From positions 2,688,001-2,752,000 of the forward strand of contig OY762209.1 of assembly GCA_963665295.1 (NCBI GenBank): a DNA stretch of 64,000 bases, given 5' to 3'. Position 1 is the first letter of the stretch; each line of letters starts with the position of its first letter. The translations under genes were made by a program, and so were the position numbers. The notes beneath the pieces are model-generated. The model searched no databases, was not told the DNA's origin, and worked only from the letters and a program-made list of their open reading frames with translations. Shown one piece after another: positions 1-64,000 of the stretch. The stretch is from Syntrophorhabdaceae bacterium (lineage in GTDB: Bacteria > Desulfobacterota > Syntrophorhabdia > Syntrophorhabdales > Syntrophorhabdaceae).

Positions 1-1
1 G

Positions 2-1546
2 GCCCTGCCCCCGAGGCAGCCCTCCAGGTTTTTTATAGAACAGGGCTGTGACCAGGAAGGGAGGCTTACCTTCAGGAAAGCGGAGGCCATACTGGACAAC
101 GGGGCCTACACGTCATGGGGCGCCACCACCCCGTCGGTGATGATGCTCCCCATCTCATCCATGTACAGGGTGCCCAACGTGTTCTTCAAAGCCGTGTGCG
201 TCTACACGAACAACATCTATGCCCAGGCCATGCGGGGCTACGGCAACCCCCAGGCGGCTTTCGCGGTGGAGACGTCCATGGACCACCTGGCCGAGGCAGC
301 GGGCTTCGACGCCGCCGAATTCAGGCTCATTAACCGTAACATCCCCGGCGAGACGACGCCCATGGGCCTCAAGATCACTACGTGCCCCCTCGAGGAATGC
401 ATCAGGTCTGTAAAGGAGAAGGTAAAGTGGGACGAGAAAAGAGGGAAAGGGAACGGCCGCGGCGTGGGCATGGCCTCCCTCATTCACGTCGCAGGCGGGG
501 CCCGGGTATACCTTTCCGACGGCACAGGCATCCGCATCAAAGTGGATGAGGGAGGCGAGGTCTACGTCCTTTCAGGGAGCACGGACCAGGGTCAGGGCTC
601 GCCCACGGTAATCGCGCAGATAGTGGCTGAGGCCACCGGCTTAAGGCCCGAGGATGTAACCATCGTGTACGGCGACACCGCCCTCGGACTCTGGGATGCG
701 GGGACCCACGCGAGCAGGCACACCTTTGTAGCCGGAAACGCCGCAATACGGGCGGGAGAGAAGGTGAAGGAACAGATCCTCGACCTGGCTGTGGAGTACT
801 ATCCGAAGCTCGTAAAGAAGGACATCAAGGCCCTTAAAAAGAAGAATCCCGATCTTCAGGAACCGGACCTCGATTTCTCGCTCGTGGACAGCCGCGAAAA
901 ACTCGACATCAAGAACCGGATCATTTTCCCCAAAGCTCAGCCGGACCATCCCCATTTCAGGATTGAGGCGAGCAGGGTGCTGACTGCCGGCCTTCAGGTG
1001 GGTATCGGCGAAAGCAAGGCCGTGGTGGCGGAGGTCTTCTGGGACCCGCCCACGGAGACGCTCAACGCCGAGATGAAAGGAAACTACTCGTGCACCTACG
1101 CCTTCGGCGCCACCGGCGTCGAGGTGGAGGTGGACAAACAGACCGGGGTCGTAAAGATACTGAACCTCGTCTCCGCCCACGATGTGGGGCGGGCCGTGAA
1201 TCCCACCCTCGCGAAAGGACAGATTTACGGGGCCGTATACACGGGCGTGGGCTACGGCTTGACCGAGCAGGTTCAGGTGGTGAACGGCAAGGTCATGAAC
1301 CCCGGGTTCAGGGATTACAAGATACTGACGGCAGCCGATGCAATTCCCGTAGAAGCGGTGATAATCGAGGACCCGGACCCCATGGGTCCTTATGGTGCGA
1401 AGGGCATCGGCGAGCCCGGCCTCGTGCCGACCGCCCCCGCCATTGCAAACGCCATCTATGACGCGGTGGGGGTCAGAATCAGGGACCTTCCCATTACACC
1501 GGAAAAGGTGCTTGCCGCCCTTCACGAGAAGGAGAGGAACGGGTAA
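2..1546 (+). CDS. Xanthine dehydrogenase-family molybdopterin-binding (large) subunit, 5' end outside window
   Basis: Frame open from position 2. Intact Moco motifs AMRGYGNPQ, DQGQGS, THASR, GQIYG and GAKGIGEPG (catalytic Glu). Confidence 0.93.
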   Translation, partial: ALPPRQPSRFFIEQGCDQEGRLTFRKAEAILDNGAYTSWGATTPSVMMLPISSMYRVPNVFFKAVCVYTNNIYAQAMRGYGNPQAAFAVETSMDHLAEAAGFDAAEFRLINRNIPGETTPMGLKITTCPLEECIRSVKEKVKWDEKRGKGNGRGVGMASLIHVAGGARVYLSDGTGIRIKVDEGGEVYVLSGSTDQGQGSPTVIAQIVAEATGLRPEDVTIVYGDTALGLWDAGTHASRHTFVAGNAAIRAGEKVKEQILDLAVEYYPKLVKKDIKALKKKNPDLQEPDLDFSLVDSREKLDIKNRIIFPKAQPDHPHFRIEASRVLTAGLQVGIGESKAVVAEVFWDPPTETLNAEMKGNYSCTYAFGATGVEVEVDKQTGVVKILNLVSAHDVGRAVNPTLAKGQIYGAVYTGVGYGLTEQVQVVNGKVMNPGFRDYKILTAADAIPVEAVIIEDPDPMGPYGAKGIGEPGLVPTAPAIANAIYDAVGVRIRDLPITPEKVLAALHEKERNG

Positions 1547-1579
1547 GGGCCGGACAAAGGAGAAGACCGAGCGGCGTAT

Positions 1580-2797
1580 ATGAGAAAATTGATTTACCTG
1601 GACAACGCGGCCACTTCCTTTCCTAAGCCGACTTCGGTGGTGGAGGCGATGGTCCGTTATATGAACGAGGCGGGAGCGAATCCGGGGCGGGCGGGCCACC
1701 CCCTCGCCCTGGAAGCGCAGCACATCGTGGAGACAGCCAGGGAAGACCTGGCCGGGTTCTTCAACATCGACGAGCCCTCACGGATCGCCTTCACCCTCAA
1801 TGTCACCGAAGCTCTCAACATGGTGATCCGGGGATATGTGAGGCCGGGCGACCATGTGGTAACGAGCGCCATGGAGCATAACTCCGTAATGAGGCCCCTC
1901 GCATGGCTTGAGGAGCGGGGGGACATCACCCTCGACATCGCCCCGTGCGACATAAGGGGCGCCCTCGACATGGATGCCCTCGCGCGGTTGGTGAGGAAGG
2001 ATACAAGGCTCGTGATCCTGAACCACGGGTCCAACGTGTGCGGGACCATCCAGGACGTGGCGGCGGTGAGGAAGGCGATAGGCGGCACTCCGCTCCTCCT
2101 CGATGCGGCCCAGACCGCGGGTTTTTGCCCTATCGATGTTCAGGGTCTGGGCATCGACTTCCTCGCTTTCACGGGCCACAAGGGCCTTATGGGGCCGCAG
2201 GGGACAGGGGGCCTGTACGTGCGGAGGGGCCTCGAAGTAGACCCCCTCGTCAGGGGAGGAACGGGGAGCCGGTCCGAAGACCTGCGCCAACCCGATTTCA
2301 TGCCGGACGCCCTGGAAAGCGGCACCAGGAACAATGTGGGAATAGCCGGTCTGGGGGCCGCGGTCCGGTTTATTCTGGAAGAAGGGGCGGAGAACATAAG
2401 GCGTCACGAGGAGGCTCTTACGCAGGCGCTCCTCAGCGGGATCTACGACCTGGGGAACGTGACCATCTATGGTCCCCTGAACGCGGCCCGGCAGACACCG
2501 GTTGTGTCCGTCACTTTTGACAGTACCCTGCCGGGGGACTCGGACCGCTCAAGAGGTTGCGGCGCCGTCAACCTTCAGTGGTTCGACGACGGGATGACCC
2601 CGGACGAGGCTGACCGCCGGTTTGCAGGAGACCACAACATTCTCGTCCGGGTGGGGCTGCACTGTGCGCCCATGGCCCACAAGACCATTGGGACCTTTCC
2701 CGGCGGCACCGTCCGGCTGAGCATGGGATATTTCAACACCATGGAGGAGATTGAAAAGGCTGTGGACGTCATACGGGAGGTGGCGGCCAGGTCATAA
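1580..2797 (+). CDS. Cysteine desulfurase family protein (class V aminotransferase, SufS/TIGR01977-like)
   Basis: YLDNAATS, MEHNSV, DAAQTAG, FTGHK (PLP Lys), RVGLHCAP (catalytic Cys). Confidence 0.93.
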   Translation: MRKLIYLDNAATSFPKPTSVVEAMVRYMNEAGANPGRAGHPLALEAQHIVETAREDLAGFFNIDEPSRIAFTLNVTEALNMVIRGYVRPGDHVVTSAMEHNSVMRPLAWLEERGDITLDIAPCDIRGALDMDALARLVRKDTRLVILNHGSNVCGTIQDVAAVRKAIGGTPLLLDAAQTAGFCPIDVQGLGIDFLAFTGHKGLMGPQGTGGLYVRRGLEVDPLVRGGTGSRSEDLRQPDFMPDALESGTRNNVGIAGLGAAVRFILEEGAENIRRHEEALTQALLSGIYDLGNVTIYGPLNAARQTPVVSVTFDSTLPGDSDRSRGCGAVNLQWFDDGMTPDEADRRFAGDHNILVRVGLHCAPMAHKTIGTFPGGTVRLSMGYFNTMEEIEKAVDVIREVAARS

Positions 2798-2889
2798 ACG
2801 GCTTCCCGGGAGGGGGCTTTCAGGAAGAAGGCTTCTCCCGGAACGGATTCCCCGGGGATTCTGTTGGGGGCTTATATGTGGAGGAAAGT

Positions 2890-5169
2890 ATGAAGAATGA
2901 GTTACACATTGTCGGTACACGGGTAGTGAGAAGCGATTCGCTGGCGAAGGTCACGGGTGACGCGCGTTACACAGCGGATATCACAATGCCTAGGATGCTC
3001 ATAGCCAAGGTGCTTCGGAGCCCCTATCCCCACGCGAGGATCGTACACATCGACGTATCGGGGGCTCTGAAGGCGCCGGGAGTCAAAGCGGCGGTGAGCG
3101 GCTTGGATACGTACGGGGTGAAGTGGGGCGTCTTCCGGTACACCCAGGACCACGCCATGCTCCCCACGGACAAGGTCCGCTATGTGGGGGAAGACGTGGC
3201 TGCGGTGGCCGCGGTGGACGAAGAGGCGGCCCTCGAAGGCTTGAGTCGCATCAGGGTGGAATACGACGTGCTCCCCGCGGTATTCGATCCCTTCGAATCC
3301 ATGGAGGACGGAGCACCCGGGATCCATGACGAGTACGACCACAACATCAACATCCACATCCACATCGACGTGGGAGAGGTGGACAAGGCCATGTCCGGGG
3401 CCTTCCTCGTGAGGGAGGATACCTTCAAGGCGGCGGGAGAGGCCTATGCCATGATGGAGCCCTACGCCGTGGTCGCCTCCTACGCGAGCGGCTACCTGGA
3501 CCTCTGGATGCCCAATGCCGGGCCCCACGTGCGGGCCAAGGCCCTTTCCAACCTTCTGAGGATACCCTTGAACCGTGTCCGGATCCGTCGCGTGAATAAC
3601 GGCGGGGCCTTCGGAGGACGCTCCGAGGTCGCTCCCGGGGACATGGTGGCATCCCTTCTCTCCATTAAATCGGGACGGCCCGTGAAGCTTGTCCTCTCGC
3701 GGGAGGAGAACGCCACGTCAAGCCGCCAGATCCACGACATTACGGCGACGATCAAAACAGGGATGACCAGGGACGGTATCATCACGGCAAAGGACTTCAA
3801 GGTCGTGTATGACGGAGGGGCCTACAGTTCCACGGGCCCCATAGCTGCGTCCATACCCTTCTATGTATACGAGGAATGCTACCGCTTCCCCAATGTCCGC
3901 TATAACGGATACCGCGTCTTCACAAATAAGGGGATACGGGGCATGTACGGCTGTCACGGCAGGGCCTTTCTCGCGGGGAACGAGTCCCAGATGGACCTCA
4001 TGGCAAAGGAGCTTGGCTTTGATCCCGTGGACGTGAGGATCAAAAACGGGCTTACCAGAGGCGAGGTGACGGCCACCAAATCGACGATCATAAGCTGCGG
4101 GCTTAAGGAGGCCATAGAGGCGGCAGCCGAAAAGACGCGGTTCCGCGAAAAGTGGGCGAAGGGTGAGAATATGGAAGGCATCGGTATGGGCTGTGTCGCC
4201 ATCATGTGCGGCTTCCCCATGGGTTTCCGCTCCGGCTCATCCTGTTTTGTCAAGATCAACGACGACGGCCAGGCCACCCTCGTGACGGGCCTCGTGGACA
4301 ATGGCCAGGGCAACGAGTCCATGGTCATCCAGGTCGCCTCCGAGATACTCGGCATTCCCATGGAGGACATCAACCTCGTGAACGCGGACACGGAGGTGAC
4401 CAACCTCGACCCCGGGGCTTATTCCCAGGCGGCGGCCTTTGTGGGGGCCAATGCGGTAAAGAGCGCGTGCGATAACGTGAGGAAGAGGATCGTCGCCATC
4501 GCGGCGGAGAAGCTGGGCGAGGAAGAGGCAGATATAGACCTTAAAGACCGTTCCGCCTATCCCCGGAAGAACCCGCAGAAAAAGATGCCCATATCCTGGA
4601 TTGTGAGAGAGGCCTTCTTCAGGGGAGACCCCATAGAAGGCACGGGGAGCTACTTCCCTAAGATCGACTTCGAGCGGGAGTGGGTGTCGAGACCTTACGG
4701 CCAGATGGCGGGCACCTTTTCCTATGGCGCCTCCGTGGCGGAGCTTGCCGTTGACCCCGAGACGGGGAAGATCACCATGCCCCGTTTCACGGCGGCCCAC
4801 GACTGCGGTATGCCCATAAATCCCATGGCCGTGGAAGGACAGATGGACGGCTCGATCCAGCAGGCGGGCGTGGCCGCCATCACGGAGGGCAACAAGTGGG
4901 ACAAGGGTTTTCTTCTGAACCCGGACCTTCTGGAATACAAGGTGCCTCTCGCCTGCGACATGCCGGAGATAGAGACGATCATCGTCGAGTCCCACGATCC
5001 TGAAGGACCCTTCGGGGCCAAAGAAGGGGGGCTCACGGTCCGGATGAACGCATACAGTGCGGTGGCCTGTGCTTTCACCGACGCCACGGGGACCCTGTTC
5101 CGCGAGCTTCCTCTCACGCCGGACAAGGTTCTCGCACTGCTGGAAGAAAAGAAGGAGGAAACGCGATGA
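2890..5169 (+). CDS. XDH-family large subunit, 4-hydroxybenzoyl-CoA reductase alpha (HcrA)-like, with degenerate active-site motifs
   Basis: KVTGDARY, RSPYPHARI, GGAFGGRSE, DNGQG, HDCG..INP..VEGQ; precedes hcrB/hcrC-like genes. GAGGA SD precedes ATG 2890. Confidence 0.88.
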   Translation: MKNELHIVGTRVVRSDSLAKVTGDARYTADITMPRMLIAKVLRSPYPHARIVHIDVSGALKAPGVKAAVSGLDTYGVKWGVFRYTQDHAMLPTDKVRYVGEDVAAVAAVDEEAALEGLSRIRVEYDVLPAVFDPFESMEDGAPGIHDEYDHNINIHIHIDVGEVDKAMSGAFLVREDTFKAAGEAYAMMEPYAVVASYASGYLDLWMPNAGPHVRAKALSNLLRIPLNRVRIRRVNNGGAFGGRSEVAPGDMVASLLSIKSGRPVKLVLSREENATSSRQIHDITATIKTGMTRDGIITAKDFKVVYDGGAYSSTGPIAASIPFYVYEECYRFPNVRYNGYRVFTNKGIRGMYGCHGRAFLAGNESQMDLMAKELGFDPVDVRIKNGLTRGEVTATKSTIISCGLKEAIEAAAEKTRFREKWAKGENMEGIGMGCVAIMCGFPMGFRSGSSCFVKINDDGQATLVTGLVDNGQGNESMVIQVASEILGIPMEDINLVNADTEVTNLDPGAYSQAAAFVGANAVKSACDNVRKRIVAIAAEKLGEEEADIDLKDRSAYPRKNPQKKMPISWIVREAFFRGDPIEGTGSYFPKIDFEREWVSRPYGQMAGTFSYGASVAELAVDPETGKITMPRFTAAHDCGMPINPMAVEGQMDGSIQQAGVAAITEGNKWDKGFLLNPDLLEYKVPLACDMPEIETIIVESHDPEGPFGAKEGGLTVRMNAYSAVACAFTDATGTLFRELPLTPDKVLALLEEKKEETR

Positions 5170-6110
5170 TCCTGCCCAGATTCTCATACAAGAAAGCCTG
5201 GAATGTGGCGGAGGCGGTTGCGCTCTGTGAAGGACGCGCCGGGGCTGTCAGCTATCTCGCGGGAGGAACCGACCTTATGCCCCTTGCGAAGCAGCGGCTC
5301 GTCCTTCCCGAACTTATGGTGGACCTCAAAGGCGTGGAGGAATTGAAGGCGATCCGCGTTTCCGACGGACTCCTCGTCATCGGCGCGAATGTGACCCTCT
5401 TTGACCTTAAGAATCACCCGGTGGTGAAAGACCGCTTGACGGGGCTTGCTCAGTCGCTCGAAGCCACATCGTGCGAGACCCTTCAGATGCGGGGGACCAT
5501 AGGGGGCAACATTCTCCAGAACACACGCTGTCTCTTCTACAATAAATCGGCCGAGTGGCGGGCGGCAAAGGGTTCCTGCCTCAAGACAGGAGGGACGAGG
5601 TGCAACGCCGTTCCCGGCGGGAAGGTCTGTTTCGCCAACTATTGCAGCGACAACGCGCCGTCCCTCATCGTCCTCGGGGCGGAGGCCCGTTTCGTCGGTC
5701 CGGGCGGGGAGAGAAGGACGCCGGTGGAGAAGCTCTTTACCGGGAACGGGGTTACGCCCCATGCCGTAGAACCGGGGGAGGTGCTCACAGAGGTATCCAT
5801 TCCCCTCGACAAGGCAAAGAGCGCCTACGAAAAACTGCGGGTAAGGGACTCCATGGATTACCCCCTTGTGGGGGTCGCGGTCGCCTTGAAAGAAGATGGG
5901 GGAAGGGTCTGCCTGACCGGCATAGGCCCAACCCCTCTGGCTTACACTCTTGATAGTCTCGCCGCCGCGGCTATCGAAGACGTGGCCGGGAAGGCCTACT
6001 CCGACGCAAAGCCCGTGGCCAACACGGTCCTCACTGCCGCATACAGGAAGAAGATGGCCGCCGTCCTTGTGAGAAGGGCCGTTGAGAATGCATTGAAGGA
6101 GGAGAAATGA
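5166..6110 (+). CDS. FAD-binding medium subunit with [4Fe-4S] insertion, HcrB-like
   Basis: AGGTDL and TIGGNI FAD motifs, plus the C-X15-C-X7-C-X8-C insert characteristic of HcrB-type subunits. Confidence 0.9.
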   Translation: MILPRFSYKKAWNVAEAVALCEGRAGAVSYLAGGTDLMPLAKQRLVLPELMVDLKGVEELKAIRVSDGLLVIGANVTLFDLKNHPVVKDRLTGLAQSLEATSCETLQMRGTIGGNILQNTRCLFYNKSAEWRAAKGSCLKTGGTRCNAVPGGKVCFANYCSDNAPSLIVLGAEARFVGPGGERRTPVEKLFTGNGVTPHAVEPGEVLTEVSIPLDKAKSAYEKLRVRDSMDYPLVGVAVALKEDGGRVCLTGIGPTPLAYTLDSLAAAAIEDVAGKAYSDAKPVANTVLTAAYRKKMAAVLVRRAVENALKEEK

Positions 6111-6583
6111 GCGACGTGGTGAACATTATATTTCGGGTCAACGGGGATGCCGTGTCGGTCGGGGTAAAGCCCCACGAGACACTCCTCGAAGCCATAAGGG
6201 AGCGGCTCTCCCTCACAGGGGCCAAGGAGTCGTGCGGCCTCGGGGCGTGCGGGGCCTGTACGGTCCTCATGAACGGCATACCGGTCCGCTCGTGCCTCGT
6301 CCTCGCCGTGGAGGCGGAGGACACGGATATCACGACCATAGAGGGGCTCAAGGTTGACGGAAAGCTCCATCCCCTCCAGGAGTCGTTCATGGCCAAAGGC
6401 GCGGTCCAGTGCGGCTTCTGCACCTCCGGCATGATCCTCACGGCAAAGGCCCTCCTCGACAGAAGGGAGAAGCCGTCGAGAAAGGAGATCGTGCGGACCA
6501 TATCGTCCAATGCGTGCCGCTGCACGGGGTACAGGAAGATCATAGACGCCGTGGAGGACGCGGCGAAAGCGAAGTCACCATGA
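6107..6583 (+). CDS. 2x[2Fe-2S] small subunit (HcrC/CoxS-like)
   Basis: CGLGACGAC..SC and QCGFC..CRCTGY motifs. Confidence 0.95.
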   Translation: MSDVVNIIFRVNGDAVSVGVKPHETLLEAIRERLSLTGAKESCGLGACGACTVLMNGIPVRSCLVLAVEAEDTDITTIEGLKVDGKLHPLQESFMAKGAVQCGFCTSGMILTAKALLDRREKPSRKEIVRTISSNACRCTGYRKIIDAVEDAAKAKSP

Positions 6584-6873
6584 AGGTCAGGGTCTCGGTC
6601 GATTCCAACCTGACCATACGGAACGTCTTTGAGCCTCCCCTTGTGATAGTGCTCGAAGAGGGAGATGCCACCCTCAGAGGCGTGCTGGAGAAGCTCGCGT
6701 CCATGTACCCCTATCTGCGGTTCACCGAAAGGAGTGAGATGGGCGATGACCTCCGTCATCTTTACCTCAACAGGGAAAGCCACTTTACCTTCCCCGAGGG
6801 GTTGGACAGGAGGGTTTTCGAAGGCGACACGATCAGAGTCGAGGTATACATGGACCCTCTGGCAGGCGGATAA
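6580..6873 (+). CDS. MoaD/ThiS-like ubiquitin-fold sulfur carrier
   Basis: ATG overlaps the previous stop (ATGA). 97 aa ending in ...GDTIRVEVYMDPLAGG (C-terminal di-Gly). Confidence 0.8.
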   Translation: MKVRVSVDSNLTIRNVFEPPLVIVLEEGDATLRGVLEKLASMYPYLRFTERSEMGDDLRHLYLNRESHFTFPEGLDRRVFEGDTIRVEVYMDPLAGG

Positions 6874-7423
6874 GCGAACTTGCGCCTCGATACTCGATCC
6901 GAAAGTCCGGATGCTCTTTGGGCTCAAGGACCGATCTTCAAGACGGGGCAGACGGGGCGGAGTGTGTCACGGGCGGTCCCGCCCTCTCTCTGCAAACGAG
7001 AAAGGGGCAATCGCCCGGAGGCCGCCGATGCCTCATAAACTTCGCCGGCCTCCGGCTTCGGACGAGGCCGCCTCCTCCAGGAAGGGGTCAACGTTCAAAG
7101 TGAACCTCGGAGCTCCCGACATTTTCCCGACCCGAAGCATCGGACGAGGTGAAACCTTTGCGCGCCTGCAAAGGCAGCATCGGGCACACCATGAGGACCC
7201 GGGAATTAATGGGCTGGAATCAAGAATAACCGCCGGGATCATTGTTCAATAACTCCCATTGCGACATGTCGAGAGCGCTCCCTCCGTCGACATTCGACAT
7301 CATGTCGACAGCCCACTAAAATTTCTTATACTACTATAAATTTATTTGACTTGTTATTCCACTTCAACATAACAGAAAATATTATATGGAATGAATGTCA
7401 AGCGGGAAAGGAGGGTGTGTGTG

Positions 7424-10086
7424 ATGAAGAAGGTGACCATAACGCTAAACGGTTCTCTGCGCCAGTTCGTCGTCGAGCCGGACCGTATTCTTCTTGATCT
7501 CCTGAGAGAAGACCTGGGCCTCACCGGGGCCAAACAGTCCTGTGACCGAAAGGGCCAGTGCGGCGCATGCACAGTAATCGTCAACGGGAAGACGGTGTTG
7601 TCCTGTGTGACCAGGGTGGCGAACCTGGACGGGGCGGAAGTCATCACGGTGGAAGGGCTCGGGACCCCCGCCAACCCGCACCTGATACAGGAAGCGTTCG
7701 TCCTGTCCGGCGCCATCCAATGCGGTTTCTGCATCCCGGGCATGATCATGGCTGCCAAGGTCCTTCTGGACAAGAACCCCGACCCCGGCACGGAGGAGAT
7801 CAAGAAGGCCCTTCAGGGGAACCTTTGCCGCTGTACGGGCTACGTAAAGATCATCGATGCGGTGAAGCTGGCCGCTCGGTTTCTTCGGGGCGAGACCACG
7901 CCCGGCGCGGTAAGGCCCGACCCCTCGAAGGGGGTTATCGGGGTTTCTCTCCCCAGGCCTTCTTCGCTGATCAAGGCGTGCGGAGTGGCCCAGTTCGGCG
8001 CGGACATCTACCCTCGGGGGGCGCTCGAGCTCGTTGCGGTGCGGAGTCCCCACGCCCATGCCCTTATCCGCTCCATCGACACCTCGGATGCAGAAAAGAT
8101 GCCGGGTGTCGCAGGGGTGATCACGGCAAAAGACATCAAGGGGAACAACAGAAACGGCGACATGGTAATCCTGTGCGACAAGAAGGTCCACCTTCTTGGG
8201 GACGCGGTGGCGGCTGTGGCGGCGGAGACGAGGAAACAGGCTCTGGTTGCGGCAAAAGCCGTCCGCGTGGAGTACGAGCTGCTCCCCGAGGTGAGGACTA
8301 TTGAGGACTCCCTGGGCGAGGGGGCTCTTCAGGTGCACGAAGACGGGCCCAACCTGAAGTTCAGTCATCCCCAGATCAAGGGGGATGCCGAGACGGCCTT
8401 GAAGAATTCCCATACCGTCGTCGAGGCACGGTTTTCCACCTCCATGATCCATCAAGCCCCTCTGGAACCGGAGGTATCGGTTGCCTATATGGAAGGCGAG
8501 GGGGAGGACGCGAAGCTGGTGGTCCTGGGACGGGGGATCAATATTCATTCCATGGCAAAGTCGCTCCAGGACGCCCTCGGCTGGGACAACGTGAGGTACG
8601 AGGAGCCCTTTGTCGGGGGGCAGTTCGGCATGAAGACCGGTTTCACCACCGAGGGTCTGGCCGGGGCCGCGGCTTTGCACTTCCGTCGTCCTGTGCGCTA
8701 TGTATGCAGCCTCCACGAATCGATGCTCATATCCTCCAAACGCCATCCCCATGTACACAGGGTCCGCTTGGGAGCCGACAGGAGCGGAAGGATTACCGCC
8801 TATACGACGGACTTTGATGTGGAGGGCGGAGCCTATTCGTTCGGCGGCCCCGTCTACATCGTGAGGTCTCTCCAGATGCTGAGCGGACCCTATGACATCC
8901 CCAACGTCAAGGCCTTCGGAAGACTCTACAAAACCAATAATGCCTCCGGCGGGGCCGCCCGGGGGGCCGGGCCCCCACAATCGAACTTTGCCCTGGAATC
9001 CGCCATCGACCTTATGGCCCGTGAACTGGGCATAGACCCCTGGGAGTTCCGCTATATGAACACCCTGGAACCCGGGGGGACCATGTCGACCGGCGAAGTG
9101 GCCGACCAGTGGCCATACAAAGACTGTCTCGAAGTCCTCCGACCTCACTACGAAAGGGCCCTCGGTGAAGCCGGATCCTTCAGGAGCGGGAGACTGCGCC
9201 GTGGAGTGGGCATAGCCGGGGCTGCCTTCGGCATCGGTGCCCCCATGCCTAAGGATCAGGCTACGGTGCCGTCGAGCTGCACGAGGACGGCGGCCTTACC
9301 GTATATGCCGCCGCGGCCGACCCCGGCGAAGGAACAGACTCCATGCTGAGCCAGATCGCTTCCCATCTCACGGGGATAGCCTTCGATAAGATCAGACTTG
9401 TGACCAGGGACACGGACAGGGCCCCGGCCGTGGGCTCGGCGTCCGCGAGCCGCATCACCTACATGGTCGGAGGTGCCCTGGTTCTTGCGATCGAGAAACT
9501 GCAGGAGGCACTGAAGGAAGCGAAAGCCCCCGGGTATGACGGACTCATCGCCGAGGGAAAACCCGTCAGATACCTGGCAACCAGGATTGCCGACACTACC
9601 CCTATGGACCCCAAGACGGGACAGGGCGTATTTTATGAAGTTCGCGTCCTGGGATGCCAGATGGCGGAGGTGGAGGTGGATATTGAAACCGGGGACGTAA
9701 GGATAGTGCACATGACCGCGGTGGAAGACATAGGCACCGTCATCAATCCGGGCAATGTTGAAGGTCAGATGCAGGGAGGCCTGGACATGGGGGTGGGGAT
9801 GGCGCTGAGGGAGGAGTATATCCACGGGGTCACCAGGGATTGGAGGACCTTCAAATTCCCCACGATGAAGACGTCTTTCCCCATGACCGCCATCACCTTG
9901 CAGACTCCCCGGAAGAAGGCGCCCCTGGGGGCAATAGGGGTGGGTGAATTCGTGCTGCTGCCCACCTCGGCCGCTGTCATGAACGGCATACACGACGCCA
10001 CCGGGGTAAGGATATATGACCTTCCGGCCAAGCCGGAGCGAGTGCGGGCGGCCCTGGCCGCAAAGGCGGGCCGGGGAGGGCCTTGA
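7424..10086 (+). pseudogene. Mop-type aldehyde oxidoreductase (2Fe-2S + Moco fusion), split by a 1-nt frameshift at about 9268
   Basis: N-terminal CDRKGQCGAC/QCGFC/CRCTGY, GGQFG, ARGAGPPQ. The -1 frame from 9268 reads AVELHEDGGLTVYAAAADPGEGTDSM into ORF 9343-10086 (SASR, EGQMQGG, GVGE). Confidence 0.88.
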
Positions 10087-10089
10087 GTC

Positions 10090-10443
10090 ATGGCCGGGGA
10101 GGGCGCGATCTCTGCCCTTGGGACACATGTCCGGTCCATCTCGGGGAAGGAGGTCTACTTCGACAAAGAGGGTTACTTTCTCTGTGCCCATGATTGGACG
10201 GAGGAGATGGTGGAGGTCCTATCCGGCGAGATGGGAATCGGGACGCTCAGTCAAGGGCAGTGGCAGGTGATCCATTTCTTGCGCGCCTATTACCTCGGCA
10301 ATGGGAAAGCCCCCCTCCACTCGGAGTTGAAAACAGGGCTCGGATGCAGCCTCATGGAGCTTGAATCGATGTTTCCGGGCGGCATCCGCAAGGGAGCCCG
10401 CCTCCTGGCGGGATTGCCCAACCCTCAGTCGTGCAACGAGTAG
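10090..10443 (+). CDS. TusE/DsrC-family sulfur relay protein
   Basis: FDKEGYF..DW.EE, WQVIHFLRAYY, LFP-like MFPGG, and LAGLPNPQSC with only the C-terminal Cys retained. Confidence 0.88.
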   Translation: MAGEGAISALGTHVRSISGKEVYFDKEGYFLCAHDWTEEMVEVLSGEMGIGTLSQGQWQVIHFLRAYYLGNGKAPLHSELKTGLGCSLMELESMFPGGIRKGARLLAGLPNPQSCNE

Positions 10444-10450
10444 GTGCGCC

Positions 10451-11626
10451 GTGCGGCCGACCGTTAAGCCCCTCATCTACGTGGACAACGCCGCGACCAC
10501 TTTCCCGAAGCCCCACGACGTCCTGGCGGAGATGTTCGAGATCTACGAGGCCAAAGGCGTATCCCCCGGCAGGGGGAGCTATGACCTGAGCGTCGAGGCC
10601 GAAGAGCGTGTTGACAAAGTGAGAAGGCAGGTATCGGCGTTCTTCGGCGGTGACGACCCCTCGCGCGTGGCCTTCACCTATAACGCGACGGACGCGCTTA
10701 ATCTACTCATTCAGGGGCTTGTCGAGCCGGGCTCCCACGTGGTCAGCTCCCGGCTTGAGCACAATTCAGTGCTCCGGCCCCTGCACCATTTTGCAGAGCG
10801 GGGGGTGATAGGCCTGACCCTTGTGCCATTTGACGGCCAGGGCTTCATTGACCCCACGGACGTGGCGCGTGCGATTACGCCGAAGACCCGACGCGTGGTC
10901 CTTGTTCACGGCTCAAACGCACTGGGAACGGTACAACCGGTGGAATCCATCGGCGCCCTGTGCGCGGAGCGCAATGTGCCGCTCATTCTCGATATCACCC
11001 AGACGGCGGGTATCGTGCCCGTTGACATGGGGAAATGGGGTGTGAGCGCGCTGGCTTTTACGGGTCACAAATCGCTTTACGGTCCGACGGGGATCGGAGG
11101 GCTTGTGCTCAGTCGAGGTCTTGACGTCCGCACTACCAGGTTTGGCGGCACGGGGCTCAATTCAGCGAGCACCGTTCATTCACAGGCCTATCCGCAACGG
11201 CTTGAAGCGGGCACCATCAACATCCTGGGCGTGATCGGCCTTTCCGCCGGGATCCGTTACGTGGAAAGGCAGGGGCTGTCCAACCTCTATTCGCGCGAGA
11301 TGGCCCTCACCAGGCAACTCCGCGACGGCCTGTCTCTTCTGAGGGGGGTGCGGCTCTACTGCGCAGGGTCTCTCGCGAACCACCTGCCCATACTGCTCGC
11401 CGATATTGAAGGTATGGACTCCGAGCAGGTCAGCGCCATCCTGGACGGCGATTTCGGCATCGCCACCAGGGGTGGGCTTCATTGCGCTCCCTTGGTCCAC
11501 CAGGACCTGGGGACGAGCCCCGGAGGCGGGATACGGTTCAGTCTGGGAGCTTTCAACACCGCCGGCGAGATCGACAGGATACTCGAAGCGATGGCCTCCA
11601 TATGCCGATGGAGTGCGAGCCGGTAA
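10451..11626 (+). CDS. Cysteine desulfurase family protein (second copy)
   Basis: YVDNAATT, LEHNSV, FTGHK, RGGLHCAP. GTG start shortly after the tusE-like stop. Confidence 0.92.
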   Translation: MRPTVKPLIYVDNAATTFPKPHDVLAEMFEIYEAKGVSPGRGSYDLSVEAEERVDKVRRQVSAFFGGDDPSRVAFTYNATDALNLLIQGLVEPGSHVVSSRLEHNSVLRPLHHFAERGVIGLTLVPFDGQGFIDPTDVARAITPKTRRVVLVHGSNALGTVQPVESIGALCAERNVPLILDITQTAGIVPVDMGKWGVSALAFTGHKSLYGPTGIGGLVLSRGLDVRTTRFGGTGLNSASTVHSQAYPQRLEAGTINILGVIGLSAGIRYVERQGLSNLYSREMALTRQLRDGLSLLRGVRLYCAGSLANHLPILLADIEGMDSEQVSAILDGDFGIATRGGLHCAPLVHQDLGTSPGGGIRFSLGAFNTAGEIDRILEAMASICRWSASR

Positions 11627-11769
11627 TACCCTCCTGGCCCGTGACCGGCGCCGGCGAAACCCGTCCGGCGAGGAAGCGAACATAGTCGCGGGAGGAAGCA
11701 AAGAAACGGATCCGTTTGATATTTATTCAACTGGCTGGGTCGATGCCCATCGCCACGGCCGCCGCAAGG

Positions 11770-11983
11770 ATGAAATATGACCTCCTTCACCTTCCGGTCA
11801 AAAAGATCGTCTACCATGAAGGTCTTGAGTCCGACGAGAAAGGGCGAAGGCAAGGGAAAATAAAAATGGATCTATGGGAATTGCCTCCCATAGATCCCAA
11901 AGATTTGAACTCAACAAACGGGGTTTGCTGAGAGTCTTACATGGCTCCCCGGGCAGGACTCGAACCTGCAACCTACTGGTTAA
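11770..11983 (+). pseudogene. Probable C-terminal remnant of a tRNA-targeting recombinase (large serine recombinase-like)
   Basis: LLHLPVKKIVY...KIKMDLWE..; with one extra G at about 11920 the frame continues GFAESLTWLPGQDSNLQPTG* antisense through the tRNA 3' half. Confidence 0.45.
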
Positions 11984-12018
11984 CAGCCAGCCGCTACTGC
12001 CGATTGAGCTACCGAGGA
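11942..12018 (-). tRNA. tRNA-Asn (GTT)
   Basis: Reverse complement TCCTCGG-TAGCTCAATCGGCAGTAGC-G-GCTGG-CTGTTAA-CCAGT-AGGTT-GCAGG-TTCGAGT-CCTGC-CCGGGGA-GCCA folds as a cloverleaf with encoded CCA. Confidence 0.96.
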
Positions 12019-12248
12019 ACGAAAGTAACGGTAAACAGTAAACTACAAAATTGACCCGGTGTCAAGGATTACTTGCTTTCTCCCGGTGGGCGGGACAGGA
12101 GTTTTTGAAGCCCGTATCGCTTCCCGGCTCCGACCGGTCGAAGGAAGCGAGGCCCCGCGCCCGCGGGCCGACTTGATTTCCTGAAAGAAAGGTCATATTA
12201 TGGCTCTAGGGAATCATTGGTTATACGGAAGAAAAGCGGAGGGCGATC

Positions 12249-13283
12249 GTGACCGTAGGCATAGTGAGGCATGAGATCTACCTGGAGCACATGAATGAAG
12301 ACTACCATCCGGAAAGCCCGGAGAGACTGACCCATGTTTACAGGACGCTGGACGAGATGGGGAAGGACGGGTTGGCGTACATCCCTCCGAGGCCGGCGAC
12401 TCATGAAGAGGTGGCCCTCATTCACGAGCCCGCATATATAGAGTCCGTAGCCGCCACAAAGGGGAGGGCCTACACGAGGCTCGATCCGGATACCGCCACT
12501 TCGCCGAAGTCCTACGAGGCAGCTTTAATGGCAGTGGGCGGAGTGCTGGAGCTTCTCGACAGCATGGAGAAGTCCCGGGTGAAATCGGGGTTTGCCCTCG
12601 TGAGACCTCCGGGACACCACGCCGAGAGGTCGCGGGCCATGGGATTTTGCCTCTTTAACAACATAGCTATAGGCGCCCGCTATGTACAGAGGAAATATGG
12701 CCTGAAACGGATACTCATCGCAGATTTCGATCTTCACCATGGGAACGGGACGCAGCACAGCTTTTACCACGACCGGGAGGTGCTTTACTTCTCGGCGCAT
12801 CAGTACCCCCATTACCCCGGTACGGGAGGTATCAGAGAGACGGGAGACGGAGACGGCCGGGGATACACGGTAAATGTCCCCCTCTCATACGGAATGGGGG
12901 ATGATGATTACGAATACGTCTTCAGAAACATCCTTGTGCCTGTGGCGGACCTCTATGAACCTGAGATCGTGCTCGTGTCCGCGGGGTTTGACGCATACTA
13001 CAACGATCCCCTGGGCGGCATGACCGTCACGGAGCAGGGATTTGCGGTCATGACGCGGATTTTGCTCGATATCGCGGAGAAACACTGCAAGGGCAAGGTG
13101 GCCTGTGCCCTTGAAGGCGGATATGATGTACAGGGGTTGGCTGGTTCGGTGAAGGCGGTGATCCTCGAACTCAAGGGAATAACCGCCATCAGTCCGCATA
13201 GAGAAATAAGCCCGTCGGAGGAGACCTTGCAGGTTGTGGAAAAGGTGAAGGGCGCGTTGAAGCCCTTCTGGGCAGAGCTTTAG
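12249..13283 (+). CDS. Zn-dependent histone deacetylase family protein (AcuC/AphA-like)
   Basis: HPESPERL, RPPGHHA, GFCLFNN, DFDLHHGNGTQ, SAGFDA, LEGGY. Confidence 0.95.
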   Translation: MTVGIVRHEIYLEHMNEDYHPESPERLTHVYRTLDEMGKDGLAYIPPRPATHEEVALIHEPAYIESVAATKGRAYTRLDPDTATSPKSYEAALMAVGGVLELLDSMEKSRVKSGFALVRPPGHHAERSRAMGFCLFNNIAIGARYVQRKYGLKRILIADFDLHHGNGTQHSFYHDREVLYFSAHQYPHYPGTGGIRETGDGDGRGYTVNVPLSYGMGDDDYEYVFRNILVPVADLYEPEIVLVSAGFDAYYNDPLGGMTVTEQGFAVMTRILLDIAEKHCKGKVACALEGGYDVQGLAGSVKAVILELKGITAISPHREISPSEETLQVVEKVKGALKPFWAEL

Positions 13284-13286
13284 CCT

Positions 13287-13565
13287 CTACCTTTTCCAGA
13301 TCATGTCTTTCAGCTCTTTACCGACTTTGAAATAGGGAAGTTTTTTCGGTTCTACGTTTACCACGTCGCCGCTCTTGGGGTTGCGACCTTTGTATGCCTT
13401 ATACTGTCTCAGGGAGAAGTTTCCGAACCCTCTTATTTCCACTCTCTTACCGTCAACTATTGCCTTCTTTATCGTGTCGAGGATGTTGTCTACCGCTATC
13501 TTTGCTATTTTCTGGTTAAGCTTAAGGTCTTCCGCGAGCTTATTGATTATATCCGTTTTATTCAT
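13287..13565 (-). CDS. HU/IHF family DNA-binding protein
   Basis: MNKTDII..., RVEIRGFGNF, GRNPKSG, PYFKVGKELK. Confidence 0.95.
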   Translation of the reverse strand: MNKTDIINKLAEDLKLNQKIAKIAVDNILDTIKKAIVDGKRVEIRGFGNFSLRQYKAYKGRNPKSGDVVNVEPKKLPYFKVGKELKDMIWKR

Positions 13566-13577
13566 TTTCAGTACCTC

Positions 13578-14402
13578 CTATTGATTTTCCACTGTGTATT
13601 GATACGCGTTCCTGAATATCCCAAGGCCGTCTCCTTCTTCCCGCAATTCTTCCCTTGTCCACCTCGGGTGCTGTGTGCAGGTGACGTATGCCTCCGGATG
13701 AGGCATGAGCCCGAATATTCTCCCTGTAGCGTCACAAATGCCTGCTATGGCTTCCACCGACCCATTCGGGTTATCGGGGTAAGCGAGGGTAATCTCTCCC
13801 GATTCATCAGTGTACCGCAGGGCTATATGTCCATTTTGCCGGGCCCTGGTCAGATTGTCGGGGGTGTCGAAGACGAACTTGCCCTCCCCATGCCTTACGG
13901 GGAGGTAGAGTTTATCCATATTTTTCGTAAAGATGCAACGGGAAAGACCGTCAACCCTGAGGTGTACCCACCGATCCTCAAATTTGCCGGAATCGTTGAA
14001 GGTGAGGGTCACGGACTGGGTGCCGTATTTGCCGTCGAGGCCGGGAAGCAGCCCCGTCTTCACGAGAAGCTGAAACCCGTTGCAGATACCGAGGATGATC
14101 TTGCCGTCGGCAACGAACTTCAGGGCCTCGTCGATAAACCGTTTCCCTTTGTCTCCGATCTCCTGGTACTTCCATCTCACCGCCTGCGCCTTGGCGGCTC
14201 CGAGGTCGTCCCCATCAAGGAAACCGCCGGGGAGATTGAGGAAAGAATACTTGTGTATGATCCCGGGATTTTCCATGAGCGCGTTTATATGGAGCAGGTC
14301 CGCGTGGAACCCTGTCAATCTGTGGGCATGAGCGGTCTCATACTCGCAGTTTATCCCGTTTCCGAACAGCACCAGACTTCTTGGCGATTTTGTTTTCATC
14401 AT
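13578..14402 (-). CDS. purQ: Phosphoribosylformylglycinamidine synthase glutaminase subunit
   Basis: GINCEYET, PGGFLDGD, LGICNGFQ, HGEGKF, NPNGS, GLMPHPE. Confidence 0.93.
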   Translation of the reverse strand: MMKTKSPRSLVLFGNGINCEYETAHAHRLTGFHADLLHINALMENPGIIHKYSFLNLPGGFLDGDDLGAAKAQAVRWKYQEIGDKGKRFIDEALKFVADGKIILGICNGFQLLVKTGLLPGLDGKYGTQSVTLTFNDSGKFEDRWVHLRVDGLSRCIFTKNMDKLYLPVRHGEGKFVFDTPDNLTRARQNGHIALRYTDESGEITLAYPDNPNGSVEAIAGICDATGRIFGLMPHPEAYVTCTQHPRWTREELREEGDGLGIFRNAYQYTVENQ

Positions 14403-15208
14403 GTTGCGTAACTATGTAAGCCCGATAAGATAAAATTTACCCCAAAATAGGTAAATATGACACTCAAAAAACCGACTATGGAAACCATGGCAATCCTTTT
14501 ACCTTTCCAGCCCTTTACGAGCCGCGCATGGAGATAGAGGGCATATACGATCCACGTGATCAGTGACCACGTCTCCTTGGGGTCCCAACTCCAATAGGAG
14601 CCCCAGGCGTAATGAGCCCATACTGCACCAGTTAGTATACCAGCACTCAGCATCGGAAATCCAACAATAATGCTTCGATAATTAATTTCGTCCAGTGTTT
14701 CGCCGGAAGGCACGACGCCTTTCCACTTTACAAGGTAGAGAAGTCCGGCGATGAAGGACACGGCAAAGGCCGCATAGGCAAGGAAACATGTTATCACATG
14801 TACATGAAGCCAGTTGCTCTGCAGGGCGGGGACAAGAGGCTGGATGCCCTTCTGCACCGAGGGAGACAGGGAAGCATAGGCCATGAAAAAGAGGGAGACG
14901 AGAGATGCCAGGCATGTGACCGGAGGAAAGGCGAGGCGCTTCTTCATCACGATGAGGATGAAGCTTACGGACCACGCGAAAAAGATCAGGGATTCGTAAA
15001 AGTTGGAGAGGGGAACGTGGCCGATGCCTATCCGGTAGGATTCCACCCACCGGAAGATGAGTCCTGCCGTGTGGAGGCCGAGGGTGATGTAGAGGACCCA
15101 CCACATGACGGCCATGAGTTTCTGCTTCCCCGTGGCGAAGTAGAGGACGTGAATGAAGAATACAAGAAGATACAGAAGCGTGACGAGGCCGAGTACCTTA
15201 TGATTCAT
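14399..15208 (-). CDS. Cytochrome c biogenesis System II heme lyase (CcsA/ResC family)
   Basis: WGSYWSWDPKETW (WWD motif), PALQSNWLHVH, GLHSYA. Confidence 0.95.
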   Translation of the reverse strand: MNHKVLGLVTLLYLLVFFIHVLYFATGKQKLMAVMWWVLYITLGLHTAGLIFRWVESYRIGIGHVPLSNFYESLIFFAWSVSFILIVMKKRLAFPPVTCLASLVSLFFMAYASLSPSVQKGIQPLVPALQSNWLHVHVITCFLAYAAFAVSFIAGLLYLVKWKGVVPSGETLDEINYRSIIVGFPMLSAGILTGAVWAHYAWGSYWSWDPKETWSLITWIVYALYLHARLVKGWKGKRIAMVSIVGFLSVIFTYFGVNFILSGLHSYAT

Positions 15209-16514
15209 TGCCGCCCATCCTTGTCTTGAGACCTGCGAATTCTTCCCTGAACGCCTCTTTCCTTCGGGGCGCGGAACCTGCCACTATCACGCCGATCGAT
15301 CCCTTTCTCACATAGATCCTGCGGTGATAGGTGAAGAAATTTACATAGAGACCTATAAGCATCATCGCAAATCCCGTCCACACGATCCATATGCCGGGGT
15401 CTTTCGACACTTCGAGGCCCGTGTAAAAATCATCCTTGATATTCTCAAGCCTTACCGGCACTCCCTGGAGGTCTTTCTCCCGGAGTTTTTCCACGTTCTT
15501 CAAGAACCATGAGGTCTTGGGCTGACCGTCATTCAAATATGCGATAAGGACTCCGGGGCCGAAGTCGTGGACCGCGCTCTCGAATCGCACCACCATGAGG
15601 AGCAGATCCCCTTTCCTGAAGGTCTCCCGTTCCCTTAAAATAACATTTTCGCCCCCAATATTAAAGAGGAATGAGGGCGTCCGCCCGTAGCTTGCCTGGT
15701 ACACGTGGATGCCTTTGTAACTGAGAGGGTCGTTGACCCGTACCTTTTTTTCCGTGACCACCTTTCCCTTGTCGATCACCTTCAGGGTGCTTACGTAATC
15801 CTTCGGCTCGCCGCCGGGGTAGAAGGCGACCTTGAAATCTTCGCACTTCAGGGAGAATCCAAGGGCCTGCTCCCTGGCATTGTCCCCCCTCAGGGAAATG
15901 CGGTCTTTTGTCTCCCCCTGGGTGAGGACCATATAACCTTTATAACCCCCCATGTCTCCCACGAAGCCGCCCAGGAGGATGAGAATAATACTCGTATGGA
16001 TTATGAAGACGCCATACCGTGATAAGGCGCCCTTTTCGAAGACCGCGCCGCCTGTCACGGAAAGGCGCGTATATGTCTTCCTGAGGAACTCCTCCACGGC
16101 GGTTTCACTCTTTCCCTCCACATAAAAATGCATCTCCATTCTCTGGAGGGTCTCTTCGGCGGGGACTTCCACGGGCTTACGGTCGGACCTTATAAACCTG
16201 CGGAACCGTCCCAGGGTACAGAGGGAGAGGTTCACCACAAAGAGAATCACAAGTCCGTAAAACCATGGTGAATGGTAGGTGTCATCCAAATTGAAAAACC
16301 TTATGAACCTGAATGTGCTTTCGGAATAGAGGGTAAGATATTCCTCCAGCGGGGCCTTCTGCTTTATCACCGTCCCGAAAATTGAACCGACGGCGATCAA
16401 AGAGAGGAGCAGTATGGTAAACCTTACCGAAGAGAGGAAGTCATATATCCCGGCCATCGCCCCCTTTTCGGGGGCGGAACCGGTACTCCCGGAACTACTT
16501 TTTGTGACACTCAT
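15198..16514 (-). CDS. resB: Cytochrome c biogenesis protein ResB/Ccs1
   Basis: SSVRFTILLL, YHSPWF, VNDPLSYKG..YQASY, DPG..IVWTG; adjacent to the ccsA-like gene. Confidence 0.92.
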   Translation of the reverse strand: MSVTKSSSGSTGSAPEKGAMAGIYDFLSSVRFTILLLSLIAVGSIFGTVIKQKAPLEEYLTLYSESTFRFIRFFNLDDTYHSPWFYGLVILFVVNLSLCTLGRFRRFIRSDRKPVEVPAEETLQRMEMHFYVEGKSETAVEEFLRKTYTRLSVTGGAVFEKGALSRYGVFIIHTSIILILLGGFVGDMGGYKGYMVLTQGETKDRISLRGDNAREQALGFSLKCEDFKVAFYPGGEPKDYVSTLKVIDKGKVVTEKKVRVNDPLSYKGIHVYQASYGRTPSFLFNIGGENVILRERETFRKGDLLLMVVRFESAVHDFGPGVLIAYLNDGQPKTSWFLKNVEKLREKDLQGVPVRLENIKDDFYTGLEVSKDPGIWIVWTGFAMMLIGLYVNFFTYHRRIYVRKGSIGVIVAGSAPRRKEAFREEFAGLKTRMGGNES

Positions 16515-16875
16515 TACATTTTACAGGTGCACTCACGCCTTTCTTTACGCTCTCCTTGTGGCAGGTCTGACATTGTTTGTGAAACGCATCCTTGGCAATG
16601 GGGGCCCCGTCCTTCGCGTCCTTCAGGAGATGGCACTGGAGGCAGCTTTCATACTCTTTACCTTCCTTTGCCTTGTGGTGGCACACGGTGCATCCAATCT
16701 TCGCCTTGTCTACGTGGGTAGGGTGGGAGAAAGCCACGGGGGCCATCTTTGCCCCTTCGAGCTTGAGGGAGGCTGTTTCGCCGGGCGCCTTCTGGGCCCA
16801 CGCGAGACCGCACAGAGAAAGGACCAGAACAGACATAAAGAACGGTGTCAGGTATCTGAAGATTGTATGTTTCAC
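16495..16875 (-). CDS. Periplasmic tetraheme cytochrome c3 (class III)
   Basis: Signal peptide, FSHPTH, four CXXCH motifs (CTVCH, CLQCH, CQTCH, CNECH), AFHKQC. Confidence 0.92.
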   Translation of the reverse strand: MKHTIFRYLTPFFMSVLVLSLCGLAWAQKAPGETASLKLEGAKMAPVAFSHPTHVDKAKIGCTVCHHKAKEGKEYESCLQCHLLKDAKDGAPIAKDAFHKQCQTCHKESVKKGVSAPVKCNECHKK

Positions 16876-17173
16876 GGTGCACCTCCGAGGTTTATTTTTG
16901 ACATATTAGCTCGAATAATGCTGTAAAGTCAAGGCAATATGGACCCGCCCTCATTTTCGGAGGGATACTGCTCCCTCGTGAAATAAAGAAAAGAGAGGAC
17001 CTCGTCGTTATCGCGGTAAAGACACTGTAAACGATAAACAAGGGCCACCCGTGAGCGGGACCCGGGGCCCGGGATATACACGTTTTGGGGCAGGCCGGAA
17101 GGTCCTTCCATAGATAGAGTATTGTGCCTCGGCGGGGTAATGTCAACGAAAAGAGACAGATTCCCCGTTGTCT

Positions 17174-17926
17174 CTACTTGTCCTGTTTCTTCCGGAGCCT
17201 GTCCGCGGGAACGGGGGCGTCCATGGGGTAAATGGGGTTGGCCAGGGTCCACCACCCGGCCCTTTCGGACCTTGAAAACTCGATCCTTGTCACGTATTTG
17301 ATGCTTTTGTAGGCGAGATCATAGGGCGAGACTACCCGACAAGGCGCTCCGTGCTCATGGGGGAGCGGTTTGCCGTCGAGGGTGAGGGCAAGAAGGCAAC
17401 CCTTTTTCGGGTCGAGGAGATGAGAGACAGGGAAGGATTCCACATAGTACCTCTGTCCTCCCGGTTGGGACGATGTTTCTCCAAGGGCGTGGAATACGGC
17501 GTATTTTGCCTCGCTTCTCACTCCGGCCCTTCGTGCGATCTCATCGAACCGTATGCCTCCCCAGGATACGTCTTTTACCGACCAGCCTTCCACGCAATGA
17601 AAGTCTGAAACCTGCGTCACCCGGGGCATAGCCGTCAAGTCGTCGTAGGTGAGACGGAGGGGTCTTTCGACAAGGCCGTCAACGAGTAACCCGTAGGGCT
17701 CGGCGTTATTCCCCTTGCCCCTGAGGACCATACCCGTCTTCGGGTCGAACCGGAAAGTATCCTTTTCCACGGTGCGCACGGGAAAGGAGCGGATAAAAAA
17801 GGCGCGTAGCGATGACGGGATGGACAGGAAGAGGGATACCACGGCCAAGGAAAAGAGGAATAGCCGTCTTCCCACGCTCCGGCCGTCCGAGGGTATGGGT
17901 CTGGTGGGTTCAACCGCCACAGTCAC
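17174..17926 (-). CDS. Tat-exported sulfite-oxidase-family molybdopterin oxidoreductase (MsrP/YuiH-like)
   Basis: GRRLFL Tat motif, DFHCVEGWS, HGAPCRVV, YKSIKYVTRIE, GWW. Confidence 0.88.
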   Translation of the reverse strand: MTVAVEPTRPIPSDGRSVGRRLFLFSLAVVSLFLSIPSSLRAFFIRSFPVRTVEKDTFRFDPKTGMVLRGKGNNAEPYGLLVDGLVERPLRLTYDDLTAMPRVTQVSDFHCVEGWSVKDVSWGGIRFDEIARRAGVRSEAKYAVFHALGETSSQPGGQRYYVESFPVSHLLDPKKGCLLALTLDGKPLPHEHGAPCRVVSPYDLAYKSIKYVTRIEFSRSERAGWWTLANPIYPMDAPVPADRLRKKQDK

Positions 17927-18135
17927 CGCGTCACCCTGCTGACCGTGTATCCCGCCGCCTCTATGGCAGCCTCGATATCTTCCCTTTTCACCCGCGTCTC
18001 GTCGAAGTGCACAGCAGCAGTCCCGAGGCTCACCTCGGAGTCCCTGATCCCGCCCAGGGTTTCAAGCGCTTTTCGGACCTGCATAACACAATGCTCGCAA
18101 CTCATCCCTTCAATCCTGATGACAATCTCACGCAT
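17923..18135 (-). CDS. CopZ-like heavy-metal-associated domain protein
   Basis: IEGMSCEHC...AIEAAGY. Confidence 0.92.
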   Translation of the reverse strand: MREIVIRIEGMSCEHCVMQVRKALETLGGIRDSEVSLGTAAVHFDETRVKREDIEAAIEAAGYTVSRVTR

Positions 18136-18181
18136 GGCACACTGCCCCCTTTCTCTCGCGATTCAGGAACATAAGTCCTGT

Positions 18182-18520
18182 CTACCCGGATTGCAAGGAA
18201 GGCCGGTCTGTTTCGTCGAGCACCCATTTCAGATATGCGGGAAGCCCCGTCTCGATGGTGACGGCGACTATCTCGGGCACCTCATAGGCATGGAGCCGCC
18301 CTATCTCCGCCTCGATCTCTCCGTAAAGGGACCTTCTGCTTTTGATTACGCACAACCATTCCTGAGTTTCCTCGACTTTACCTTTCCACCGGTATATACT
18401 TTTCATGGGGCCCACGATCTGAGCGCACGACGCGAGCCTTTTTTCCACAAGGGTTCTGCCGATCAATTCGACGGCCTCTTTTCTATCCGCTGTAGTGGTG
18501 ATCTGTATAAGCTCTTCCAT
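18182..18520 (-). CDS. cutA: Divalent-cation tolerance protein CutA
   Basis: LVEKRLASC, SIYRWKGKVE, HAYEVPEI, YLKW. Confidence 0.95.
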   Translation of the reverse strand: MEELIQITTTADRKEAVELIGRTLVEKRLASCAQIVGPMKSIYRWKGKVEETQEWLCVIKSRRSLYGEIEAEIGRLHAYEVPEIVAVTIETGLPAYLKWVLDETDRPSLQSG

Positions 18521-18606
18521 GGGGACCCCTTTTTTGTTACAATAGATTTATCTTGAAATTATAGTGAATTTCATATATTTTTTCTATTCTACAATTAGGA
18601 GTTGGC

Positions 18607-19197
18607 ATGTTTCAGGTTAAAGACGGCGATTCAATAATACTGGCAAGCGAATCCACCCGAAGGGTTGATATATTGAGGAGTCTGGGCATATCCTTCTCGA
18701 TCATTCCCCCTGATATCGACGAACGGAGGAGGCGCGACGAGACTCCGAGAGAGTTCGTGCTGCGGGTGTCCTATGAGAAGGCACAGAAGGTGGGCGAACA
18801 TTTTCCCGAGAAATGGGTGATCGGGGCCGACACCATAGTGGTGTACAAAGGCAAAGTCCTCGGAAAGCCGAAGGATGATGCAGACGCATTCAACATGCTG
18901 AAATCGTTACGGGGCAAGTGGCACAAGGTGATGACCGGCTACTGCGTTCTCAACGCATCGAAGGATATCATGTACCGTGACGCAGTGGAGACCAGGGTCT
19001 TTGTGCGAGACCTGTCCGACGACGAGATAATACGATACATTAAGACATCGGAACCGCAGGGCAAGGCGGGCTCCTATGCCGTCCAGGGCAAGGGCGGTTA
19101 CATGGTGAAGGAGATTAAAGGCTCATATTCGAACGTGGTGGGCCTGCCTATCTGTGAGGTTGCGGAAGTGTTGATGTCGCTGGGCGTTCTTTCGTGA
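18607..19197 (+). CDS. maf: Maf-family nucleotide pyrophosphatase
   Basis: ILASESTRR, IGADTIV, LGKP, KAGSYAVQG, GSYSNVVGLP. Confidence 0.95.
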   Translation: MFQVKDGDSIILASESTRRVDILRSLGISFSIIPPDIDERRRRDETPREFVLRVSYEKAQKVGEHFPEKWVIGADTIVVYKGKVLGKPKDDADAFNMLKSLRGKWHKVMTGYCVLNASKDIMYRDAVETRVFVRDLSDDEIIRYIKTSEPQGKAGSYAVQGKGGYMVKEIKGSYSNVVGLPICEVAEVLMSLGVLS

Positions 19198-19865
19198 AGG
19201 ATATAAAAGACACAATAGGGAATATAAGGGAGCGGATAGAAGGCGCTCTTGCCCGGTCAGGCAGACAGGGTTCCCATGTACTGCTCATTGGCGTTACGAA
19301 GAGAGTCGATGGGGAAAGAATAAAAGAGGCACTCCGGGCAGGGCTCAACGATTTCGGAGAAAACTACATTCAGGAAGCGAGGGGGAAGATCGAAGGGTTT
19401 GGGGAGAAGGCGCGCTGGCATATGATCGGCCACATCCAGACGAACAAACTCAAGTACATACCCGGACTTTTTGATTACGTCCATTCAATAGACAGGTGGG
19501 AGCTTGCGGAAGGTCTCGATAAATATGGGAAACCCTTAAACATCCTTTTCGAGCTCAATCTCTCCGGGGAGGCGTCCAAGCACGGGACCGGGGAAGACAA
19601 CCTCAAGCGCATGCTGGAAAGAGTGACGACCCTGGCGCACGTGAAGCCCGTGGGGCTTATGACCATGGCGCCCTATGTGGATGATCCGGAGGAAGTGAGG
19701 GAGATATTCAAGGGCTTAAGAGAAATCCGTGACCGGGTCAACAGGGAGTTCGGTCTCCATATGACTGAACTGTCCATGGGTATGTCGTCCGATTTCGAAG
19801 TTGCAGTTGAGGAAGGCGCTACCATGGTGAGGGTCGGCACCGCCATTTTCGGGGAGAGAGCATGA
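19194..19865 (+). CDS. yggS: PLP homeostasis protein YggS
   Basis: GVTK, FGENYIQE, WHMIGHIQTNK, LSMGMSSDF, VRVGTAIFG. Confidence 0.96.
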   Translation: MKDIKDTIGNIRERIEGALARSGRQGSHVLLIGVTKRVDGERIKEALRAGLNDFGENYIQEARGKIEGFGEKARWHMIGHIQTNKLKYIPGLFDYVHSIDRWELAEGLDKYGKPLNILFELNLSGEASKHGTGEDNLKRMLERVTTLAHVKPVGLMTMAPYVDDPEEVREIFKGLREIRDRVNREFGLHMTELSMGMSSDFEVAVEEGATMVRVGTAIFGERA

Positions 19866-21235
19866 AGGCGTGGGGAGGCAGGTTTAAGGGAGAAACCAAT
19901 CCGCTCATGGAGCGCTACAGCGCGTCCATCGATTTTGACTGGGTTCTTTTTGAATATGATATAGAAGGGAGCAAGGCCCACGCGAGGATGCTCCATAAGA
20001 TAGGCATACTGAGCGAAAAGGAAAAAGACGACATCATAACCGCCTTGAGCGAGGTAAAGGCGGAGATAGAGGAAGGGCAGCTTTTGTTCAAGGCCTCCCT
20101 GGAGGACATCCACATGCACGTCGAGGCTCGGCTCATCGAGAAGACGGGCGATGCGGGTAAGCGGCTCCACACGGGGAGGAGCAGAAACGATCAGGTTTCC
20201 CTCGACATGAGGCTCTACCTGAAAGACGAACTGGCCCTGGTGGAACGGGGACTCGTCGCACTGCTGCGGGCCCTTGTTGAAAAAGCCGCAAAGGAGAAAC
20301 AGGTTTTCATGCCCGGCTATACCCATATGCAGAAGGCGCAGGTGGTTCCTTTCGCCCATTACCTTCTCGCATATTACTATATGTTGAAAAGGGACAGGGA
20401 GCGTTTGAAAGGCGTGATGAGCGCCATTGATGTCCTTCCCTTGGGAAGCGGTGCCCTCGCGGGCTCCACCATACCCCTCGACAGGGAATTCGTAAGGGAA
20501 AATCTGGGATTTTCACGGATCTCGGAGAACAGCATGGACACGGTTGCGGACAGGGATTTCGTCCTTGACGCGATCTTTGCGTGCACCATGATCATGACCC
20601 ACTTAGGCAGGATGTCGGAGGACTTCATCATCTTCTCCACGGAGGAATTCGGTTATATCTCCCTGCCGGACGAGTTGTGTACGGGAAGCAGTCTCATGCC
20701 CCAGAAGAAGAATCCCGATGCCCTGGAGTTGACGAGAGGCAAGACGGCAAGGGTCGTGGGCGACCTCGTGAGCCTCTTCACCCTTTTGAAGGGTCTCCCC
20801 ATGACCTATAACAGGGACCTCCAGGAGGATAAGGAGCCTCTGTTCCACGCGGTAAACACGGTGAAGGATGCCCTGTCCATAATGACCCTGTGTATCGAGG
20901 GTGTCGAAGTGAATGACAAAAGGATGGAAGAAGCGGCATTGAAAAGTTTCATGCCTGCCGTGGAGATGGCGGAGTATCTTACCCTGAAAGGCATTCCCTT
21001 CAGGGAGGCCCATGGAATAGTAGGCAAGATGGTCAGAGACTGCGAAGAAAGAGGAATATTTCTCTCAGCCATGACGGTGAAGGACATGTCGGCATATTCC
21101 GACGCCTTCGACGACGAGGTGTATGAGCATATCGATCCCCGGAAAATCTTAAGGAGCAGGCGCACCATAGGGGCGGCTTCTTTTGACCAGGTGGAAAAGG
21201 AACTCGATGCGGAAAAGCGTTATCTTAATCATTAG
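19862..21235 (+). CDS. argH: Argininosuccinate lyase
   Basis: WGGRF, HTGRSRNDQV, GSSLMPQKKNPD, YNRDLQEDKE. Confidence 0.97.
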   Translation: MKAWGGRFKGETNPLMERYSASIDFDWVLFEYDIEGSKAHARMLHKIGILSEKEKDDIITALSEVKAEIEEGQLLFKASLEDIHMHVEARLIEKTGDAGKRLHTGRSRNDQVSLDMRLYLKDELALVERGLVALLRALVEKAAKEKQVFMPGYTHMQKAQVVPFAHYLLAYYYMLKRDRERLKGVMSAIDVLPLGSGALAGSTIPLDREFVRENLGFSRISENSMDTVADRDFVLDAIFACTMIMTHLGRMSEDFIIFSTEEFGYISLPDELCTGSSLMPQKKNPDALELTRGKTARVVGDLVSLFTLLKGLPMTYNRDLQEDKEPLFHAVNTVKDALSIMTLCIEGVEVNDKRMEEAALKSFMPAVEMAEYLTLKGIPFREAHGIVGKMVRDCEERGIFLSAMTVKDMSAYSDAFDDEVYEHIDPRKILRSRRTIGAASFDQVEKELDAEKRYLNH

Positions 21236-22208
21236 CCTTGCCGTTTTGCTCCTCATCGCGGGATGCGGCAAGAAGGGACTCCCGATGCCGGAGAAGCTTT
21301 CCCTGCCGGGAGGTATGAGAGACCTGTCGGGTGAAGGCAGGGGCGGAGTACTGTTCCTTTCTTTCTCCATACCGGCAAGAGATTCGATGGGGGCCGAACT
21401 CAGGGACCTCGGGGGATTTCGTATCCTCAAGAGTTGCGGCAGTTGCATGGGAGCATTCGAACCCTTCAAGGACATCCGTCTGGACGAAGGGCAGGGATAC
21501 ACGATAGTGAACAATAGAATCTATCTCTACGATGACGACTTGAGGGCGGGATTCCGGTATTCGTATCGCGTGTACCCCATGACGAAGCTGGGCACCACGG
21601 GTGAAGCATCGAATGTATTCTCCCTCACGTGGCAGACGCCGCCCGGGCGGCCGGTGAACATCTCGGCCAAGGGCGATGATGAACAGGTCGAACTGAACTG
21701 GACGAGAGAGGATAACCTCGTATATAACGTTTACAGGGTCAAGGAAAACGTCTACCCTCTCTTTCCCGTCAACCCCGGTCCCCTTTCCACCCCGCTCTTT
21801 CTTGATACGGGTCTCGAAAACGGGAAGGCATACGAATATGAGATAAGGGCCGCCATGGTAAAAGACGGCATGATGTTCGAAGGGGAGGGCACACGGGTAA
21901 AGGTTATCACGGTGGACAGAACGCCTCCCAAAGCGCCGCAGGGCATCAAGGTGGAAAAGAAGGGCCGCGGGGCCCTGATAGCATGGAAAATGAACTCGGA
22001 GAAGGACCTTCTCGGCTATAACGTCTACAGGATAGGCGGCGGAATGCCCGTGAAATTGAACGGCGAACCTGTCAGGGAACTCCAGTTCTATGACGGGAAA
22101 GTTCCCGCCGATGCAAGATACACGTCGTACTACGTGACTGCCTTGGACACGTCGAATAACGAGAGTGAGCACTCCAAGGAAGCCATAATACTACTAATGA
22201 AAGAGTGA
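21207..22208 (+). CDS. Lipoprotein with LptM/LppL-like N-terminus and fibronectin type III domains
   Basis: Lipobox IAGC followed by GKKGLP.P; FN3 signatures (YNVYR, YEYEIRA, PPKAP, YYVTALD..NES). Confidence 0.75.
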   Translation: MRKSVILIISLAVLLLIAGCGKKGLPMPEKLSLPGGMRDLSGEGRGGVLFLSFSIPARDSMGAELRDLGGFRILKSCGSCMGAFEPFKDIRLDEGQGYTIVNNRIYLYDDDLRAGFRYSYRVYPMTKLGTTGEASNVFSLTWQTPPGRPVNISAKGDDEQVELNWTREDNLVYNVYRVKENVYPLFPVNPGPLSTPLFLDTGLENGKAYEYEIRAAMVKDGMMFEGEGTRVKVITVDRTPPKAPQGIKVEKKGRGALIAWKMNSEKDLLGYNVYRIGGGMPVKLNGEPVRELQFYDGKVPADARYTSYYVTALDTSNNESEHSKEAIILLMKE

Positions 22209-22211
22209 GCC

Positions 22212-23471
22212 ATGAATTACTGCGAGTATAAGAACGGTGAATTGTATTGCGAAGAAGTGCCCGTCCGCGAGATCGCGGAGGCGACAGGCACGCCGGTTTA
22301 TGTTTACAGTCTGAGGACTATCGAAAGACACTTCCGGGTGTTCAACGAAGCCTTCCGGACGATCCCGCACCTTACATGCTACTCCTGTAAGGCCTGTTCC
22401 AACCTTGCGATCCTGAAGACCATCGGGAGACTCGGGGGAGGGATAGACATCGTATCGGGCGGTGAACTTTACCGGGCCCTGAAAGCGGGTATTCCGGCTG
22501 AGAAGATAGTCTTTTCCGGGGTCGGGAAGACGGAAGAAGAGATAAGGTCGGCCGTTGAAGCGGGTATCCTCATGATCAACGTGGAATCGGAGGACGAACT
22601 GGAAGTGGCCGCCGCTGTGGCGAGCCGCATGAAGGCAAGGGTGCCTGTCTCTATCAGGGTGAACCCGGAGATAGACCCCAAGACGCACCCGTACATAACC
22701 ACGGGTTTGAAGAAGAACAAATTCGGGGTGCTCTGGGAAGATGCATTCCGGCTCTATAAGAAGGCGCGGGACGACAAATACCTCGTGCCTGCGGGTATAT
22801 CCTCCCACATAGGCTCCCAGATCCTGGAACTCACGCCCTTTGTAGAGGCCATGCGATCCCTGAAAGGGATGGTGTCGCAGCTTGCGGGCGAGGGAATACC
22901 TCTTTCCTATATCGACATCGGCGGGGGACTCGGCATTACGTACAAGGACGAGTTGCCGCCTCATCCGGAAGACTACGCGCGCGTGGTTGAGGAGGAGTTG
23001 AAAGGCTCGGGACTCACGGCGATATTCGAGCCGGGAAGGGTCGTGATCGGAAACAGCGGAATATTCGTCACCCGGCTTCTCTATATCAAGAAGACGTCGG
23101 GGAAGACCTTTTATATTATTGACGGGGCCATGAACGACCTGGTGAGACCTTCTCTCTATGACGCGTACCATGAGATTACCCCTGTCAAGGCCGGAGACGG
23201 GTTGGGCCTGAAGGTGGACGTGGTGGGCCCCATTTGCGAATCCGGTGATTTTCTTGCCAGGGACAGGGAGATGCCTCAACTGGAAAGAAACGAACTGCTT
23301 GCGGTCAGGGGCGCGGGCGCCTATGGCTTCTCCATGTCCTCGAATTACAATTCGAGGCCGAGAGCCGCGGAGGTGCTCGTAAAGGGGAACGAATTTTTTG
23401 TGATACGAAAAAGAGAGACATTCGAAGACCTGATAAAAGGGGAGACGATCCCATCATTTTTGGAGGTGTAG
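22212..23471 (+). CDS. lysA: Diaminopimelate decarboxylase
   Basis: GTPVYVYS, YSCKA, HIGSQI, DIGGGLG, EPGR, GPICESGD, YNSRPR. Confidence 0.97.
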   Translation: MNYCEYKNGELYCEEVPVREIAEATGTPVYVYSLRTIERHFRVFNEAFRTIPHLTCYSCKACSNLAILKTIGRLGGGIDIVSGGELYRALKAGIPAEKIVFSGVGKTEEEIRSAVEAGILMINVESEDELEVAAAVASRMKARVPVSIRVNPEIDPKTHPYITTGLKKNKFGVLWEDAFRLYKKARDDKYLVPAGISSHIGSQILELTPFVEAMRSLKGMVSQLAGEGIPLSYIDIGGGLGITYKDELPPHPEDYARVVEEELKGSGLTAIFEPGRVVIGNSGIFVTRLLYIKKTSGKTFYIIDGAMNDLVRPSLYDAYHEITPVKAGDGLGLKVDVVGPICESGDFLARDREMPQLERNELLAVRGAGAYGFSMSSNYNSRPRAAEVLVKGNEFFVIRKRETFEDLIKGETIPSFLEV

Positions 23472-23475
23472 TAGC

Positions 23476-24288
23476 GTGGTTGAATTGGAATTTTTTAAGA
23501 TGAGCGCAAGCGGGAACGATTTCATCGTCGTCGATAACAGGGATGGGAAGGTGAACGGGGGTTTCTCCGATGTCCCCGGACTTATCAGGAAGATATGCCG
23601 GAACCACCACTCCGTAGGCGCCGATGGCGTAATACTGATAGAGAATTCGGTGGAACACGATTTTCGCTGGTCCTTCTATAACGCCGACGGCTCGGAAGCG
23701 GAGATGTGCGGAAACGGCGGCCGTTGTGCCGCAAGGTTTGCCTACATGAACGGCATCGCCGGGCAGCAGATGGCTTTTGAGACTATTGCCGGGGTCATAA
23801 AGGCGGAAGTGAACGGGACACGGGTCAAATTGCAGCTTACCACCCCCGTTGACCTGAAGCTTGACTACCCCGTGGGACTCGAAGATAAGGAGATATTCCT
23901 GAGCAGCGTCAATACAGGAGTGCCCCATGCGGTTCTTCTCGTTGATGACGTGGATCATATGCCCGTGGAGGACCTGGGGCGGCGCGTCCGCCACCACAAG
24001 GCCTTTGGAGAGAAAGGCACCAACGTGGACTTCGTGGAGGTCATGGACAGGGAAAACATCAAGATCAGGACCTACGAACGAGGTGTCGAGGGAGAGACTT
24101 ATGCGTGCGGGACCGGCGCCGTGGCCGTGGGTGTAATACTCAAGCAGAAGGCGCTTGTGGAGAGTCCCGTAAACATTCGGACGAGGGGCGGAGAGATACT
24201 TAAAGTCTACCTTGACGGGGAAGTCTATCTCGAAGGGGACGCCAAACTGATATACATAGGCAGGCTACAGGAAGAAGCACTTTTATAG
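23476..24288 (+). CDS. dapF: Diaminopimelate epimerase
   Basis: GNDFI, NADGSEAEMCGNG, TGVPH, ERGVEGETYACGTG. Confidence 0.97.
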   Translation: MVELEFFKMSASGNDFIVVDNRDGKVNGGFSDVPGLIRKICRNHHSVGADGVILIENSVEHDFRWSFYNADGSEAEMCGNGGRCAARFAYMNGIAGQQMAFETIAGVIKAEVNGTRVKLQLTTPVDLKLDYPVGLEDKEIFLSSVNTGVPHAVLLVDDVDHMPVEDLGRRVRHHKAFGEKGTNVDFVEVMDRENIKIRTYERGVEGETYACGTGAVAVGVILKQKALVESPVNIRTRGGEILKVYLDGEVYLEGDAKLIYIGRLQEEALL

Positions 24289-24300
24289 AAAGGAGACGTC

Positions 24301-25188
24301 ATGGACTTAAGAGGCATTTACACGGCTTTGGTGACCCCCTTTGCCGGGTACAAAGTGGACGAAGAGGCCCTGAAGAGGCTTATAGAATTTCAACTGGAAA
24401 ACGGTATCAACGGCATCGTGGCCTGCGGGTCCACGGGCGAGGCAGCCACCCTTTCCTACGAGGAGCACGCGAGGGTGATCGAGCTTTCCATCAAGTACGT
24501 GAACGGCGCGGTGCCTGTGATCGCGGGGACCGGGTCGAACAGTACCACGGAAACGGTCGAACTGACGCAGAGCGCCAGGAAACTCGGCGCAGACGGTTGC
24601 CTCCTTACGACGCCCTACTACAACAAACCCACTCAGGAAGGCCTCTACAGGCATTACAAGAAAGTGGCCGAAGAAGTCGATATTCCTATCATCCTCTATA
24701 ACATCCCCGGGAGGACAGGGATTAATATGTCGCCCGAGACCATTGCAAGGATTGCGCAGATCCCGAATGTAGTGGGCATAAAAGAGGCATCCGGATCGGT
24801 TCTCCAGGTCGCCGAGATATTCAGACTGACAAAGGGGACCTTTACCATCGTCTCCGGAGACGACAACCTATTTCTCCCCATGATGAGCGTGGGCGCGGTG
24901 GGCGTCATATCGGTGATTTCAAACCTTATGCCCCGGGCATTGAAGGAGCTTTACAAGACGTTCCTGGAAGAGAAGGATGTGGAGAAGGCAAGGGACCTCA
25001 ACGTGGGTCTTCTGCCGATCATGCAGGCCATGTTCGTGGAAACGAACCCCATCCCGGTAAAGGAGGCCCTCTACCATATGGGTCTCGTGGAGAAAGAGTT
25101 CAGACTTCCCCTATGCCCGCTCTCTGAGGGGAATAGCGCCTTCCTCAAGGGTATCCTCAAAGAATACGGGCTGCTGAGGAGGGAGTAA
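24301..25188 (+). CDS. dapA: 4-hydroxy-tetrahydrodipicolinate synthase
   Basis: TALVTPF, GSTGE, PYYNKP, YNIPGRT, GIKEASG, ETNPIPVK. Confidence 0.97.
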   Translation: MDLRGIYTALVTPFAGYKVDEEALKRLIEFQLENGINGIVACGSTGEAATLSYEEHARVIELSIKYVNGAVPVIAGTGSNSTTETVELTQSARKLGADGCLLTTPYYNKPTQEGLYRHYKKVAEEVDIPIILYNIPGRTGINMSPETIARIAQIPNVVGIKEASGSVLQVAEIFRLTKGTFTIVSGDDNLFLPMMSVGAVGVISVISNLMPRALKELYKTFLEEKDVEKARDLNVGLLPIMQAMFVETNPIPVKEALYHMGLVEKEFRLPLCPLSEGNSAFLKGILKEYGLLRRE

Positions 25189-25976
25189 TGGTCAGGATTA
25201 TCATAACCGGCGTTGCAGGCAAGGTGGGCAGCGCCATACTGAGGCTGGCCCTTGACGACGAAGGGGTAGCGGTGACAGGCGCGCTGGAAATGAAGAGCCA
25301 CCCCCTCATCGGCAAGAACCTTGATATGGCAGGTGCTTCATCGATCCGGGTCGAGGACGACCTGTCCCGCATTATAGACGGTTGCGACGCAGTGATCGAT
25401 TTCACCGACCCTAAGGCGTCCCTCGAACATTTCCGGATAGCCGCCGCGAGGAAAAAGGCGATAATCATAGGCACCACCGGTTTTTCCGAAGAGGCCCTTA
25501 ACGAGATAAAGACAACCCCCGGGGTCCGGGTGGTTATTTCTCCCAATATGAGCGTGGGCATGAACCTCATGTTCGACGTGGTGGAAAGGCTTTCACGCAT
25601 ACTCAAGGAAGGCTACGACATAGAGATCGTGGAGATGCACCACCGGTTGAAAAAGGACGCTCCCAGCGGTACCGCCGTCAAACTGATGGAAGTTGCCGAG
25701 GCGGCGCAGCCCGACAGGGATTGGATTGAAATCTTCGGAAGAAAGGGCATTATCGGAGAGAGAAAACCCGATGAAATAGGGGTCCTTGCCCTAAGGGGCG
25801 GCGACGTGGTGGGCGAGCACACGGTAATGTTCGCCGGTCCCGGCGAACGTCTTGAAGTGACCCATAGGGCTTACTCTCGGGAGAACTTTGCAAGAGGAGC
25901 CATTGTGGCCGCCAAGTGGATTGCCGGCAAAGGTGAAGGCATTTACTCCATGAAGGATGTGCTGGGCCTGACATAG
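25188..25976 (+). CDS. dapB: 4-hydroxy-tetrahydrodipicolinate reductase
   Basis: IDFT, IGTTG, EMHHRLKKDAPSGTA, RGGDVVGEH. Confidence 0.97.
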   Translation: MVRIIITGVAGKVGSAILRLALDDEGVAVTGALEMKSHPLIGKNLDMAGASSIRVEDDLSRIIDGCDAVIDFTDPKASLEHFRIAAARKKAIIIGTTGFSEEALNEIKTTPGVRVVISPNMSVGMNLMFDVVERLSRILKEGYDIEIVEMHHRLKKDAPSGTAVKLMEVAEAAQPDRDWIEIFGRKGIIGERKPDEIGVLALRGGDVVGEHTVMFAGPGERLEVTHRAYSRENFARGAIVAAKWIAGKGEGIYSMKDVLGLT

Positions 25977-26222
25977 CGTGCGCCGGTCAGGGCCGGCATT
26001 GTCTTCCCCGGCCGATGTCCGTTCCTCGATTCTGACCTTCGGATGCACCCCTTGTGCATACAGGGACAACATAATTATCGTTTTTCTCCATTCCCCTGTC
26101 TTTACGGCCCATCGCCCCCGGGATGCCTCCTGTTGCCGGAAGGGGCCCTCCGCCATGAAAGTGAACAATGTACCGCACATAGGGACTTTCCTGGCGTCAG
26201 GGAAGGCGGATTGCGGGAGCGC

Positions 26223-26240
26223 TTGTTAAATATTTCTCTT
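26223..26240. promoter_or_regulatory. Possible Rex operator upstream of rex
   Basis: TTGTTAAATATTTCTCTT matches 14/18 positions of TTGTGAAATATTTCACAA. Confidence 0.4.
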
Positions 26241-26317
26241 GCAATTGACCCCGATAACTGTTACATAACATACGAATGCAAAAAAGAATTAAATGATTTT
26301 ACAGACAGGTGTCGAAA

Positions 26318-26959
26318 ATGGCTAAATATTCCAAAATTCCGGAAGCAACAATACGAAGGCTGTCGAGCTATCTGAAATGTCTCGAAGACCTCGAAACCAA
26401 GAACGAAAAGGTCGCGTCAAGCGCCCTTTTGGCAAATATGTGCAACGTAAATGCGGCCCAGGTAAGGAAGGATTTTGCCTACTTCGGCGAGTTCGGTGTA
26501 CGGGGCATGGGTTACAATGTCAAGGAATTGAAGTTCAATATCAAAGAAATCCTGGGCATCAACAGGGAGTGGAAGATAGGCGTGGTCGGCATCGGCAACA
26601 TGGGCAGCGCCCTTCTGGTGTACAAGGACTTCCTGAAACAGAACTATAAGATCGTAGCGGCCTTTGATATCGATCCCGCGAAAGTGATCGGACATATTTC
26701 GGAAAAGATGGGAAGGCCGGTGGAGATCCTTCATGTGGACATACTAAAAGAGGTGGTAAAGGCACGGGGCGTAGAGATAGGGATAATTACCACACCTCCC
26801 AGCGAGGCCCAGAAAGTTGCAAACCTGCTTGTAGACGCCAACGTGAAGGGTATTCTTAATTTCTCACCTTCCCCTGTGACTGTCCCCAAGCATGTGAAGC
26901 TGAGGAACCTTTTCTTTACGTCAGCCCTTGACAACCTGGTATACTACCTTTCGAACTGA
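26318..26959 (+). CDS. rex: Redox-sensing transcriptional repressor Rex
   Basis: IPEATIRRL, QVRKDFAYFGEFGVRGMGYNV, VGIGNMGSAL, GILNF. Confidence 0.96.
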   Translation: MAKYSKIPEATIRRLSSYLKCLEDLETKNEKVASSALLANMCNVNAAQVRKDFAYFGEFGVRGMGYNVKELKFNIKEILGINREWKIGVVGIGNMGSALLVYKDFLKQNYKIVAAFDIDPAKVIGHISEKMGRPVEILHVDILKEVVKARGVEIGIITTPPSEAQKVANLLVDANVKGILNFSPSPVTVPKHVKLRNLFFTSALDNLVYYLSN

Positions 26960-26968
26960 GGTTGGTTG

Positions 26969-27178
26969 ATGAGTAAAATGCTGGGCACCATCATTGAGAT
27001 GTTCGTATATTCGGCCATCTTCATGATTATCGTCCTCGTCTCGGTGAAGATAGTCGGTTCGGTATTTTCAACCGATTTCGAGAAGAAGATCGCCGAAGAG
27101 GGCAATGTGGGACTCGCCATTGTCTGCGGCTCCATGTTTATAGGCCTTGCCCTTCTCCTCTCATCCATCGCGAGATAA
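26969..27178 (+). CDS. Small membrane protein, DUF350-like
   Basis: Two hydrophobic segments flanking EKKIAEEGNVGLAI. Confidence 0.7.
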   Translation: MSKMLGTIIEMFVYSAIFMIIVLVSVKIVGSVFSTDFEKKIAEEGNVGLAIVCGSMFIGLALLLSSIAR

Positions 27179-27239
27179 TGGGTATGATCTATCGATCGCC
27201 CACGGTGTGCCGGACTTGCAGCCTTAGGTTGAGGATCGC

Positions 27240-27974
27240 ATGAAAAGAGCCTTTTTTGTAACGGGAACGGATACGGGCGTGGGAAAGACCCTCGCCGCGG
27301 TAAGTCTGGCCGCATACTTCAAACATAAAATGGGACTCAACGTGGGCGTAATGAAGCCCTTTGAAACGGGCCTGCCCGTGGACCGGACCGAGTTGTTCCC
27401 CTGCGACGCAAAATCCCTCAAGGACATGTCAGGCACAAGCGACGACCTTGCCGTGATCAATCCATGTTCTTTCAGATTGCCCCTTTCGCCCGAAGCCGCG
27501 GCTTCCGTGGAAAGGAAAATAATAGACCTTGCGGTGGTGGAGCGGACCTACGAGAAGATCGTCGAAAGCCATGACATTACCATCGTCGAGGGAGCGGGCG
27601 GGGTCCTCGTCCCTATAAAGGAGGATTTTTTCTTCTCCGACCTCATAAAAAGATGGGCTTTGCCTGCTCTTGTCGTTTCACGGCTCGGTCTCGGCACAAT
27701 CAACCATACGCTTCTCACCTGCCGGTTTCTTCAATCCCAGGGGATCAAGGTGATTGGCGTAATCCTTAACGATACGGACGGATCGGGCGATACCGCCGCG
27801 AAAACAAACCCGGATGTGTTGAGGAAGTATCTGACAGTGCCGGTCCTCGGCGTTCTTCCTTACCTTACGGAGAAAGAACGGGAAAGCCTCGACGCGGGGC
27901 GACTCGCCGACATGCTCGCCGCCCACGTCAAGGTGGGAATTATTTACGACGAAGCAGTTCTCCAATCTCCTTGA
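27240..27974 (+). CDS. bioD: Dethiobiotin synthase
   Basis: FVTGTDTGVGKT, KPFETG, VEGAGG, LGTINHTLL. Confidence 0.96.
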   Translation: MKRAFFVTGTDTGVGKTLAAVSLAAYFKHKMGLNVGVMKPFETGLPVDRTELFPCDAKSLKDMSGTSDDLAVINPCSFRLPLSPEAAASVERKIIDLAVVERTYEKIVESHDITIVEGAGGVLVPIKEDFFFSDLIKRWALPALVVSRLGLGTINHTLLTCRFLQSQGIKVIGVILNDTDGSGDTAAKTNPDVLRKYLTVPVLGVLPYLTEKERESLDAGRLADMLAAHVKVGIIYDEAVLQSP

Positions 27975-29124
27975 AATACTTCCGCGACCCTTCGATTATC
28001 TCCATGTCCACGCAGTAGGCCAGCCTGAAGTAGCCTCCCTTGCCGAAGCCGATGCCGGGCACGCCGAGGACGTGGTGTTTCTGCATGGTCCTTACGAATT
28101 TGATGTCATCGGGAATGGGCGATTTGGGGAAGATGTAGAAGGCCCCCAGAGGTTTTGTGACCTCGAAGCCCGAACTTACGAGGATGTCGTAAATGGTGTC
28201 CCTCTTCTTCTGGTAGTCCATGATGTCCACGCTGTTTTTCTGAAATTTTCCCACGAGGCGCTGCATTATGGCGGGGGCATTGATGAACCCGAGGATCCTG
28301 TTTGCGAATATGGCCGCATCGATGAAAGTCTTCACATTCTTGAGATGCGGCGATATGGCGATATAACCGATCCTCTCACCCGGGAGGGCGAGGTCCTTTG
28401 AATGGGACGTGACGGTGATGGTGTCGTCATAGAGTTTGAAGAAGTCGGGAAAGGGCGTATTGTCGTATATGATCTTTCTGTAAGCCTCATCGGAAATGAC
28501 GAAAATCCTTTGTCCCTTTTTCCGTTTCTCCTTGAGCAGGGCGGCAAGCTTCTTCAATTCGTCCTCGGTGTATACGACACCTGTGGGATTGTGAGGGGAG
28601 TTTACTATGATCGCCTTGGTTTTTTCCGTGATCGCTTCGTTTATTTTGTCGATGTCGAGGTGAAAATCGTCGCGCGTATCCACGAGTTTTATGACGCCGC
28701 CATGATTCCCTATATAGAACCTGAACTCCACGAAGTAGGGACAGGGTACGATCACTTCGTCCCCCGGGTCGAGGAGGGCCTTGCATGCTACATTGATGCC
28801 TCCCGCCGCGCCCACAGTCATGATGATGTGGCTGCTTGTAAAATCGAGGCCGGTTCGTTCGCGATGGAACTCCGCGATCTCCGCCCTCACCTCTTCATAC
28901 CCGCTGTTCGTCATATACCGGTGCACGCCTTTGATATCCGCTGCGCAAATCTTCGCAAGTTCGTCCTTGAGGGCCTGAGGGGGTTCCGCAATGGGATTTC
29001 CAAGGGTAAAATCAAAGATATTCTCCGGACCAAACTCTCTCTTCAGTCTCTCACTCTCTTCAAACATTGCCCTGATCCAGGAAGAACTTTTCATCGACTC
29101 AGCGATGCTCTTTGATATAGCCAT
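27940..29124 (-). CDS. Class I PLP aminotransferase (aspartate/aromatic type)
   Basis: DFTLGNP, NSPHNPTG, SDEAY, SHSKDLALPGERIGY. Confidence 0.93.
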   Translation of the reverse strand: MAISKSIAESMKSSSWIRAMFEESERLKREFGPENIFDFTLGNPIAEPPQALKDELAKICAADIKGVHRYMTNSGYEEVRAEIAEFHRERTGLDFTSSHIIMTVGAAGGINVACKALLDPGDEVIVPCPYFVEFRFYIGNHGGVIKLVDTRDDFHLDIDKINEAITEKTKAIIVNSPHNPTGVVYTEDELKKLAALLKEKRKKGQRIFVISDEAYRKIIYDNTPFPDFFKLYDDTITVTSHSKDLALPGERIGYIAISPHLKNVKTFIDAAIFANRILGFINAPAIMQRLVGKFQKNSVDIMDYQKKRDTIYDILVSSGFEVTKPLGAFYIFPKSPIPDDIKFVRTMQKHHVLGVPGIGFGKGGYFRLAYCVDMEIIEGSRKYFKEIGELLRRK

Positions 29125-29127
29125 ATT

Positions 29128-30321
29128 TCACCCCTTTTTTATATATCGTTTCCCCATACGGATGAAGCCGTCGAGGGAAGCGAGTATTTTCTCCAGCGGC
29201 ACACAGTAAGCGATTCTGAAATAACCTTTTCTCCCGAATCCCCTGCCGGGCACTACCATTATTCTTTCTTCCTGCTGTAGTGCCTTCACGAAGTCCAGTT
29301 CATCCGGTACGGGTGACCTGGGGAACATGTAAAAGGCGCCGGTGGGTTTCACGCATTCGAACCCCGCCTCTATGAGAGTATTGTAAAGGACATCCCGCTT
29401 CTTCTCGTAATCGGAAATGCTCACTGAAGTCTTCTGAAATCTCCCCACGATCCTTTGGAAAAGGGCGGAGGCATTCACGAACCCGAGGGTCCTGATGGTA
29501 ATCGTCAGGGCGGACACTAAAAGCTGGTACTCCTCGATACGGGGTGAGATGGCGATGTATCCGATCCTTTCGCCCGCGAGGGCCAGGTCCTTGGAATGGG
29601 ACGTGACGGCGAGCACGAGATCATACATATCGAAGATATTGGGAAGGCGGGTGCCGTCATACACAAGCTTCCTGTATGCGTCATCACTCACGATGAAAAT
29701 ATCCTGGCCTTGTTCCCTTTTTTCATTCAAGAGTCTGGACAGTTCCCGCAGGCTTTCCTCATTGTAGACGGCCCCGGTGGGATTGTTTGGGCTGTTGATC
29801 AGCACTACCCTGGTTTTCGGGGTTATGGCGCTTTCAATGCGCCCCACGTCGAGTTGAAAGTCTTCGCCGGTTTCCACAAACCGGGAAACGCCCCCGCAGT
29901 TCTTTACATAATTCTTGAATTCCCAGAAGAAAGGACTCGGTATGATCACCTCGTCACCTCTATTGAGAATGCTCTTGAAGATCATATTGAGGCCGCCCGC
30001 GCACCCTGCGGTCATAAAAACATGGGAGGCGGTGAAAGGGAGACCGCGCTCTTCAGCAAGGTAATCGGCTATCTCGCCACGCACTTCCTCGTACCCGTTA
30101 TTGGACATATATCTGTGCATCCCTGGTGTGGGATCGGCAACTGCGTCGACAAGGGCCCTGTTCAATGCCTCCGGGGGTTCGGTATCGGGGTTCCCGAGAG
30201 AAAAATCATAGACGCTGTCTTCCCCGTAGAGTTTCTTTATCTTGATGCCTTCCTCGAACATCCTTCTTGTCCAGCCTTCCTGGTCCTTGATCAGCCTCTG
30301 AATTTCCTTGGATACAATCAT
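29128..30321 (-). CDS. Class I PLP aminotransferase paralog (probably aromatic amino acid/prephenate related)
   Basis: DFSLGNP, NSPNNPTG, SDDAY, SHSKDLALAGERIGY. GAGGAGG SD before ATG 30321. Confidence 0.92.
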   Translation of the reverse strand: MIVSKEIQRLIKDQEGWTRRMFEEGIKIKKLYGEDSVYDFSLGNPDTEPPEALNRALVDAVADPTPGMHRYMSNNGYEEVRGEIADYLAEERGLPFTASHVFMTAGCAGGLNMIFKSILNRGDEVIIPSPFFWEFKNYVKNCGGVSRFVETGEDFQLDVGRIESAITPKTRVVLINSPNNPTGAVYNEESLRELSRLLNEKREQGQDIFIVSDDAYRKLVYDGTRLPNIFDMYDLVLAVTSHSKDLALAGERIGYIAISPRIEEYQLLVSALTITIRTLGFVNASALFQRIVGRFQKTSVSISDYEKKRDVLYNTLIEAGFECVKPTGAFYMFPRSPVPDELDFVKALQQEERIMVVPGRGFGRKGYFRIAYCVPLEKILASLDGFIRMGKRYIKKG

Positions 30322-30342
30322 TAGTCCTCCTCGGGTACCAAT

Positions 30343-30370
30343 AAAAAAGCCATGGCTCGCTGCCATGGCT
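30343..30370 (-). terminator. Second intrinsic terminator of the attenuator region
   Basis: Minus strand AGCCATGGC-AGCGA-GCCATGGCT-TTTTT. Confidence 0.8.
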
Positions 30371-30378
30371 CGAAGACG

Positions 30379-30416
30379 AAAAAAAAGCCATGGGCCTTTT
30401 GCACCCATGGCTTTTT
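30379..30416 (-). terminator. Attenuator terminator hairpin
   Basis: Minus strand AAAAAGCCATGGGT-GCAAAAG-GCCCATGGC-TTTTTTTT. Confidence 0.88.
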
Positions 30417-30423
30417 GCTTATC

Positions 30424-30498
30424 TCAAAGCAAAAAAATGCCGGGGTGCAAGTTCCTAAAGTAGTAGTAAAAACCAAACACCGCCGTTTTCCGTTCCAT
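30424..30498 (-). CDS. Phe/Tyr-rich attenuator leader peptide MERKTAVFGFYYYFRNLHPGIFLL
   Basis: 24-codon ORF with an F-G-F-Y-Y-Y-F control run. Its 3' part can pair with the 5' arm of the downstream terminator. Confidence 0.85.
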   Translation of the reverse strand: MERKTAVFGFYYYFRNLHPGIFLL

Positions 30499-30505
30499 AG
30501 GTAAA

Positions 30506-30534
30506 ATTTTACTGGAAAACCAGCCGCCTGTCAA
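30506..30534 (-). promoter_or_regulatory. Sigma70 promoter of the leader/aminotransferase operon
   Basis: Minus strand TTGACA-17 nt-TAAAAT, 7 nt upstream of the leader ATG. Confidence 0.85.
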
Positions 30535-32158
30535 GGGAAAAGGGAACCGACGAAACCGGCACAAAACCGGAATATTACATTTGACGTAGCCACAAAGGAA
30601 CGTGTAGAATGAAATATTCATTACATACAGAACTGGATGACAGTTTTATAATACATATTGCCGGTGGTTTAGGGGGGGTGATGCCGTGAGCGAAGATTCT
30701 CAGTACCTTCTCAAGAACGTCATAGAACAGACCAGGCAGTCAGATTATCCATCGCTCAAACAGGATAAATATTTTGAATTATTTTCGGCCCAACAAGTCC
30801 TGAAAAAATGCCGCTTTAATCCCGATTCTCCGGAAATAGAATCAGGGAATATTGGTGGGGATGGAGATGGCGGTGTTGATGGGTTCTATCTCTTTGTTAA
30901 TAGGAAATTCGTTCGCGAAGATACGGACCCGTCGATATTCAAAGATCAACAGATAAGCGTGGAGATAGTCATTGTTCAAGCAAAGAACACTGCATCTTTT
31001 GAAGAAGCAGTTCCAACAAAACTTAAAGATTTCACTGAACATTGCCTTCGCTTAAATGCGGACATAGAGGAAGCTCAGCGGTCATTACTCTACAACGATA
31101 GCCTGCTCACGCTCGTCAAGAAATTCCATGACATCTACAGGCCAGCGATATCTTTGCGGCCAAAACTAAGCATACGATTCTTTCATGTAAGCCTTGCGGA
31201 CACCGTTGATCAAAAGGTTAAAGCGCGAGCAGATTTGCTAATACAAAAGGCGAAGGAATATTTTCCGGTTTCAGAGGTAGCTTATGAGTTCATCGGTGGT
31301 AGTCTCTTGCTCAGTCTATATCATCAGCAACCGGAGAGAAGGTTATCTTTACCCACATCAAGGTATTTTGATTGGCCGTCATTCGGCAAAACGGCCTATT
31401 TGTGTGTCGTCAAGCTACCGGACTACTATGGCTTTATAGCTGAAGAGGGTTCCATCCGAGAATATATGTTTGAGGCTAATGTCAGAGATCATGCGCCAGA
31501 CGTCAAAGTAAATAAGGGAATTAGGGCCACGCTTACGGCACCGGAAAATGACGATTTTTGGTGGCTCAACAATGGAATTACCGTTCTAGCATCCGACGTT
31601 TCTTATAATGACGGGGCACTCGCAATTACAGACCCAATGATTGTCAATGGCTTACAGACGTCATATGAATTATTTAAGCATTTTTCAACTGGGGGCGCGT
31701 TGAATGATGGGCGTAGTCTTATGGTAAAAGTAATAAAGACTACCGAAGAAGAAACGTCTGACCGCATTATAAGGGCCACAAACAGTCAAACAAAGATAGA
31801 ATCTATAAACCTTCACGCCACTGAAGAAATTCACAGAAAAATTGAAACCGCATTAAAGACAGTTGATCTATTCTATGACAGAAGGAAGAATTTTTATCGA
31901 AACAAAGGCATTGCAGCCACCAAGATAATAACGATTGGATATATGGCTCAGGCCGTTGCAGCCATTGCATTGCAGCAGCCAGACCATGCTCGCGCTCGCC
32001 CCACAACTGTGGCCCAAAAGAGTTACAAAGCTTTGTTTTCCGAAGAATATCCAATCTTGTTATATGCTAAATGCGCCCAAATAATGAAACGCGTTGACGG
32101 TTATTTGGACGAAAAAGGTCTTCCCCAAGGGGCAAAGCTAAATATGGTATTCTATCTA

Positions 32159-33378
32159 GTGTCACGTCACTCCTCTAATGTCGGATAAAGCCGTCTGAGT
32201 TTTATTCGCGCATCCTTCGTGGTGAATTGCCAGTTTACTTTTGCCCGGAGATTATCCCTACGGGCTTGCCAGGCAGCAACTTCGGAGCGGACCTTGGCAA
32301 TACTGTCGATCCGGCGGTCGAGGCATTGGTGAATGAGCACATTGAGTTCAATCTCCGCCATATTGAGCCAGCTTCCGTGTTTGGGTGTGTAGACGAAGTC
32401 AAAGCGGTCCCAGATGCGCTTCGCTTCCTCGGGTGGAAAGGCTTCATAGAGGGAGCCGGGTTTGTGGGTGTTCAGGTTGTCCATGACGAGAGTGATCTTC
32501 TCGGCATCTTGATAACTGGAGACAATATCCCGGACGAATTCCGCCCAGTCGCACTTTGTTCTTCTCTCCGATACGTTCGTGAGACGGGTTCCCGCTAATG
32601 GCTCGTTGGCCATAAATATGGTGCAGACACCGCAGCGCTCATACTCGTAGTCATGACGTTCAAGGCGTCCGGGAGTTTGAGGAATGGGGGTACGGGTTTC
32701 TTTAATCAACTGCCGTGGCGTCTCATCCATGCAGACTACCGGGAACTTTGGATCATACGGACGTTTATACACATCGAGCACACATTCCATGGCGGCGACA
32801 AAATCAGCATTGGCCTCCGGAGGGATGACCCACCCCTCTTGCTTCCAGGGTTTTGTTTCGTTTTTTTAAAACCCGACGCACGGTCTCATAGGATATGTTC
32901 CCGATATAATTGAGTGTCACCATTCGGTCTGCAAGCAACCGTAAAGTCCATCGGGCATACCCCTCGGGCGGTTCACTGCAGCTTAAGGCAATGAGATGGG
33001 CCTCGAAGTCGCCGTCGGCCTTCTTCTCGTAGACCCGGTCGGCCTTATGTCCGGTGAGGGCGGTATCAAGTCCTTCTTCCACGAACCGCTTCTTCACCCT
33101 GTCGATCTTCCGCATGCTGATCCTCAAGACGGCCGATATATCCTCATTCTTCATCCGATGATCCTGAAACCGGCCCTCGTCGCAATTCAAAAGGATCAAT
33201 GCATTAAGCACCTTCTGGGACTTATGATTGCCTTTCAGCACCACGCGTTCTAACTCCCTTCGCTCTTCTTGTTCGAGCGTCACCTTGTATTTCCTCATTC
33301 GGACCTCCCCATGGCTGAATGTTTGCCTTGGGGAGATTTTATACTATATCATACGACAATACAAGTGTGACGTGACAC
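32159..33378 (-). mobile_element. IS630-family insertion sequence
   Basis: Perfect 12-bp terminal inverted repeats GTGTCACGTCAC / GTGACGTGACAC, flanked by duplicated TA within a CTAG target. Confidence 0.93.
32167..33298 (-). CDS. IS630 transposase encoded by two ORFs joined by a -1 frameshift
   Basis: HTH ORF 32804-33298 (WTLRLLA) and DDE ORF (CMDE, VMDNLNTH, TPKHGSWLNMAEIE). T-TTA-AAA-AAA-C slippery run at about 32861-32870 gives VLKKNETKPW. Confidence 0.9.
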
Positions 33379-33642
33379 TAGCCATGTACGCAACTTGTGC
33401 CGCACTTGGATCTGTTAAGCCCAACAGAAAGAGAATAGCTGGCATTGACGCCTCCCTCTTAACCGATATTCTATTGGATATGTGTTATAAGTGGCTCCGG
33501 GCAAAGTTTGAGGAACTTGGCGGAAACGACCAGACGGCTAAAGGGCCTACGCTAGCCATGGCACTGAGACAACACATTATTGAAGAGTACGGAGTGAAGA
33601 AGAGCGCAGAAGAGAAAAGACTAAAACAACCCGATTTAGATT

Positions 33643-33789
33643 CTATTTCTTAAAAATCTTTGAACATGCCTTCTCAAACTTTTCGTCTGCATCCTCCGAC
33701 TGCACAACTTTCGCAGTCTCCAAAAAGCGTGCAGACTGTTCCTTGTTGTCCGGCTTCGGACCCTTTTCTTTTCCAAGGTTTCTTTTTAT
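33643..33789 (-). pseudogene. Small accessory ORF downstream of the IS1595 transposase, with ATA in place of a start codon
   Basis: GAGGAGG SD, then ATA-KRNLGKEKGPKPDNKEQSARFLETAKVVQSEDADEKFEKACSKIFKK*. Confidence 0.5.
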
Positions 33790-33800
33790 GGTCGCCCTCC

Positions 33801-34032
33801 TCAGTGAGTCGTTTCATACGTAAGGCGCTTGCCCACAAAGCCCATCAAGCACTGTTCCGCACGTGGTTCATCGTCAACGCATAGCACTTATAAGTGCTAT
33901 GCGTGTGCTCTTACCTTACATCTTGCTTATACGCTTAGTCTCGCCGCAATGAGGCCATATCCGGGCTTCGACAAATTCATAAGCAGCATCTTCATTGTGG
34001 AAGCAAGGGGAGGATATAATTGAATCGCTCAT
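33801..34032 (-). pseudogene. IS1595-family transposase remnant (N- and C-termini only)
   Basis: MSDSIISSPCFHNEDAAYEFVEARIWP-HCGETKRISKM*GKSTRI..YKCYA fused to VDDEPRAEQCLMGFVGKRLTYETTH*. Zn-ribbon start and GKRLTY end are retained; the DDE core is deleted. Confidence 0.85.
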
Positions 34033-34107
34033 CGTTCTATCTCCTTTCTAGCGCTAAGTATAGAACAAATGTTTGGGTAGTAAAGTATAATATTCCGCAC
34101 AAAACGG

Positions 34108-34136
34108 TTGACAGGTTTCGGGTTGGCTGGTATACA
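34108..34136 (+). promoter_or_regulatory. Sigma70-like promoter upstream of the DUF948-ytxH pair
   Basis: TTGACA-17 nt-TATACA. Confidence 0.6.
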
Positions 34137-34291
34137 GAAAGTGCAGTCGTGCCGTTGCCGGGCGACATCGGAACTTTTACGCGGGTTGGGCGGAATCCGT
34201 TGAAAAGGAGAATGGGAATGTTTATAGTAATCAATGGCGGTTGGTGCGGGAGAGTGGCGTTGTCCCGTCTCCCCGGTGTGAAGGAGGCAGA

Positions 34292-34684
34292 ATGAGCGAT
34301 ATTTTCCTCGGCATTATAACCTTCGTGGTTATAGTAGTAGCGATCGTTTTTATTCGTGTCCTGATGGAATTGCGACAGGGACTGAAGACGGTCAGGGAAT
34401 CTGCGCAAAAGACGGAAGAACTGCTGGTGCCCGTGCTTCAGGAACTTCAGACATCTCTCCGGAGTCTGCGGCAGACTACGGACGACATGGATGCGGTGGT
34501 GGAAGATGTGAGGGTCCTTTCAGGCTCCATGAGACAGTTCGGCGAGAATGTGAAGCGAATAAGCGATGTGGTGAGGGTCGTGTCCGAATCGACGGCGTTA
34601 AACGTGACAGGTCTCGGGGTGGCGGTGAAGGCTGCTTCTACGCACCTGTTGAAAAACTTTCTCAAGAAAAAGAAAACTTATTAA
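34292..34684 (+). CDS. DUF948/YoxC-like membrane-anchored coiled-coil protein
   Basis: AAGGAGG SD, N-terminal TM helix, coiled coil, followed by a YtxH-domain gene. Confidence 0.78.
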   Translation: MSDIFLGIITFVVIVVAIVFIRVLMELRQGLKTVRESAQKTEELLVPVLQELQTSLRSLRQTTDDMDAVVEDVRVLSGSMRQFGENVKRISDVVRVVSESTALNVTGLGVAVKAASTHLLKNFLKKKKTY

Positions 34685-34695
34685 GGAGGCGTGAC

Positions 34696-35010
34696 ATGGC
34701 ATTAAACGAAAACAATGGTTTTGGCGCAGGTTCCCTTATTCTGTCATTCTTTGCAGGCGGTCTGGTGGGCGCGGGAGTCGCTTTGCTCGTGGCCCCGAAA
34801 TCGGGTAAGGAAACCCGGGAGCAACTCATGGAGATAGCGGACGACTTCAGGGGCAAGGCTGAAGGCTATATAGAAGAGATGAAGGAACAGGTATCCACTG
34901 TGGTAGAGAAAGGGAAAGACATACTGGAAGAACAGAAATCCATCCTCGTTTCAGCGGTAGAAGCGGGAAAAGAGGCCTTCGAGAAAGAGAAAGAAAAGCT
35001 TGTAAAGTAA
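34696..35010 (+). CDS. YtxH domain-containing protein
   Basis: FFAGGLVGAGVALLVAPKSGKETRE. Confidence 0.92.
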   Translation: MALNENNGFGAGSLILSFFAGGLVGAGVALLVAPKSGKETREQLMEIADDFRGKAEGYIEEMKEQVSTVVEKGKDILEEQKSILVSAVEAGKEAFEKEKEKLVK

Positions 35011-35268
35011 GGGAGCACCGGGGTACTATATGACCGGTACATGAATAGTTGAAGTGCGTCGCGGGCCCGGCGCGTAGCGCTCTCAAGGGGCTACGCGGCG
35101 GTTCTCCGGGACATAGGTTCACGAGCACTTGCCCGGGCGGGTTTGTTGTCCGGAGCGGCGCGAGGCTTACCGGGCCTTCGGGAACGGGATCACACAGGTC
35201 TGTATAGAACAGGGGGGAGTCACCCCTGATGGGGGTTTGTCGAAGAGTGTCCTTTTACTTTTTATATA

Positions 35269-36330
35269 ATGCCGGCTAACAAATTTTCCACCTTTGCCCT
35301 CCTTCTGGTCGCGGCGCTCCTCGGATACCTGACTTACCAGATCCTTATGCCTTTTGTGTCTGCCATCGTGTGGGCCATCGTCCTGTCCATAATCTTTTAT
35401 CCCCTCTATGTACAATTTCTGAAGTATGTCAAACTGAGGTCCGTGGCATCGCTCCTCTGTCTTCTTGTGATCCTTGTAGTCCTCCTCGGTCCCTTCGCGT
35501 ACCTGTCCTACGTTCTTACCCAGGAGATTATGAGCCTCTCCGCGTACCTCCGGGATGCCCCGACGGACCCGGTGAGCAGTATCCTGCAGCATCCGGTGGT
35601 GAGTAAGGTCGTATACAGGGTTCTTACCGTGTTCCATATGACCGAGCAGGAGTTTGCCCGAACGGTGGCGGAGAACATCTCGGAGTTGGGAAAGCAGTCG
35701 GTAGGCATAATCAGGAGCGGACTGGGGAATGTGGTCGCCACAGTGGCCAATTTTATTTTCATGATGCTTTCCATCTTCTTCTTCCTTGCGGACGGGCCGG
35801 AACTTCTGGAAAAGTTCAGCACTTTCGGACCCTTCTCGAAGAGGCAGAGGGAGAGGCTGAGCAGGCAGACACGGGATATAGTCGTGTCCACCATCTACGG
35901 AGGGGTGACGATCGCGGTCATCCAGGGATTGATGGGCGGGATCGCCTTTTCCATCCTGGCCATATCGTCCCCTGTCATGTGGGGAGTGGCCATGGCCATT
36001 TCGTCTTTTATCCCCCTTGTGGGCACCTTCGTGGTGTGGGGTCCTGCAGTGGTGTACCTCGCCATGCAGGGATTTTTCTGGAAGGCAGTGGCGCTCTTCA
36101 TAATAGGGGTAGCCGGGATAAGTTCGGTAGACAGCTTCCTTCGGCCCCTGATCATACGGGGCAGGTTGAAACTGCCGACCCTTGCCATCTTTTTCAGCAT
36201 TCTCGGAGGGATCAAGGTTTTCGGCTTCGTCGGTTTTATCATGGGGCCCCTCGTGCTTGCCCTTTTTATCTCGGTTCTCGAAATATTGAGATACGTGGCA
36301 GAAGAAGCCTCCGGTCAGACCCACCAGTAA
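35269..36330 (+). CDS. AI-2E family transporter
   Basis: Multi-TM; FFFLADG, SFIPLVG, LRPLII, GFIMGPL. Confidence 0.92.
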   Translation: MPANKFSTFALLLVAALLGYLTYQILMPFVSAIVWAIVLSIIFYPLYVQFLKYVKLRSVASLLCLLVILVVLLGPFAYLSYVLTQEIMSLSAYLRDAPTDPVSSILQHPVVSKVVYRVLTVFHMTEQEFARTVAENISELGKQSVGIIRSGLGNVVATVANFIFMMLSIFFFLADGPELLEKFSTFGPFSKRQRERLSRQTRDIVVSTIYGGVTIAVIQGLMGGIAFSILAISSPVMWGVAMAISSFIPLVGTFVVWGPAVVYLAMQGFFWKAVALFIIGVAGISSVDSFLRPLIIRGRLKLPTLAIFFSILGGIKVFGFVGFIMGPLVLALFISVLEILRYVAEEASGQTHQ

Positions 36331-36333
36331 CGG

Positions 36334-37020
36334 TCAGATGAGCGTTCTTTTTCCGGAGGCCACGGCAACAAGGGCGTCTCTGTCGAGGAGCGTGATCTTC
36401 CGGCCCTGGACCTCTATGACGCCTTCCGTTACCATCTTGCCGAGAATGCGGGAAAGGGTTTCCGGTATGGTGCCGAGGAGGCTTGCCAACTGGCCTTTTG
36501 TAATGGTGAGCTGCACATAATCCCTGTCGCGGTCCTCGCTTCCGTAGAGGAGGTAGGAGGCAAACCTCTGGGGCACCTCTTTCAGGGAGAGGTCTTCGAT
36601 GAGGAGGGTGAAGGATCTGAGCCTCTTGGACAATATGGCAAGCATATTCATGGCAAGGTAGGGGTCTTTTGTGATGAGATTGACGAAGGCCGTCCGCGGA
36701 AAAATGACCGCTTTGCTTTCCTCCAGCGCCTCGGCGTAAGCGGGAAAGGTAGTGCCCAGAAACACAGCCACCTCGCCGAAGGGCTCACCGGGTCCTATGA
36801 GGTGGAGTATCTGCTCCTTACCCTCCATGGAGAGTTTGAAGATCTTCACATGGCCCACGAAGAGTATGTAGAGTCCGTCGGCAAAGTCCCCTTCCGAAAA
36901 GATAAGCTCACCCCTTTTATATGTACGGGTTTCGGCGATGCCCGAGAGTTCTTCGATCTGAGCCGCGGGAAGTCCCTTGAAGAGAGTGACGTTCGAAATG
37001 AAGTTGACCATCTTTGCCAT
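36334..37020 (-). CDS. Crp/Fnr family transcriptional regulator (HcpR-like)
   Basis: IFSEGD, GKEQIL, FGEVAVF, HTH LASLLGTIPETLSR. Confidence 0.93.
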   Translation of the reverse strand: MAKMVNFISNVTLFKGLPAAQIEELSGIAETRTYKRGELIFSEGDFADGLYILFVGHVKIFKLSMEGKEQILHLIGPGEPFGEVAVFLGTTFPAYAEALEESKAVIFPRTAFVNLITKDPYLAMNMLAILSKRLRSFTLLIEDLSLKEVPQRFASYLLYGSEDRDRDYVQLTITKGQLASLLGTIPETLSRILGKMVTEGVIEVQGRKITLLDRDALVAVASGKRTLI

Positions 37021-37185
37021 AAGCGCTCCTGCGGGAAGTCCCCGTGTTCCCATTGTAATCCAAAAGCCCCGCAAATGGAAGAAGCGAAAATCCACATGAA
37101 CAGAAAGTAGAGAACAAACGCTGATTTTCTAGAAAAGGACGGGGTTTTCATGTATATTAAGGCGAATTCATATCAAGGAGATGAC

Positions 37186-37686
37186 ATGACGAAACCTAAG
37201 GTGCTTATCCTTATCGGCAGCGACAGTGACCTTCCGGTTGTGGGGGAGGCTGCGAGGCTATTGAAGGAGAACGGAGTGGAAGTGACCCTCGATGTATCTT
37301 CCGCCCACAGGAACCCCGAGAAGACCGTTGCCTATGCGAAGGGTGCACGGGCTGAAGGTTTCGAGGTGATTATTGCCGCAGCGGGCCTCGCGGCCCACCT
37401 GCCTGGTGTTATCGCGTCCCATACCACGCTGCCCGTTATCGGCATCCCCATGAGTGGCGGCGCCTTGAATGGGGTGGATGCCGTTCTTTCCATACTTCAG
37501 ATGCCGGCAGGGGTGCCCGTGGCTACCGTGGGCATCAATGCCGCGCGTAATGCCGCAATTCTCGCGTGCGAAATACTCTCCATAAAGTATGAGACGGTGC
37601 GGGAAAAACTGGAAGAAATGAAGATATCCATGAAGAGGGAAAATGACGAGAAATCCGCCCGGCTTAAAGATCATTTCAAGGATTGA
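37186..37686 (+). CDS. purE: N5-carboxyaminoimidazole ribonucleotide mutase
   Basis: GSDSD, SAHR, AGLAAHLPG, QMPAGVPVATV. Confidence 0.97.
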   Translation: MTKPKVLILIGSDSDLPVVGEAARLLKENGVEVTLDVSSAHRNPEKTVAYAKGARAEGFEVIIAAAGLAAHLPGVIASHTTLPVIGIPMSGGALNGVDAVLSILQMPAGVPVATVGINAARNAAILACEILSIKYETVREKLEEMKISMKRENDEKSARLKDHFKD

Positions 37687-37720
37687 CAACCCTTCCCGCT
37701 TCTGGTAAGGTTTTCATCAC

Positions 37721-38701
37721 ATGCTCAACGCCATCACCGATGTACCCGGCATAATGGTAGGTCACGCGTCCGACTTCGCAGGGTTTACAGGCTGCACGGT
37801 AGTCCTCTGCGGGTCAGGGGCGGTGTGCGGCATCGACGTGAGGGGGAGCGCCGCGGGCACGCGTCAGGTGGACGCCTTGAGCGTGAACCATATCGTCGAA
37901 GAGGTCCACGCCGTGCTTCTCGCGGGGGGCAGTTCTTTCGGACTTGATGCGGCGAGCGGTGTGTCACGGTACCTCGAGGAGAAAGGCGTCGGTTTCAATG
38001 TCGGGGTAACCCGAATACCCATAGTGCCCACCGCAGTGATTTTCGATATTCTCTTTGGTGACCCCAAGGCGAGACCAACGCCGGATATGGGCTATGAGGC
38101 CTGTCTCAATGCGTCGGAGGTCGTGGAAGAGGGGAGCGTGGGTGCGGGAGTGGGCGCCACGGTAGGCAAACTCTTCGAAACGTCGAGAGCAATGAAAGGC
38201 GGGGTGGGCACAAGCAGTCTGATGCAGTCCGACGGACTGGTCGTAGGCGCCCTTGTCGTGGTAAACGCCTTTGGAGACGTCGTCGACAATGTGACAGGGA
38301 AAACGATTATCGGCGCGAGAAAGGCGGAGGACAGCCTGGAATTCGCCAATACGGCTGATTCCATATGGGGTGGTGTGACCAAGAAGCAGTTCGGCCTCGT
38401 CAATACAACCCTCGGCGTGGTCGCCACCAACGCCCGTTTCCAGAAAAGAGAGATTACAAAGATAGCCCAGATGGCCCAGGGCGGGCTCATCAAAACCATA
38501 AACCCTGTACATACCACCTTCGATGGCGACCTGGTATTTGCTATTTCAAAGGGGGATGTGGAGGCTGACGTCAATAAAGTCGGGATATTGGGTGAATTTG
38601 TCCTTGCCGAGGCCATCAAAAGGGCGGTAAAAAAGGCGGACGGATTCGGAAGGATACCCGCCTTCAAGGATATTGCGAAAGGCTGGAAGACTACCCGGTA
38701 A
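37721..38701 (+). CDS. Peptidase S58/P1 family (DmpA-like)
   Basis: ITDVPGIMVGH, TGCTVV, GGSSFGL, VVNAFGDV, NTTLGVVATN, HTTFDGD. Confidence 0.9.
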   Translation: MLNAITDVPGIMVGHASDFAGFTGCTVVLCGSGAVCGIDVRGSAAGTRQVDALSVNHIVEEVHAVLLAGGSSFGLDAASGVSRYLEEKGVGFNVGVTRIPIVPTAVIFDILFGDPKARPTPDMGYEACLNASEVVEEGSVGAGVGATVGKLFETSRAMKGGVGTSSLMQSDGLVVGALVVVNAFGDVVDNVTGKTIIGARKAEDSLEFANTADSIWGGVTKKQFGLVNTTLGVVATNARFQKREITKIAQMAQGGLIKTINPVHTTFDGDLVFAISKGDVEADVNKVGILGEFVLAEAIKRAVKKADGFGRIPAFKDIAKGWKTTR

Positions 38702-38755
38702 GGGAGGGCAGGAACACGAATGATCGTGTGACTATCGGGAAGGAGGAGCAGGAGA

Positions 38756-39490
38756 GTGGAGAAGCGCCGGCTGGTAGCGGAATTGATAAAAGAAAAGGGA
38801 TATGTCGTGGCCTTTACCGGGGCAGGGATCTCCGTGGACAGCGGAATACCGGCTTTCAGAGGCGGGCAGGGGCTCTGGGAAAAATACGACCCCATGGAAT
38901 ATGCCCATATCAGGGCCTTTCATACCAACCCGGCGAAGGTCTGGACCATGCTCCGGGAAATGTCGAGGGTAATCTTTGAAGCCGGTCCGAGTCCGGCCCA
39001 TAACGCCTTGAGCGACATGGAGAAGAAGGGTTATCTGAAGGCGGTAATTACTCAGAATGTCGACGGCCTCCATCAGGTCGCGGGCAACACCAACGTAATA
39101 GAGTACCACGGAAACCACCGGTGGCTCGTCTGCATGAACTGCTCAAAAAAGGTGGCCCTTCAACCGGAAATGCTTACTGCCATGCCGTACCCCGTATGCG
39201 ATAAGTGCAACACGCCTCTGAAACCGGCGGTAGTCTTCTTTGGAGAGGGTATCCCGGCGAAGGAGATGGTGCGGGCGAACGAGGAAGCCAACAGGTGTGG
39301 AGTGCTCATAATCATAGGGACCTCCGGGGTGGTGTACCCGGCTGCGGAGATTCCCTATGCCTGTAAATCACAGGGTGCCGCGATAGTAGAGATCAATGTC
39401 TCTCCTACGCCTTTCACTTCGTCTATAACCGACTATTACCTCGAAGGGAGCGCCTCCGAGATATTGCCCGCCATTCTGGGACTTCTCTAG
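38756..39490 (+). CDS. cobB: NAD-dependent protein deacylase (sirtuin)
   Basis: TGAGISVDSGIPAFRG, TQNVDGLH, HG, two CxxC, GTSGVVYPAA. Confidence 0.94.
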   Translation: MEKRRLVAELIKEKGYVVAFTGAGISVDSGIPAFRGGQGLWEKYDPMEYAHIRAFHTNPAKVWTMLREMSRVIFEAGPSPAHNALSDMEKKGYLKAVITQNVDGLHQVAGNTNVIEYHGNHRWLVCMNCSKKVALQPEMLTAMPYPVCDKCNTPLKPAVVFFGEGIPAKEMVRANEEANRCGVLIIIGTSGVVYPAAEIPYACKSQGAAIVEINVSPTPFTSSITDYYLEGSASEILPAILGLL

Positions 39491-39501
39491 GAGGGAGACA
39501 T

Positions 39502-40584
39502 ATGAGCAGCAACCTCATTGACCACACCTTTTGTGTGATAATGGCAGGCGGCAAGGGTGAGAGGTTTTGGCCCCTCAGCACGGACCATGCCCCCAAGCCC
39601 TTTCTTAAACTGATGGGCGAGAAGACCCTGATCCAGCTTACGGTGGAACGGGCGTCAAGGATCGTACCGGAAGAGAGGATATTTATCGTCCTCGGCCGAC
39701 CTCATCTGGAAATAGCCAGAGAGCAGCTTCCCTACCTCAAAGACCGGAACTTCATCGTGGAACCGGAAGGAAGGGATACGGCCCCCTGCATCGGCTTCGC
39801 CGCCCTTTCCCTCATAGGTATCGACGAGGAAGCTATCATGATCACCCTGCCCGCCGACCATTATATCGCCGATGTCCAGGGCTTCGCCGACACCATCCTG
39901 CAAGGGGTGAGATGTGCGAGCCAGGGCGACTACCTCGTGACCGTGGGGATCAGGCCGGACCGGCCTGAGACCGGTTACGGTTACATCAACGCATACGAGG
40001 CCTTCGATTTACCCGGCGCAGACTGCCGTAAGGTGAAGAGGATTGTAGAAAAGCCCGATGAAAAAAGGGCCCGCGAGTACCTGGAAGAAGGGAATTACTA
40101 CTGGAACGCAGGGATATTTATCTGGAAAGCCGGGGTAGTCATGGCCGGAATCGAGCGGCACATGCCCGAATTGTACGCGGGTCTCATGAAAATAAAGGCG
40201 GAGAAGGCACGGACCGGCGGCGGGGCTATTGAGGCCATCTACGGGAACCTGCCGAGAAAATCGATAGATTACGGCCTCATGGAAAAGGCCGACAATGTGC
40301 TCATGGTGCCGTCGGGTTTCGACTGGGACGATGTGGGGACGTGGACCTCTCTTTTCAGGGTCCTCGACCTTGACGGGAACGGTAACTGCAAGGCAGGGGA
40401 TGCTTTGAGCATCGACACCCGGAATTCGGTCATATTCAGCGATGGTATCACGGTCGGCACCCTCGGGGTATCGGATATCATAGTGGTGGCATCCAAAAAT
40501 GGCGTCCTGGTGTGCAGCCGGGACAGGGTCCAGGAAGTGCGGGAGATAGTAAGGAAACTTGACGCTGAGAAACGGAGAGACTGA
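39502..40584 (+). CDS. Mannose-1-phosphate guanylyltransferase
   Basis: MAGGKGERFWPLS, EPEGRDTAPCI, ETGYGYI, VEKP, SIDYGLMEK, WDDVGTW. Confidence 0.94.
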   Translation: MSSNLIDHTFCVIMAGGKGERFWPLSTDHAPKPFLKLMGEKTLIQLTVERASRIVPEERIFIVLGRPHLEIAREQLPYLKDRNFIVEPEGRDTAPCIGFAALSLIGIDEEAIMITLPADHYIADVQGFADTILQGVRCASQGDYLVTVGIRPDRPETGYGYINAYEAFDLPGADCRKVKRIVEKPDEKRAREYLEEGNYYWNAGIFIWKAGVVMAGIERHMPELYAGLMKIKAEKARTGGGAIEAIYGNLPRKSIDYGLMEKADNVLMVPSGFDWDDVGTWTSLFRVLDLDGNGNCKAGDALSIDTRNSVIFSDGITVGTLGVSDIIVVASKNGVLVCSRDRVQEVREIVRKLDAEKRRD

Positions 40585-40651
40585 GGCCGCGGGTTCCCGG
40601 GCGCCCATACTTCATAGTTAGCTCTATTTCCCGGAAAACAAAGGGGGACTC

Positions 40652-42184
40652 ATGATCTCCAAGATCTTCACCGCCACTCTTTTCGGAATTGACGGGATAA
40701 AAGTGGACGTGGAAGTCGATATTGCATACGGTCTTCCTTCATTCAGCATCGTGGGCCTTCCCGAGACGTCCGTCAAGGAAAGCAAGGAAAGGGTCAGGGC
40801 TGCGATAAACAACGCCGGATTCGAGTTTCCTAACGACAGGATTACCATCAACCTTGCCCCTGCGGACCTCAGGAAAGAAGGATCTTCCTTTGACCTTCCT
40901 ATTGCGGTGGGCATCCTCACATCCCTCGGCATCATCAAGAGGGAAGCAGTTCAGGACTATCTCATCGCCGGGGAGCTTTCCCTCGATGGGAGGATTAAAG
41001 GGGTTCGCGGCACCCTGCCCATTGCCATTCTTGCCCGGAGGGAAAAGGTGGCGAGCATTATCGTCCCCCGGGAGAACATGTTGGAAGCCTCCATAATTAA
41101 GGACGTCGCCGTATATGGAGCGGCACACCTTCTCGATATTGTGCAGTTTTTCAAAGGTGAAGGAGAGCTTGAGAGGATTTCGCAGTTCCACGATATGACT
41201 TCCCACAGCGGTCGGGATTCGGGGCTGAGTTTTGCGGACATAAAAGGCCAGAGTCAGGCGAAACGGGCCCTCGAGATCGGCGCAAGCGGGAGCCACAACG
41301 TTCTCATGATCGGGCCTCCGGGGTCGGGAAAGACCATGCTTGCCCGGCGCATCTCCAGTATTCTCCCTCCCCTCGTGTACGAGGAGGCCATAGAGACCAC
41401 GAAGATTCACAGCATAGCCGGTTATCTCGACGCCGACAGGTATCTCGTTCTGGAGCGCCCCTTCAGAGCGCCCCATCATACGATCTCGGACGCGGGGCTG
41501 ATAGGGGGAGGCCATGTTCCCAAACCGGGAGAGGTGAGCCTTGCCCACAACGGTGTGCTCTTTCTCGACGAGTTCCCCGAATTCAGAAGAAATGTCCTTG
41601 ATGCCCTGCGGCAGCCCCTTGAAGACGGAAATGTGACGATCTCACGGGTTAACCATTCGGTCACCTATCCGGCCCGTTTCATGCTGATCGCCGCCATGAA
41701 CCCCTGCCCCTGCGGGTACTGGGGCGACTCGCGGAGGGCCTGCGTGTGCAACGGCGCCCAGATCAGAAGGTACAGGTCCAAAGTCTCGGGCCCGCTCCTT
41801 GACAGGATGGACATTCATATCGAAGTCCCCCCTGTCACCATAAGAGAACTCTCCATGGACAGGGAAGAGGAATCTTCGGACGTGATAAGGGAAAGGGTGG
41901 CCGGGGCGCGGCAAATTCAGGAAGAGAGGTTCAAGGGCAAGAAGATCCACGCGAACAGCCAGATGACCGCGAAAATGGTGAAGAAACATTGTGTGGTAAA
42001 CTCTGAAGGCCAACTCCTCCTCGAAAGGGCCGTGGAAAAGTTCGGACTCTCCCCCCGCGCCTATCACCGTGTCCTCAAAGTGGCAAGGACCATCGCCGAC
42101 CTGGATGGGAAGGAGCACATGGAAGAGTCGCACATAGCGGAGGCCATACAATACCGCGCATTAGACAAAAGACATTCTCTGTAG
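40652..42184 (+). CDS. comM: ComM/YifB Mg-chelatase-like AAA+ ATPase
   Basis: VGLPETSVKES, INLAPAD, GPPGSGKT, PFRAPHH, LFLDEFPEF, MNPCPCG. Confidence 0.95.
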   Translation: MISKIFTATLFGIDGIKVDVEVDIAYGLPSFSIVGLPETSVKESKERVRAAINNAGFEFPNDRITINLAPADLRKEGSSFDLPIAVGILTSLGIIKREAVQDYLIAGELSLDGRIKGVRGTLPIAILARREKVASIIVPRENMLEASIIKDVAVYGAAHLLDIVQFFKGEGELERISQFHDMTSHSGRDSGLSFADIKGQSQAKRALEIGASGSHNVLMIGPPGSGKTMLARRISSILPPLVYEEAIETTKIHSIAGYLDADRYLVLERPFRAPHHTISDAGLIGGGHVPKPGEVSLAHNGVLFLDEFPEFRRNVLDALRQPLEDGNVTISRVNHSVTYPARFMLIAAMNPCPCGYWGDSRRACVCNGAQIRRYRSKVSGPLLDRMDIHIEVPPVTIRELSMDREEESSDVIRERVAGARQIQEERFKGKKIHANSQMTAKMVKKHCVVNSEGQLLLERAVEKFGLSPRAYHRVLKVARTIADLDGKEHMEESHIAEAIQYRALDKRHSL

Positions 42185-42454
42185 CCGAAACAGAAGGGCC
42201 CGCCGCGCCCCCTGGAACCATTTTCCGCGACGCCTTGCGGAAGAGCCGGTAGGACCATTCCGGCATATTTCCCCGGTTCATACCGACCATCATTTTTCAC
42301 ATCCCTCTTCGCTCTTCTCTCGCGTCCTGCCAAGCCCGGCCTGTCACCGGAGATAGATCCGTATGGACATCAGGACCTTGCGGTTTTATCTTGATTGTAT
42401 ACAGAATCGCGAAGATGGGCTATTATTCTATAATAAGACCTTGGGGAGGAAGAC

Positions 42455-42892
42455 ATGGGCAGAAGGCCGAAAATCTTGCTTGTGGATAACGACGTGGATT
42501 TTGTGGACCTCAATAAGGCCATCCTCGAGAATAACGGGTTCGAGGTTGTACCCGCGTTTTCAGGTCGCGAGGTAATGGACAAGGTGAGGTTCGAGCAGCC
42601 CGACCTTATTATCCTCGACCTCATGCTGGAAAAGCATGACACGGGTTTTGCCGTTGCCAAGGCCCTGAAGGCGGACCCCATTTACAGGAATATCCCCATA
42701 CTCATGCTGACTGCCGTAGAGAGCGAGACAGGCATGGACTTTTGCCAGGCCCTCGACGGCTACTGGATGAAGACGGATGACTACGCAAATAAACCACTCC
42801 CTCCCGAAGAACTGATGGAAAGAATAATCCGGCTCCTCGTAAGGGCAAGAAAGAACGCTGAAGACGCGTATGACAAACAAGGAGTGTTTTAA
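42455..42892 (+). CDS. Single-domain response regulator
   Basis: ILLVDND, PDLIILDLML, PILMLTA, DYANKP. Confidence 0.9.
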   Translation: MGRRPKILLVDNDVDFVDLNKAILENNGFEVVPAFSGREVMDKVRFEQPDLIILDLMLEKHDTGFAVAKALKADPIYRNIPILMLTAVESETGMDFCQALDGYWMKTDDYANKPLPPEELMERIIRLLVRARKNAEDAYDKQGVF

Positions 42893-42936
42893 CTCCCATG
42901 ACGAGCAAAGGGGGACGACCCAAGCCCCATTAACCT

Positions 42937-44127
42937 ATGTTGATGAAGAAAGCACGCATATTAATCGTTGACGGCGAGGAGGGCATGGAGGAGAGATATG
43001 GCCCCGCCATGAGGAGTGGAGGCTGCTCCGTAGACATCGCCTGGAGCGGGGATAGGGCCCTGGAAATGGCGGCGGACGGGGACTACGATCTTGTGGTTGT
43101 CGATCTGGCGGCCTTTACGGAGACCCTTGACCTCGTGGAAGCCATAGGGCGCGCGGACCCGCGGGTCGTGGTGATCGCAGTGGCAGGCCGCTCAGCGGGG
43201 GATGGGATGGAAGCGGTGAAGCGTGGGGCCTACGATTTTGTGGAGGAACCGTTTCCTCCGGAACGGCTCATGGTCGTGGTAACACGGGGACTGGAAAAAA
43301 GACGGTTAAGCGACGAAGTGAGGACCCTTGATTCAACCCTCAAGGCAATGGCCGGGGAACAGGAGGGCTGTGAAGGCGCGAGGTCAAGGTTCGTCACCAT
43401 GGTCGCCCACGAGTTGAGGGCGCCCCTTGCCGCAGTGGAAGGGTATCTTTCCGCCTACCTCACCGGCGCGGCGGGGACGGACCCGGAGTTGAACCGCCGG
43501 ATGCTCGAACGGGCGCGGCAGAGGACCCATTCCTTGTTGGATCTTGTAAACGACCTTCTGCAATATAACCGCCTCGAATCGCCGCGGATCGACAGAAAGA
43601 GGGAACTGCTCAACATGGTGGACATGATCGCGGACACCATGGAGCTGATGAAGACGGAGGGCGAGAGCAGAGGGCTTACCTTCGAGACACATTTTCAGGA
43701 ATCACTTCCCCTTATCGAGGCGAACAGGACAGAAATGGAGCAACTTCTTACGAACCTCATTTCCAACGCCATCAAATATAATGTAACAAAGGGCAAGGTG
43801 GAAGTGTCGGCGAAGTCTCTGGAGAGGGCTATCGAGGTCAAGGTGACGGACACGGGTATAGGGATCGGCAAGGAAGACCTGCTCTTTATTTTTGAAGAGT
43901 TTTACAGGGCTTCGGGACCTCAAACCAGATATACCACGGGGACCGGTCTCGGCCTTTCCATTGTAAAAAGGATCGTGGACGCCTACTGCGGCCTTATAGA
44001 AGTGGAGAGTATACCGGGAAGGGGCACGACTTTCGCGGTGATGCTCCCTGTCAGCGCGGGCCGGCCTTCCCGGGACGACGGGGAAAAGGGAAAGGGGAAA
44101 GAGGACAGCGTCCACTCGGGTTCGTGA
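42937..44127 (+). CDS. Hybrid receiver-histidine kinase
   Basis: N-terminal receiver, AHELRAPL H-box, NLISNAIKY, DTGIG, GTGLGL. Confidence 0.92.
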   Translation: MLMKKARILIVDGEEGMEERYGPAMRSGGCSVDIAWSGDRALEMAADGDYDLVVVDLAAFTETLDLVEAIGRADPRVVVIAVAGRSAGDGMEAVKRGAYDFVEEPFPPERLMVVVTRGLEKRRLSDEVRTLDSTLKAMAGEQEGCEGARSRFVTMVAHELRAPLAAVEGYLSAYLTGAAGTDPELNRRMLERARQRTHSLLDLVNDLLQYNRLESPRIDRKRELLNMVDMIADTMELMKTEGESRGLTFETHFQESLPLIEANRTEMEQLLTNLISNAIKYNVTKGKVEVSAKSLERAIEVKVTDTGIGIGKEDLLFIFEEFYRASGPQTRYTTGTGLGLSIVKRIVDAYCGLIEVESIPGRGTTFAVMLPVSAGRPSRDDGEKGKGKEDSVHSGS

Positions 44128-44179
44128 ACGGGCCGTGTCCGGAGGCGAAGGGAACAGACCGAAGAGGAGGGGACAGCCA

Positions 44180-46438
44180 ATGGCGAGAGAGCTGATACCG
44201 AATGAGATTGTGGAGAAAAGGCAACTGGCGCCGTCAATCACTCTTTTCAAACTCTATGTGCCGGACATAGCGACGAAGGTAAAACCGGGACAGTTCGTCG
44301 TCCTCCGGGCAAATGATTACGCGGAAAGGATCCCTCTTACCGTGGCTGATTTCGACCGCGACCAGGGCCTCATCACCATCGTCTTTCAGACCGTCGGGAC
44401 TTCTACCCAAAAGATGGAGAAATTTGAGGAGGGCCAGACGATCCTGGACGTGGTGGGACCTCTCGGGAAACCCAGCCACATCGAAAAATTCGGCACCGTT
44501 GTCTGCGTGGGAGGAGGAGTGGGCGTCGCTCCTGTGTATCCCATTGCAAAGGCCCTTCGCGAGGCCGGAAACGTGGTGATCTCCATCATCGGGGCCCGGA
44601 CCCGGGAGATGCTCATACTCGAAGACGAGATGCGGGCCATAAGCTCGGAGCTTTTTGTTACCACCGACGACGGTACATACGGGCGGCACGGTTTTGTCAC
44701 TGATGTGCTGAAGAAGCTGATCGATGAAGGGCGGAAGATCGATCTCGTTATCGGTATCGGTCCGGTGATCATGATGAAAGCGGTCACCGATGTGACCCGT
44801 CCCTTCAACCTGAAGACCGTGGTAAGCCTCAATACCATCATGGTGGACGGTACCGGCATGTGCGGGTGCTGCCGGGCCACCATCGGTGGAGAGACGAAGT
44901 TCGTATGCGTTGAAGGCCCGGAGTTCGACGGCCACCAGGTCGATTTCCTGGAGCTTGTGCAGCGGCAGAAGATGTATAACCGGGAAGAGCGGCGTGCCGT
45001 GTGGGACCACCAGTGCAAGCTCGAGTTCCAGGCCACGCAACTCAAGAAGACGAAGAAACGTGAGAAAATGCCGGAGCAGGACCCGAAACGGCGCATCCAG
45101 AACTTCGACGAGGTGGCCCTGGGCTACACGCGGGAGAACGCCATACGCGAAGCCTCCCGCTGCCTCCAGTGCAAGAACATGCCCTGCGTGGAAGGCTGTC
45201 CGGTCAACATCACTATTCCCCTCTTTATAAAGAAGATCAAGGAAGGCGATTTTATGGGCGCCATCCATGTGATAAAGGAGACGAACGCCTTGCCCGCGGT
45301 ATGCGGACGCGTCTGTCCCCAGGAATCTCAGTGCGAGAGCAAATGTGTGCTCGGCAAAAAGGGCGAGTCTGTAGCGATAGGCCGCCTGGAGCGATTCGCC
45401 GCGGACTTTGAATCGAAACAGGGCGACGTGCGCGTGCCCGAACCGGCGGCGCCCACGGGAAAACGGGTCGCCGTGGTCGGCGCCGGTCCCGCGGGACTCA
45501 CTGTTGCAGGTGAACTGGCGAAAAAAGGACACGACGTGACGATCTTCGAAGCCCTCCACAAGGCAGGCGGGGTACTCGTGTACGGCATTCCCGAATTCCG
45601 CCTCCCCAAGGCTATCGTCCAGAGAGAAGTCGATTATGTGAGCAAACTCGGCGCGAAGATTAAGGTGGACACCATAGTGGGGCAGACGGTGTCCGTGGAC
45701 GAACTGATGGCCCGGGGATACGACGCGGTCTTTGTAGGGACCGGCGCGGGCCTCCCTTATTTCCTCGACATCCCGGGGGAAAATCTGAACGGTGTTTACT
45801 CGGCCAACGAATTTCTCACCAGGGCGAACCTGATGAAGGCATACCTGTTCCCCGAATATGATACACCTGTCCGTGTGGGCAGCAAGGTGGCGGTCATCGG
45901 GGGCGGCAACGTGGCTATGGACTCCGCGAGGGTTGCAAAGAGGATGGGCGCGGACCACGTCTATCTCATCTACCGGAGGTCCCGCACCGAGATGCCCGCG
46001 AGGGCGGAGGAATCCCATCACGCGGAGGAAGAGGGCATCGACTTCAGGCTCCTCACGAACCCTATACGGGTCGTGGGCGATGAGAGCGGCTGGGTGAAGG
46101 GTATCGAATGCGTCCGGATGGAACTCGGCGAGCCCGACGCGTCGGGGAGAAGGAGGCCTGTGGAGAAGAAGGGATCAAATTACATAATCGACGTTGACGT
46201 GGTTGTGGTGGCTATCGGACAGGGTCCCAACCCCATACTCGCCCGGAACACGGAAGGATTGGAATTGAGAAGAACAGGCAATATCGAAGCTGATCCGGAA
46301 ACGGGCAAGACCAGTAAGAAGGGCGTGTTCGCGGGAGGCGACATCGTCACCGGCGCGGCAACGGTAATCCTTGCCATGGGCGCGGGAAGAAAAGCGGCGG
46401 CGGCCATAGACGAGTACCTGAGAACGGGCAAATGGTAG
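44180..46438 (+). CDS. Fused NfnA-NfnB (SudB-SudA-like) electron-bifurcating transhydrogenase
   Basis: PGQFV, ERIPLT, GGGVG, MVDGTGMCGCCR (NfnA), then RCLQC..CVEGCPV, CGRVCPQE.QCE, GAGPAG, GGGNVAMD (NfnB). Confidence 0.92.
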   Translation: MARELIPNEIVEKRQLAPSITLFKLYVPDIATKVKPGQFVVLRANDYAERIPLTVADFDRDQGLITIVFQTVGTSTQKMEKFEEGQTILDVVGPLGKPSHIEKFGTVVCVGGGVGVAPVYPIAKALREAGNVVISIIGARTREMLILEDEMRAISSELFVTTDDGTYGRHGFVTDVLKKLIDEGRKIDLVIGIGPVIMMKAVTDVTRPFNLKTVVSLNTIMVDGTGMCGCCRATIGGETKFVCVEGPEFDGHQVDFLELVQRQKMYNREERRAVWDHQCKLEFQATQLKKTKKREKMPEQDPKRRIQNFDEVALGYTRENAIREASRCLQCKNMPCVEGCPVNITIPLFIKKIKEGDFMGAIHVIKETNALPAVCGRVCPQESQCESKCVLGKKGESVAIGRLERFAADFESKQGDVRVPEPAAPTGKRVAVVGAGPAGLTVAGELAKKGHDVTIFEALHKAGGVLVYGIPEFRLPKAIVQREVDYVSKLGAKIKVDTIVGQTVSVDELMARGYDAVFVGTGAGLPYFLDIPGENLNGVYSANEFLTRANLMKAYLFPEYDTPVRVGSKVAVIGGGNVAMDSARVAKRMGADHVYLIYRRSRTEMPARAEESHHAEEEGIDFRLLTNPIRVVGDESGWVKGIECVRMELGEPDASGRRRPVEKKGSNYIIDVDVVVVAIGQGPNPILARNTEGLELRRTGNIEADPETGKTSKKGVFAGGDIVTGAATVILAMGAGRKAAAAIDEYLRTGKW

Positions 46439-46550
46439 GGTGATGTGAGCCGTTCAGGCGCACGCCCGACAGGGGCACACATGGGTAGAAGGAAGAGACA
46501 ATGAGGCCGCACCGCGGGAAGGAGGCGCGGCCTTCGCCTTCTATGTGACG

Positions 46551-46883
46551 CTACGCCGCCAGACCCAGGGCGACGAGGAGTTTGACTGCGGCGGATATCA
46601 GTTTTGCAGCGGCATTGATGGCCTCCGCCACCTTTGAGATGTCTTGTTGGGCGGTCTTGATGGCCTTATTTGCTTCACTCACCGCCTCAGTTGCCTTCTT
46701 GTATTCAGCCATAGTCTCGTCCAGTTTTTTATTCCACATCTTTTCCTGAGTGGCGGTCAACTCCAGGATCTCATTATAGACGTCGTCTTTCTGCGGACCC
46801 GGGGGTAGTGAATTGTGAAGCGCATTGAGTCCGGTCAGGACGGTTGACACACCGCTTTTCAGGTCGGTCTTTTGATCAGGCAT
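46551..46883 (-). CDS. Hypothetical alpha-helical protein with hydrophobic C-terminus
   Basis: GAGGAGGGAG SD, coiled-coil pattern, likely co-transcribed with the upstream lipoprotein. Confidence 0.75.
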   Translation of the reverse strand: MPDQKTDLKSGVSTVLTGLNALHNSLPPGPQKDDVYNEILELTATQEKMWNKKLDETMAEYKKATEAVSEANKAIKTAQQDISKVAEAINAAAKLISAAVKLLVALGLAA

Positions 46884-46905
46884 TTCTCCCTCCTCTCATA
46901 GATGG

Positions 46906-47793
46906 TTATTTACTCAAGACCCTTACCGCGTCCACAAGAACCTTTACGTTTGTACCGAATTCCTTAATATCTTTTTCGGAAACGGCGTCGGACTCGACGG
47001 CCAGGGCCATCTCGTTGTTCGCCTTCTGGAGCTTGATCAACGCGTCCCGGATGTCGGCAAAAATGACCTTGCTGCGGGTAAAATTACCCTGTGCATCCTC
47101 GTGGGCTTTAAGGGCCTTTTCCCGGCAATAGATATCGATACATTTGTCAAAGATCCGGACTGCGGTCGCGGCGGTGCGCGCCGCATACAGAAGGTATATC
47201 CCCGCCGGGGTGCCGTCCGCCTGCTGGTCGAAAGTGTGTGCGATTGTCCCGGCCAGACGGTTGACCGGTTCCTTGTAGGTCCTGACTATCTTGAGTACAT
47301 ACTCTTTTTTCATTTCTTCGAGGAACATTCCTCCCCCGGTAGTCACCAGTTTGGCGATGGCATCCTTGTCGTCCTTGGACAGGGTGAGGTATTCGGCGGG
47401 TATGCCGTCCGTGCTTTTTACAAGGTTATCGGCGGCTTTCTTGAGATCATCCTCCCGGGTGTCCTTAACCAGCGTCTGCAAAGACTCGCCGTAAGTCTTG
47501 AGCATTTCGACGGCCCGAAAGATCGCTGTTGTGACCTCGGGCGTAAATATACCTTCAAACTTGCCCATCTCCACGAAGTCCTTTCGGGGCCCGGCGAGTT
47601 CGAGGGCGCTCCGGTTCATCGAGATAGCTTCGTTTCGCATGGAGACGACCTCGTTGGAGGCGATTTTGCCGACTGCCGCAGTCGATGAGGCGAAGTTATC
47701 GACGGCGGCACGCTGAGTCGCATGTAGCCCGCAACCCGTAATCATCGCGAGCGCCATGAGGGCCGGTAACAAAAACGACCAATGCCTTTTCAT
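46906..47793 (-). CDS. Hypothetical alpha-helical lipoprotein
   Basis: AAGGAGG SD, signal MKRHWSFLLPALMALAMITGC (lipobox). Confidence 0.8.
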   Translation of the reverse strand: MKRHWSFLLPALMALAMITGCGLHATQRAAVDNFASSTAAVGKIASNEVVSMRNEAISMNRSALELAGPRKDFVEMGKFEGIFTPEVTTAIFRAVEMLKTYGESLQTLVKDTREDDLKKAADNLVKSTDGIPAEYLTLSKDDKDAIAKLVTTGGGMFLEEMKKEYVLKIVRTYKEPVNRLAGTIAHTFDQQADGTPAGIYLLYAARTAATAVRIFDKCIDIYCREKALKAHEDAQGNFTRSKVIFADIRDALIKLQKANNEMALAVESDAVSEKDIKEFGTNVKVLVDAVRVLSK

Positions 47794-48339
47794 ACTTTGT
47801 CCTCCTTCAGAAATGTGTTTATCACAGGGCAACCCATATTGCCCTGTGCCGTTTACCTGAGCCCGTATCAATAACCGTGACCAGTCTGGACCCGTGTTCG
47901 CCCTCGACCGGAAGAGTTGAGCCTTGAGGATGGTTGCATTTGCGCCGACAGGTATGGATCGACCGGAATCGGAGGAGAACGGGATGTCTGCGAAAAATCG
48001 TTATGATGAAAGCGCCTGGTCCCCCGAGTCTCAGCTTCACTGATTTTTCAACACCCTGGAGGCTCATAAGCTCCTTCCTTTCTATGGGCTCAGGCGATTG
48101 AAAATGTCTGGTGGTGTCGATTTACTGATCCCGGACGATGTGTTAATTATTGACCGTTTTTTTCGGGTTTGCAAGAGGAAAACAAGACTTTTTACGCTCC
48201 AACTCCCCTGTCCCGAAGCCTTCCCCGCCAAGGTTCGGGCTGCTCGTGGCGAAGTATTGACCTTATCAAGAAAAGACTTAGACTTCTATGAGTACGAATG
48301 CTGATCGTGTCCGCCTGTTGGCGGACGGAAGGAGGATGG

Positions 48340-48879
48340 ATGGCCAAGTTTGTGCTGGATGAGGAGCACTGTTCTGCCCGGTTTGAGGTTCGTCACATGA
48401 TGGTGACATGGGTTGAGGGGCAGTTTTGCAAGGTGAGGGGCTCTCTCGAATTTGACCCCCTTCAAGTCGCCCAACTGTCCGTGAAAGCCGAGATTGACGT
48501 GGCAAGCATCTATACGGGAGTGGAAAAACGCGACGACGACCTTAGGAGCCCGAACTACTTCGATGCGGAAAAATATCCTGCCATCACTTTCGAAAGCACC
48601 GGCGCCGAGGTTGCGGGCATCGACCGCTGCTTCGTGCGGGGGGACCTGACGATCCACGGCGTGACCCGTCAGGTGACCCTCGACGTGAGTTTCGCCGGGC
48701 CGTCCCATTTTGACGATGAAGGCCGTTTATACACCACCTATGGCTTTCGGGCGAGGACCCGCGTCAACCGTGAAGATTTCGGGATGATGACCAACATGGA
48801 GCTGGAAAACGGTGGGTGCATGGTGGGCAGGCACGCGTACCTGACGATCAACGCGGAAGCGGACCTGGTGGAGGAATAA
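48340..48879 (+). CDS. YceI family protein
   Basis: FEVRHMMV, RDDDLRSPNYFDAEKYPAITF, GDLTIHGVT, NREDFG. Confidence 0.93.
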   Translation: MAKFVLDEEHCSARFEVRHMMVTWVEGQFCKVRGSLEFDPLQVAQLSVKAEIDVASIYTGVEKRDDDLRSPNYFDAEKYPAITFESTGAEVAGIDRCFVRGDLTIHGVTRQVTLDVSFAGPSHFDDEGRLYTTYGFRARTRVNREDFGMMTNMELENGGCMVGRHAYLTINAEADLVEE

Positions 48880-49006
48880 ACCCCGGCGTCATGCCCGGCG
48901 TTGGGAAGACTTCTCCTGACCGCAGCATACGTTCCCCGGCCATGCATATGTCACGCGCTTCCTGTTCCGATAGCCTGAGATGGACGTTTTCTGTTATACT
49001 CTTCAA

Positions 49007-49810
49007 ATGCGGGTCTTTGAACGGATAGAGGTGGAATGCTACAGTGGCTACAAGGCCGATGAACGCCCTGTGGCCTTTGTCCGGAGAGAAGGCCGATACG
49101 AAATAACGGAGATTATGGACCGGTGGTACGAGGGTGGTCTTGAGCCCGGACGTCCGGAGGCAGACTACTTCAAGGTGAGGAGCAGTGAAAACGAGGTATT
49201 TCTCCTCTGTTATATCCCCCTTTCCGACGAGTGGTCCCTGTACACGGGTGAAGAAGAAGATGGGCCCCGGGGCCCGGACTCGCACGACCGGTCATTATCG
49301 AAAGGCGGACAGGGTATGGCAGACGAAATTATGGTGAGGATGATCAGATATTTCGGGGATGATGCGAGGCGGACAAACCATGCGGTAAAGGTTCATGGTT
49401 TCGCGGGAGCCATCTGCGGCGGCGAAGGAATATCAGGAACGACGGGAGAGATTATTATGCTCGCGGCGATCCTCCATGATATCGGTATAAAAGAGGCTGA
49501 AAGGAAATACGGCTCTTCAGCGGGAAAATACCAGGAAATGGAAGGTCCCCCCATCGCCGGACAGATACTCCGCGAGGCCGCGATAGAGGAAAAGATCGTG
49601 GAGAGAGTCTTGTTTCTTATTGGGAATCACCATACCTACAGCAAGATTGACGGCATCGATTTTCAAATCCTCGTGGAGGCCGATTTCATCGTGAATATTT
49701 TCGAGGACGCCATGAAAGGCAATGCCGTAGAGAGTGTGCGCAAGAAGTATTTCAAGACCCGGACCGGCAGGGATATTCTCGATTCCCTCTATCCGTCCGG
49801 CCGCGCATAG
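49007..49810 (+). CDS. Small conserved N-terminal domain fused in frame to an HD-domain protein
   Basis: VECYSGYKADERP..DRWY..YFKV domain, a low-complexity linker, then H..LHDIG..GNHH..EAD HD domain (second ATG at 49316). Confidence 0.75.
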   Translation: MRVFERIEVECYSGYKADERPVAFVRREGRYEITEIMDRWYEGGLEPGRPEADYFKVRSSENEVFLLCYIPLSDEWSLYTGEEEDGPRGPDSHDRSLSKGGQGMADEIMVRMIRYFGDDARRTNHAVKVHGFAGAICGGEGISGTTGEIIMLAAILHDIGIKEAERKYGSSAGKYQEMEGPPIAGQILREAAIEEKIVERVLFLIGNHHTYSKIDGIDFQILVEADFIVNIFEDAMKGNAVESVRKKYFKTRTGRDILDSLYPSGRA

Positions 49811-49822
49811 GGAGAGGGCGCC

Positions 49823-50452
49823 ATGCCCGATACATCCACTCTCGTTCTGTTCTTCGGGGCCGCCCTGGCCCTTCTGGTCACCCCGGGCCCTGCGGTGATC
49901 TTCGTCATAACCCGCAGCATTGAACGGGGCCGTGCGGCAGGCGTCGTTTCCGCATCAGGCATGGCGGTAGGAACCCTGTTTCATGTAACGGCCGCGGTGG
50001 CGGGCCTCTCCGCGTTAATGCTTTCCTCGGCTATGGCGTTTAACAGCGTAAAATACGCGGGCGCTTTGTACCTCATCTATCTGGGGATCAGGAAGCTTTT
50101 TTCCCGGGAGGACGCCTTCAAGCCCGACAGAAGGAAAAGTGGGGACATGAGACAGCTTTTCCTGCAGGCGGTTATGGTAAACGCACTTAATCCCAAGACG
50201 GCTCTCTTTTTCATCGCCTTCTTGCCCCAGTTCATCGACACGTCAAAAGGGACTGTAGCGGGACAGGTCCTGTTCTTCGGCGTTGCATTGGCGATCATGG
50301 GATTTTTCAGCGACAGCCTGTACGCGCTGCTCGCCGGCGGAACGGCGAAGTTCTTTCGCGGCGCCATGTCCGTTATCCCCCGGTATGTGTCGGGCGGAGT
50401 CTATATCGGCCTCGGCATCGTAGCCGCGTTTTCGTCCCTGGAAAGAAAATGA
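49823..50452 (+). CDS. LysE/RhtB family translocator
   Basis: TPGPA, KYAGALYLIYLG, LNPKTALFF.AFLPQF. Confidence 0.94.
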   Translation: MPDTSTLVLFFGAALALLVTPGPAVIFVITRSIERGRAAGVVSASGMAVGTLFHVTAAVAGLSALMLSSAMAFNSVKYAGALYLIYLGIRKLFSREDAFKPDRRKSGDMRQLFLQAVMVNALNPKTALFFIAFLPQFIDTSKGTVAGQVLFFGVALAIMGFFSDSLYALLAGGTAKFFRGAMSVIPRYVSGGVYIGLGIVAAFSSLERK

Positions 50453-50629
50453 CAGGTCCCGTTGTCCCTGGAGGACGGAACGCGATGGCCGGCCGCCTTC
50501 CCGCGCGAGGACATCTGCATTTCCCGGTTGAAGAAACGAATGAGAACGATTACTATATTCCAAGGGAAGACCTGACCCCGATCCGGACCCGAAATGTGTA
50601 CCAATTCAAGAGACTAGGAGGTATATGCC

Positions 50630-51418
50630 ATGCACACAACCCTTTGGTTGAAGAGAATCGTGATCCTTGCCTTTGTCGTGACCCTTTTGCATGCATGCGC
50701 AACGCCTCCGCCGCCTCCTCCTCCGGTGCCGCCACTCAGGGTAGGGGTGGTTCGGGATTACCCGCCGCTGGTTTACAGGATGAGTGACAGTTATTCGGGC
50801 GCCGAGGTCGAGATGGCGAGGCTCCTCAGCCGGGAGACGGGCAGACCCCTCCAGTTTGTGGAACGCGGTTTCGATGATCTGATCCCCGCCCTCCTGGCGC
50901 GGGAGATAGACATTATTATGGCGGGAATGACTATCACGGCCGAAAGGAAGGTACGGATAGACTTTACCGATTATTATCTGAGAAGCGGACTTGCCGTTGC
51001 CATGCGCATGGACAAAGCCGACGAATTCGGTTCTCTGGAAAAGATAATCGCCAATGCTCAGACGGTAGGGGTGGTAGGCGGCACGGTCGCCGAAGCCTAT
51101 GTGCGCCGCACCTTCCCCGCTTCCATAAGGATTATCCTTCTCGGGAAGCCATCGGACGCCCCTTTTGAGCTAAAGAACCGGCGCATCGATGTGTACGTGG
51201 ACGATGCACCGTCCATTGCCTGGCTCATCTCCTCTGATGCGTCCGAGGTGCGGGGCTTGTTCGAGCCTCTGAGTGTGGCCTATTACGGCTGGGGTGTGAG
51301 TAAGGATAATATCGAGCTTTCAAACCAGGCAAACGCGGCGCTTACAAAATGGAAACGGGACGGCATCCTTGACAGGGTTCTGGACAGGTGGGTCCCGAGC
51401 CTGAAGAACCGTTATTGA
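50630..51418 (+). CDS. Amino-acid ABC substrate-binding lipoprotein (family 3)
   Basis: Lipobox LHAC, Pro run, DYPP, DIIMAGMTITAER, DFTDYY. Confidence 0.9.
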   Translation: MHTTLWLKRIVILAFVVTLLHACATPPPPPPPVPPLRVGVVRDYPPLVYRMSDSYSGAEVEMARLLSRETGRPLQFVERGFDDLIPALLAREIDIIMAGMTITAERKVRIDFTDYYLRSGLAVAMRMDKADEFGSLEKIIANAQTVGVVGGTVAEAYVRRTFPASIRIILLGKPSDAPFELKNRRIDVYVDDAPSIAWLISSDASEVRGLFEPLSVAYYGWGVSKDNIELSNQANAALTKWKRDGILDRVLDRWVPSLKNRY

Positions 51419-51555
51419 CGCCCGGGCGAGGCAGGGAAGGGGAGAAGCCCATGTACATATGTCGGGCATTTCCCCGGCCCGTTGCGTGGCGTTGGCCTGA
51501 AGTGTGACAAAAGCACTTGACAAAGGCCTGCAATAGAGATAATTTCACACTGTCT

Positions 51556-52143
51556 ATGAAGAAACTCACCCTCATATCGGTTTTGGGCGCAATCCTTCTC
51601 ATGGGGAGTGTCTGCCATGCGAACATCTACGGATACCAGGATGAGAACGGCGTCTTCCACTTCACCAATATCGTGCCTGCCCATAAGAAATACCGTACCG
51701 TTCTGTATACGGGCAAACCCTATAGCGGCAGTTTCACGAAACCCGGGTCCCGGCAGGCGGTCGGCGGAGATCGGAGCGAAGTGATCGGTGTTGCAAAGAC
51801 TTATCTGGGAACTCCCTATAAGCTGGGCGGTAATCTTACCACAGGCATCGACTGTTCCGGTTTCGTGAAACAGGTGTATTCCGCATTTGATATCAGCCTT
51901 CCGAGGACCGCGCGGGAGCAATTTCACGAGGGGAAGAGAGTCGAAAAGGATAGCCTGAGGCCTGGAGACCTGATCTTTTTCCGAAGTGAAAAGAGCAGTG
52001 ATCCCGCCCATGTCGGCATCTTTATAGATGAGGACAGGTTTATCCATGCCACCACGCGTCACGGGGGCGGCGTCCGGATAGATTCCCTCGACGAAAACTA
52101 CTATCGTCGGACTTTTCTGGGGGCGTCCCGGGTAATGCGGTGA
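51556..52143 (+). CDS. NlpC/P60 peptidase with DUF4124-like N-terminus
   Basis: IYGYQDENGVFHFTN, LGTPY, GIDCSGF, LPRTAREQ, HVGI, FIHA. Confidence 0.92.
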   Translation: MKKLTLISVLGAILLMGSVCHANIYGYQDENGVFHFTNIVPAHKKYRTVLYTGKPYSGSFTKPGSRQAVGGDRSEVIGVAKTYLGTPYKLGGNLTTGIDCSGFVKQVYSAFDISLPRTAREQFHEGKRVEKDSLRPGDLIFFRSEKSSDPAHVGIFIDEDRFIHATTRHGGGVRIDSLDENYYRRTFLGASRVMR

Positions 52144-52296
52144 CCTGCCCGGAGGCGACCGTTTTCCCGCGTATCGATAACCCCCTAAACCTCGCTGCTA
52201 TGTTGCTTCCCCCTTTGCTATTTCGACCTTGATTTGAATTGTCCTTACTGGTATCTTTTACGGAACCGGCTTTTTCAGGGGCCGGGAGAGGTTTCC

Positions 52297-54369
52297 ATGA
52301 AAAAAGACTGGTATGCAATCGAAGGGACCCCGGGTCCACAGGGCGTGGCATGGATCGAGGAGGAAAATGCCTTCAATTTTGCCCTCTATTCCGAGAACGC
52401 CACCGGCGTCACCCTGCTCCTTTACGGGGAGCGCGACCCTGTACACCCTGTCCGGGAACTGAAGTTCGATTATCTCAGGAATAGATCGGGAAGGATCTGG
52501 CACTGCCGGATATCGGCTGCCGGCATGAATAACGCCGTCTATTACGCATACAAGGTGGAAGGTCCAATCGATCCCGCGAGGGGCCACCGGTTCGACCCGG
52601 ATAAAATTCTTCTCGACCCTTATGCGAGGGGGGTCTTCTTTCCTCCGGGGTTCAGCAGGGAGGCGGCAAGAAGACCGGGGTCAACCGCAGGGAAGGCGCC
52701 GCTTGGAGTCATCATTAAAGACGATTCGACTTTTGGCTGGACCGATGACAAGAAACCCTGGCACACTTCCGACAAAATCATCTACGAGCTTCACGTAAGG
52801 GGCTATACCATGAGGCCCAACTCGGGGGTCACCCCGGGCAGAAGGGGCACCTATGCGGGCCTTGTCGAGAAGATACCCTATCTTAAGGAACTCGGCGTGA
52901 CTGTTGTGGAACTGCAACCCGTGTTTCAGAGCGATCCTCAGGAGGGGAGCTACTGGGGATATATGCCGCTCAACTTTTTTACACCCCACCAGGGGTATGC
53001 GGACGGAGAGGGCCGGCATGACACGGTAAACGAATTCAAGGCCATGGTGGAGGCGTTCCATAGGGTGGACATTGAAGTCGTCCTTGACGTGGTTTACAAC
53101 CACACCACCGAGGGCGATCAGGATGGCCCCACCTATTCTTTCCGCGGGATCGATAATGCGGCATACTATCTGCTCCAGGAGGACAAGCGGTTCTACCGGA
53201 ACGATACGGGTGTGGGGAACGTGCTGGAATGTGCCCATCCGTACGTACGGATGGTCATTACGGACAGCCTGAGCTTCTGGGCGAGGGAGATGCACGTGGA
53301 CGGGTTCCGTTTCGACCTTGCATCTATCTTTACGCGGGATAGTGAGGGCAAGATCAACCTCCAGGACCCGCCCATAATAACGGAGATCAGGGTGCACCCC
53401 GATCTGATAGACGTGGAGCTCATTGCGGAGGCGTGGGACCTCTCCACCTATCAACTGGGTAAGAGTTTTCCCGGCCTCTTCTGGCATCAGTGGAACGGGC
53501 AGTTCCGGGACGACGTCCGCTCGTTTGTAAGAGGCGACGCGGGCAAAGTGGCTACTCTCATGACCCGCATGTACGGGAGTAACGACCTCTTTCCGGACGA
53601 TATGGATAACGTGTTCCGCCCGTACCAGAGCATCAATTTTGTGACGGCCCATGATGGGTTCTGTCTCTACGACCTAGTATCCTATAATATCAAACATAAC
53701 GAAGCCAACGGCAACGACAATACGGACGGCACCGACCACAACCTGAGCTGGAACTGCGGCTGGGAGGGGGACGACGGTGTGCCCGACGAGGTGATGGACC
53801 TCAGGCGACGGCAGGTCAGGAACTTCTGCGCCATACTCTTTCTCTCGAACGGCACGCCCATGATGCGGGCCGGCGACGAGTTCATGAACACCCAGAAAGG
53901 GAACAACAATCCCTATAACCAGGATAACGGGATTTCCTGGCTCGACTGGGACCTCCTGAAAAAGAACCATGATATCTTCCGTTTTTTCAAACTGATGATT
54001 GCCTTCCGAAAAGATCACCCTTCCCTGGGGAGGGGGCGGTTCTGGAGAGAAGACGTGAAATGGTACGGGGTGGGCGAAAAGCCGGACTTGAGTTTCAATT
54101 CCCGGAGCGTTGCCTTTTGCCTCCACGGCTCCTCCGAAGAGGATGATGATATCTATGTAATGATCAACGGCTACAAAGAGGACCTCAAATTCACGGTGCA
54201 GGAGGGCGCGGCCTGCCAATGGTTGAAAGTCGCCGATACGGGTCTTCCGGGCCCCCTGGACATCTCGGACAGGGGAGAGGAAGAGAATCTCGAAGACCTG
54301 GAATATAATGTGTCGGCGCGCTCTGTGGTGATCCTGCGCCGTCCCATGGCAGGCCCCGGGCGAGCCTGA
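52297..54369 (+). CDS. glgX: Glycogen debranching enzyme/isoamylase (GH13)
   Basis: IYELHV, YWGY, LDVVYNHT, DGFRFDLA, IAEAWD, NFVTAHDGF, NLSWNCG. Confidence 0.94.
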   Translation: MKKDWYAIEGTPGPQGVAWIEEENAFNFALYSENATGVTLLLYGERDPVHPVRELKFDYLRNRSGRIWHCRISAAGMNNAVYYAYKVEGPIDPARGHRFDPDKILLDPYARGVFFPPGFSREAARRPGSTAGKAPLGVIIKDDSTFGWTDDKKPWHTSDKIIYELHVRGYTMRPNSGVTPGRRGTYAGLVEKIPYLKELGVTVVELQPVFQSDPQEGSYWGYMPLNFFTPHQGYADGEGRHDTVNEFKAMVEAFHRVDIEVVLDVVYNHTTEGDQDGPTYSFRGIDNAAYYLLQEDKRFYRNDTGVGNVLECAHPYVRMVITDSLSFWAREMHVDGFRFDLASIFTRDSEGKINLQDPPIITEIRVHPDLIDVELIAEAWDLSTYQLGKSFPGLFWHQWNGQFRDDVRSFVRGDAGKVATLMTRMYGSNDLFPDDMDNVFRPYQSINFVTAHDGFCLYDLVSYNIKHNEANGNDNTDGTDHNLSWNCGWEGDDGVPDEVMDLRRRQVRNFCAILFLSNGTPMMRAGDEFMNTQKGNNNPYNQDNGISWLDWDLLKKNHDIFRFFKLMIAFRKDHPSLGRGRFWREDVKWYGVGEKPDLSFNSRSVAFCLHGSSEEDDDIYVMINGYKEDLKFTVQEGAACQWLKVADTGLPGPLDISDRGEEENLEDLEYNVSARSVVILRRPMAGPGRA

Positions 54370-54413
54370 CGTCGTGAGAGACCGGCCGTACCGGTAGGAT
54401 TACACACTCGCGG

Positions 54414-55877
54414 TTATCGGTGTCTTGTTCCGTTTCTTATAAGAAAAGAGCTTACGAAGGCAATAAAGGCGACCAACGCCCCGAGGGCATAGGCATTCTG
54501 GAAGCCCGCGAGGAGGGCGTGAGTCGGGGCTGAGCTTATGTCTACCCGGGCGCTGTGGCCGGGCAGGAAATGGGAGAAGATCGTCTCGAAAAGGGTCACG
54601 CCGAACACGAGGCCAAGGCTCGTGATGGTATTGAAGACCCCTGATGCGATCCCCTGCTCGTTACGGGGTGCCAGTTTCATGGCCTGATTGTTATTCGGCG
54701 AGATAAAGACCCCGAAAGAAAGGGCGAGCCATACGAGGAAGATCAAGGGGAAAGACAGCCCCCGGCAAGACAGGGTGAGCACGAAAGTAAGGCAACATGC
54801 CGCTGCGGAAATCATTGCCACGGCACAGAGGACGCTCGGGTCCATCTTGTCGGAAAGCTTGCCCGCGAAAGGGCCGGTAATCATATAGACCACGGAGAAG
54901 ACCACAATGACGAGACCTGCCTGGGCAGTAACGAGGCCTTTCGTCATCTCAAGGTAGAAGGGCATGAGAAAGCCTGAGCCCGCCATGAGCATGAAGGCCG
55001 AGAAGGCGGCGATATTTGCATAGGTGAACCTCATATTGCTGAAAAGCCTGAGGTCGAGAAGAGGGTGTTCGTGTCTCTTTTCCCACACGACGAAAAGGAG
55101 AAGGAGCACAAAGGCCGCGAAAAAGCAGCCGAGGGTCAAAGGAGACGACCATCCTGTTTCCTCACCCCTGTTGAGGGCAAAGATAAGGGCGAAGAGGCCC
55201 GTGAAGCTCATGACGGTCCCGAAGATATCAAACTCCTTAAGCCTCTTCAATATGGTCCTCTCAGGCGGTTTGGCTTCCCTTATTACCCTGTAGGCGATCA
55301 GAATGGCGAGGATGCCCACGGGAAGGTTTATGAGGAATACCCAGCGCCACGAGAAGAATCCCGTAAGAAAACCTCCCACAGGTGCGCCGACGATAACCCC
55401 CAGGCCGGCACCCGTGCCGAGGATGCCGAAGGCCGACCCGAGAAGGCTCCTGGGGAGCAGCCTGGGGACCATGGCAAAGGCACTCGTGACCAGCATGGCG
55501 CCGCCCAGGCCCTGCATGCAACGGAAGGCGATGAGCATCTTTATGGAAGGGGCAAGTCCGCACAGGAGGGAACTGAAGGTGAAGATGGCATACCCGCCGA
55601 TGAAGGTCTTCTTCAACCCTATGTCGTCTCCCAGCTTGCCGAAGATCATCATGGTGGTGGTCTGGACCAGCAGGTAACTCAGGATCACCCATGAGGCCGT
55701 GCCGGGGTTGATATCAAAATGGCGGGAAATCGTGGGGAGCGAAATGTTGACGATGGAACTGTCGAGTTTCGACATGAAAGCGGCGAAGGCAATGCTGATT
55801 ATGACCCATCGCTGGGAGTTCCTGTCGGTGACGGTTTCCATTGCCATGCTGATGATTGCTATACCATTGCGGGGCAC
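54414..55877 (-). CDS. DHA2-family MFS efflux transporter (start may be a few codons downstream)
   Basis: LDSSIVNISLP, GKLGD..G.K, SWRWVFLINLPVG, PLLDLRLF. Confidence 0.93.
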   Translation of the reverse strand: MPRNGIAIISMAMETVTDRNSQRWVIISIAFAAFMSKLDSSIVNISLPTISRHFDINPGTASWVILSYLLVQTTTMMIFGKLGDDIGLKKTFIGGYAIFTFSSLLCGLAPSIKMLIAFRCMQGLGGAMLVTSAFAMVPRLLPRSLLGSAFGILGTGAGLGVIVGAPVGGFLTGFFSWRWVFLINLPVGILAILIAYRVIREAKPPERTILKRLKEFDIFGTVMSFTGLFALIFALNRGEETGWSSPLTLGCFFAAFVLLLLFVVWEKRHEHPLLDLRLFSNMRFTYANIAAFSAFMLMAGSGFLMPFYLEMTKGLVTAQAGLVIVVFSVVYMITGPFAGKLSDKMDPSVLCAVAMISAAACCLTFVLTLSCRGLSFPLIFLVWLALSFGVFISPNNNQAMKLAPRNEQGIASGVFNTITSLGLVFGVTLFETIFSHFLPGHSARVDISSAPTHALLAGFQNAYALGALVAFIAFVSSFLIRNGTRHR

Positions 55878-55942
55878 GCATAATCAACTGTTTTTCCGGG
55901 CCGCCGGACCCTATCCGATGGGTCATCGTCGATTCCTTGTGG

Positions 55943-57148
55943 TCACTCGTGACGCAAAGCCTCGATGGGGTCCATGCGCGCGGCTTTAAGGGCGGGGAAG
56001 TAGCCGAAAATCATACCTACTGCCCCTGAAAAGAGGAAAGAGATGAAAACGATGGACCCGTTGAATACGAAAGGCACCTTGAGAAAACCTGCAAGCCACA
56101 CGGATATGCCGAGGGCGGCCACTACCCCCAGGAAACCGCCGCATGATGAAAGGACCACCGCCTCCACGAGAAACTGGAGGAGCACTTCCCTCTCCAGGGC
56201 GCCTATGGCGAGGCGGACGCCGATCTCGCGGGTGCGCTCCGTGACGGACACGAGCATGATATTCATGATCCCGATGCCCCCCACGAGGAGACTTACCGCC
56301 GCCACCGCGCTCAAGAGGGCCGTGAGCATCTGCGTGGTGCCCGTGAGCATCCGTGTGATCTCCTTCATATCCATGACCGTGAAGTTGTCGTCGTCGCTTG
56401 CCGCCAGATGCCGCCGCTCCCTCATGAGCCGTGTGATGTCCTTTTGCGCCTTTTCGGTGGACTCTCCCTCCCTGACGGATACCTGGATGAGGTCCACGTC
56501 CTGGGTACCCGATATACGCCGCTGGTATGCGCGCAGGGGCACCACCACGATATCGTCCTGGTCCGTGCCCATGGTGCTCTGGCCTTTTTCCTTTACCACG
56601 CCTATCACTTCGCACGAGAGTTTCTGAAGGCGAATCCTCTCTCCCAGGGCATCCTGACCGCCGAAGAGCTTCTTGCGCACCGTGTCCCCTACGATGCAGA
56701 CCGCCGCACCCCCGCTTAGCTCACCTTCATTGAATGGGCGTCCCGCCCCTATGGGCCTGTTGGTGACCTTGAAATACTGGTTGTCACTTCCTATTACCTG
56801 AGTAGTCCAGTTCTGGTTGCCGAATATGGCCTTGAGGGATTGCGAGGCGACCGGGGCCAGGGCTGCCACGGAGCCTACGTCCTTGCTGATGGCGTCGGCG
56901 TCGGCCTGTTTGAAGGGGATAGCCGTGGTGCTGTGGCCCGGTCCCATTCTCTTTCCCGGGGAGACCATGAGGAGATTGCTCCCCATGTTCGCGATCTGTT
57001 CCTTGACCTGGCGCGTTGCGCCTCCGCCGATGGTCACCATGATGATGACCGCGGCCACGCCGATGACGATCCCGAGGGTGGTGAGAAAGGACCTCATGGC
57101 GTTGCGCCTGATGGCCCTCAGAGACAGGACAATCGTACTCCACAGCAT
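55943..57148 (-). CDS. MacB-like ABC permease
   Basis: RSFLTTLGIVIGV, VGGIGIMNIMLVSVTERTREIG, DPIEALRHE. Confidence 0.95.
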   Translation of the reverse strand: MLWSTIVLSLRAIRRNAMRSFLTTLGIVIGVAAVIIMVTIGGGATRQVKEQIANMGSNLLMVSPGKRMGPGHSTTAIPFKQADADAISKDVGSVAALAPVASQSLKAIFGNQNWTTQVIGSDNQYFKVTNRPIGAGRPFNEGELSGGAAVCIVGDTVRKKLFGGQDALGERIRLQKLSCEVIGVVKEKGQSTMGTDQDDIVVVPLRAYQRRISGTQDVDLIQVSVREGESTEKAQKDITRLMRERRHLAASDDDNFTVMDMKEITRMLTGTTQMLTALLSAVAAVSLLVGGIGIMNIMLVSVTERTREIGVRLAIGALEREVLLQFLVEAVVLSSCGGFLGVVAALGISVWLAGFLKVPFVFNGSIVFISFLFSGAVGMIFGYFPALKAARMDPIEALRHE

Positions 57149-57852
57149 TAGCCGGTCCTCCCGTTCTTCATATCCTTTTCCACGAGACCATCCCTGAAGT
57201 GGATGACCCGTTTTGAGTATGCAGCCATATCGGGCTCATGGGTGATCATGATAATGGTAATCCCCCGGTCGCGGTTGAGGGCTGTGAGGAGTTCCATGAT
57301 CTCCGTGCTTCTCATGGTGTCGAGGTTCCCCGTGGGTTCGTCCGCGAGGAGTACTGTGGGTTCCGTCACGATGGCCCGCGCGATTGCCACCCTTTGCTGC
57401 TGGCCTCCCGACAGTTCGCCGGGCGTGTGGGCCTCCCAGCCGTCAAGTCCCACTGTCTCGAGTGCTTTCATGGCCCGTTGCTTTCGCTCGGCTGCGGGAA
57501 CGCCCCGGTAAATGAGGGGAAGCTCCACGTTTTCCACCGCCGAGGTACGGTTGAGGAGATTGTACCCCTGGAATACGAAACCCTGATAATGGCGGCGCAA
57601 CAAGGCCCGCCGGCTCCGGGTCAATTGTCCCACATCCACGCCCTTGAACATGTAGGTACCCGAGGTGGGCGTATCCAGACAACCGAGTATATTCATGCAG
57701 GTCGATTTACCCGACCCGCTCGGACCCATGATCGCCACAAACTCCCCCTCCATGATATCGAGGTCGATCCCCGCGAGGGCCTGCATGGACGCATACCCCT
57801 GACCGTAGACCTTGGTGACGCCCCTGAAGGCGATGACCTGCCCTGCCGTCAT
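57148..57852 (-). CDS. ABC transporter ATP-binding subunit (MacB/LolD type)
   Basis: GPSGSGKS, LSGGQQQR, LADEPTGNLD. Confidence 0.96.
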   Translation of the reverse strand: MTAGQVIAFRGVTKVYGQGYASMQALAGIDLDIMEGEFVAIMGPSGSGKSTCMNILGCLDTPTSGTYMFKGVDVGQLTRSRRALLRRHYQGFVFQGYNLLNRTSAVENVELPLIYRGVPAAERKQRAMKALETVGLDGWEAHTPGELSGGQQQRVAIARAIVTEPTVLLADEPTGNLDTMRSTEIMELLTALNRDRGITIIMITHEPDMAAYSKRVIHFRDGLVEKDMKNGRTG

Positions 57853-59135
57853 TTCACACCCCGGATCGTGTCTGTCACCACCGGGGTACCCGGCTTGATG
57901 CCATTGGCAAGGACCTCCGTCATGCTCCCGTTGGTGGCCCCCGTTGAGACAGACGCGCCGAGCAGCTCGTTGTCCTTTAATATCCAGACCCTCCGCTCCT
58001 TGCCCGGAGCCCCCTCTTTGCTGTCCCGGGTCGCCTGCTTCGGAGGGTGGGGGATGAGGGACTCCATAAGGCTCCGCTGCGGTTTCGCGTCCTGACGGAC
58101 CGGCGGAGAGAAGCGCAAAGCGGCGCTCGGGATGAGAAGCACCCTTTCGAGTTTTCTTACCGTAATGTCGGCGGTGGCGGTCATGCCGGGCCTCAGGGAA
58201 AGGTCGGAATTGTTGACCCTCAGCACCGTCTTGTAGGTGACCACCCCGGACGTGGTGGTGGAGCCGTAACGGGCCTGTATAATGCGCGCCTCGAAGGTCC
58301 TGTTCGGATACGCGGAAACGGTAAATGTGGCCTTTTGCCCCACCTGGATCTTGCCGATATCCGCCTCGTCCACGTTTAGTTGCAGGTCCATCTGGGTGAG
58401 GTCTTCGGCGAGGGTAAACAGGGTGGCGACCTGAAGGGATGCGGCCACGGTCTGACCGGGTTCCACGCTGCGGGAGAGAACGACCCCGTTAAAGGGAGAC
58501 CTTATGACGGATTTGGAAAGGTCCGTTTTATTGGCCTGAAGAATTGCTTCCGCCTGGGACACGGCCGCGACACAGTAGGCGAGGTCCGCGTTGGCCCGCT
58601 CGAAGCCGGCTTCCGCCCCATCCATCTCCAACTGGGATGGGACCTTGCCGTCACTCAGCTTCCTCACGTTCCGGTACTGGGCCAGTTTTGCCTTCGTTTC
58701 CTTTACAGTGGCTTCGGCCTGGAGCACCTTCGCTTTTGCCGATGCGAGGGAGGCTTCGGACTGCGCAATGGTAGCCATCAGTTTCGTGGTATCGAGCCTG
58801 GCGAGGGCCTGACCGGCCTTCACCGTGCTGTTGTAAGTCACCTCCACGCTCTTGATGATGCCCGACAGCTCACTGCCTACATCGACGGAATTCTTCGGCT
58901 GCAGCGTGCCCGTGGCGGTGACGGTCACGGTGAGATCGCCATACCGTGCTTCCTCGGTCTTGTACTTGACCTGCTCGGATTTTCCCGTCCCTCTGACGAT
59001 AAGGAACGCGGCAATGGCCGCAAGGATCAGGAGGGCCGCGATGATGAGGGACTTCATCTTCCTGAGCCGCGGGGTCTCGTGTCCCATATTAAGGGTTTTC
59101 GCAATATCCTGTTCGGGGTTCATATCGGGTTTCAT
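57849..59135 (-). CDS. MacA-like periplasmic adaptor
   Basis: TM anchor, VGSELSG, IRSPFNGVV, GQTVAAS, VDEADIG, LRPGMTA. Confidence 0.93.
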   Translation of the reverse strand: MKPDMNPEQDIAKTLNMGHETPRLRKMKSLIIAALLILAAIAAFLIVRGTGKSEQVKYKTEEARYGDLTVTVTATGTLQPKNSVDVGSELSGIIKSVEVTYNSTVKAGQALARLDTTKLMATIAQSEASLASAKAKVLQAEATVKETKAKLAQYRNVRKLSDGKVPSQLEMDGAEAGFERANADLAYCVAAVSQAEAILQANKTDLSKSVIRSPFNGVVLSRSVEPGQTVAASLQVATLFTLAEDLTQMDLQLNVDEADIGKIQVGQKATFTVSAYPNRTFEARIIQARYGSTTTSGVVTYKTVLRVNNSDLSLRPGMTATADITVRKLERVLLIPSAALRFSPPVRQDAKPQRSLMESLIPHPPKQATRDSKEGAPGKERRVWILKDNELLGASVSTGATNGSMTEVLANGIKPGTPVVTDTIRGVK

Positions 59136-60628
59136 TTCCTTTGTACCTTTGCGAGGGTCGCTTTTTGCCCGGCATCGAAGGACTCCCATCCGCCGCCCAG
59201 GGCCTTGTAAAGTTTTATGAGGTTCGACGTTACCGCCCCGTTACTCTGGGCCAACTGGTTCTGGAAGGTGAGGAGCGAACGTTCGGCGTCGAGGACGGCC
59301 ACGAAGTTGGTGAGTCCCGCTTCGTACTTGCGCTGCGCGAGTGAGACCGCCTTGCCTGCCGCTTCTTCCGCCGCCCTCAGGGCGTCCCTCTTATTCTGCT
59401 CCTCGGCATAGGCGGTAAGGATATTCTCCACCTCTTCGAGGGCGGTGAGGAGGACGGTCTCATAGTGGATGGCGGCCTGCTCCTGGAGGGCCGACTGTAT
59501 CTCGATATTGCCCCGGATGGCCCCGCCATGAAAGATGGGGGCCGTGACGCCGGAGCCGAAACCGAGGACCCTGCTCCCCCACGAGAACAGGTTGCCCGTG
59601 GAAAGGGATTCCACGCCGATATTCCCGCTCAGGGTGAACACCGGGTAGAGACTCGCCACCGCCACCCCGACCCTGGCCGTCTCGGCGGCAAGTTCCCGTT
59701 CTGCCTGACGTATGTCGGGACGGCGGCGCAGGGTGTCTCCAGGTACGCCCACTGCGACCCGGCCGGGGATGCCCGGTACAGGCGCCGGTTTTTCGAGGTA
59801 TCCGTGGATTGCGCCCGGCTGTTCCCCCAGGAGCACGGCGAGCCGGTTCATGGCTTCTTCGAGGCCCGTTCGCAGGGCCGGCACCTGGGACCTGGTGTTT
59901 TCCAGGTTGTACCGGGCCTCCTGCACCGCAAGCTCGTCGCTTAAGCCTGCCTGACTGCGCCAGAGCGTCAACTGAAGGGTGTCTTGCTGGGCTCGGGCGT
60001 TTGCCTCCACCGAGGCGATCCTCGCCTGGTAGGTGCGCACGTCAATATAGTTCAACGCCGTTTCCGCGAGAAGGGAGACGAGCACGTCGCGGAGGTTCTC
60101 TTCGCGGGCCCCTATATCCGCGTCGGCAGCTTCCACCGACCGGCGGGTGCCGCCGAAGATATCCAGCTCCCATGACGCGTCGAATCCTGCGTTGTAGAGG
60201 GTGCTGTAGTTGTTGCCCGTTGCTCCGTAGTTCGCGCCGGTCATATTGTCGCTTGCCCGGCTCCTCGTCCCCGAACCGGAGGCATCCACTGTGGGGAAGA
60301 AGGGAGCCCTTGCCACCACACGACGGGCGCGGGCTTCACGAACCCTGGCTTTCGCCTTTTTAAGGTCCAGGTTGCCCTTTACGGCCCGGTCTATGAGACT
60401 CGACAATTGGGGGTCGTCAAAGGTAGTCCACCACGCCGCGAGGTCCGACGGGGCCGGGTCACCCGGGACCAGCCCGCCTTTCAACGGTGTGTGCCAGGCG
60501 GGGGAGGCGGCGAGGTCGGGCGCGACATAATCGGGCCCCACGCTGACGCAGGCGGCGAGGTTCATGACGAGTGACGCCAGGGCGATACCCATGAAAACGT
60601 AGCGGTTGATCCGATCGCTGACGAGCAT
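59132..60628 (-). CDS. NodT/OprM-family outer membrane efflux lipoprotein
   Basis: LAACVSVGPDY, WWTTFDDPQL, WELDIFG, RRPDIRQAE, LYKALGGGW. Confidence 0.94.
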   Translation of the reverse strand: MLVSDRINRYVFMGIALASLVMNLAACVSVGPDYVAPDLAASPAWHTPLKGGLVPGDPAPSDLAAWWTTFDDPQLSSLIDRAVKGNLDLKKAKARVREARARRVVARAPFFPTVDASGSGTRSRASDNMTGANYGATGNNYSTLYNAGFDASWELDIFGGTRRSVEAADADIGAREENLRDVLVSLLAETALNYIDVRTYQARIASVEANARAQQDTLQLTLWRSQAGLSDELAVQEARYNLENTRSQVPALRTGLEEAMNRLAVLLGEQPGAIHGYLEKPAPVPGIPGRVAVGVPGDTLRRRPDIRQAERELAAETARVGVAVASLYPVFTLSGNIGVESLSTGNLFSWGSRVLGFGSGVTAPIFHGGAIRGNIEIQSALQEQAAIHYETVLLTALEEVENILTAYAEEQNKRDALRAAEEAAGKAVSLAQRKYEAGLTNFVAVLDAERSLLTFQNQLAQSNGAVTSNLIKLYKALGGGWESFDAGQKATLAKVQRK

Positions 60629-60674
60629 CTTCACTGCCTTTCCTTTTGCATACCCACAATATTGCACATCCTGT

Positions 60675-60752
60675 GATTAATGTGGATTAAGAATGGTTAA
60701 ATAAACACGTCCTTTTGTAAAGGACGGGGACAATTCTTAACACTTTTTAACA
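60675..60752. promoter_or_regulatory. 10-bp-phased TTAA/GTAA repeats, candidate OmpR/CpxR-type binding sites
   Basis: TAA-ending units end at 60680, 60690, 60700, 60720, 60740 and 60750, between the divergent efflux operon and response regulator. Confidence 0.55.
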
Positions 60753-60812
60753 GGCTAAAGGAGACATTTTTGGTTATAATGGGAATAACCGAGGAGTAAA
60801 GGAGTCCGGCGA

Positions 60813-61520
60813 GTGAACCGCATTCTTATAATCGACGATGACGTGGGCCTTACGGAATTATTGACCGAGTATCTCGCATCGGAGGGTCTTGCAGTGGACT
60901 CCGTGCATGAGGGAGAGGGAGGGGTCCTGAAGGCGGTCTCGAACGAGTACGCACTCATAATCCTTGACGTCATGCTGCCCGGCATCACCGGATTCGAGGT
61001 CCTGAGCCGCATCCGGAGTTCATCCACGATCCCTGTCCTCATGCTCACCGCACGGGGAGACGACGTGGACCGGATCGTAGGACTTGAAATGGGGGCTGAC
61101 GACTATCTGGCGAAACCATTCAATTCGCGGGAATTGGTGGCCCGCATACGGGCAATCCTCCGGCGCGCAAAACGGGAGACGGGCGAGCCCCCTCAAAAGT
61201 CGCCTCCTTCCAGGGTTGTTGTCGATGATATCGAGATGGACCTGGGGACCATGGAGGTGTTGCGCCAGGGTGAACCGGTGGATCTCACTTCAGTGGAGTT
61301 CAAGCTTCTCGAGGTTTTGGCCCTGAGGGCCGGCATCATCCTCTCCAGGGAAGAACTGACCAGGGAAGTGCTCGGCAGATCGCTCTCACCCTACGACCGG
61401 AGCATAGACGTGCACGTGAGCAGACTCCGGAGAAAGCTGGGAAGCAGGCCCCAGGGAGGGGAACGCATCAAATCGGTGCGCAATTCCGGGTACATATACC
61501 TTCTTCATCAAGAGGTCTGA
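60813..61520 (+). CDS. OmpR-family response regulator (CpxR-like)
   Basis: IIDDD, LDVMLP, MLTARG, GADDYLAKPF, DRSIDVHVSRLR. Confidence 0.95.
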   Translation: MNRILIIDDDVGLTELLTEYLASEGLAVDSVHEGEGGVLKAVSNEYALIILDVMLPGITGFEVLSRIRSSSTIPVLMLTARGDDVDRIVGLEMGADDYLAKPFNSRELVARIRAILRRAKRETGEPPQKSPPSRVVVDDIEMDLGTMEVLRQGEPVDLTSVEFKLLEVLALRAGIILSREELTREVLGRSLSPYDRSIDVHVSRLRRKLGSRPQGGERIKSVRNSGYIYLLHQEV

Positions 61521-61530
61521 CAGAGGGACA

Positions 61531-62916
61531 TTGATACGGCGACGGGGCATCTTCATCAAGATGTTTATCTGGTTCTGGCTGGTCATGACCGTGGTGATCG
61601 CCATAATCATCGCCCTCGACAGGCTCACCGAATCGGACGGGCGCGAGACGCCGCTCCACGATGCTGTGGGGGCGCCTCTGACCCACTATGGACACGTCGC
61701 GGTCGAACAGGCCGAATCGGGCGACCGGGAGGGTCTCGGCCGGACTATGGAGGCCATGAGGACCGTCGCCGGGATGAATGCCTTCCTCTTCGACGGCGCG
61801 CTCAGGGAGTTAAGGGGGGCCGCTCCCCCGGGAGAGGTGGTTGAATACGCGGAGAGGGCCTTGAAAAGGGGCAAAGCGGTCTTTGCCTTTTCTCACGCGA
61901 GGATCCTGGGCGCCATGGTGCTTGAGGGGAGAGAAGGGCGGCATTATGTGATCGTCGGGATGGTACCCGGCAGGGCCCCCGGTTCTTCCTGGGGAGGGGC
62001 GCTGTTCCTGCTGCCCCGGCTGGGGATTGCCCTCGTGATATCGTGCCTGGCCTGCTATCTCCTTGCCCGTTACCTCACGGTTCCCATTATCCGGCTCGGC
62101 AGTTCCGCGAGGCAGTTGGCGTCAGGGGACCTTACGGCGCGGATCAACCCTGCCTCAGGGAACAGGTGGGATGAGATAGGCGAATTGGCCCGCGACTTCA
62201 ACCTTATGGCCGAGCGCATTCAGCTCCTCCTCTCGTCGGAACGCAGGCTCCTGGGCAATATCTCCCACGAATTGCGCTCTCCTCTGGCGCGGCTCAACGT
62301 CGCCCTGGAACTCGCCAGGCGTCACTCCACGCCGGAGGCGGAGAAATCACTCGACCGGATTGAATGGGAGGCCGAGCGCCTGAACGATCTGATAGGACAG
62401 CTCCTCACCCTCACTCGTCTCGAAAGCAGTCTGGAGAATGCGAAACGAGAGGCGTTCGGTCTCGCGGATATGATCCGGGAGGTTGCGGACGACGCTGATT
62501 TCGAGGCCCAGAGTCTCAATAGGGCGGTAGGGTTCACGGAAGACGGGGACTGTGAGGTGACGGGGGTAAGGCAACTGCTCCGGAGCGCCGTGGAGAACGT
62601 GGTGCGAAACGCGGTCTGGTACACAGGGGAAGGCACGGAAGTGGAGATCAACCTTCGTTGTACGGCAGAGAAGGGTTCCCAACTGGCCCTGGTGACCGTA
62701 CGCGACCACGGCCCGGGCGTGCCGGAGGAAGCGCTCCCCCACCTTTTCCGGCCTTTTTATCGCGTGGATGGGGCCCTTGAGCGTCAGCCCGGAGGCGCGG
62801 GGCTCGGGCTTGCCATTACGGAGCGCGCCGTTCTTCTTCACGGGGGCACCGTGAGAGCATGGAACGCGATGGACGGGGGACTCGTCATCGAGATAGCCAT
62901 ACCCGCCAAAGGCTGA
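61531..62916 (+). CDS. HAMP sensor histidine kinase (CpxA-like)
   Basis: Two TMs, HAMP DEIGELARDFN, SHELRSPLARL, ENVVRNA, DHGPG, GLGLAI. Confidence 0.95.
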   Translation: MIRRRGIFIKMFIWFWLVMTVVIAIIIALDRLTESDGRETPLHDAVGAPLTHYGHVAVEQAESGDREGLGRTMEAMRTVAGMNAFLFDGALRELRGAAPPGEVVEYAERALKRGKAVFAFSHARILGAMVLEGREGRHYVIVGMVPGRAPGSSWGGALFLLPRLGIALVISCLACYLLARYLTVPIIRLGSSARQLASGDLTARINPASGNRWDEIGELARDFNLMAERIQLLLSSERRLLGNISHELRSPLARLNVALELARRHSTPEAEKSLDRIEWEAERLNDLIGQLLTLTRLESSLENAKREAFGLADMIREVADDADFEAQSLNRAVGFTEDGDCEVTGVRQLLRSAVENVVRNAVWYTGEGTEVEINLRCTAEKGSQLALVTVRDHGPGVPEEALPHLFRPFYRVDGALERQPGGAGLGLAITERAVLLHGGTVRAWNAMDGGLVIEIAIPAKG

Positions 62917-62942
62917 TCATCTACCGCCTGCACGATCGGATC

Positions 62943-63620
62943 TTACCGGCTCAATATGATCCTCGCGTCCGCCACAATGCACCTCTCCTTGGAGCATATG
63001 ACGGGGTTGAGGTCGATGGATTCAATTCTCTCCCCGAGGTCCATCACCAACGCGGAGAAGCGTAGAAGCATACTGTAGAGGGCCTCCTCGTTTACGGGCT
63101 CGCTCCCCCGATACCCTTCGTAAAGCGGTCGGGCCCGAAGAGAGGCCATCATGGACCCTGCATCCTCCCGGGTAAGAGGGGCCATTCTGAGGGTAACGTC
63201 CTTATATATCTCAACCGCGGTGCCTCCGGCGCCGAGGAGAATAACAGGCCCGAACTGGTCGTCCAGTTTTGCCCCCGCAATGAGTTCCATGCCTTGTACC
63301 ATTTCTTCCACTATCACCCCTGTGGCGCCTTCTATCCTGCTCAGGCGCTCGAAGGCCCGCGTTAGTTCTCCGTCATCGGCGATGCCTGCCGCGACGCCAC
63401 CCACATCCGACTTGTGGATTATCCGGGGAGAAACGACCTTCGCCACCAGAGGATAACCGGTTGCACGGGCGAAGGCCGTAGCTTCTCCAAGGTCCCTGGT
63501 AAAGACGAAGCGGGTAACATCGATCTCCGCAAGGCCGAGAAGCGTCTTCGCCCCGGGCTCCATCACCCACCCGTCATCCTTTGCCGCCGACAGAACGCCG
63601 ATCATGTCGCTGGTTAGCAT
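62943..63620 (-). CDS. ADP-forming acyl/acetate-CoA ligase ATP-grasp (beta) subunit
   Basis: GYPLVAKVVS..HKSDVGGV, FGPVILLG.GG, IDLNP. Confidence 0.9.
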   Translation of the reverse strand: MLTSDMIGVLSAAKDDGWVMEPGAKTLLGLAEIDVTRFVFTRDLGEATAFARATGYPLVAKVVSPRIIHKSDVGGVAAGIADDGELTRAFERLSRIEGATGVIVEEMVQGMELIAGAKLDDQFGPVILLGAGGTAVEIYKDVTLRMAPLTREDAGSMMASLRARPLYEGYRGSEPVNEEALYSMLLRFSALVMDLGERIESIDLNPVICSKERCIVADARIILSR

Positions 63621-64000
63621 CGTTTGTTCCTCCTTATTGCCTCCGCCATGTGCACCGCGGCATCCACGGAGTGACCCACGGGTATGCCGGTCGAGACAAA
63701 TCCTTCAATAAGGATCTGGTATTTCTCCACGTGGGGCACGTATGCGATGAGCGGCTTGCCTTCCTGCTGACACACCATGCCGAGCCTTGCCCCCAGATCC
63801 AGGGTGACCCCGGGGAGATAGGGAAGCACAAGGGCGAGGATGCAGTCGATGTCGTCCCTGCCGCTCAAGTACCTTGCAGCAGCGACAAAGTCGTCATCCA
63901 CCGAGCTTCCCGTGAGGTCGATGGGATTCGTGCATGTGGCAATCTCCCGTATGGGAGGGGAGAGGACCTGCCTCAACTCCGCCTTTTCCTTTTCATCCAG
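63614..64000 (-). CDS. Acyl-CoA ligase CoA-binding (alpha) subunit, 5' part outside window
   Basis: NPIDLTGS motif; frame open to the window end; overlaps the beta subunit start. Confidence 0.8.
   Translation of the reverse strand: MDEKEKAELRQVLSPPIREIATCTNPIDLTGSSVDDDFVAAARYLSGRDDIDCILALVLPYLPGVTLDLGARLGMVCQQEGKPLIAYVPHVEKYQILIEGFVSTGIPVGHSVDAAVHMAEAIRRNKRC

Follow-up and report, generated by a model that had tools for sequence, protein, structure and literature searches.

The window analysed here, a 64,000-nt stretch of Syntrophorhabdaceae bacterium DNA (contig OY762209.1), carries on its minus strand two adjacent aminotransferase genes preceded by a short ORF rich in Phe and Tyr codons, and this arrangement raises three questions: (i) whether translation of the ORF controls transcription of the gene pair; (ii) how the position of a ribosome on it would be passed down to a terminator; and (iii) which substrates the two enzymes use. 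We consider it highly probable that the region is a ribosome-mediated attenuator with a two-terminator relay, which is on when charged tRNA-Phe or tRNA-Tyr is scarce and controls a Phe/Tyr-forming aminotransferase pair.

An earlier note had described a promoter, a 7-nt gap from TAAAAT to the leader ATG and a start without an SD, all of which are present on the minus strand at 30534-30498, as is the Phe/Tyr-rich ORF that it named. The features referred to below are, in window coordinates:

30506..30534, minus strand: sigma70-type promoter TTGACA-17-TAAAAT, hexamers at 30534-30529 and 30511-30506, 11 of 12 consensus matches
About 30499-30498, minus strand: predicted +1, placed from the promoter spacing
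30424..30498, minus strand: predicted leaderless 24-codon leader ORF MERKTAVFGFYYYFRNLHPGIFLL, without SD; ATG at 30498, TGA at 30426-30424
30457..30477, minus strand: control codons F-G-F-Y-Y-Y-F (codons 8-14), six of them Phe or Tyr
30477..30484, minus strand: segment 1, which pairs with segment 2 in this genome; the protector role is not conserved
30427..30450, minus strand: segment 2, antiterminator 5' arm, within the leader ORF (from folding, covariation and shuffles)
30399..30420, minus strand: segment 3, antiterminator 3' arm or, alternatively, 5' arm and loop of terminator 1 (from covariation and staged folding)
30379..30394, minus strand: segment 4 with a U8 tract, forming the 3' arm in terminator 1 or the 5' arm in relay helix 4:5 (from covariation and staged folding)
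30416-30382, minus strand: predicted terminator 1 (3:4), stem, followed by 8 U's
30363..30371, minus strand: segment 5, forming the 5' arm in terminator 2 or the 3' arm in relay helix 4:5 (from covariation and staged folding)
30343..30355, minus strand: segment 6 with a U6 tract, 3' arm of terminator 2 (from covariation and the U-run survey)
30371-30347, minus strand: predicted terminator 2 (5:6), a terminator-like hairpin read from the sequence
29128..30332, minus strand: SD (30332-30326) and aminotransferase 1 (AT1), ATG at 30321, 397 aa; NF005305/PRK06836.1, 517 bits
27940..29124, minus strand: aminotransferase 2 (AT2), 394 aa, starting 3 nt past the AT1 stop; NF005305/PRK06836.1, 541 bits

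AT1 and AT2 form a two-gene operon in which AT2 is last, its 3' end lying against the convergent bioD. The computed folding energy of the leader region is -71.8 kcal/mol (z = -5.8; none of 200 shuffles equally stable), and that of the antiterminator (2:3) is -26.1 kcal/mol versus a shuffled mean of -13.5, with 3 of 2000 shuffles of the segment-2 region equally stable. Of the 20,103 small intergenic ATG ORFs in the genome, 14 carry five or more Phe/Tyr codons in seven; three of these 14 begin 35-36 nt past a TTGAC hexamer, and all three carry the element. The promoter match by itself sits at chance frequency (3 found versus 2.8 expected), so its weight comes from conservation.

No Rfam leader family, such as Phe_leader or Trp_leader, reached its gathering score in the window, where the sole Rfam match is a tRNA gene (11945-12018, minus strand). 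On the plus strand, 22212-27974 holds rex and bioD, the latter overlapping the AT2 3' end by 35 nt, together with what we take to be lysA-dapF-dapA-dapB-like genes. A promoter-like site at 30581-30610 (plus strand) is divergent from the AT1 promoter; beyond it, within 30581-33298, lie a 500-aa ORF with a weak AIPR-family match (E 1.9e-8, far under the cut-off) and then two minus-strand ORFs that presumably resemble an IS630-type transposase.

The earlier note had proposed to look for conserved Phe/Tyr-rich leaders upstream of orthologues; leaders with a Phe/Tyr block, a TTGAC hexamer 35-38 nt ahead of the start and hairpins were found at 30 of 30 AT1 loci (the best 30 of 59). Adding the related leaders described below gives a set of 65 (30 AT1, 7 AT3 and 28 aroF, that is, aro-operon leaders), in which 63 have the hexamer at 35-38 nt, the search having allowed 33-47, and none has an SD-like word before the leader start. 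Start codon and segment 2 are separated by seven different distances in the 30 AT1 orthologues, all of them multiples of 3, and the frame is likewise kept in 7 of 7 and 24 of 27 members of the paralogous leader groups. The control blocks of the AT1 orthologues contain 129 Phe, 77 Tyr and 1 Trp codons, with both synonymous codons of Phe and of Tyr present. Since the offsets are all multiples of 3 and both synonymous codons are used, we conclude that selection acts on translation.

The alternative pairings are conserved as well. In the 30-row alignment, 93.9% of the cells of the ON structure (2:3 with 4:5) are paired, with 24 double-change cells versus 6.9 after shuffling (0 of 500), and 98.7% of those of the OFF structure (3:4 with 5:6), with 30 versus 8.2 (0 of 500), these double-change counts being inflated by the relatedness of the 30 sequences; controls in which the pairing was slid reach at most 57.7%. 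Antiterminator and terminator 1 share segment 3, and covariation and shuffles thus bear out the mutual exclusion that had been proposed for them.

The AT1-AT2 pair stands in tandem, some copies being partial, in 59 of 61 sampled Syntrophorhabdales-type genomes. A covariance model of the element, 37 of whose 45 rows stem from these same genomes, matches in all 61; judged by coordinates, a match stands immediately before AT1 in each of the 59 that have the pair. Most of the named records that carry this leader belong to Syntrophorhabdus or Syntrophorhabdaceae/-ales, and the cultured Syntrophorhabdus aromaticivorans UI has the same leader and gene pair. At one AT1 locus (L011; the same peptide occurs in L167) the leader has lost its stop and runs for 59 codons through both hairpins to a stop that overlaps the AT1 start; this is either a natural deregulated variant or an assembly error.

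The genome of the window has exactly three model matches below E 0.005, namely the AT1 leader and two paralogous elements:

C1:1962557, minus strand: aro leader, YYYFWYWY, with two hairpins, before a DAHP synthase-aroB-aroD-aroE-aroA-aroC-pheA-tyrA operon
C1:1661032 (L039:8799-9032), minus strand: AT3 leader, with seven Tyr codons, before a 422-aa class I aminotransferase (AT3)

The paralogues came from ORF scans and the model; a DNA search of the same genome gave no further copy below E 0.29. The codon content of the three elements follows pathway scope: Phe, Tyr and Trp for the aro-pheA-tyrA operon, Phe and Tyr for the aminotransferase pair, and Tyr only in this genome's AT3 leader. Trp codons occur in 28 of 28 aro-operon leaders, 1 of 30 aminotransferase-pair leaders and none of 7 AT3 leaders. 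This correspondence favours the aromatic specificity that the earlier note had suggested for the enzymes. AT3 is near the PRK07777 and methionine aminotransferase families but under their cut-offs; its leader is kept in 7 of 7 close orthologues, whose blocks hold 45 Tyr and 6 Phe codons, which suggests that AT3 is a Tyr-specific enzyme. The element is absent from 6 of 6 AT3 paralogues at about 48% identity.

A script recovered the aro leader at 28 of 30 related loci, and one of the other two has a model match 725 nt upstream, behind repeats. At L087 (G058:C3), a genome in which the pheA and aroC matches are fragmented, the aro leader is separated from DAHP synthase by tandem repeats of about 70 nt. 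Among the ORFs of at least 150 aa in the aro-pheA-tyrA operon, read from their N-termini, no aminotransferase was recognised, so the last step appears to be left to the attenuated pair. This genome also has a Trp and a Leu leader, each next to a promoter, before genes that we take, from their sequence, to be trpE and leuA; the Leu-rich one, with a single terminator, precedes the leuA-like gene at C1:1224683 (plus strand; L041:1184-1340). The ORF at C1:2180095, the fourth linked to a promoter, has two Trp codons; it was rejected, as it overlaps a coding gene and is without a terminator. The two IOR loci read in this genome have no Phe/Tyr leader.

Related elements reach beyond the order. The model matches in 44 of 151 genomes sampled from the phylum of Syntrophus, five of the 44 being repeats of our order that are not counted as outside it; the 35 loci read there include aromatic leaders before single PRK06836 genes, DAHP synthases, ADH synthase and IOR alpha, and the same hairpin also occurs before leuA and trpB2. 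Outside the order, the single PRK06836 genes with an aromatic leader comprise eight scanned loci plus L296. Seven of these PRK06836 leaders carry an SD, and leaderlessness would therefore be lineage-specific. A pattern scan returned at least 119 loci, with 70 aromatic leaders among the matches listed, which include S. aromaticivorans UI, a spirochaete-labelled record and an Abditibacteriales record. The terminator hairpin alone is not diagnostic, because the script's rule assigned no leader to 49 of the 119 listed matches; among the 22 of these 49 that were read, five had Trp-run leaders, one was cut off and one frame-shifted, and the rest resembled plain terminators or chance matches.

Several targets outside the core set were seen. 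In two Syntrophus records (L174/L294:1690-3132, Syntrophus buswellii; L148), a Tyr-run leader stands before a tyrosine phenol-lyase-like gene; the best PDB matches of the gene product are TPL, under the TPL family cut-off, and if Tyr shortage switches the gene on, the enzyme would serve to synthesise Tyr from phenol. Trp-run leaders stand before IOR alpha in five records labelled Syntrophales, Geobacteraceae or bacterium (L102, L112, L160, L168, L175), and a Phe/Tyr leader does so in L284. Leaders on IOR alpha hint at amino-acid synthesis by reductive carboxylation. Within the order, 9 of 15 fetched regions of extra matches have Phe-only two-hairpin leaders before a PqsE-like metallo-hydrolase of about 307 aa with a metallo-beta-lactamase fold, whose best PDB matches are PqsE at E ~1e-16 (L331-L335, L337-L339, L341). 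Related leaders (L336, L342, L105, L344, L340) have Phe codons before a thiolase gene, Tyr before the gene of an ADP-forming acyl-CoA ligase, Phe/Tyr, alone or together with Trp, before pheA, and Trp before a trpB2-like gene. The element also occurs in records labelled Leptospirales/Spirochaetes, Abditibacteriales and Thermodesulfobacteriota (L151, L199, L201, L190); its presence in the records of other phyla reflects either transfer between phyla or binning errors.

The enzymes themselves are 52% identical to each other, and both score above the NF005305/PRK06836.1 cut-off of 376 bits; the family name is generic, and the tandem duplication and the leader are lineage features here. The nearest structure to either is PDB 3ele, and an alignment indicates that both keep the PLP-binding residues. 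It is possible, although we consider it rather unlikely, that AT1 and AT2 are broad-specificity or aspartate-type enzymes, the attenuator being real and aromatic activity only one role, or confined to one of the two. In a wider phylum sample PRK06836 was found in 91 of 121 genomes, mostly as one copy; none of the 30 best-scoring single-copy loci has a convincing leader (two Phe/Tyr-rich ORFs were judged to be chance), so that the family may be broader in function. The neighbours of those 30 loci are mixed: hisC-type in seven, mnmA in three, and trpB, paaK and fabH in one each (31 of 35 neighbours scanned). The hisC-type neighbour loci are L302, L303, L310, L313, L323, L324 and L326. Against a broad or aspartate-type role, however, aromatic leaders do precede nine scanned single-copy members from outside the order, and both enzymes have Ala at the position of Lys101 of the class Ib aspartate aminotransferase of Thermus. 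In the Thermus enzyme this lysine is a contact for dicarboxylic substrates, and activity on prephenate depends on it.

How the leader would switch the operon was approached by folding with ribosome-masked segments, as the earlier note had proposed, assuming a 13-nt footprint. Masking flips the window leader from 2:3 to 3:4: the computed probability of 2:3 is 0.88-0.97 with the A site on codons 3-13, and that of 3:4 is 1.0 from codon 14, the absence of 2:3 with the ribosome at the stop being built in by the masking. In equilibrium folding, a ribosome stalled on the last Phe is enough to occlude segment 2. The equilibrium model fails, however, to reproduce switching in most relatives and was rejected as a description of the switch: 2:3 beats 3:4 in only 11 of 30 AT1, 1 of 7 AT3 and 3 of 28 aroF leaders, and even a stalled ribosome does not keep 5:6 from forming in 25 of 29 AT1 leaders. 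Because 2:3 wins at equilibrium in just 11 of the 30, the switch would have to be kinetic, that is, co-transcriptional; classical attenuators also switch kinetically. When folding was staged in transcription order, as a stand-in for kinetic simulation, with the ribosome stalled, 2:3 formed in 30 of 30 leaders before segment 4 exists and 4:5 then formed in 29 of 29 before segment 6.

Taken together, conservation, frame, covariation and ribosome-masked folding support the proposal that stalling at Phe/Tyr codons induces the operon, by the following predicted sequence of events. The ribosome would load on the 5'-terminal AUG. With Phe and Tyr plentiful, it would move on to cover segment 2, so that 3:4 forms and terminates, and transcripts that leak through would meet 5:6. 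With charged tRNA-Phe or tRNA-Tyr short, it would linger on codons 8-13, and 2:3 could pair before segment 4 is made; the free segment 4 would then capture segment 5, neither terminator would form, and AT1-AT2 would be transcribed. The earlier note had equated this with pheL/trpL logic, an equation that holds for the mutually exclusive 2:3 and 3:4 but not for the protector: 1:2 pairing, present in the window, exceeds P 0.5 in just 10 of 30 AT1, 2 of 7 AT3 and 11 of 28 aroF leaders, and removal of the AUG should consequently give read-through, not super-attenuation, in most members.

The relay from 4:5 and 5:6 to a second terminator is an addition to that earlier description. Segments 3 and 5 are near copies, as are segments 4 and 6; segment 4 can therefore capture segment 5 and disarm terminator 2 once 2:3 has formed. 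Among 30 AT1 loci, 23 have U-runs of at least four after both hairpins, six have a U-run of at most three after 3:4 but of 5-7 after 5:6, and one has 3:4 alone. In those six loci with the longer U-run after 5:6, helix 4:5 is the only visible route from ribosome to terminator.

It seems improbable, all the same, that 3:4 is the single regulated terminator, with 5:6 a duplicated spare or a translation or stability element and 4:5 incidental. The palindrome CCAUGG occurs in all four arms (segments 3-6), which pair with each other automatically, and the 4:5 core shows almost no variation, so that this helix could have arisen as a side effect when a hairpin was duplicated; moreover, 5:6 wins at equilibrium in the 25 of 29 AT1 leaders already mentioned, and the second hairpin is absent in one AT1 locus and 13 of 28 aroF leaders. 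Second hairpins called in L059 and L080 are probably false. If 5:6 and its U-run terminated without control by 4:5, however, the operon could not switch on, and the U-run has been lost after 3:4 and kept after 5:6 in two AT3 loci as well as in the six AT1 loci. A further argument comes from the trp leader, which is unrelated in sequence and has the same relay design with non-palindromic arms:

C1:4663236, minus strand, same genome: trp leader next to a promoter and before trpE; it has a 1:2 hairpin, and 4:5 connects its two terminators

A promoter-adjacent Trp leader with a true 1:2 and two terminators with non-palindromic arms was found at 14 of 16 close trpE orthologues; at a variable position, 4:5 is Watson-Crick in 12 of 14, and segment 3 stays at a G-U wobble in 7 of the 9 loci with a changed segment 4. 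Judged by sequence, the trp leader of these organisms is an independent case of the relay design, in a separate sequence family. We favour two terminators coupled through 4:5.

AT1 and AT2 most likely aminate phenylpyruvate and 4-hydroxyphenylpyruvate, aryl keto acids that would come from the pheA/tyrA pathway where it is present and probably from aryl-acid or keto-acid salvage elsewhere. Chorismate synthase was found in 35 of the 61 genomes and in 25 of the 47 that are at least 90% complete (22 of 47 without it), and prephenate dehydratase in 30 of 61 and 20 of 47, respectively; IOR is present in 57 of 61. All 26 genomes without a chorismate synthase match, which are incomplete assemblies and, as kin, not independent, keep the pair and the leader, and 25 of the 26 have IOR alpha. 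Retention of pair and leader without chorismate synthase argues against prephenate as the core substrate. Prephenate, which the earlier note had offered as an option, is thus disfavoured, and it is very improbable that the pair are prephenate aminotransferases of the arogenate route: the class I fold and weak matches to plant prephenate aminotransferase (E ~1e-32 to 1e-34) are compatible with such a role, and a joint Phe and Tyr signal would fit a step ahead of the branch point, but the Ala at the class-Ib Lys position speaks against it, as do those 26 genomes. We favour aryl pyruvates as the substrates, which lineages without aroC would take up or else make by reductively carboxylating aryl-acetyl-CoA, as methanogens and rumen anaerobes do.

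That the leader instead encodes a TnaC-like arrest peptide inducing catabolic, Phe/Tyr-degrading transaminases on excess, as could be suggested by the reversibility of aminotransferases, by the IOR, able to decarboxylate aryl pyruvates, of those 57 genomes, by the related Tyr leader before the tyrosine phenol-lyase-like gene and by an F-R-x-x-H-P in the leader peptide that looks conserved, is scarcely credible, since segment 2 is covered once the ribosome reaches the stop codon, which favours termination, so that arrest there would mean OFF and induction by excess amino acid does not fit, and since H-P varies (RP, HL, HS, RS, RL) with compensating changes in segment 3, the stop position varies, even ahead of segment 2, and the same element stands before the biosynthetic aro operon.

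There is also a wider, tentative reading, about which we remain somewhat doubtful: the relay attenuators, with two serial terminators set by a single ribosome position, may be an unrecognised family that marks an aromatic amino-acid salvage regulon of syntrophic anaerobes, in which many lineages without the shikimate pathway would make Phe and Tyr from aryl acids, Syntrophus would make Tyr from phenol with its tyrosine phenol-lyase-like enzyme working in reverse, and Phe-only leaders would flag a PqsE-like hydrolase step. If so, the salvage route would run from aryl-acetyl-CoA through reductive carboxylation by IOR to amination by AT1/AT2, and the codon mix of a leader would serve as a function label for genes of unknown role. 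The analysis offers a testable function, Phe/Tyr transaminase, for a widespread and generically named aminotransferase family, and a handle on Phe/Tyr supply in aromatic-degrading syntrophs without the shikimate pathway.

Attenuators of the his type are multi-hairpin, and Lopatovskaya reportedly predicted attenuators in delta-proteobacteria in 2010. The leader-hairpin-relay form on an aminotransferase pair is apparently undescribed, and it is widespread; the control principle is classic. The earlier note knew of no leaderless Phe/Tyr attenuator on aminotransferases in this lineage; leaderless leader peptides and Phe/Tyr leaders have each already been described in other bacteria. The literature searched gave no account of this leader family, of an attenuated aminotransferase pair or of a two-terminator relay, although the supplementary tables of PMC4833913 may list these ORFs. 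For aromatic supraoperons, the available part of PMC1173090 lists a putative attenuator and has Desulfovibrio among the organisms discussed.

As far as the accessible text of the sources goes, the attenuators of E. coli pheL-pheA, pheM-pheST and trpL (PMC11802643; PMC3082878) establish the principle, and the present element shares with them a run of cognate codons, a mutually exclusive antiterminator and terminator, and the ON state under shortage. Unlike them, it has mixed Phe and Tyr codons, no SD and no conserved 1:2 hairpin, together with a second terminator reached through 4:5, an aminotransferase pair as its target and no Rfam match. The aroR leader of the Corynebacterium glutamicum aroF operon (F-Y-F) is reported to respond to Phe and not to Tyr (Neshat 2014 in PMC11802643; PMC4046766); it likewise combines Phe and Tyr codons in one leader and exerts ribosome-mediated attenuation of aromatic biosynthesis. 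Compared by description, it differs in belonging to Actinobacteria and in targeting DAHP synthase, and the portions of these reports at hand describe no second terminator. Leaderless leader peptides are represented by 14 predicted in Deinococcus deserti (PMC4007540) and by rnTrpL of Sinorhizobium meliloti (PMC6614838), in which, as predicted here, the ORF lies at the transcript 5' end; the leaders named in the available excerpts are for Cys and Trp, with no Phe/Tyr leader on an aminotransferase and no relay described there. Chains of RNA helices in attenuation are mentioned in the accessible part of PMC4833913, and in such chains, as in the his-type systems, alternating helices pass the position of the ribosome down to the terminator, as we propose for 2:3 and 4:5. 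In contrast to these systems, so far as the available text describes them, two members of the chain each carry a U-tract here, giving an attenuator with two terminators in series that lineages have trimmed to the first or the second or have kept as both, and whose design the same organisms use for trp.
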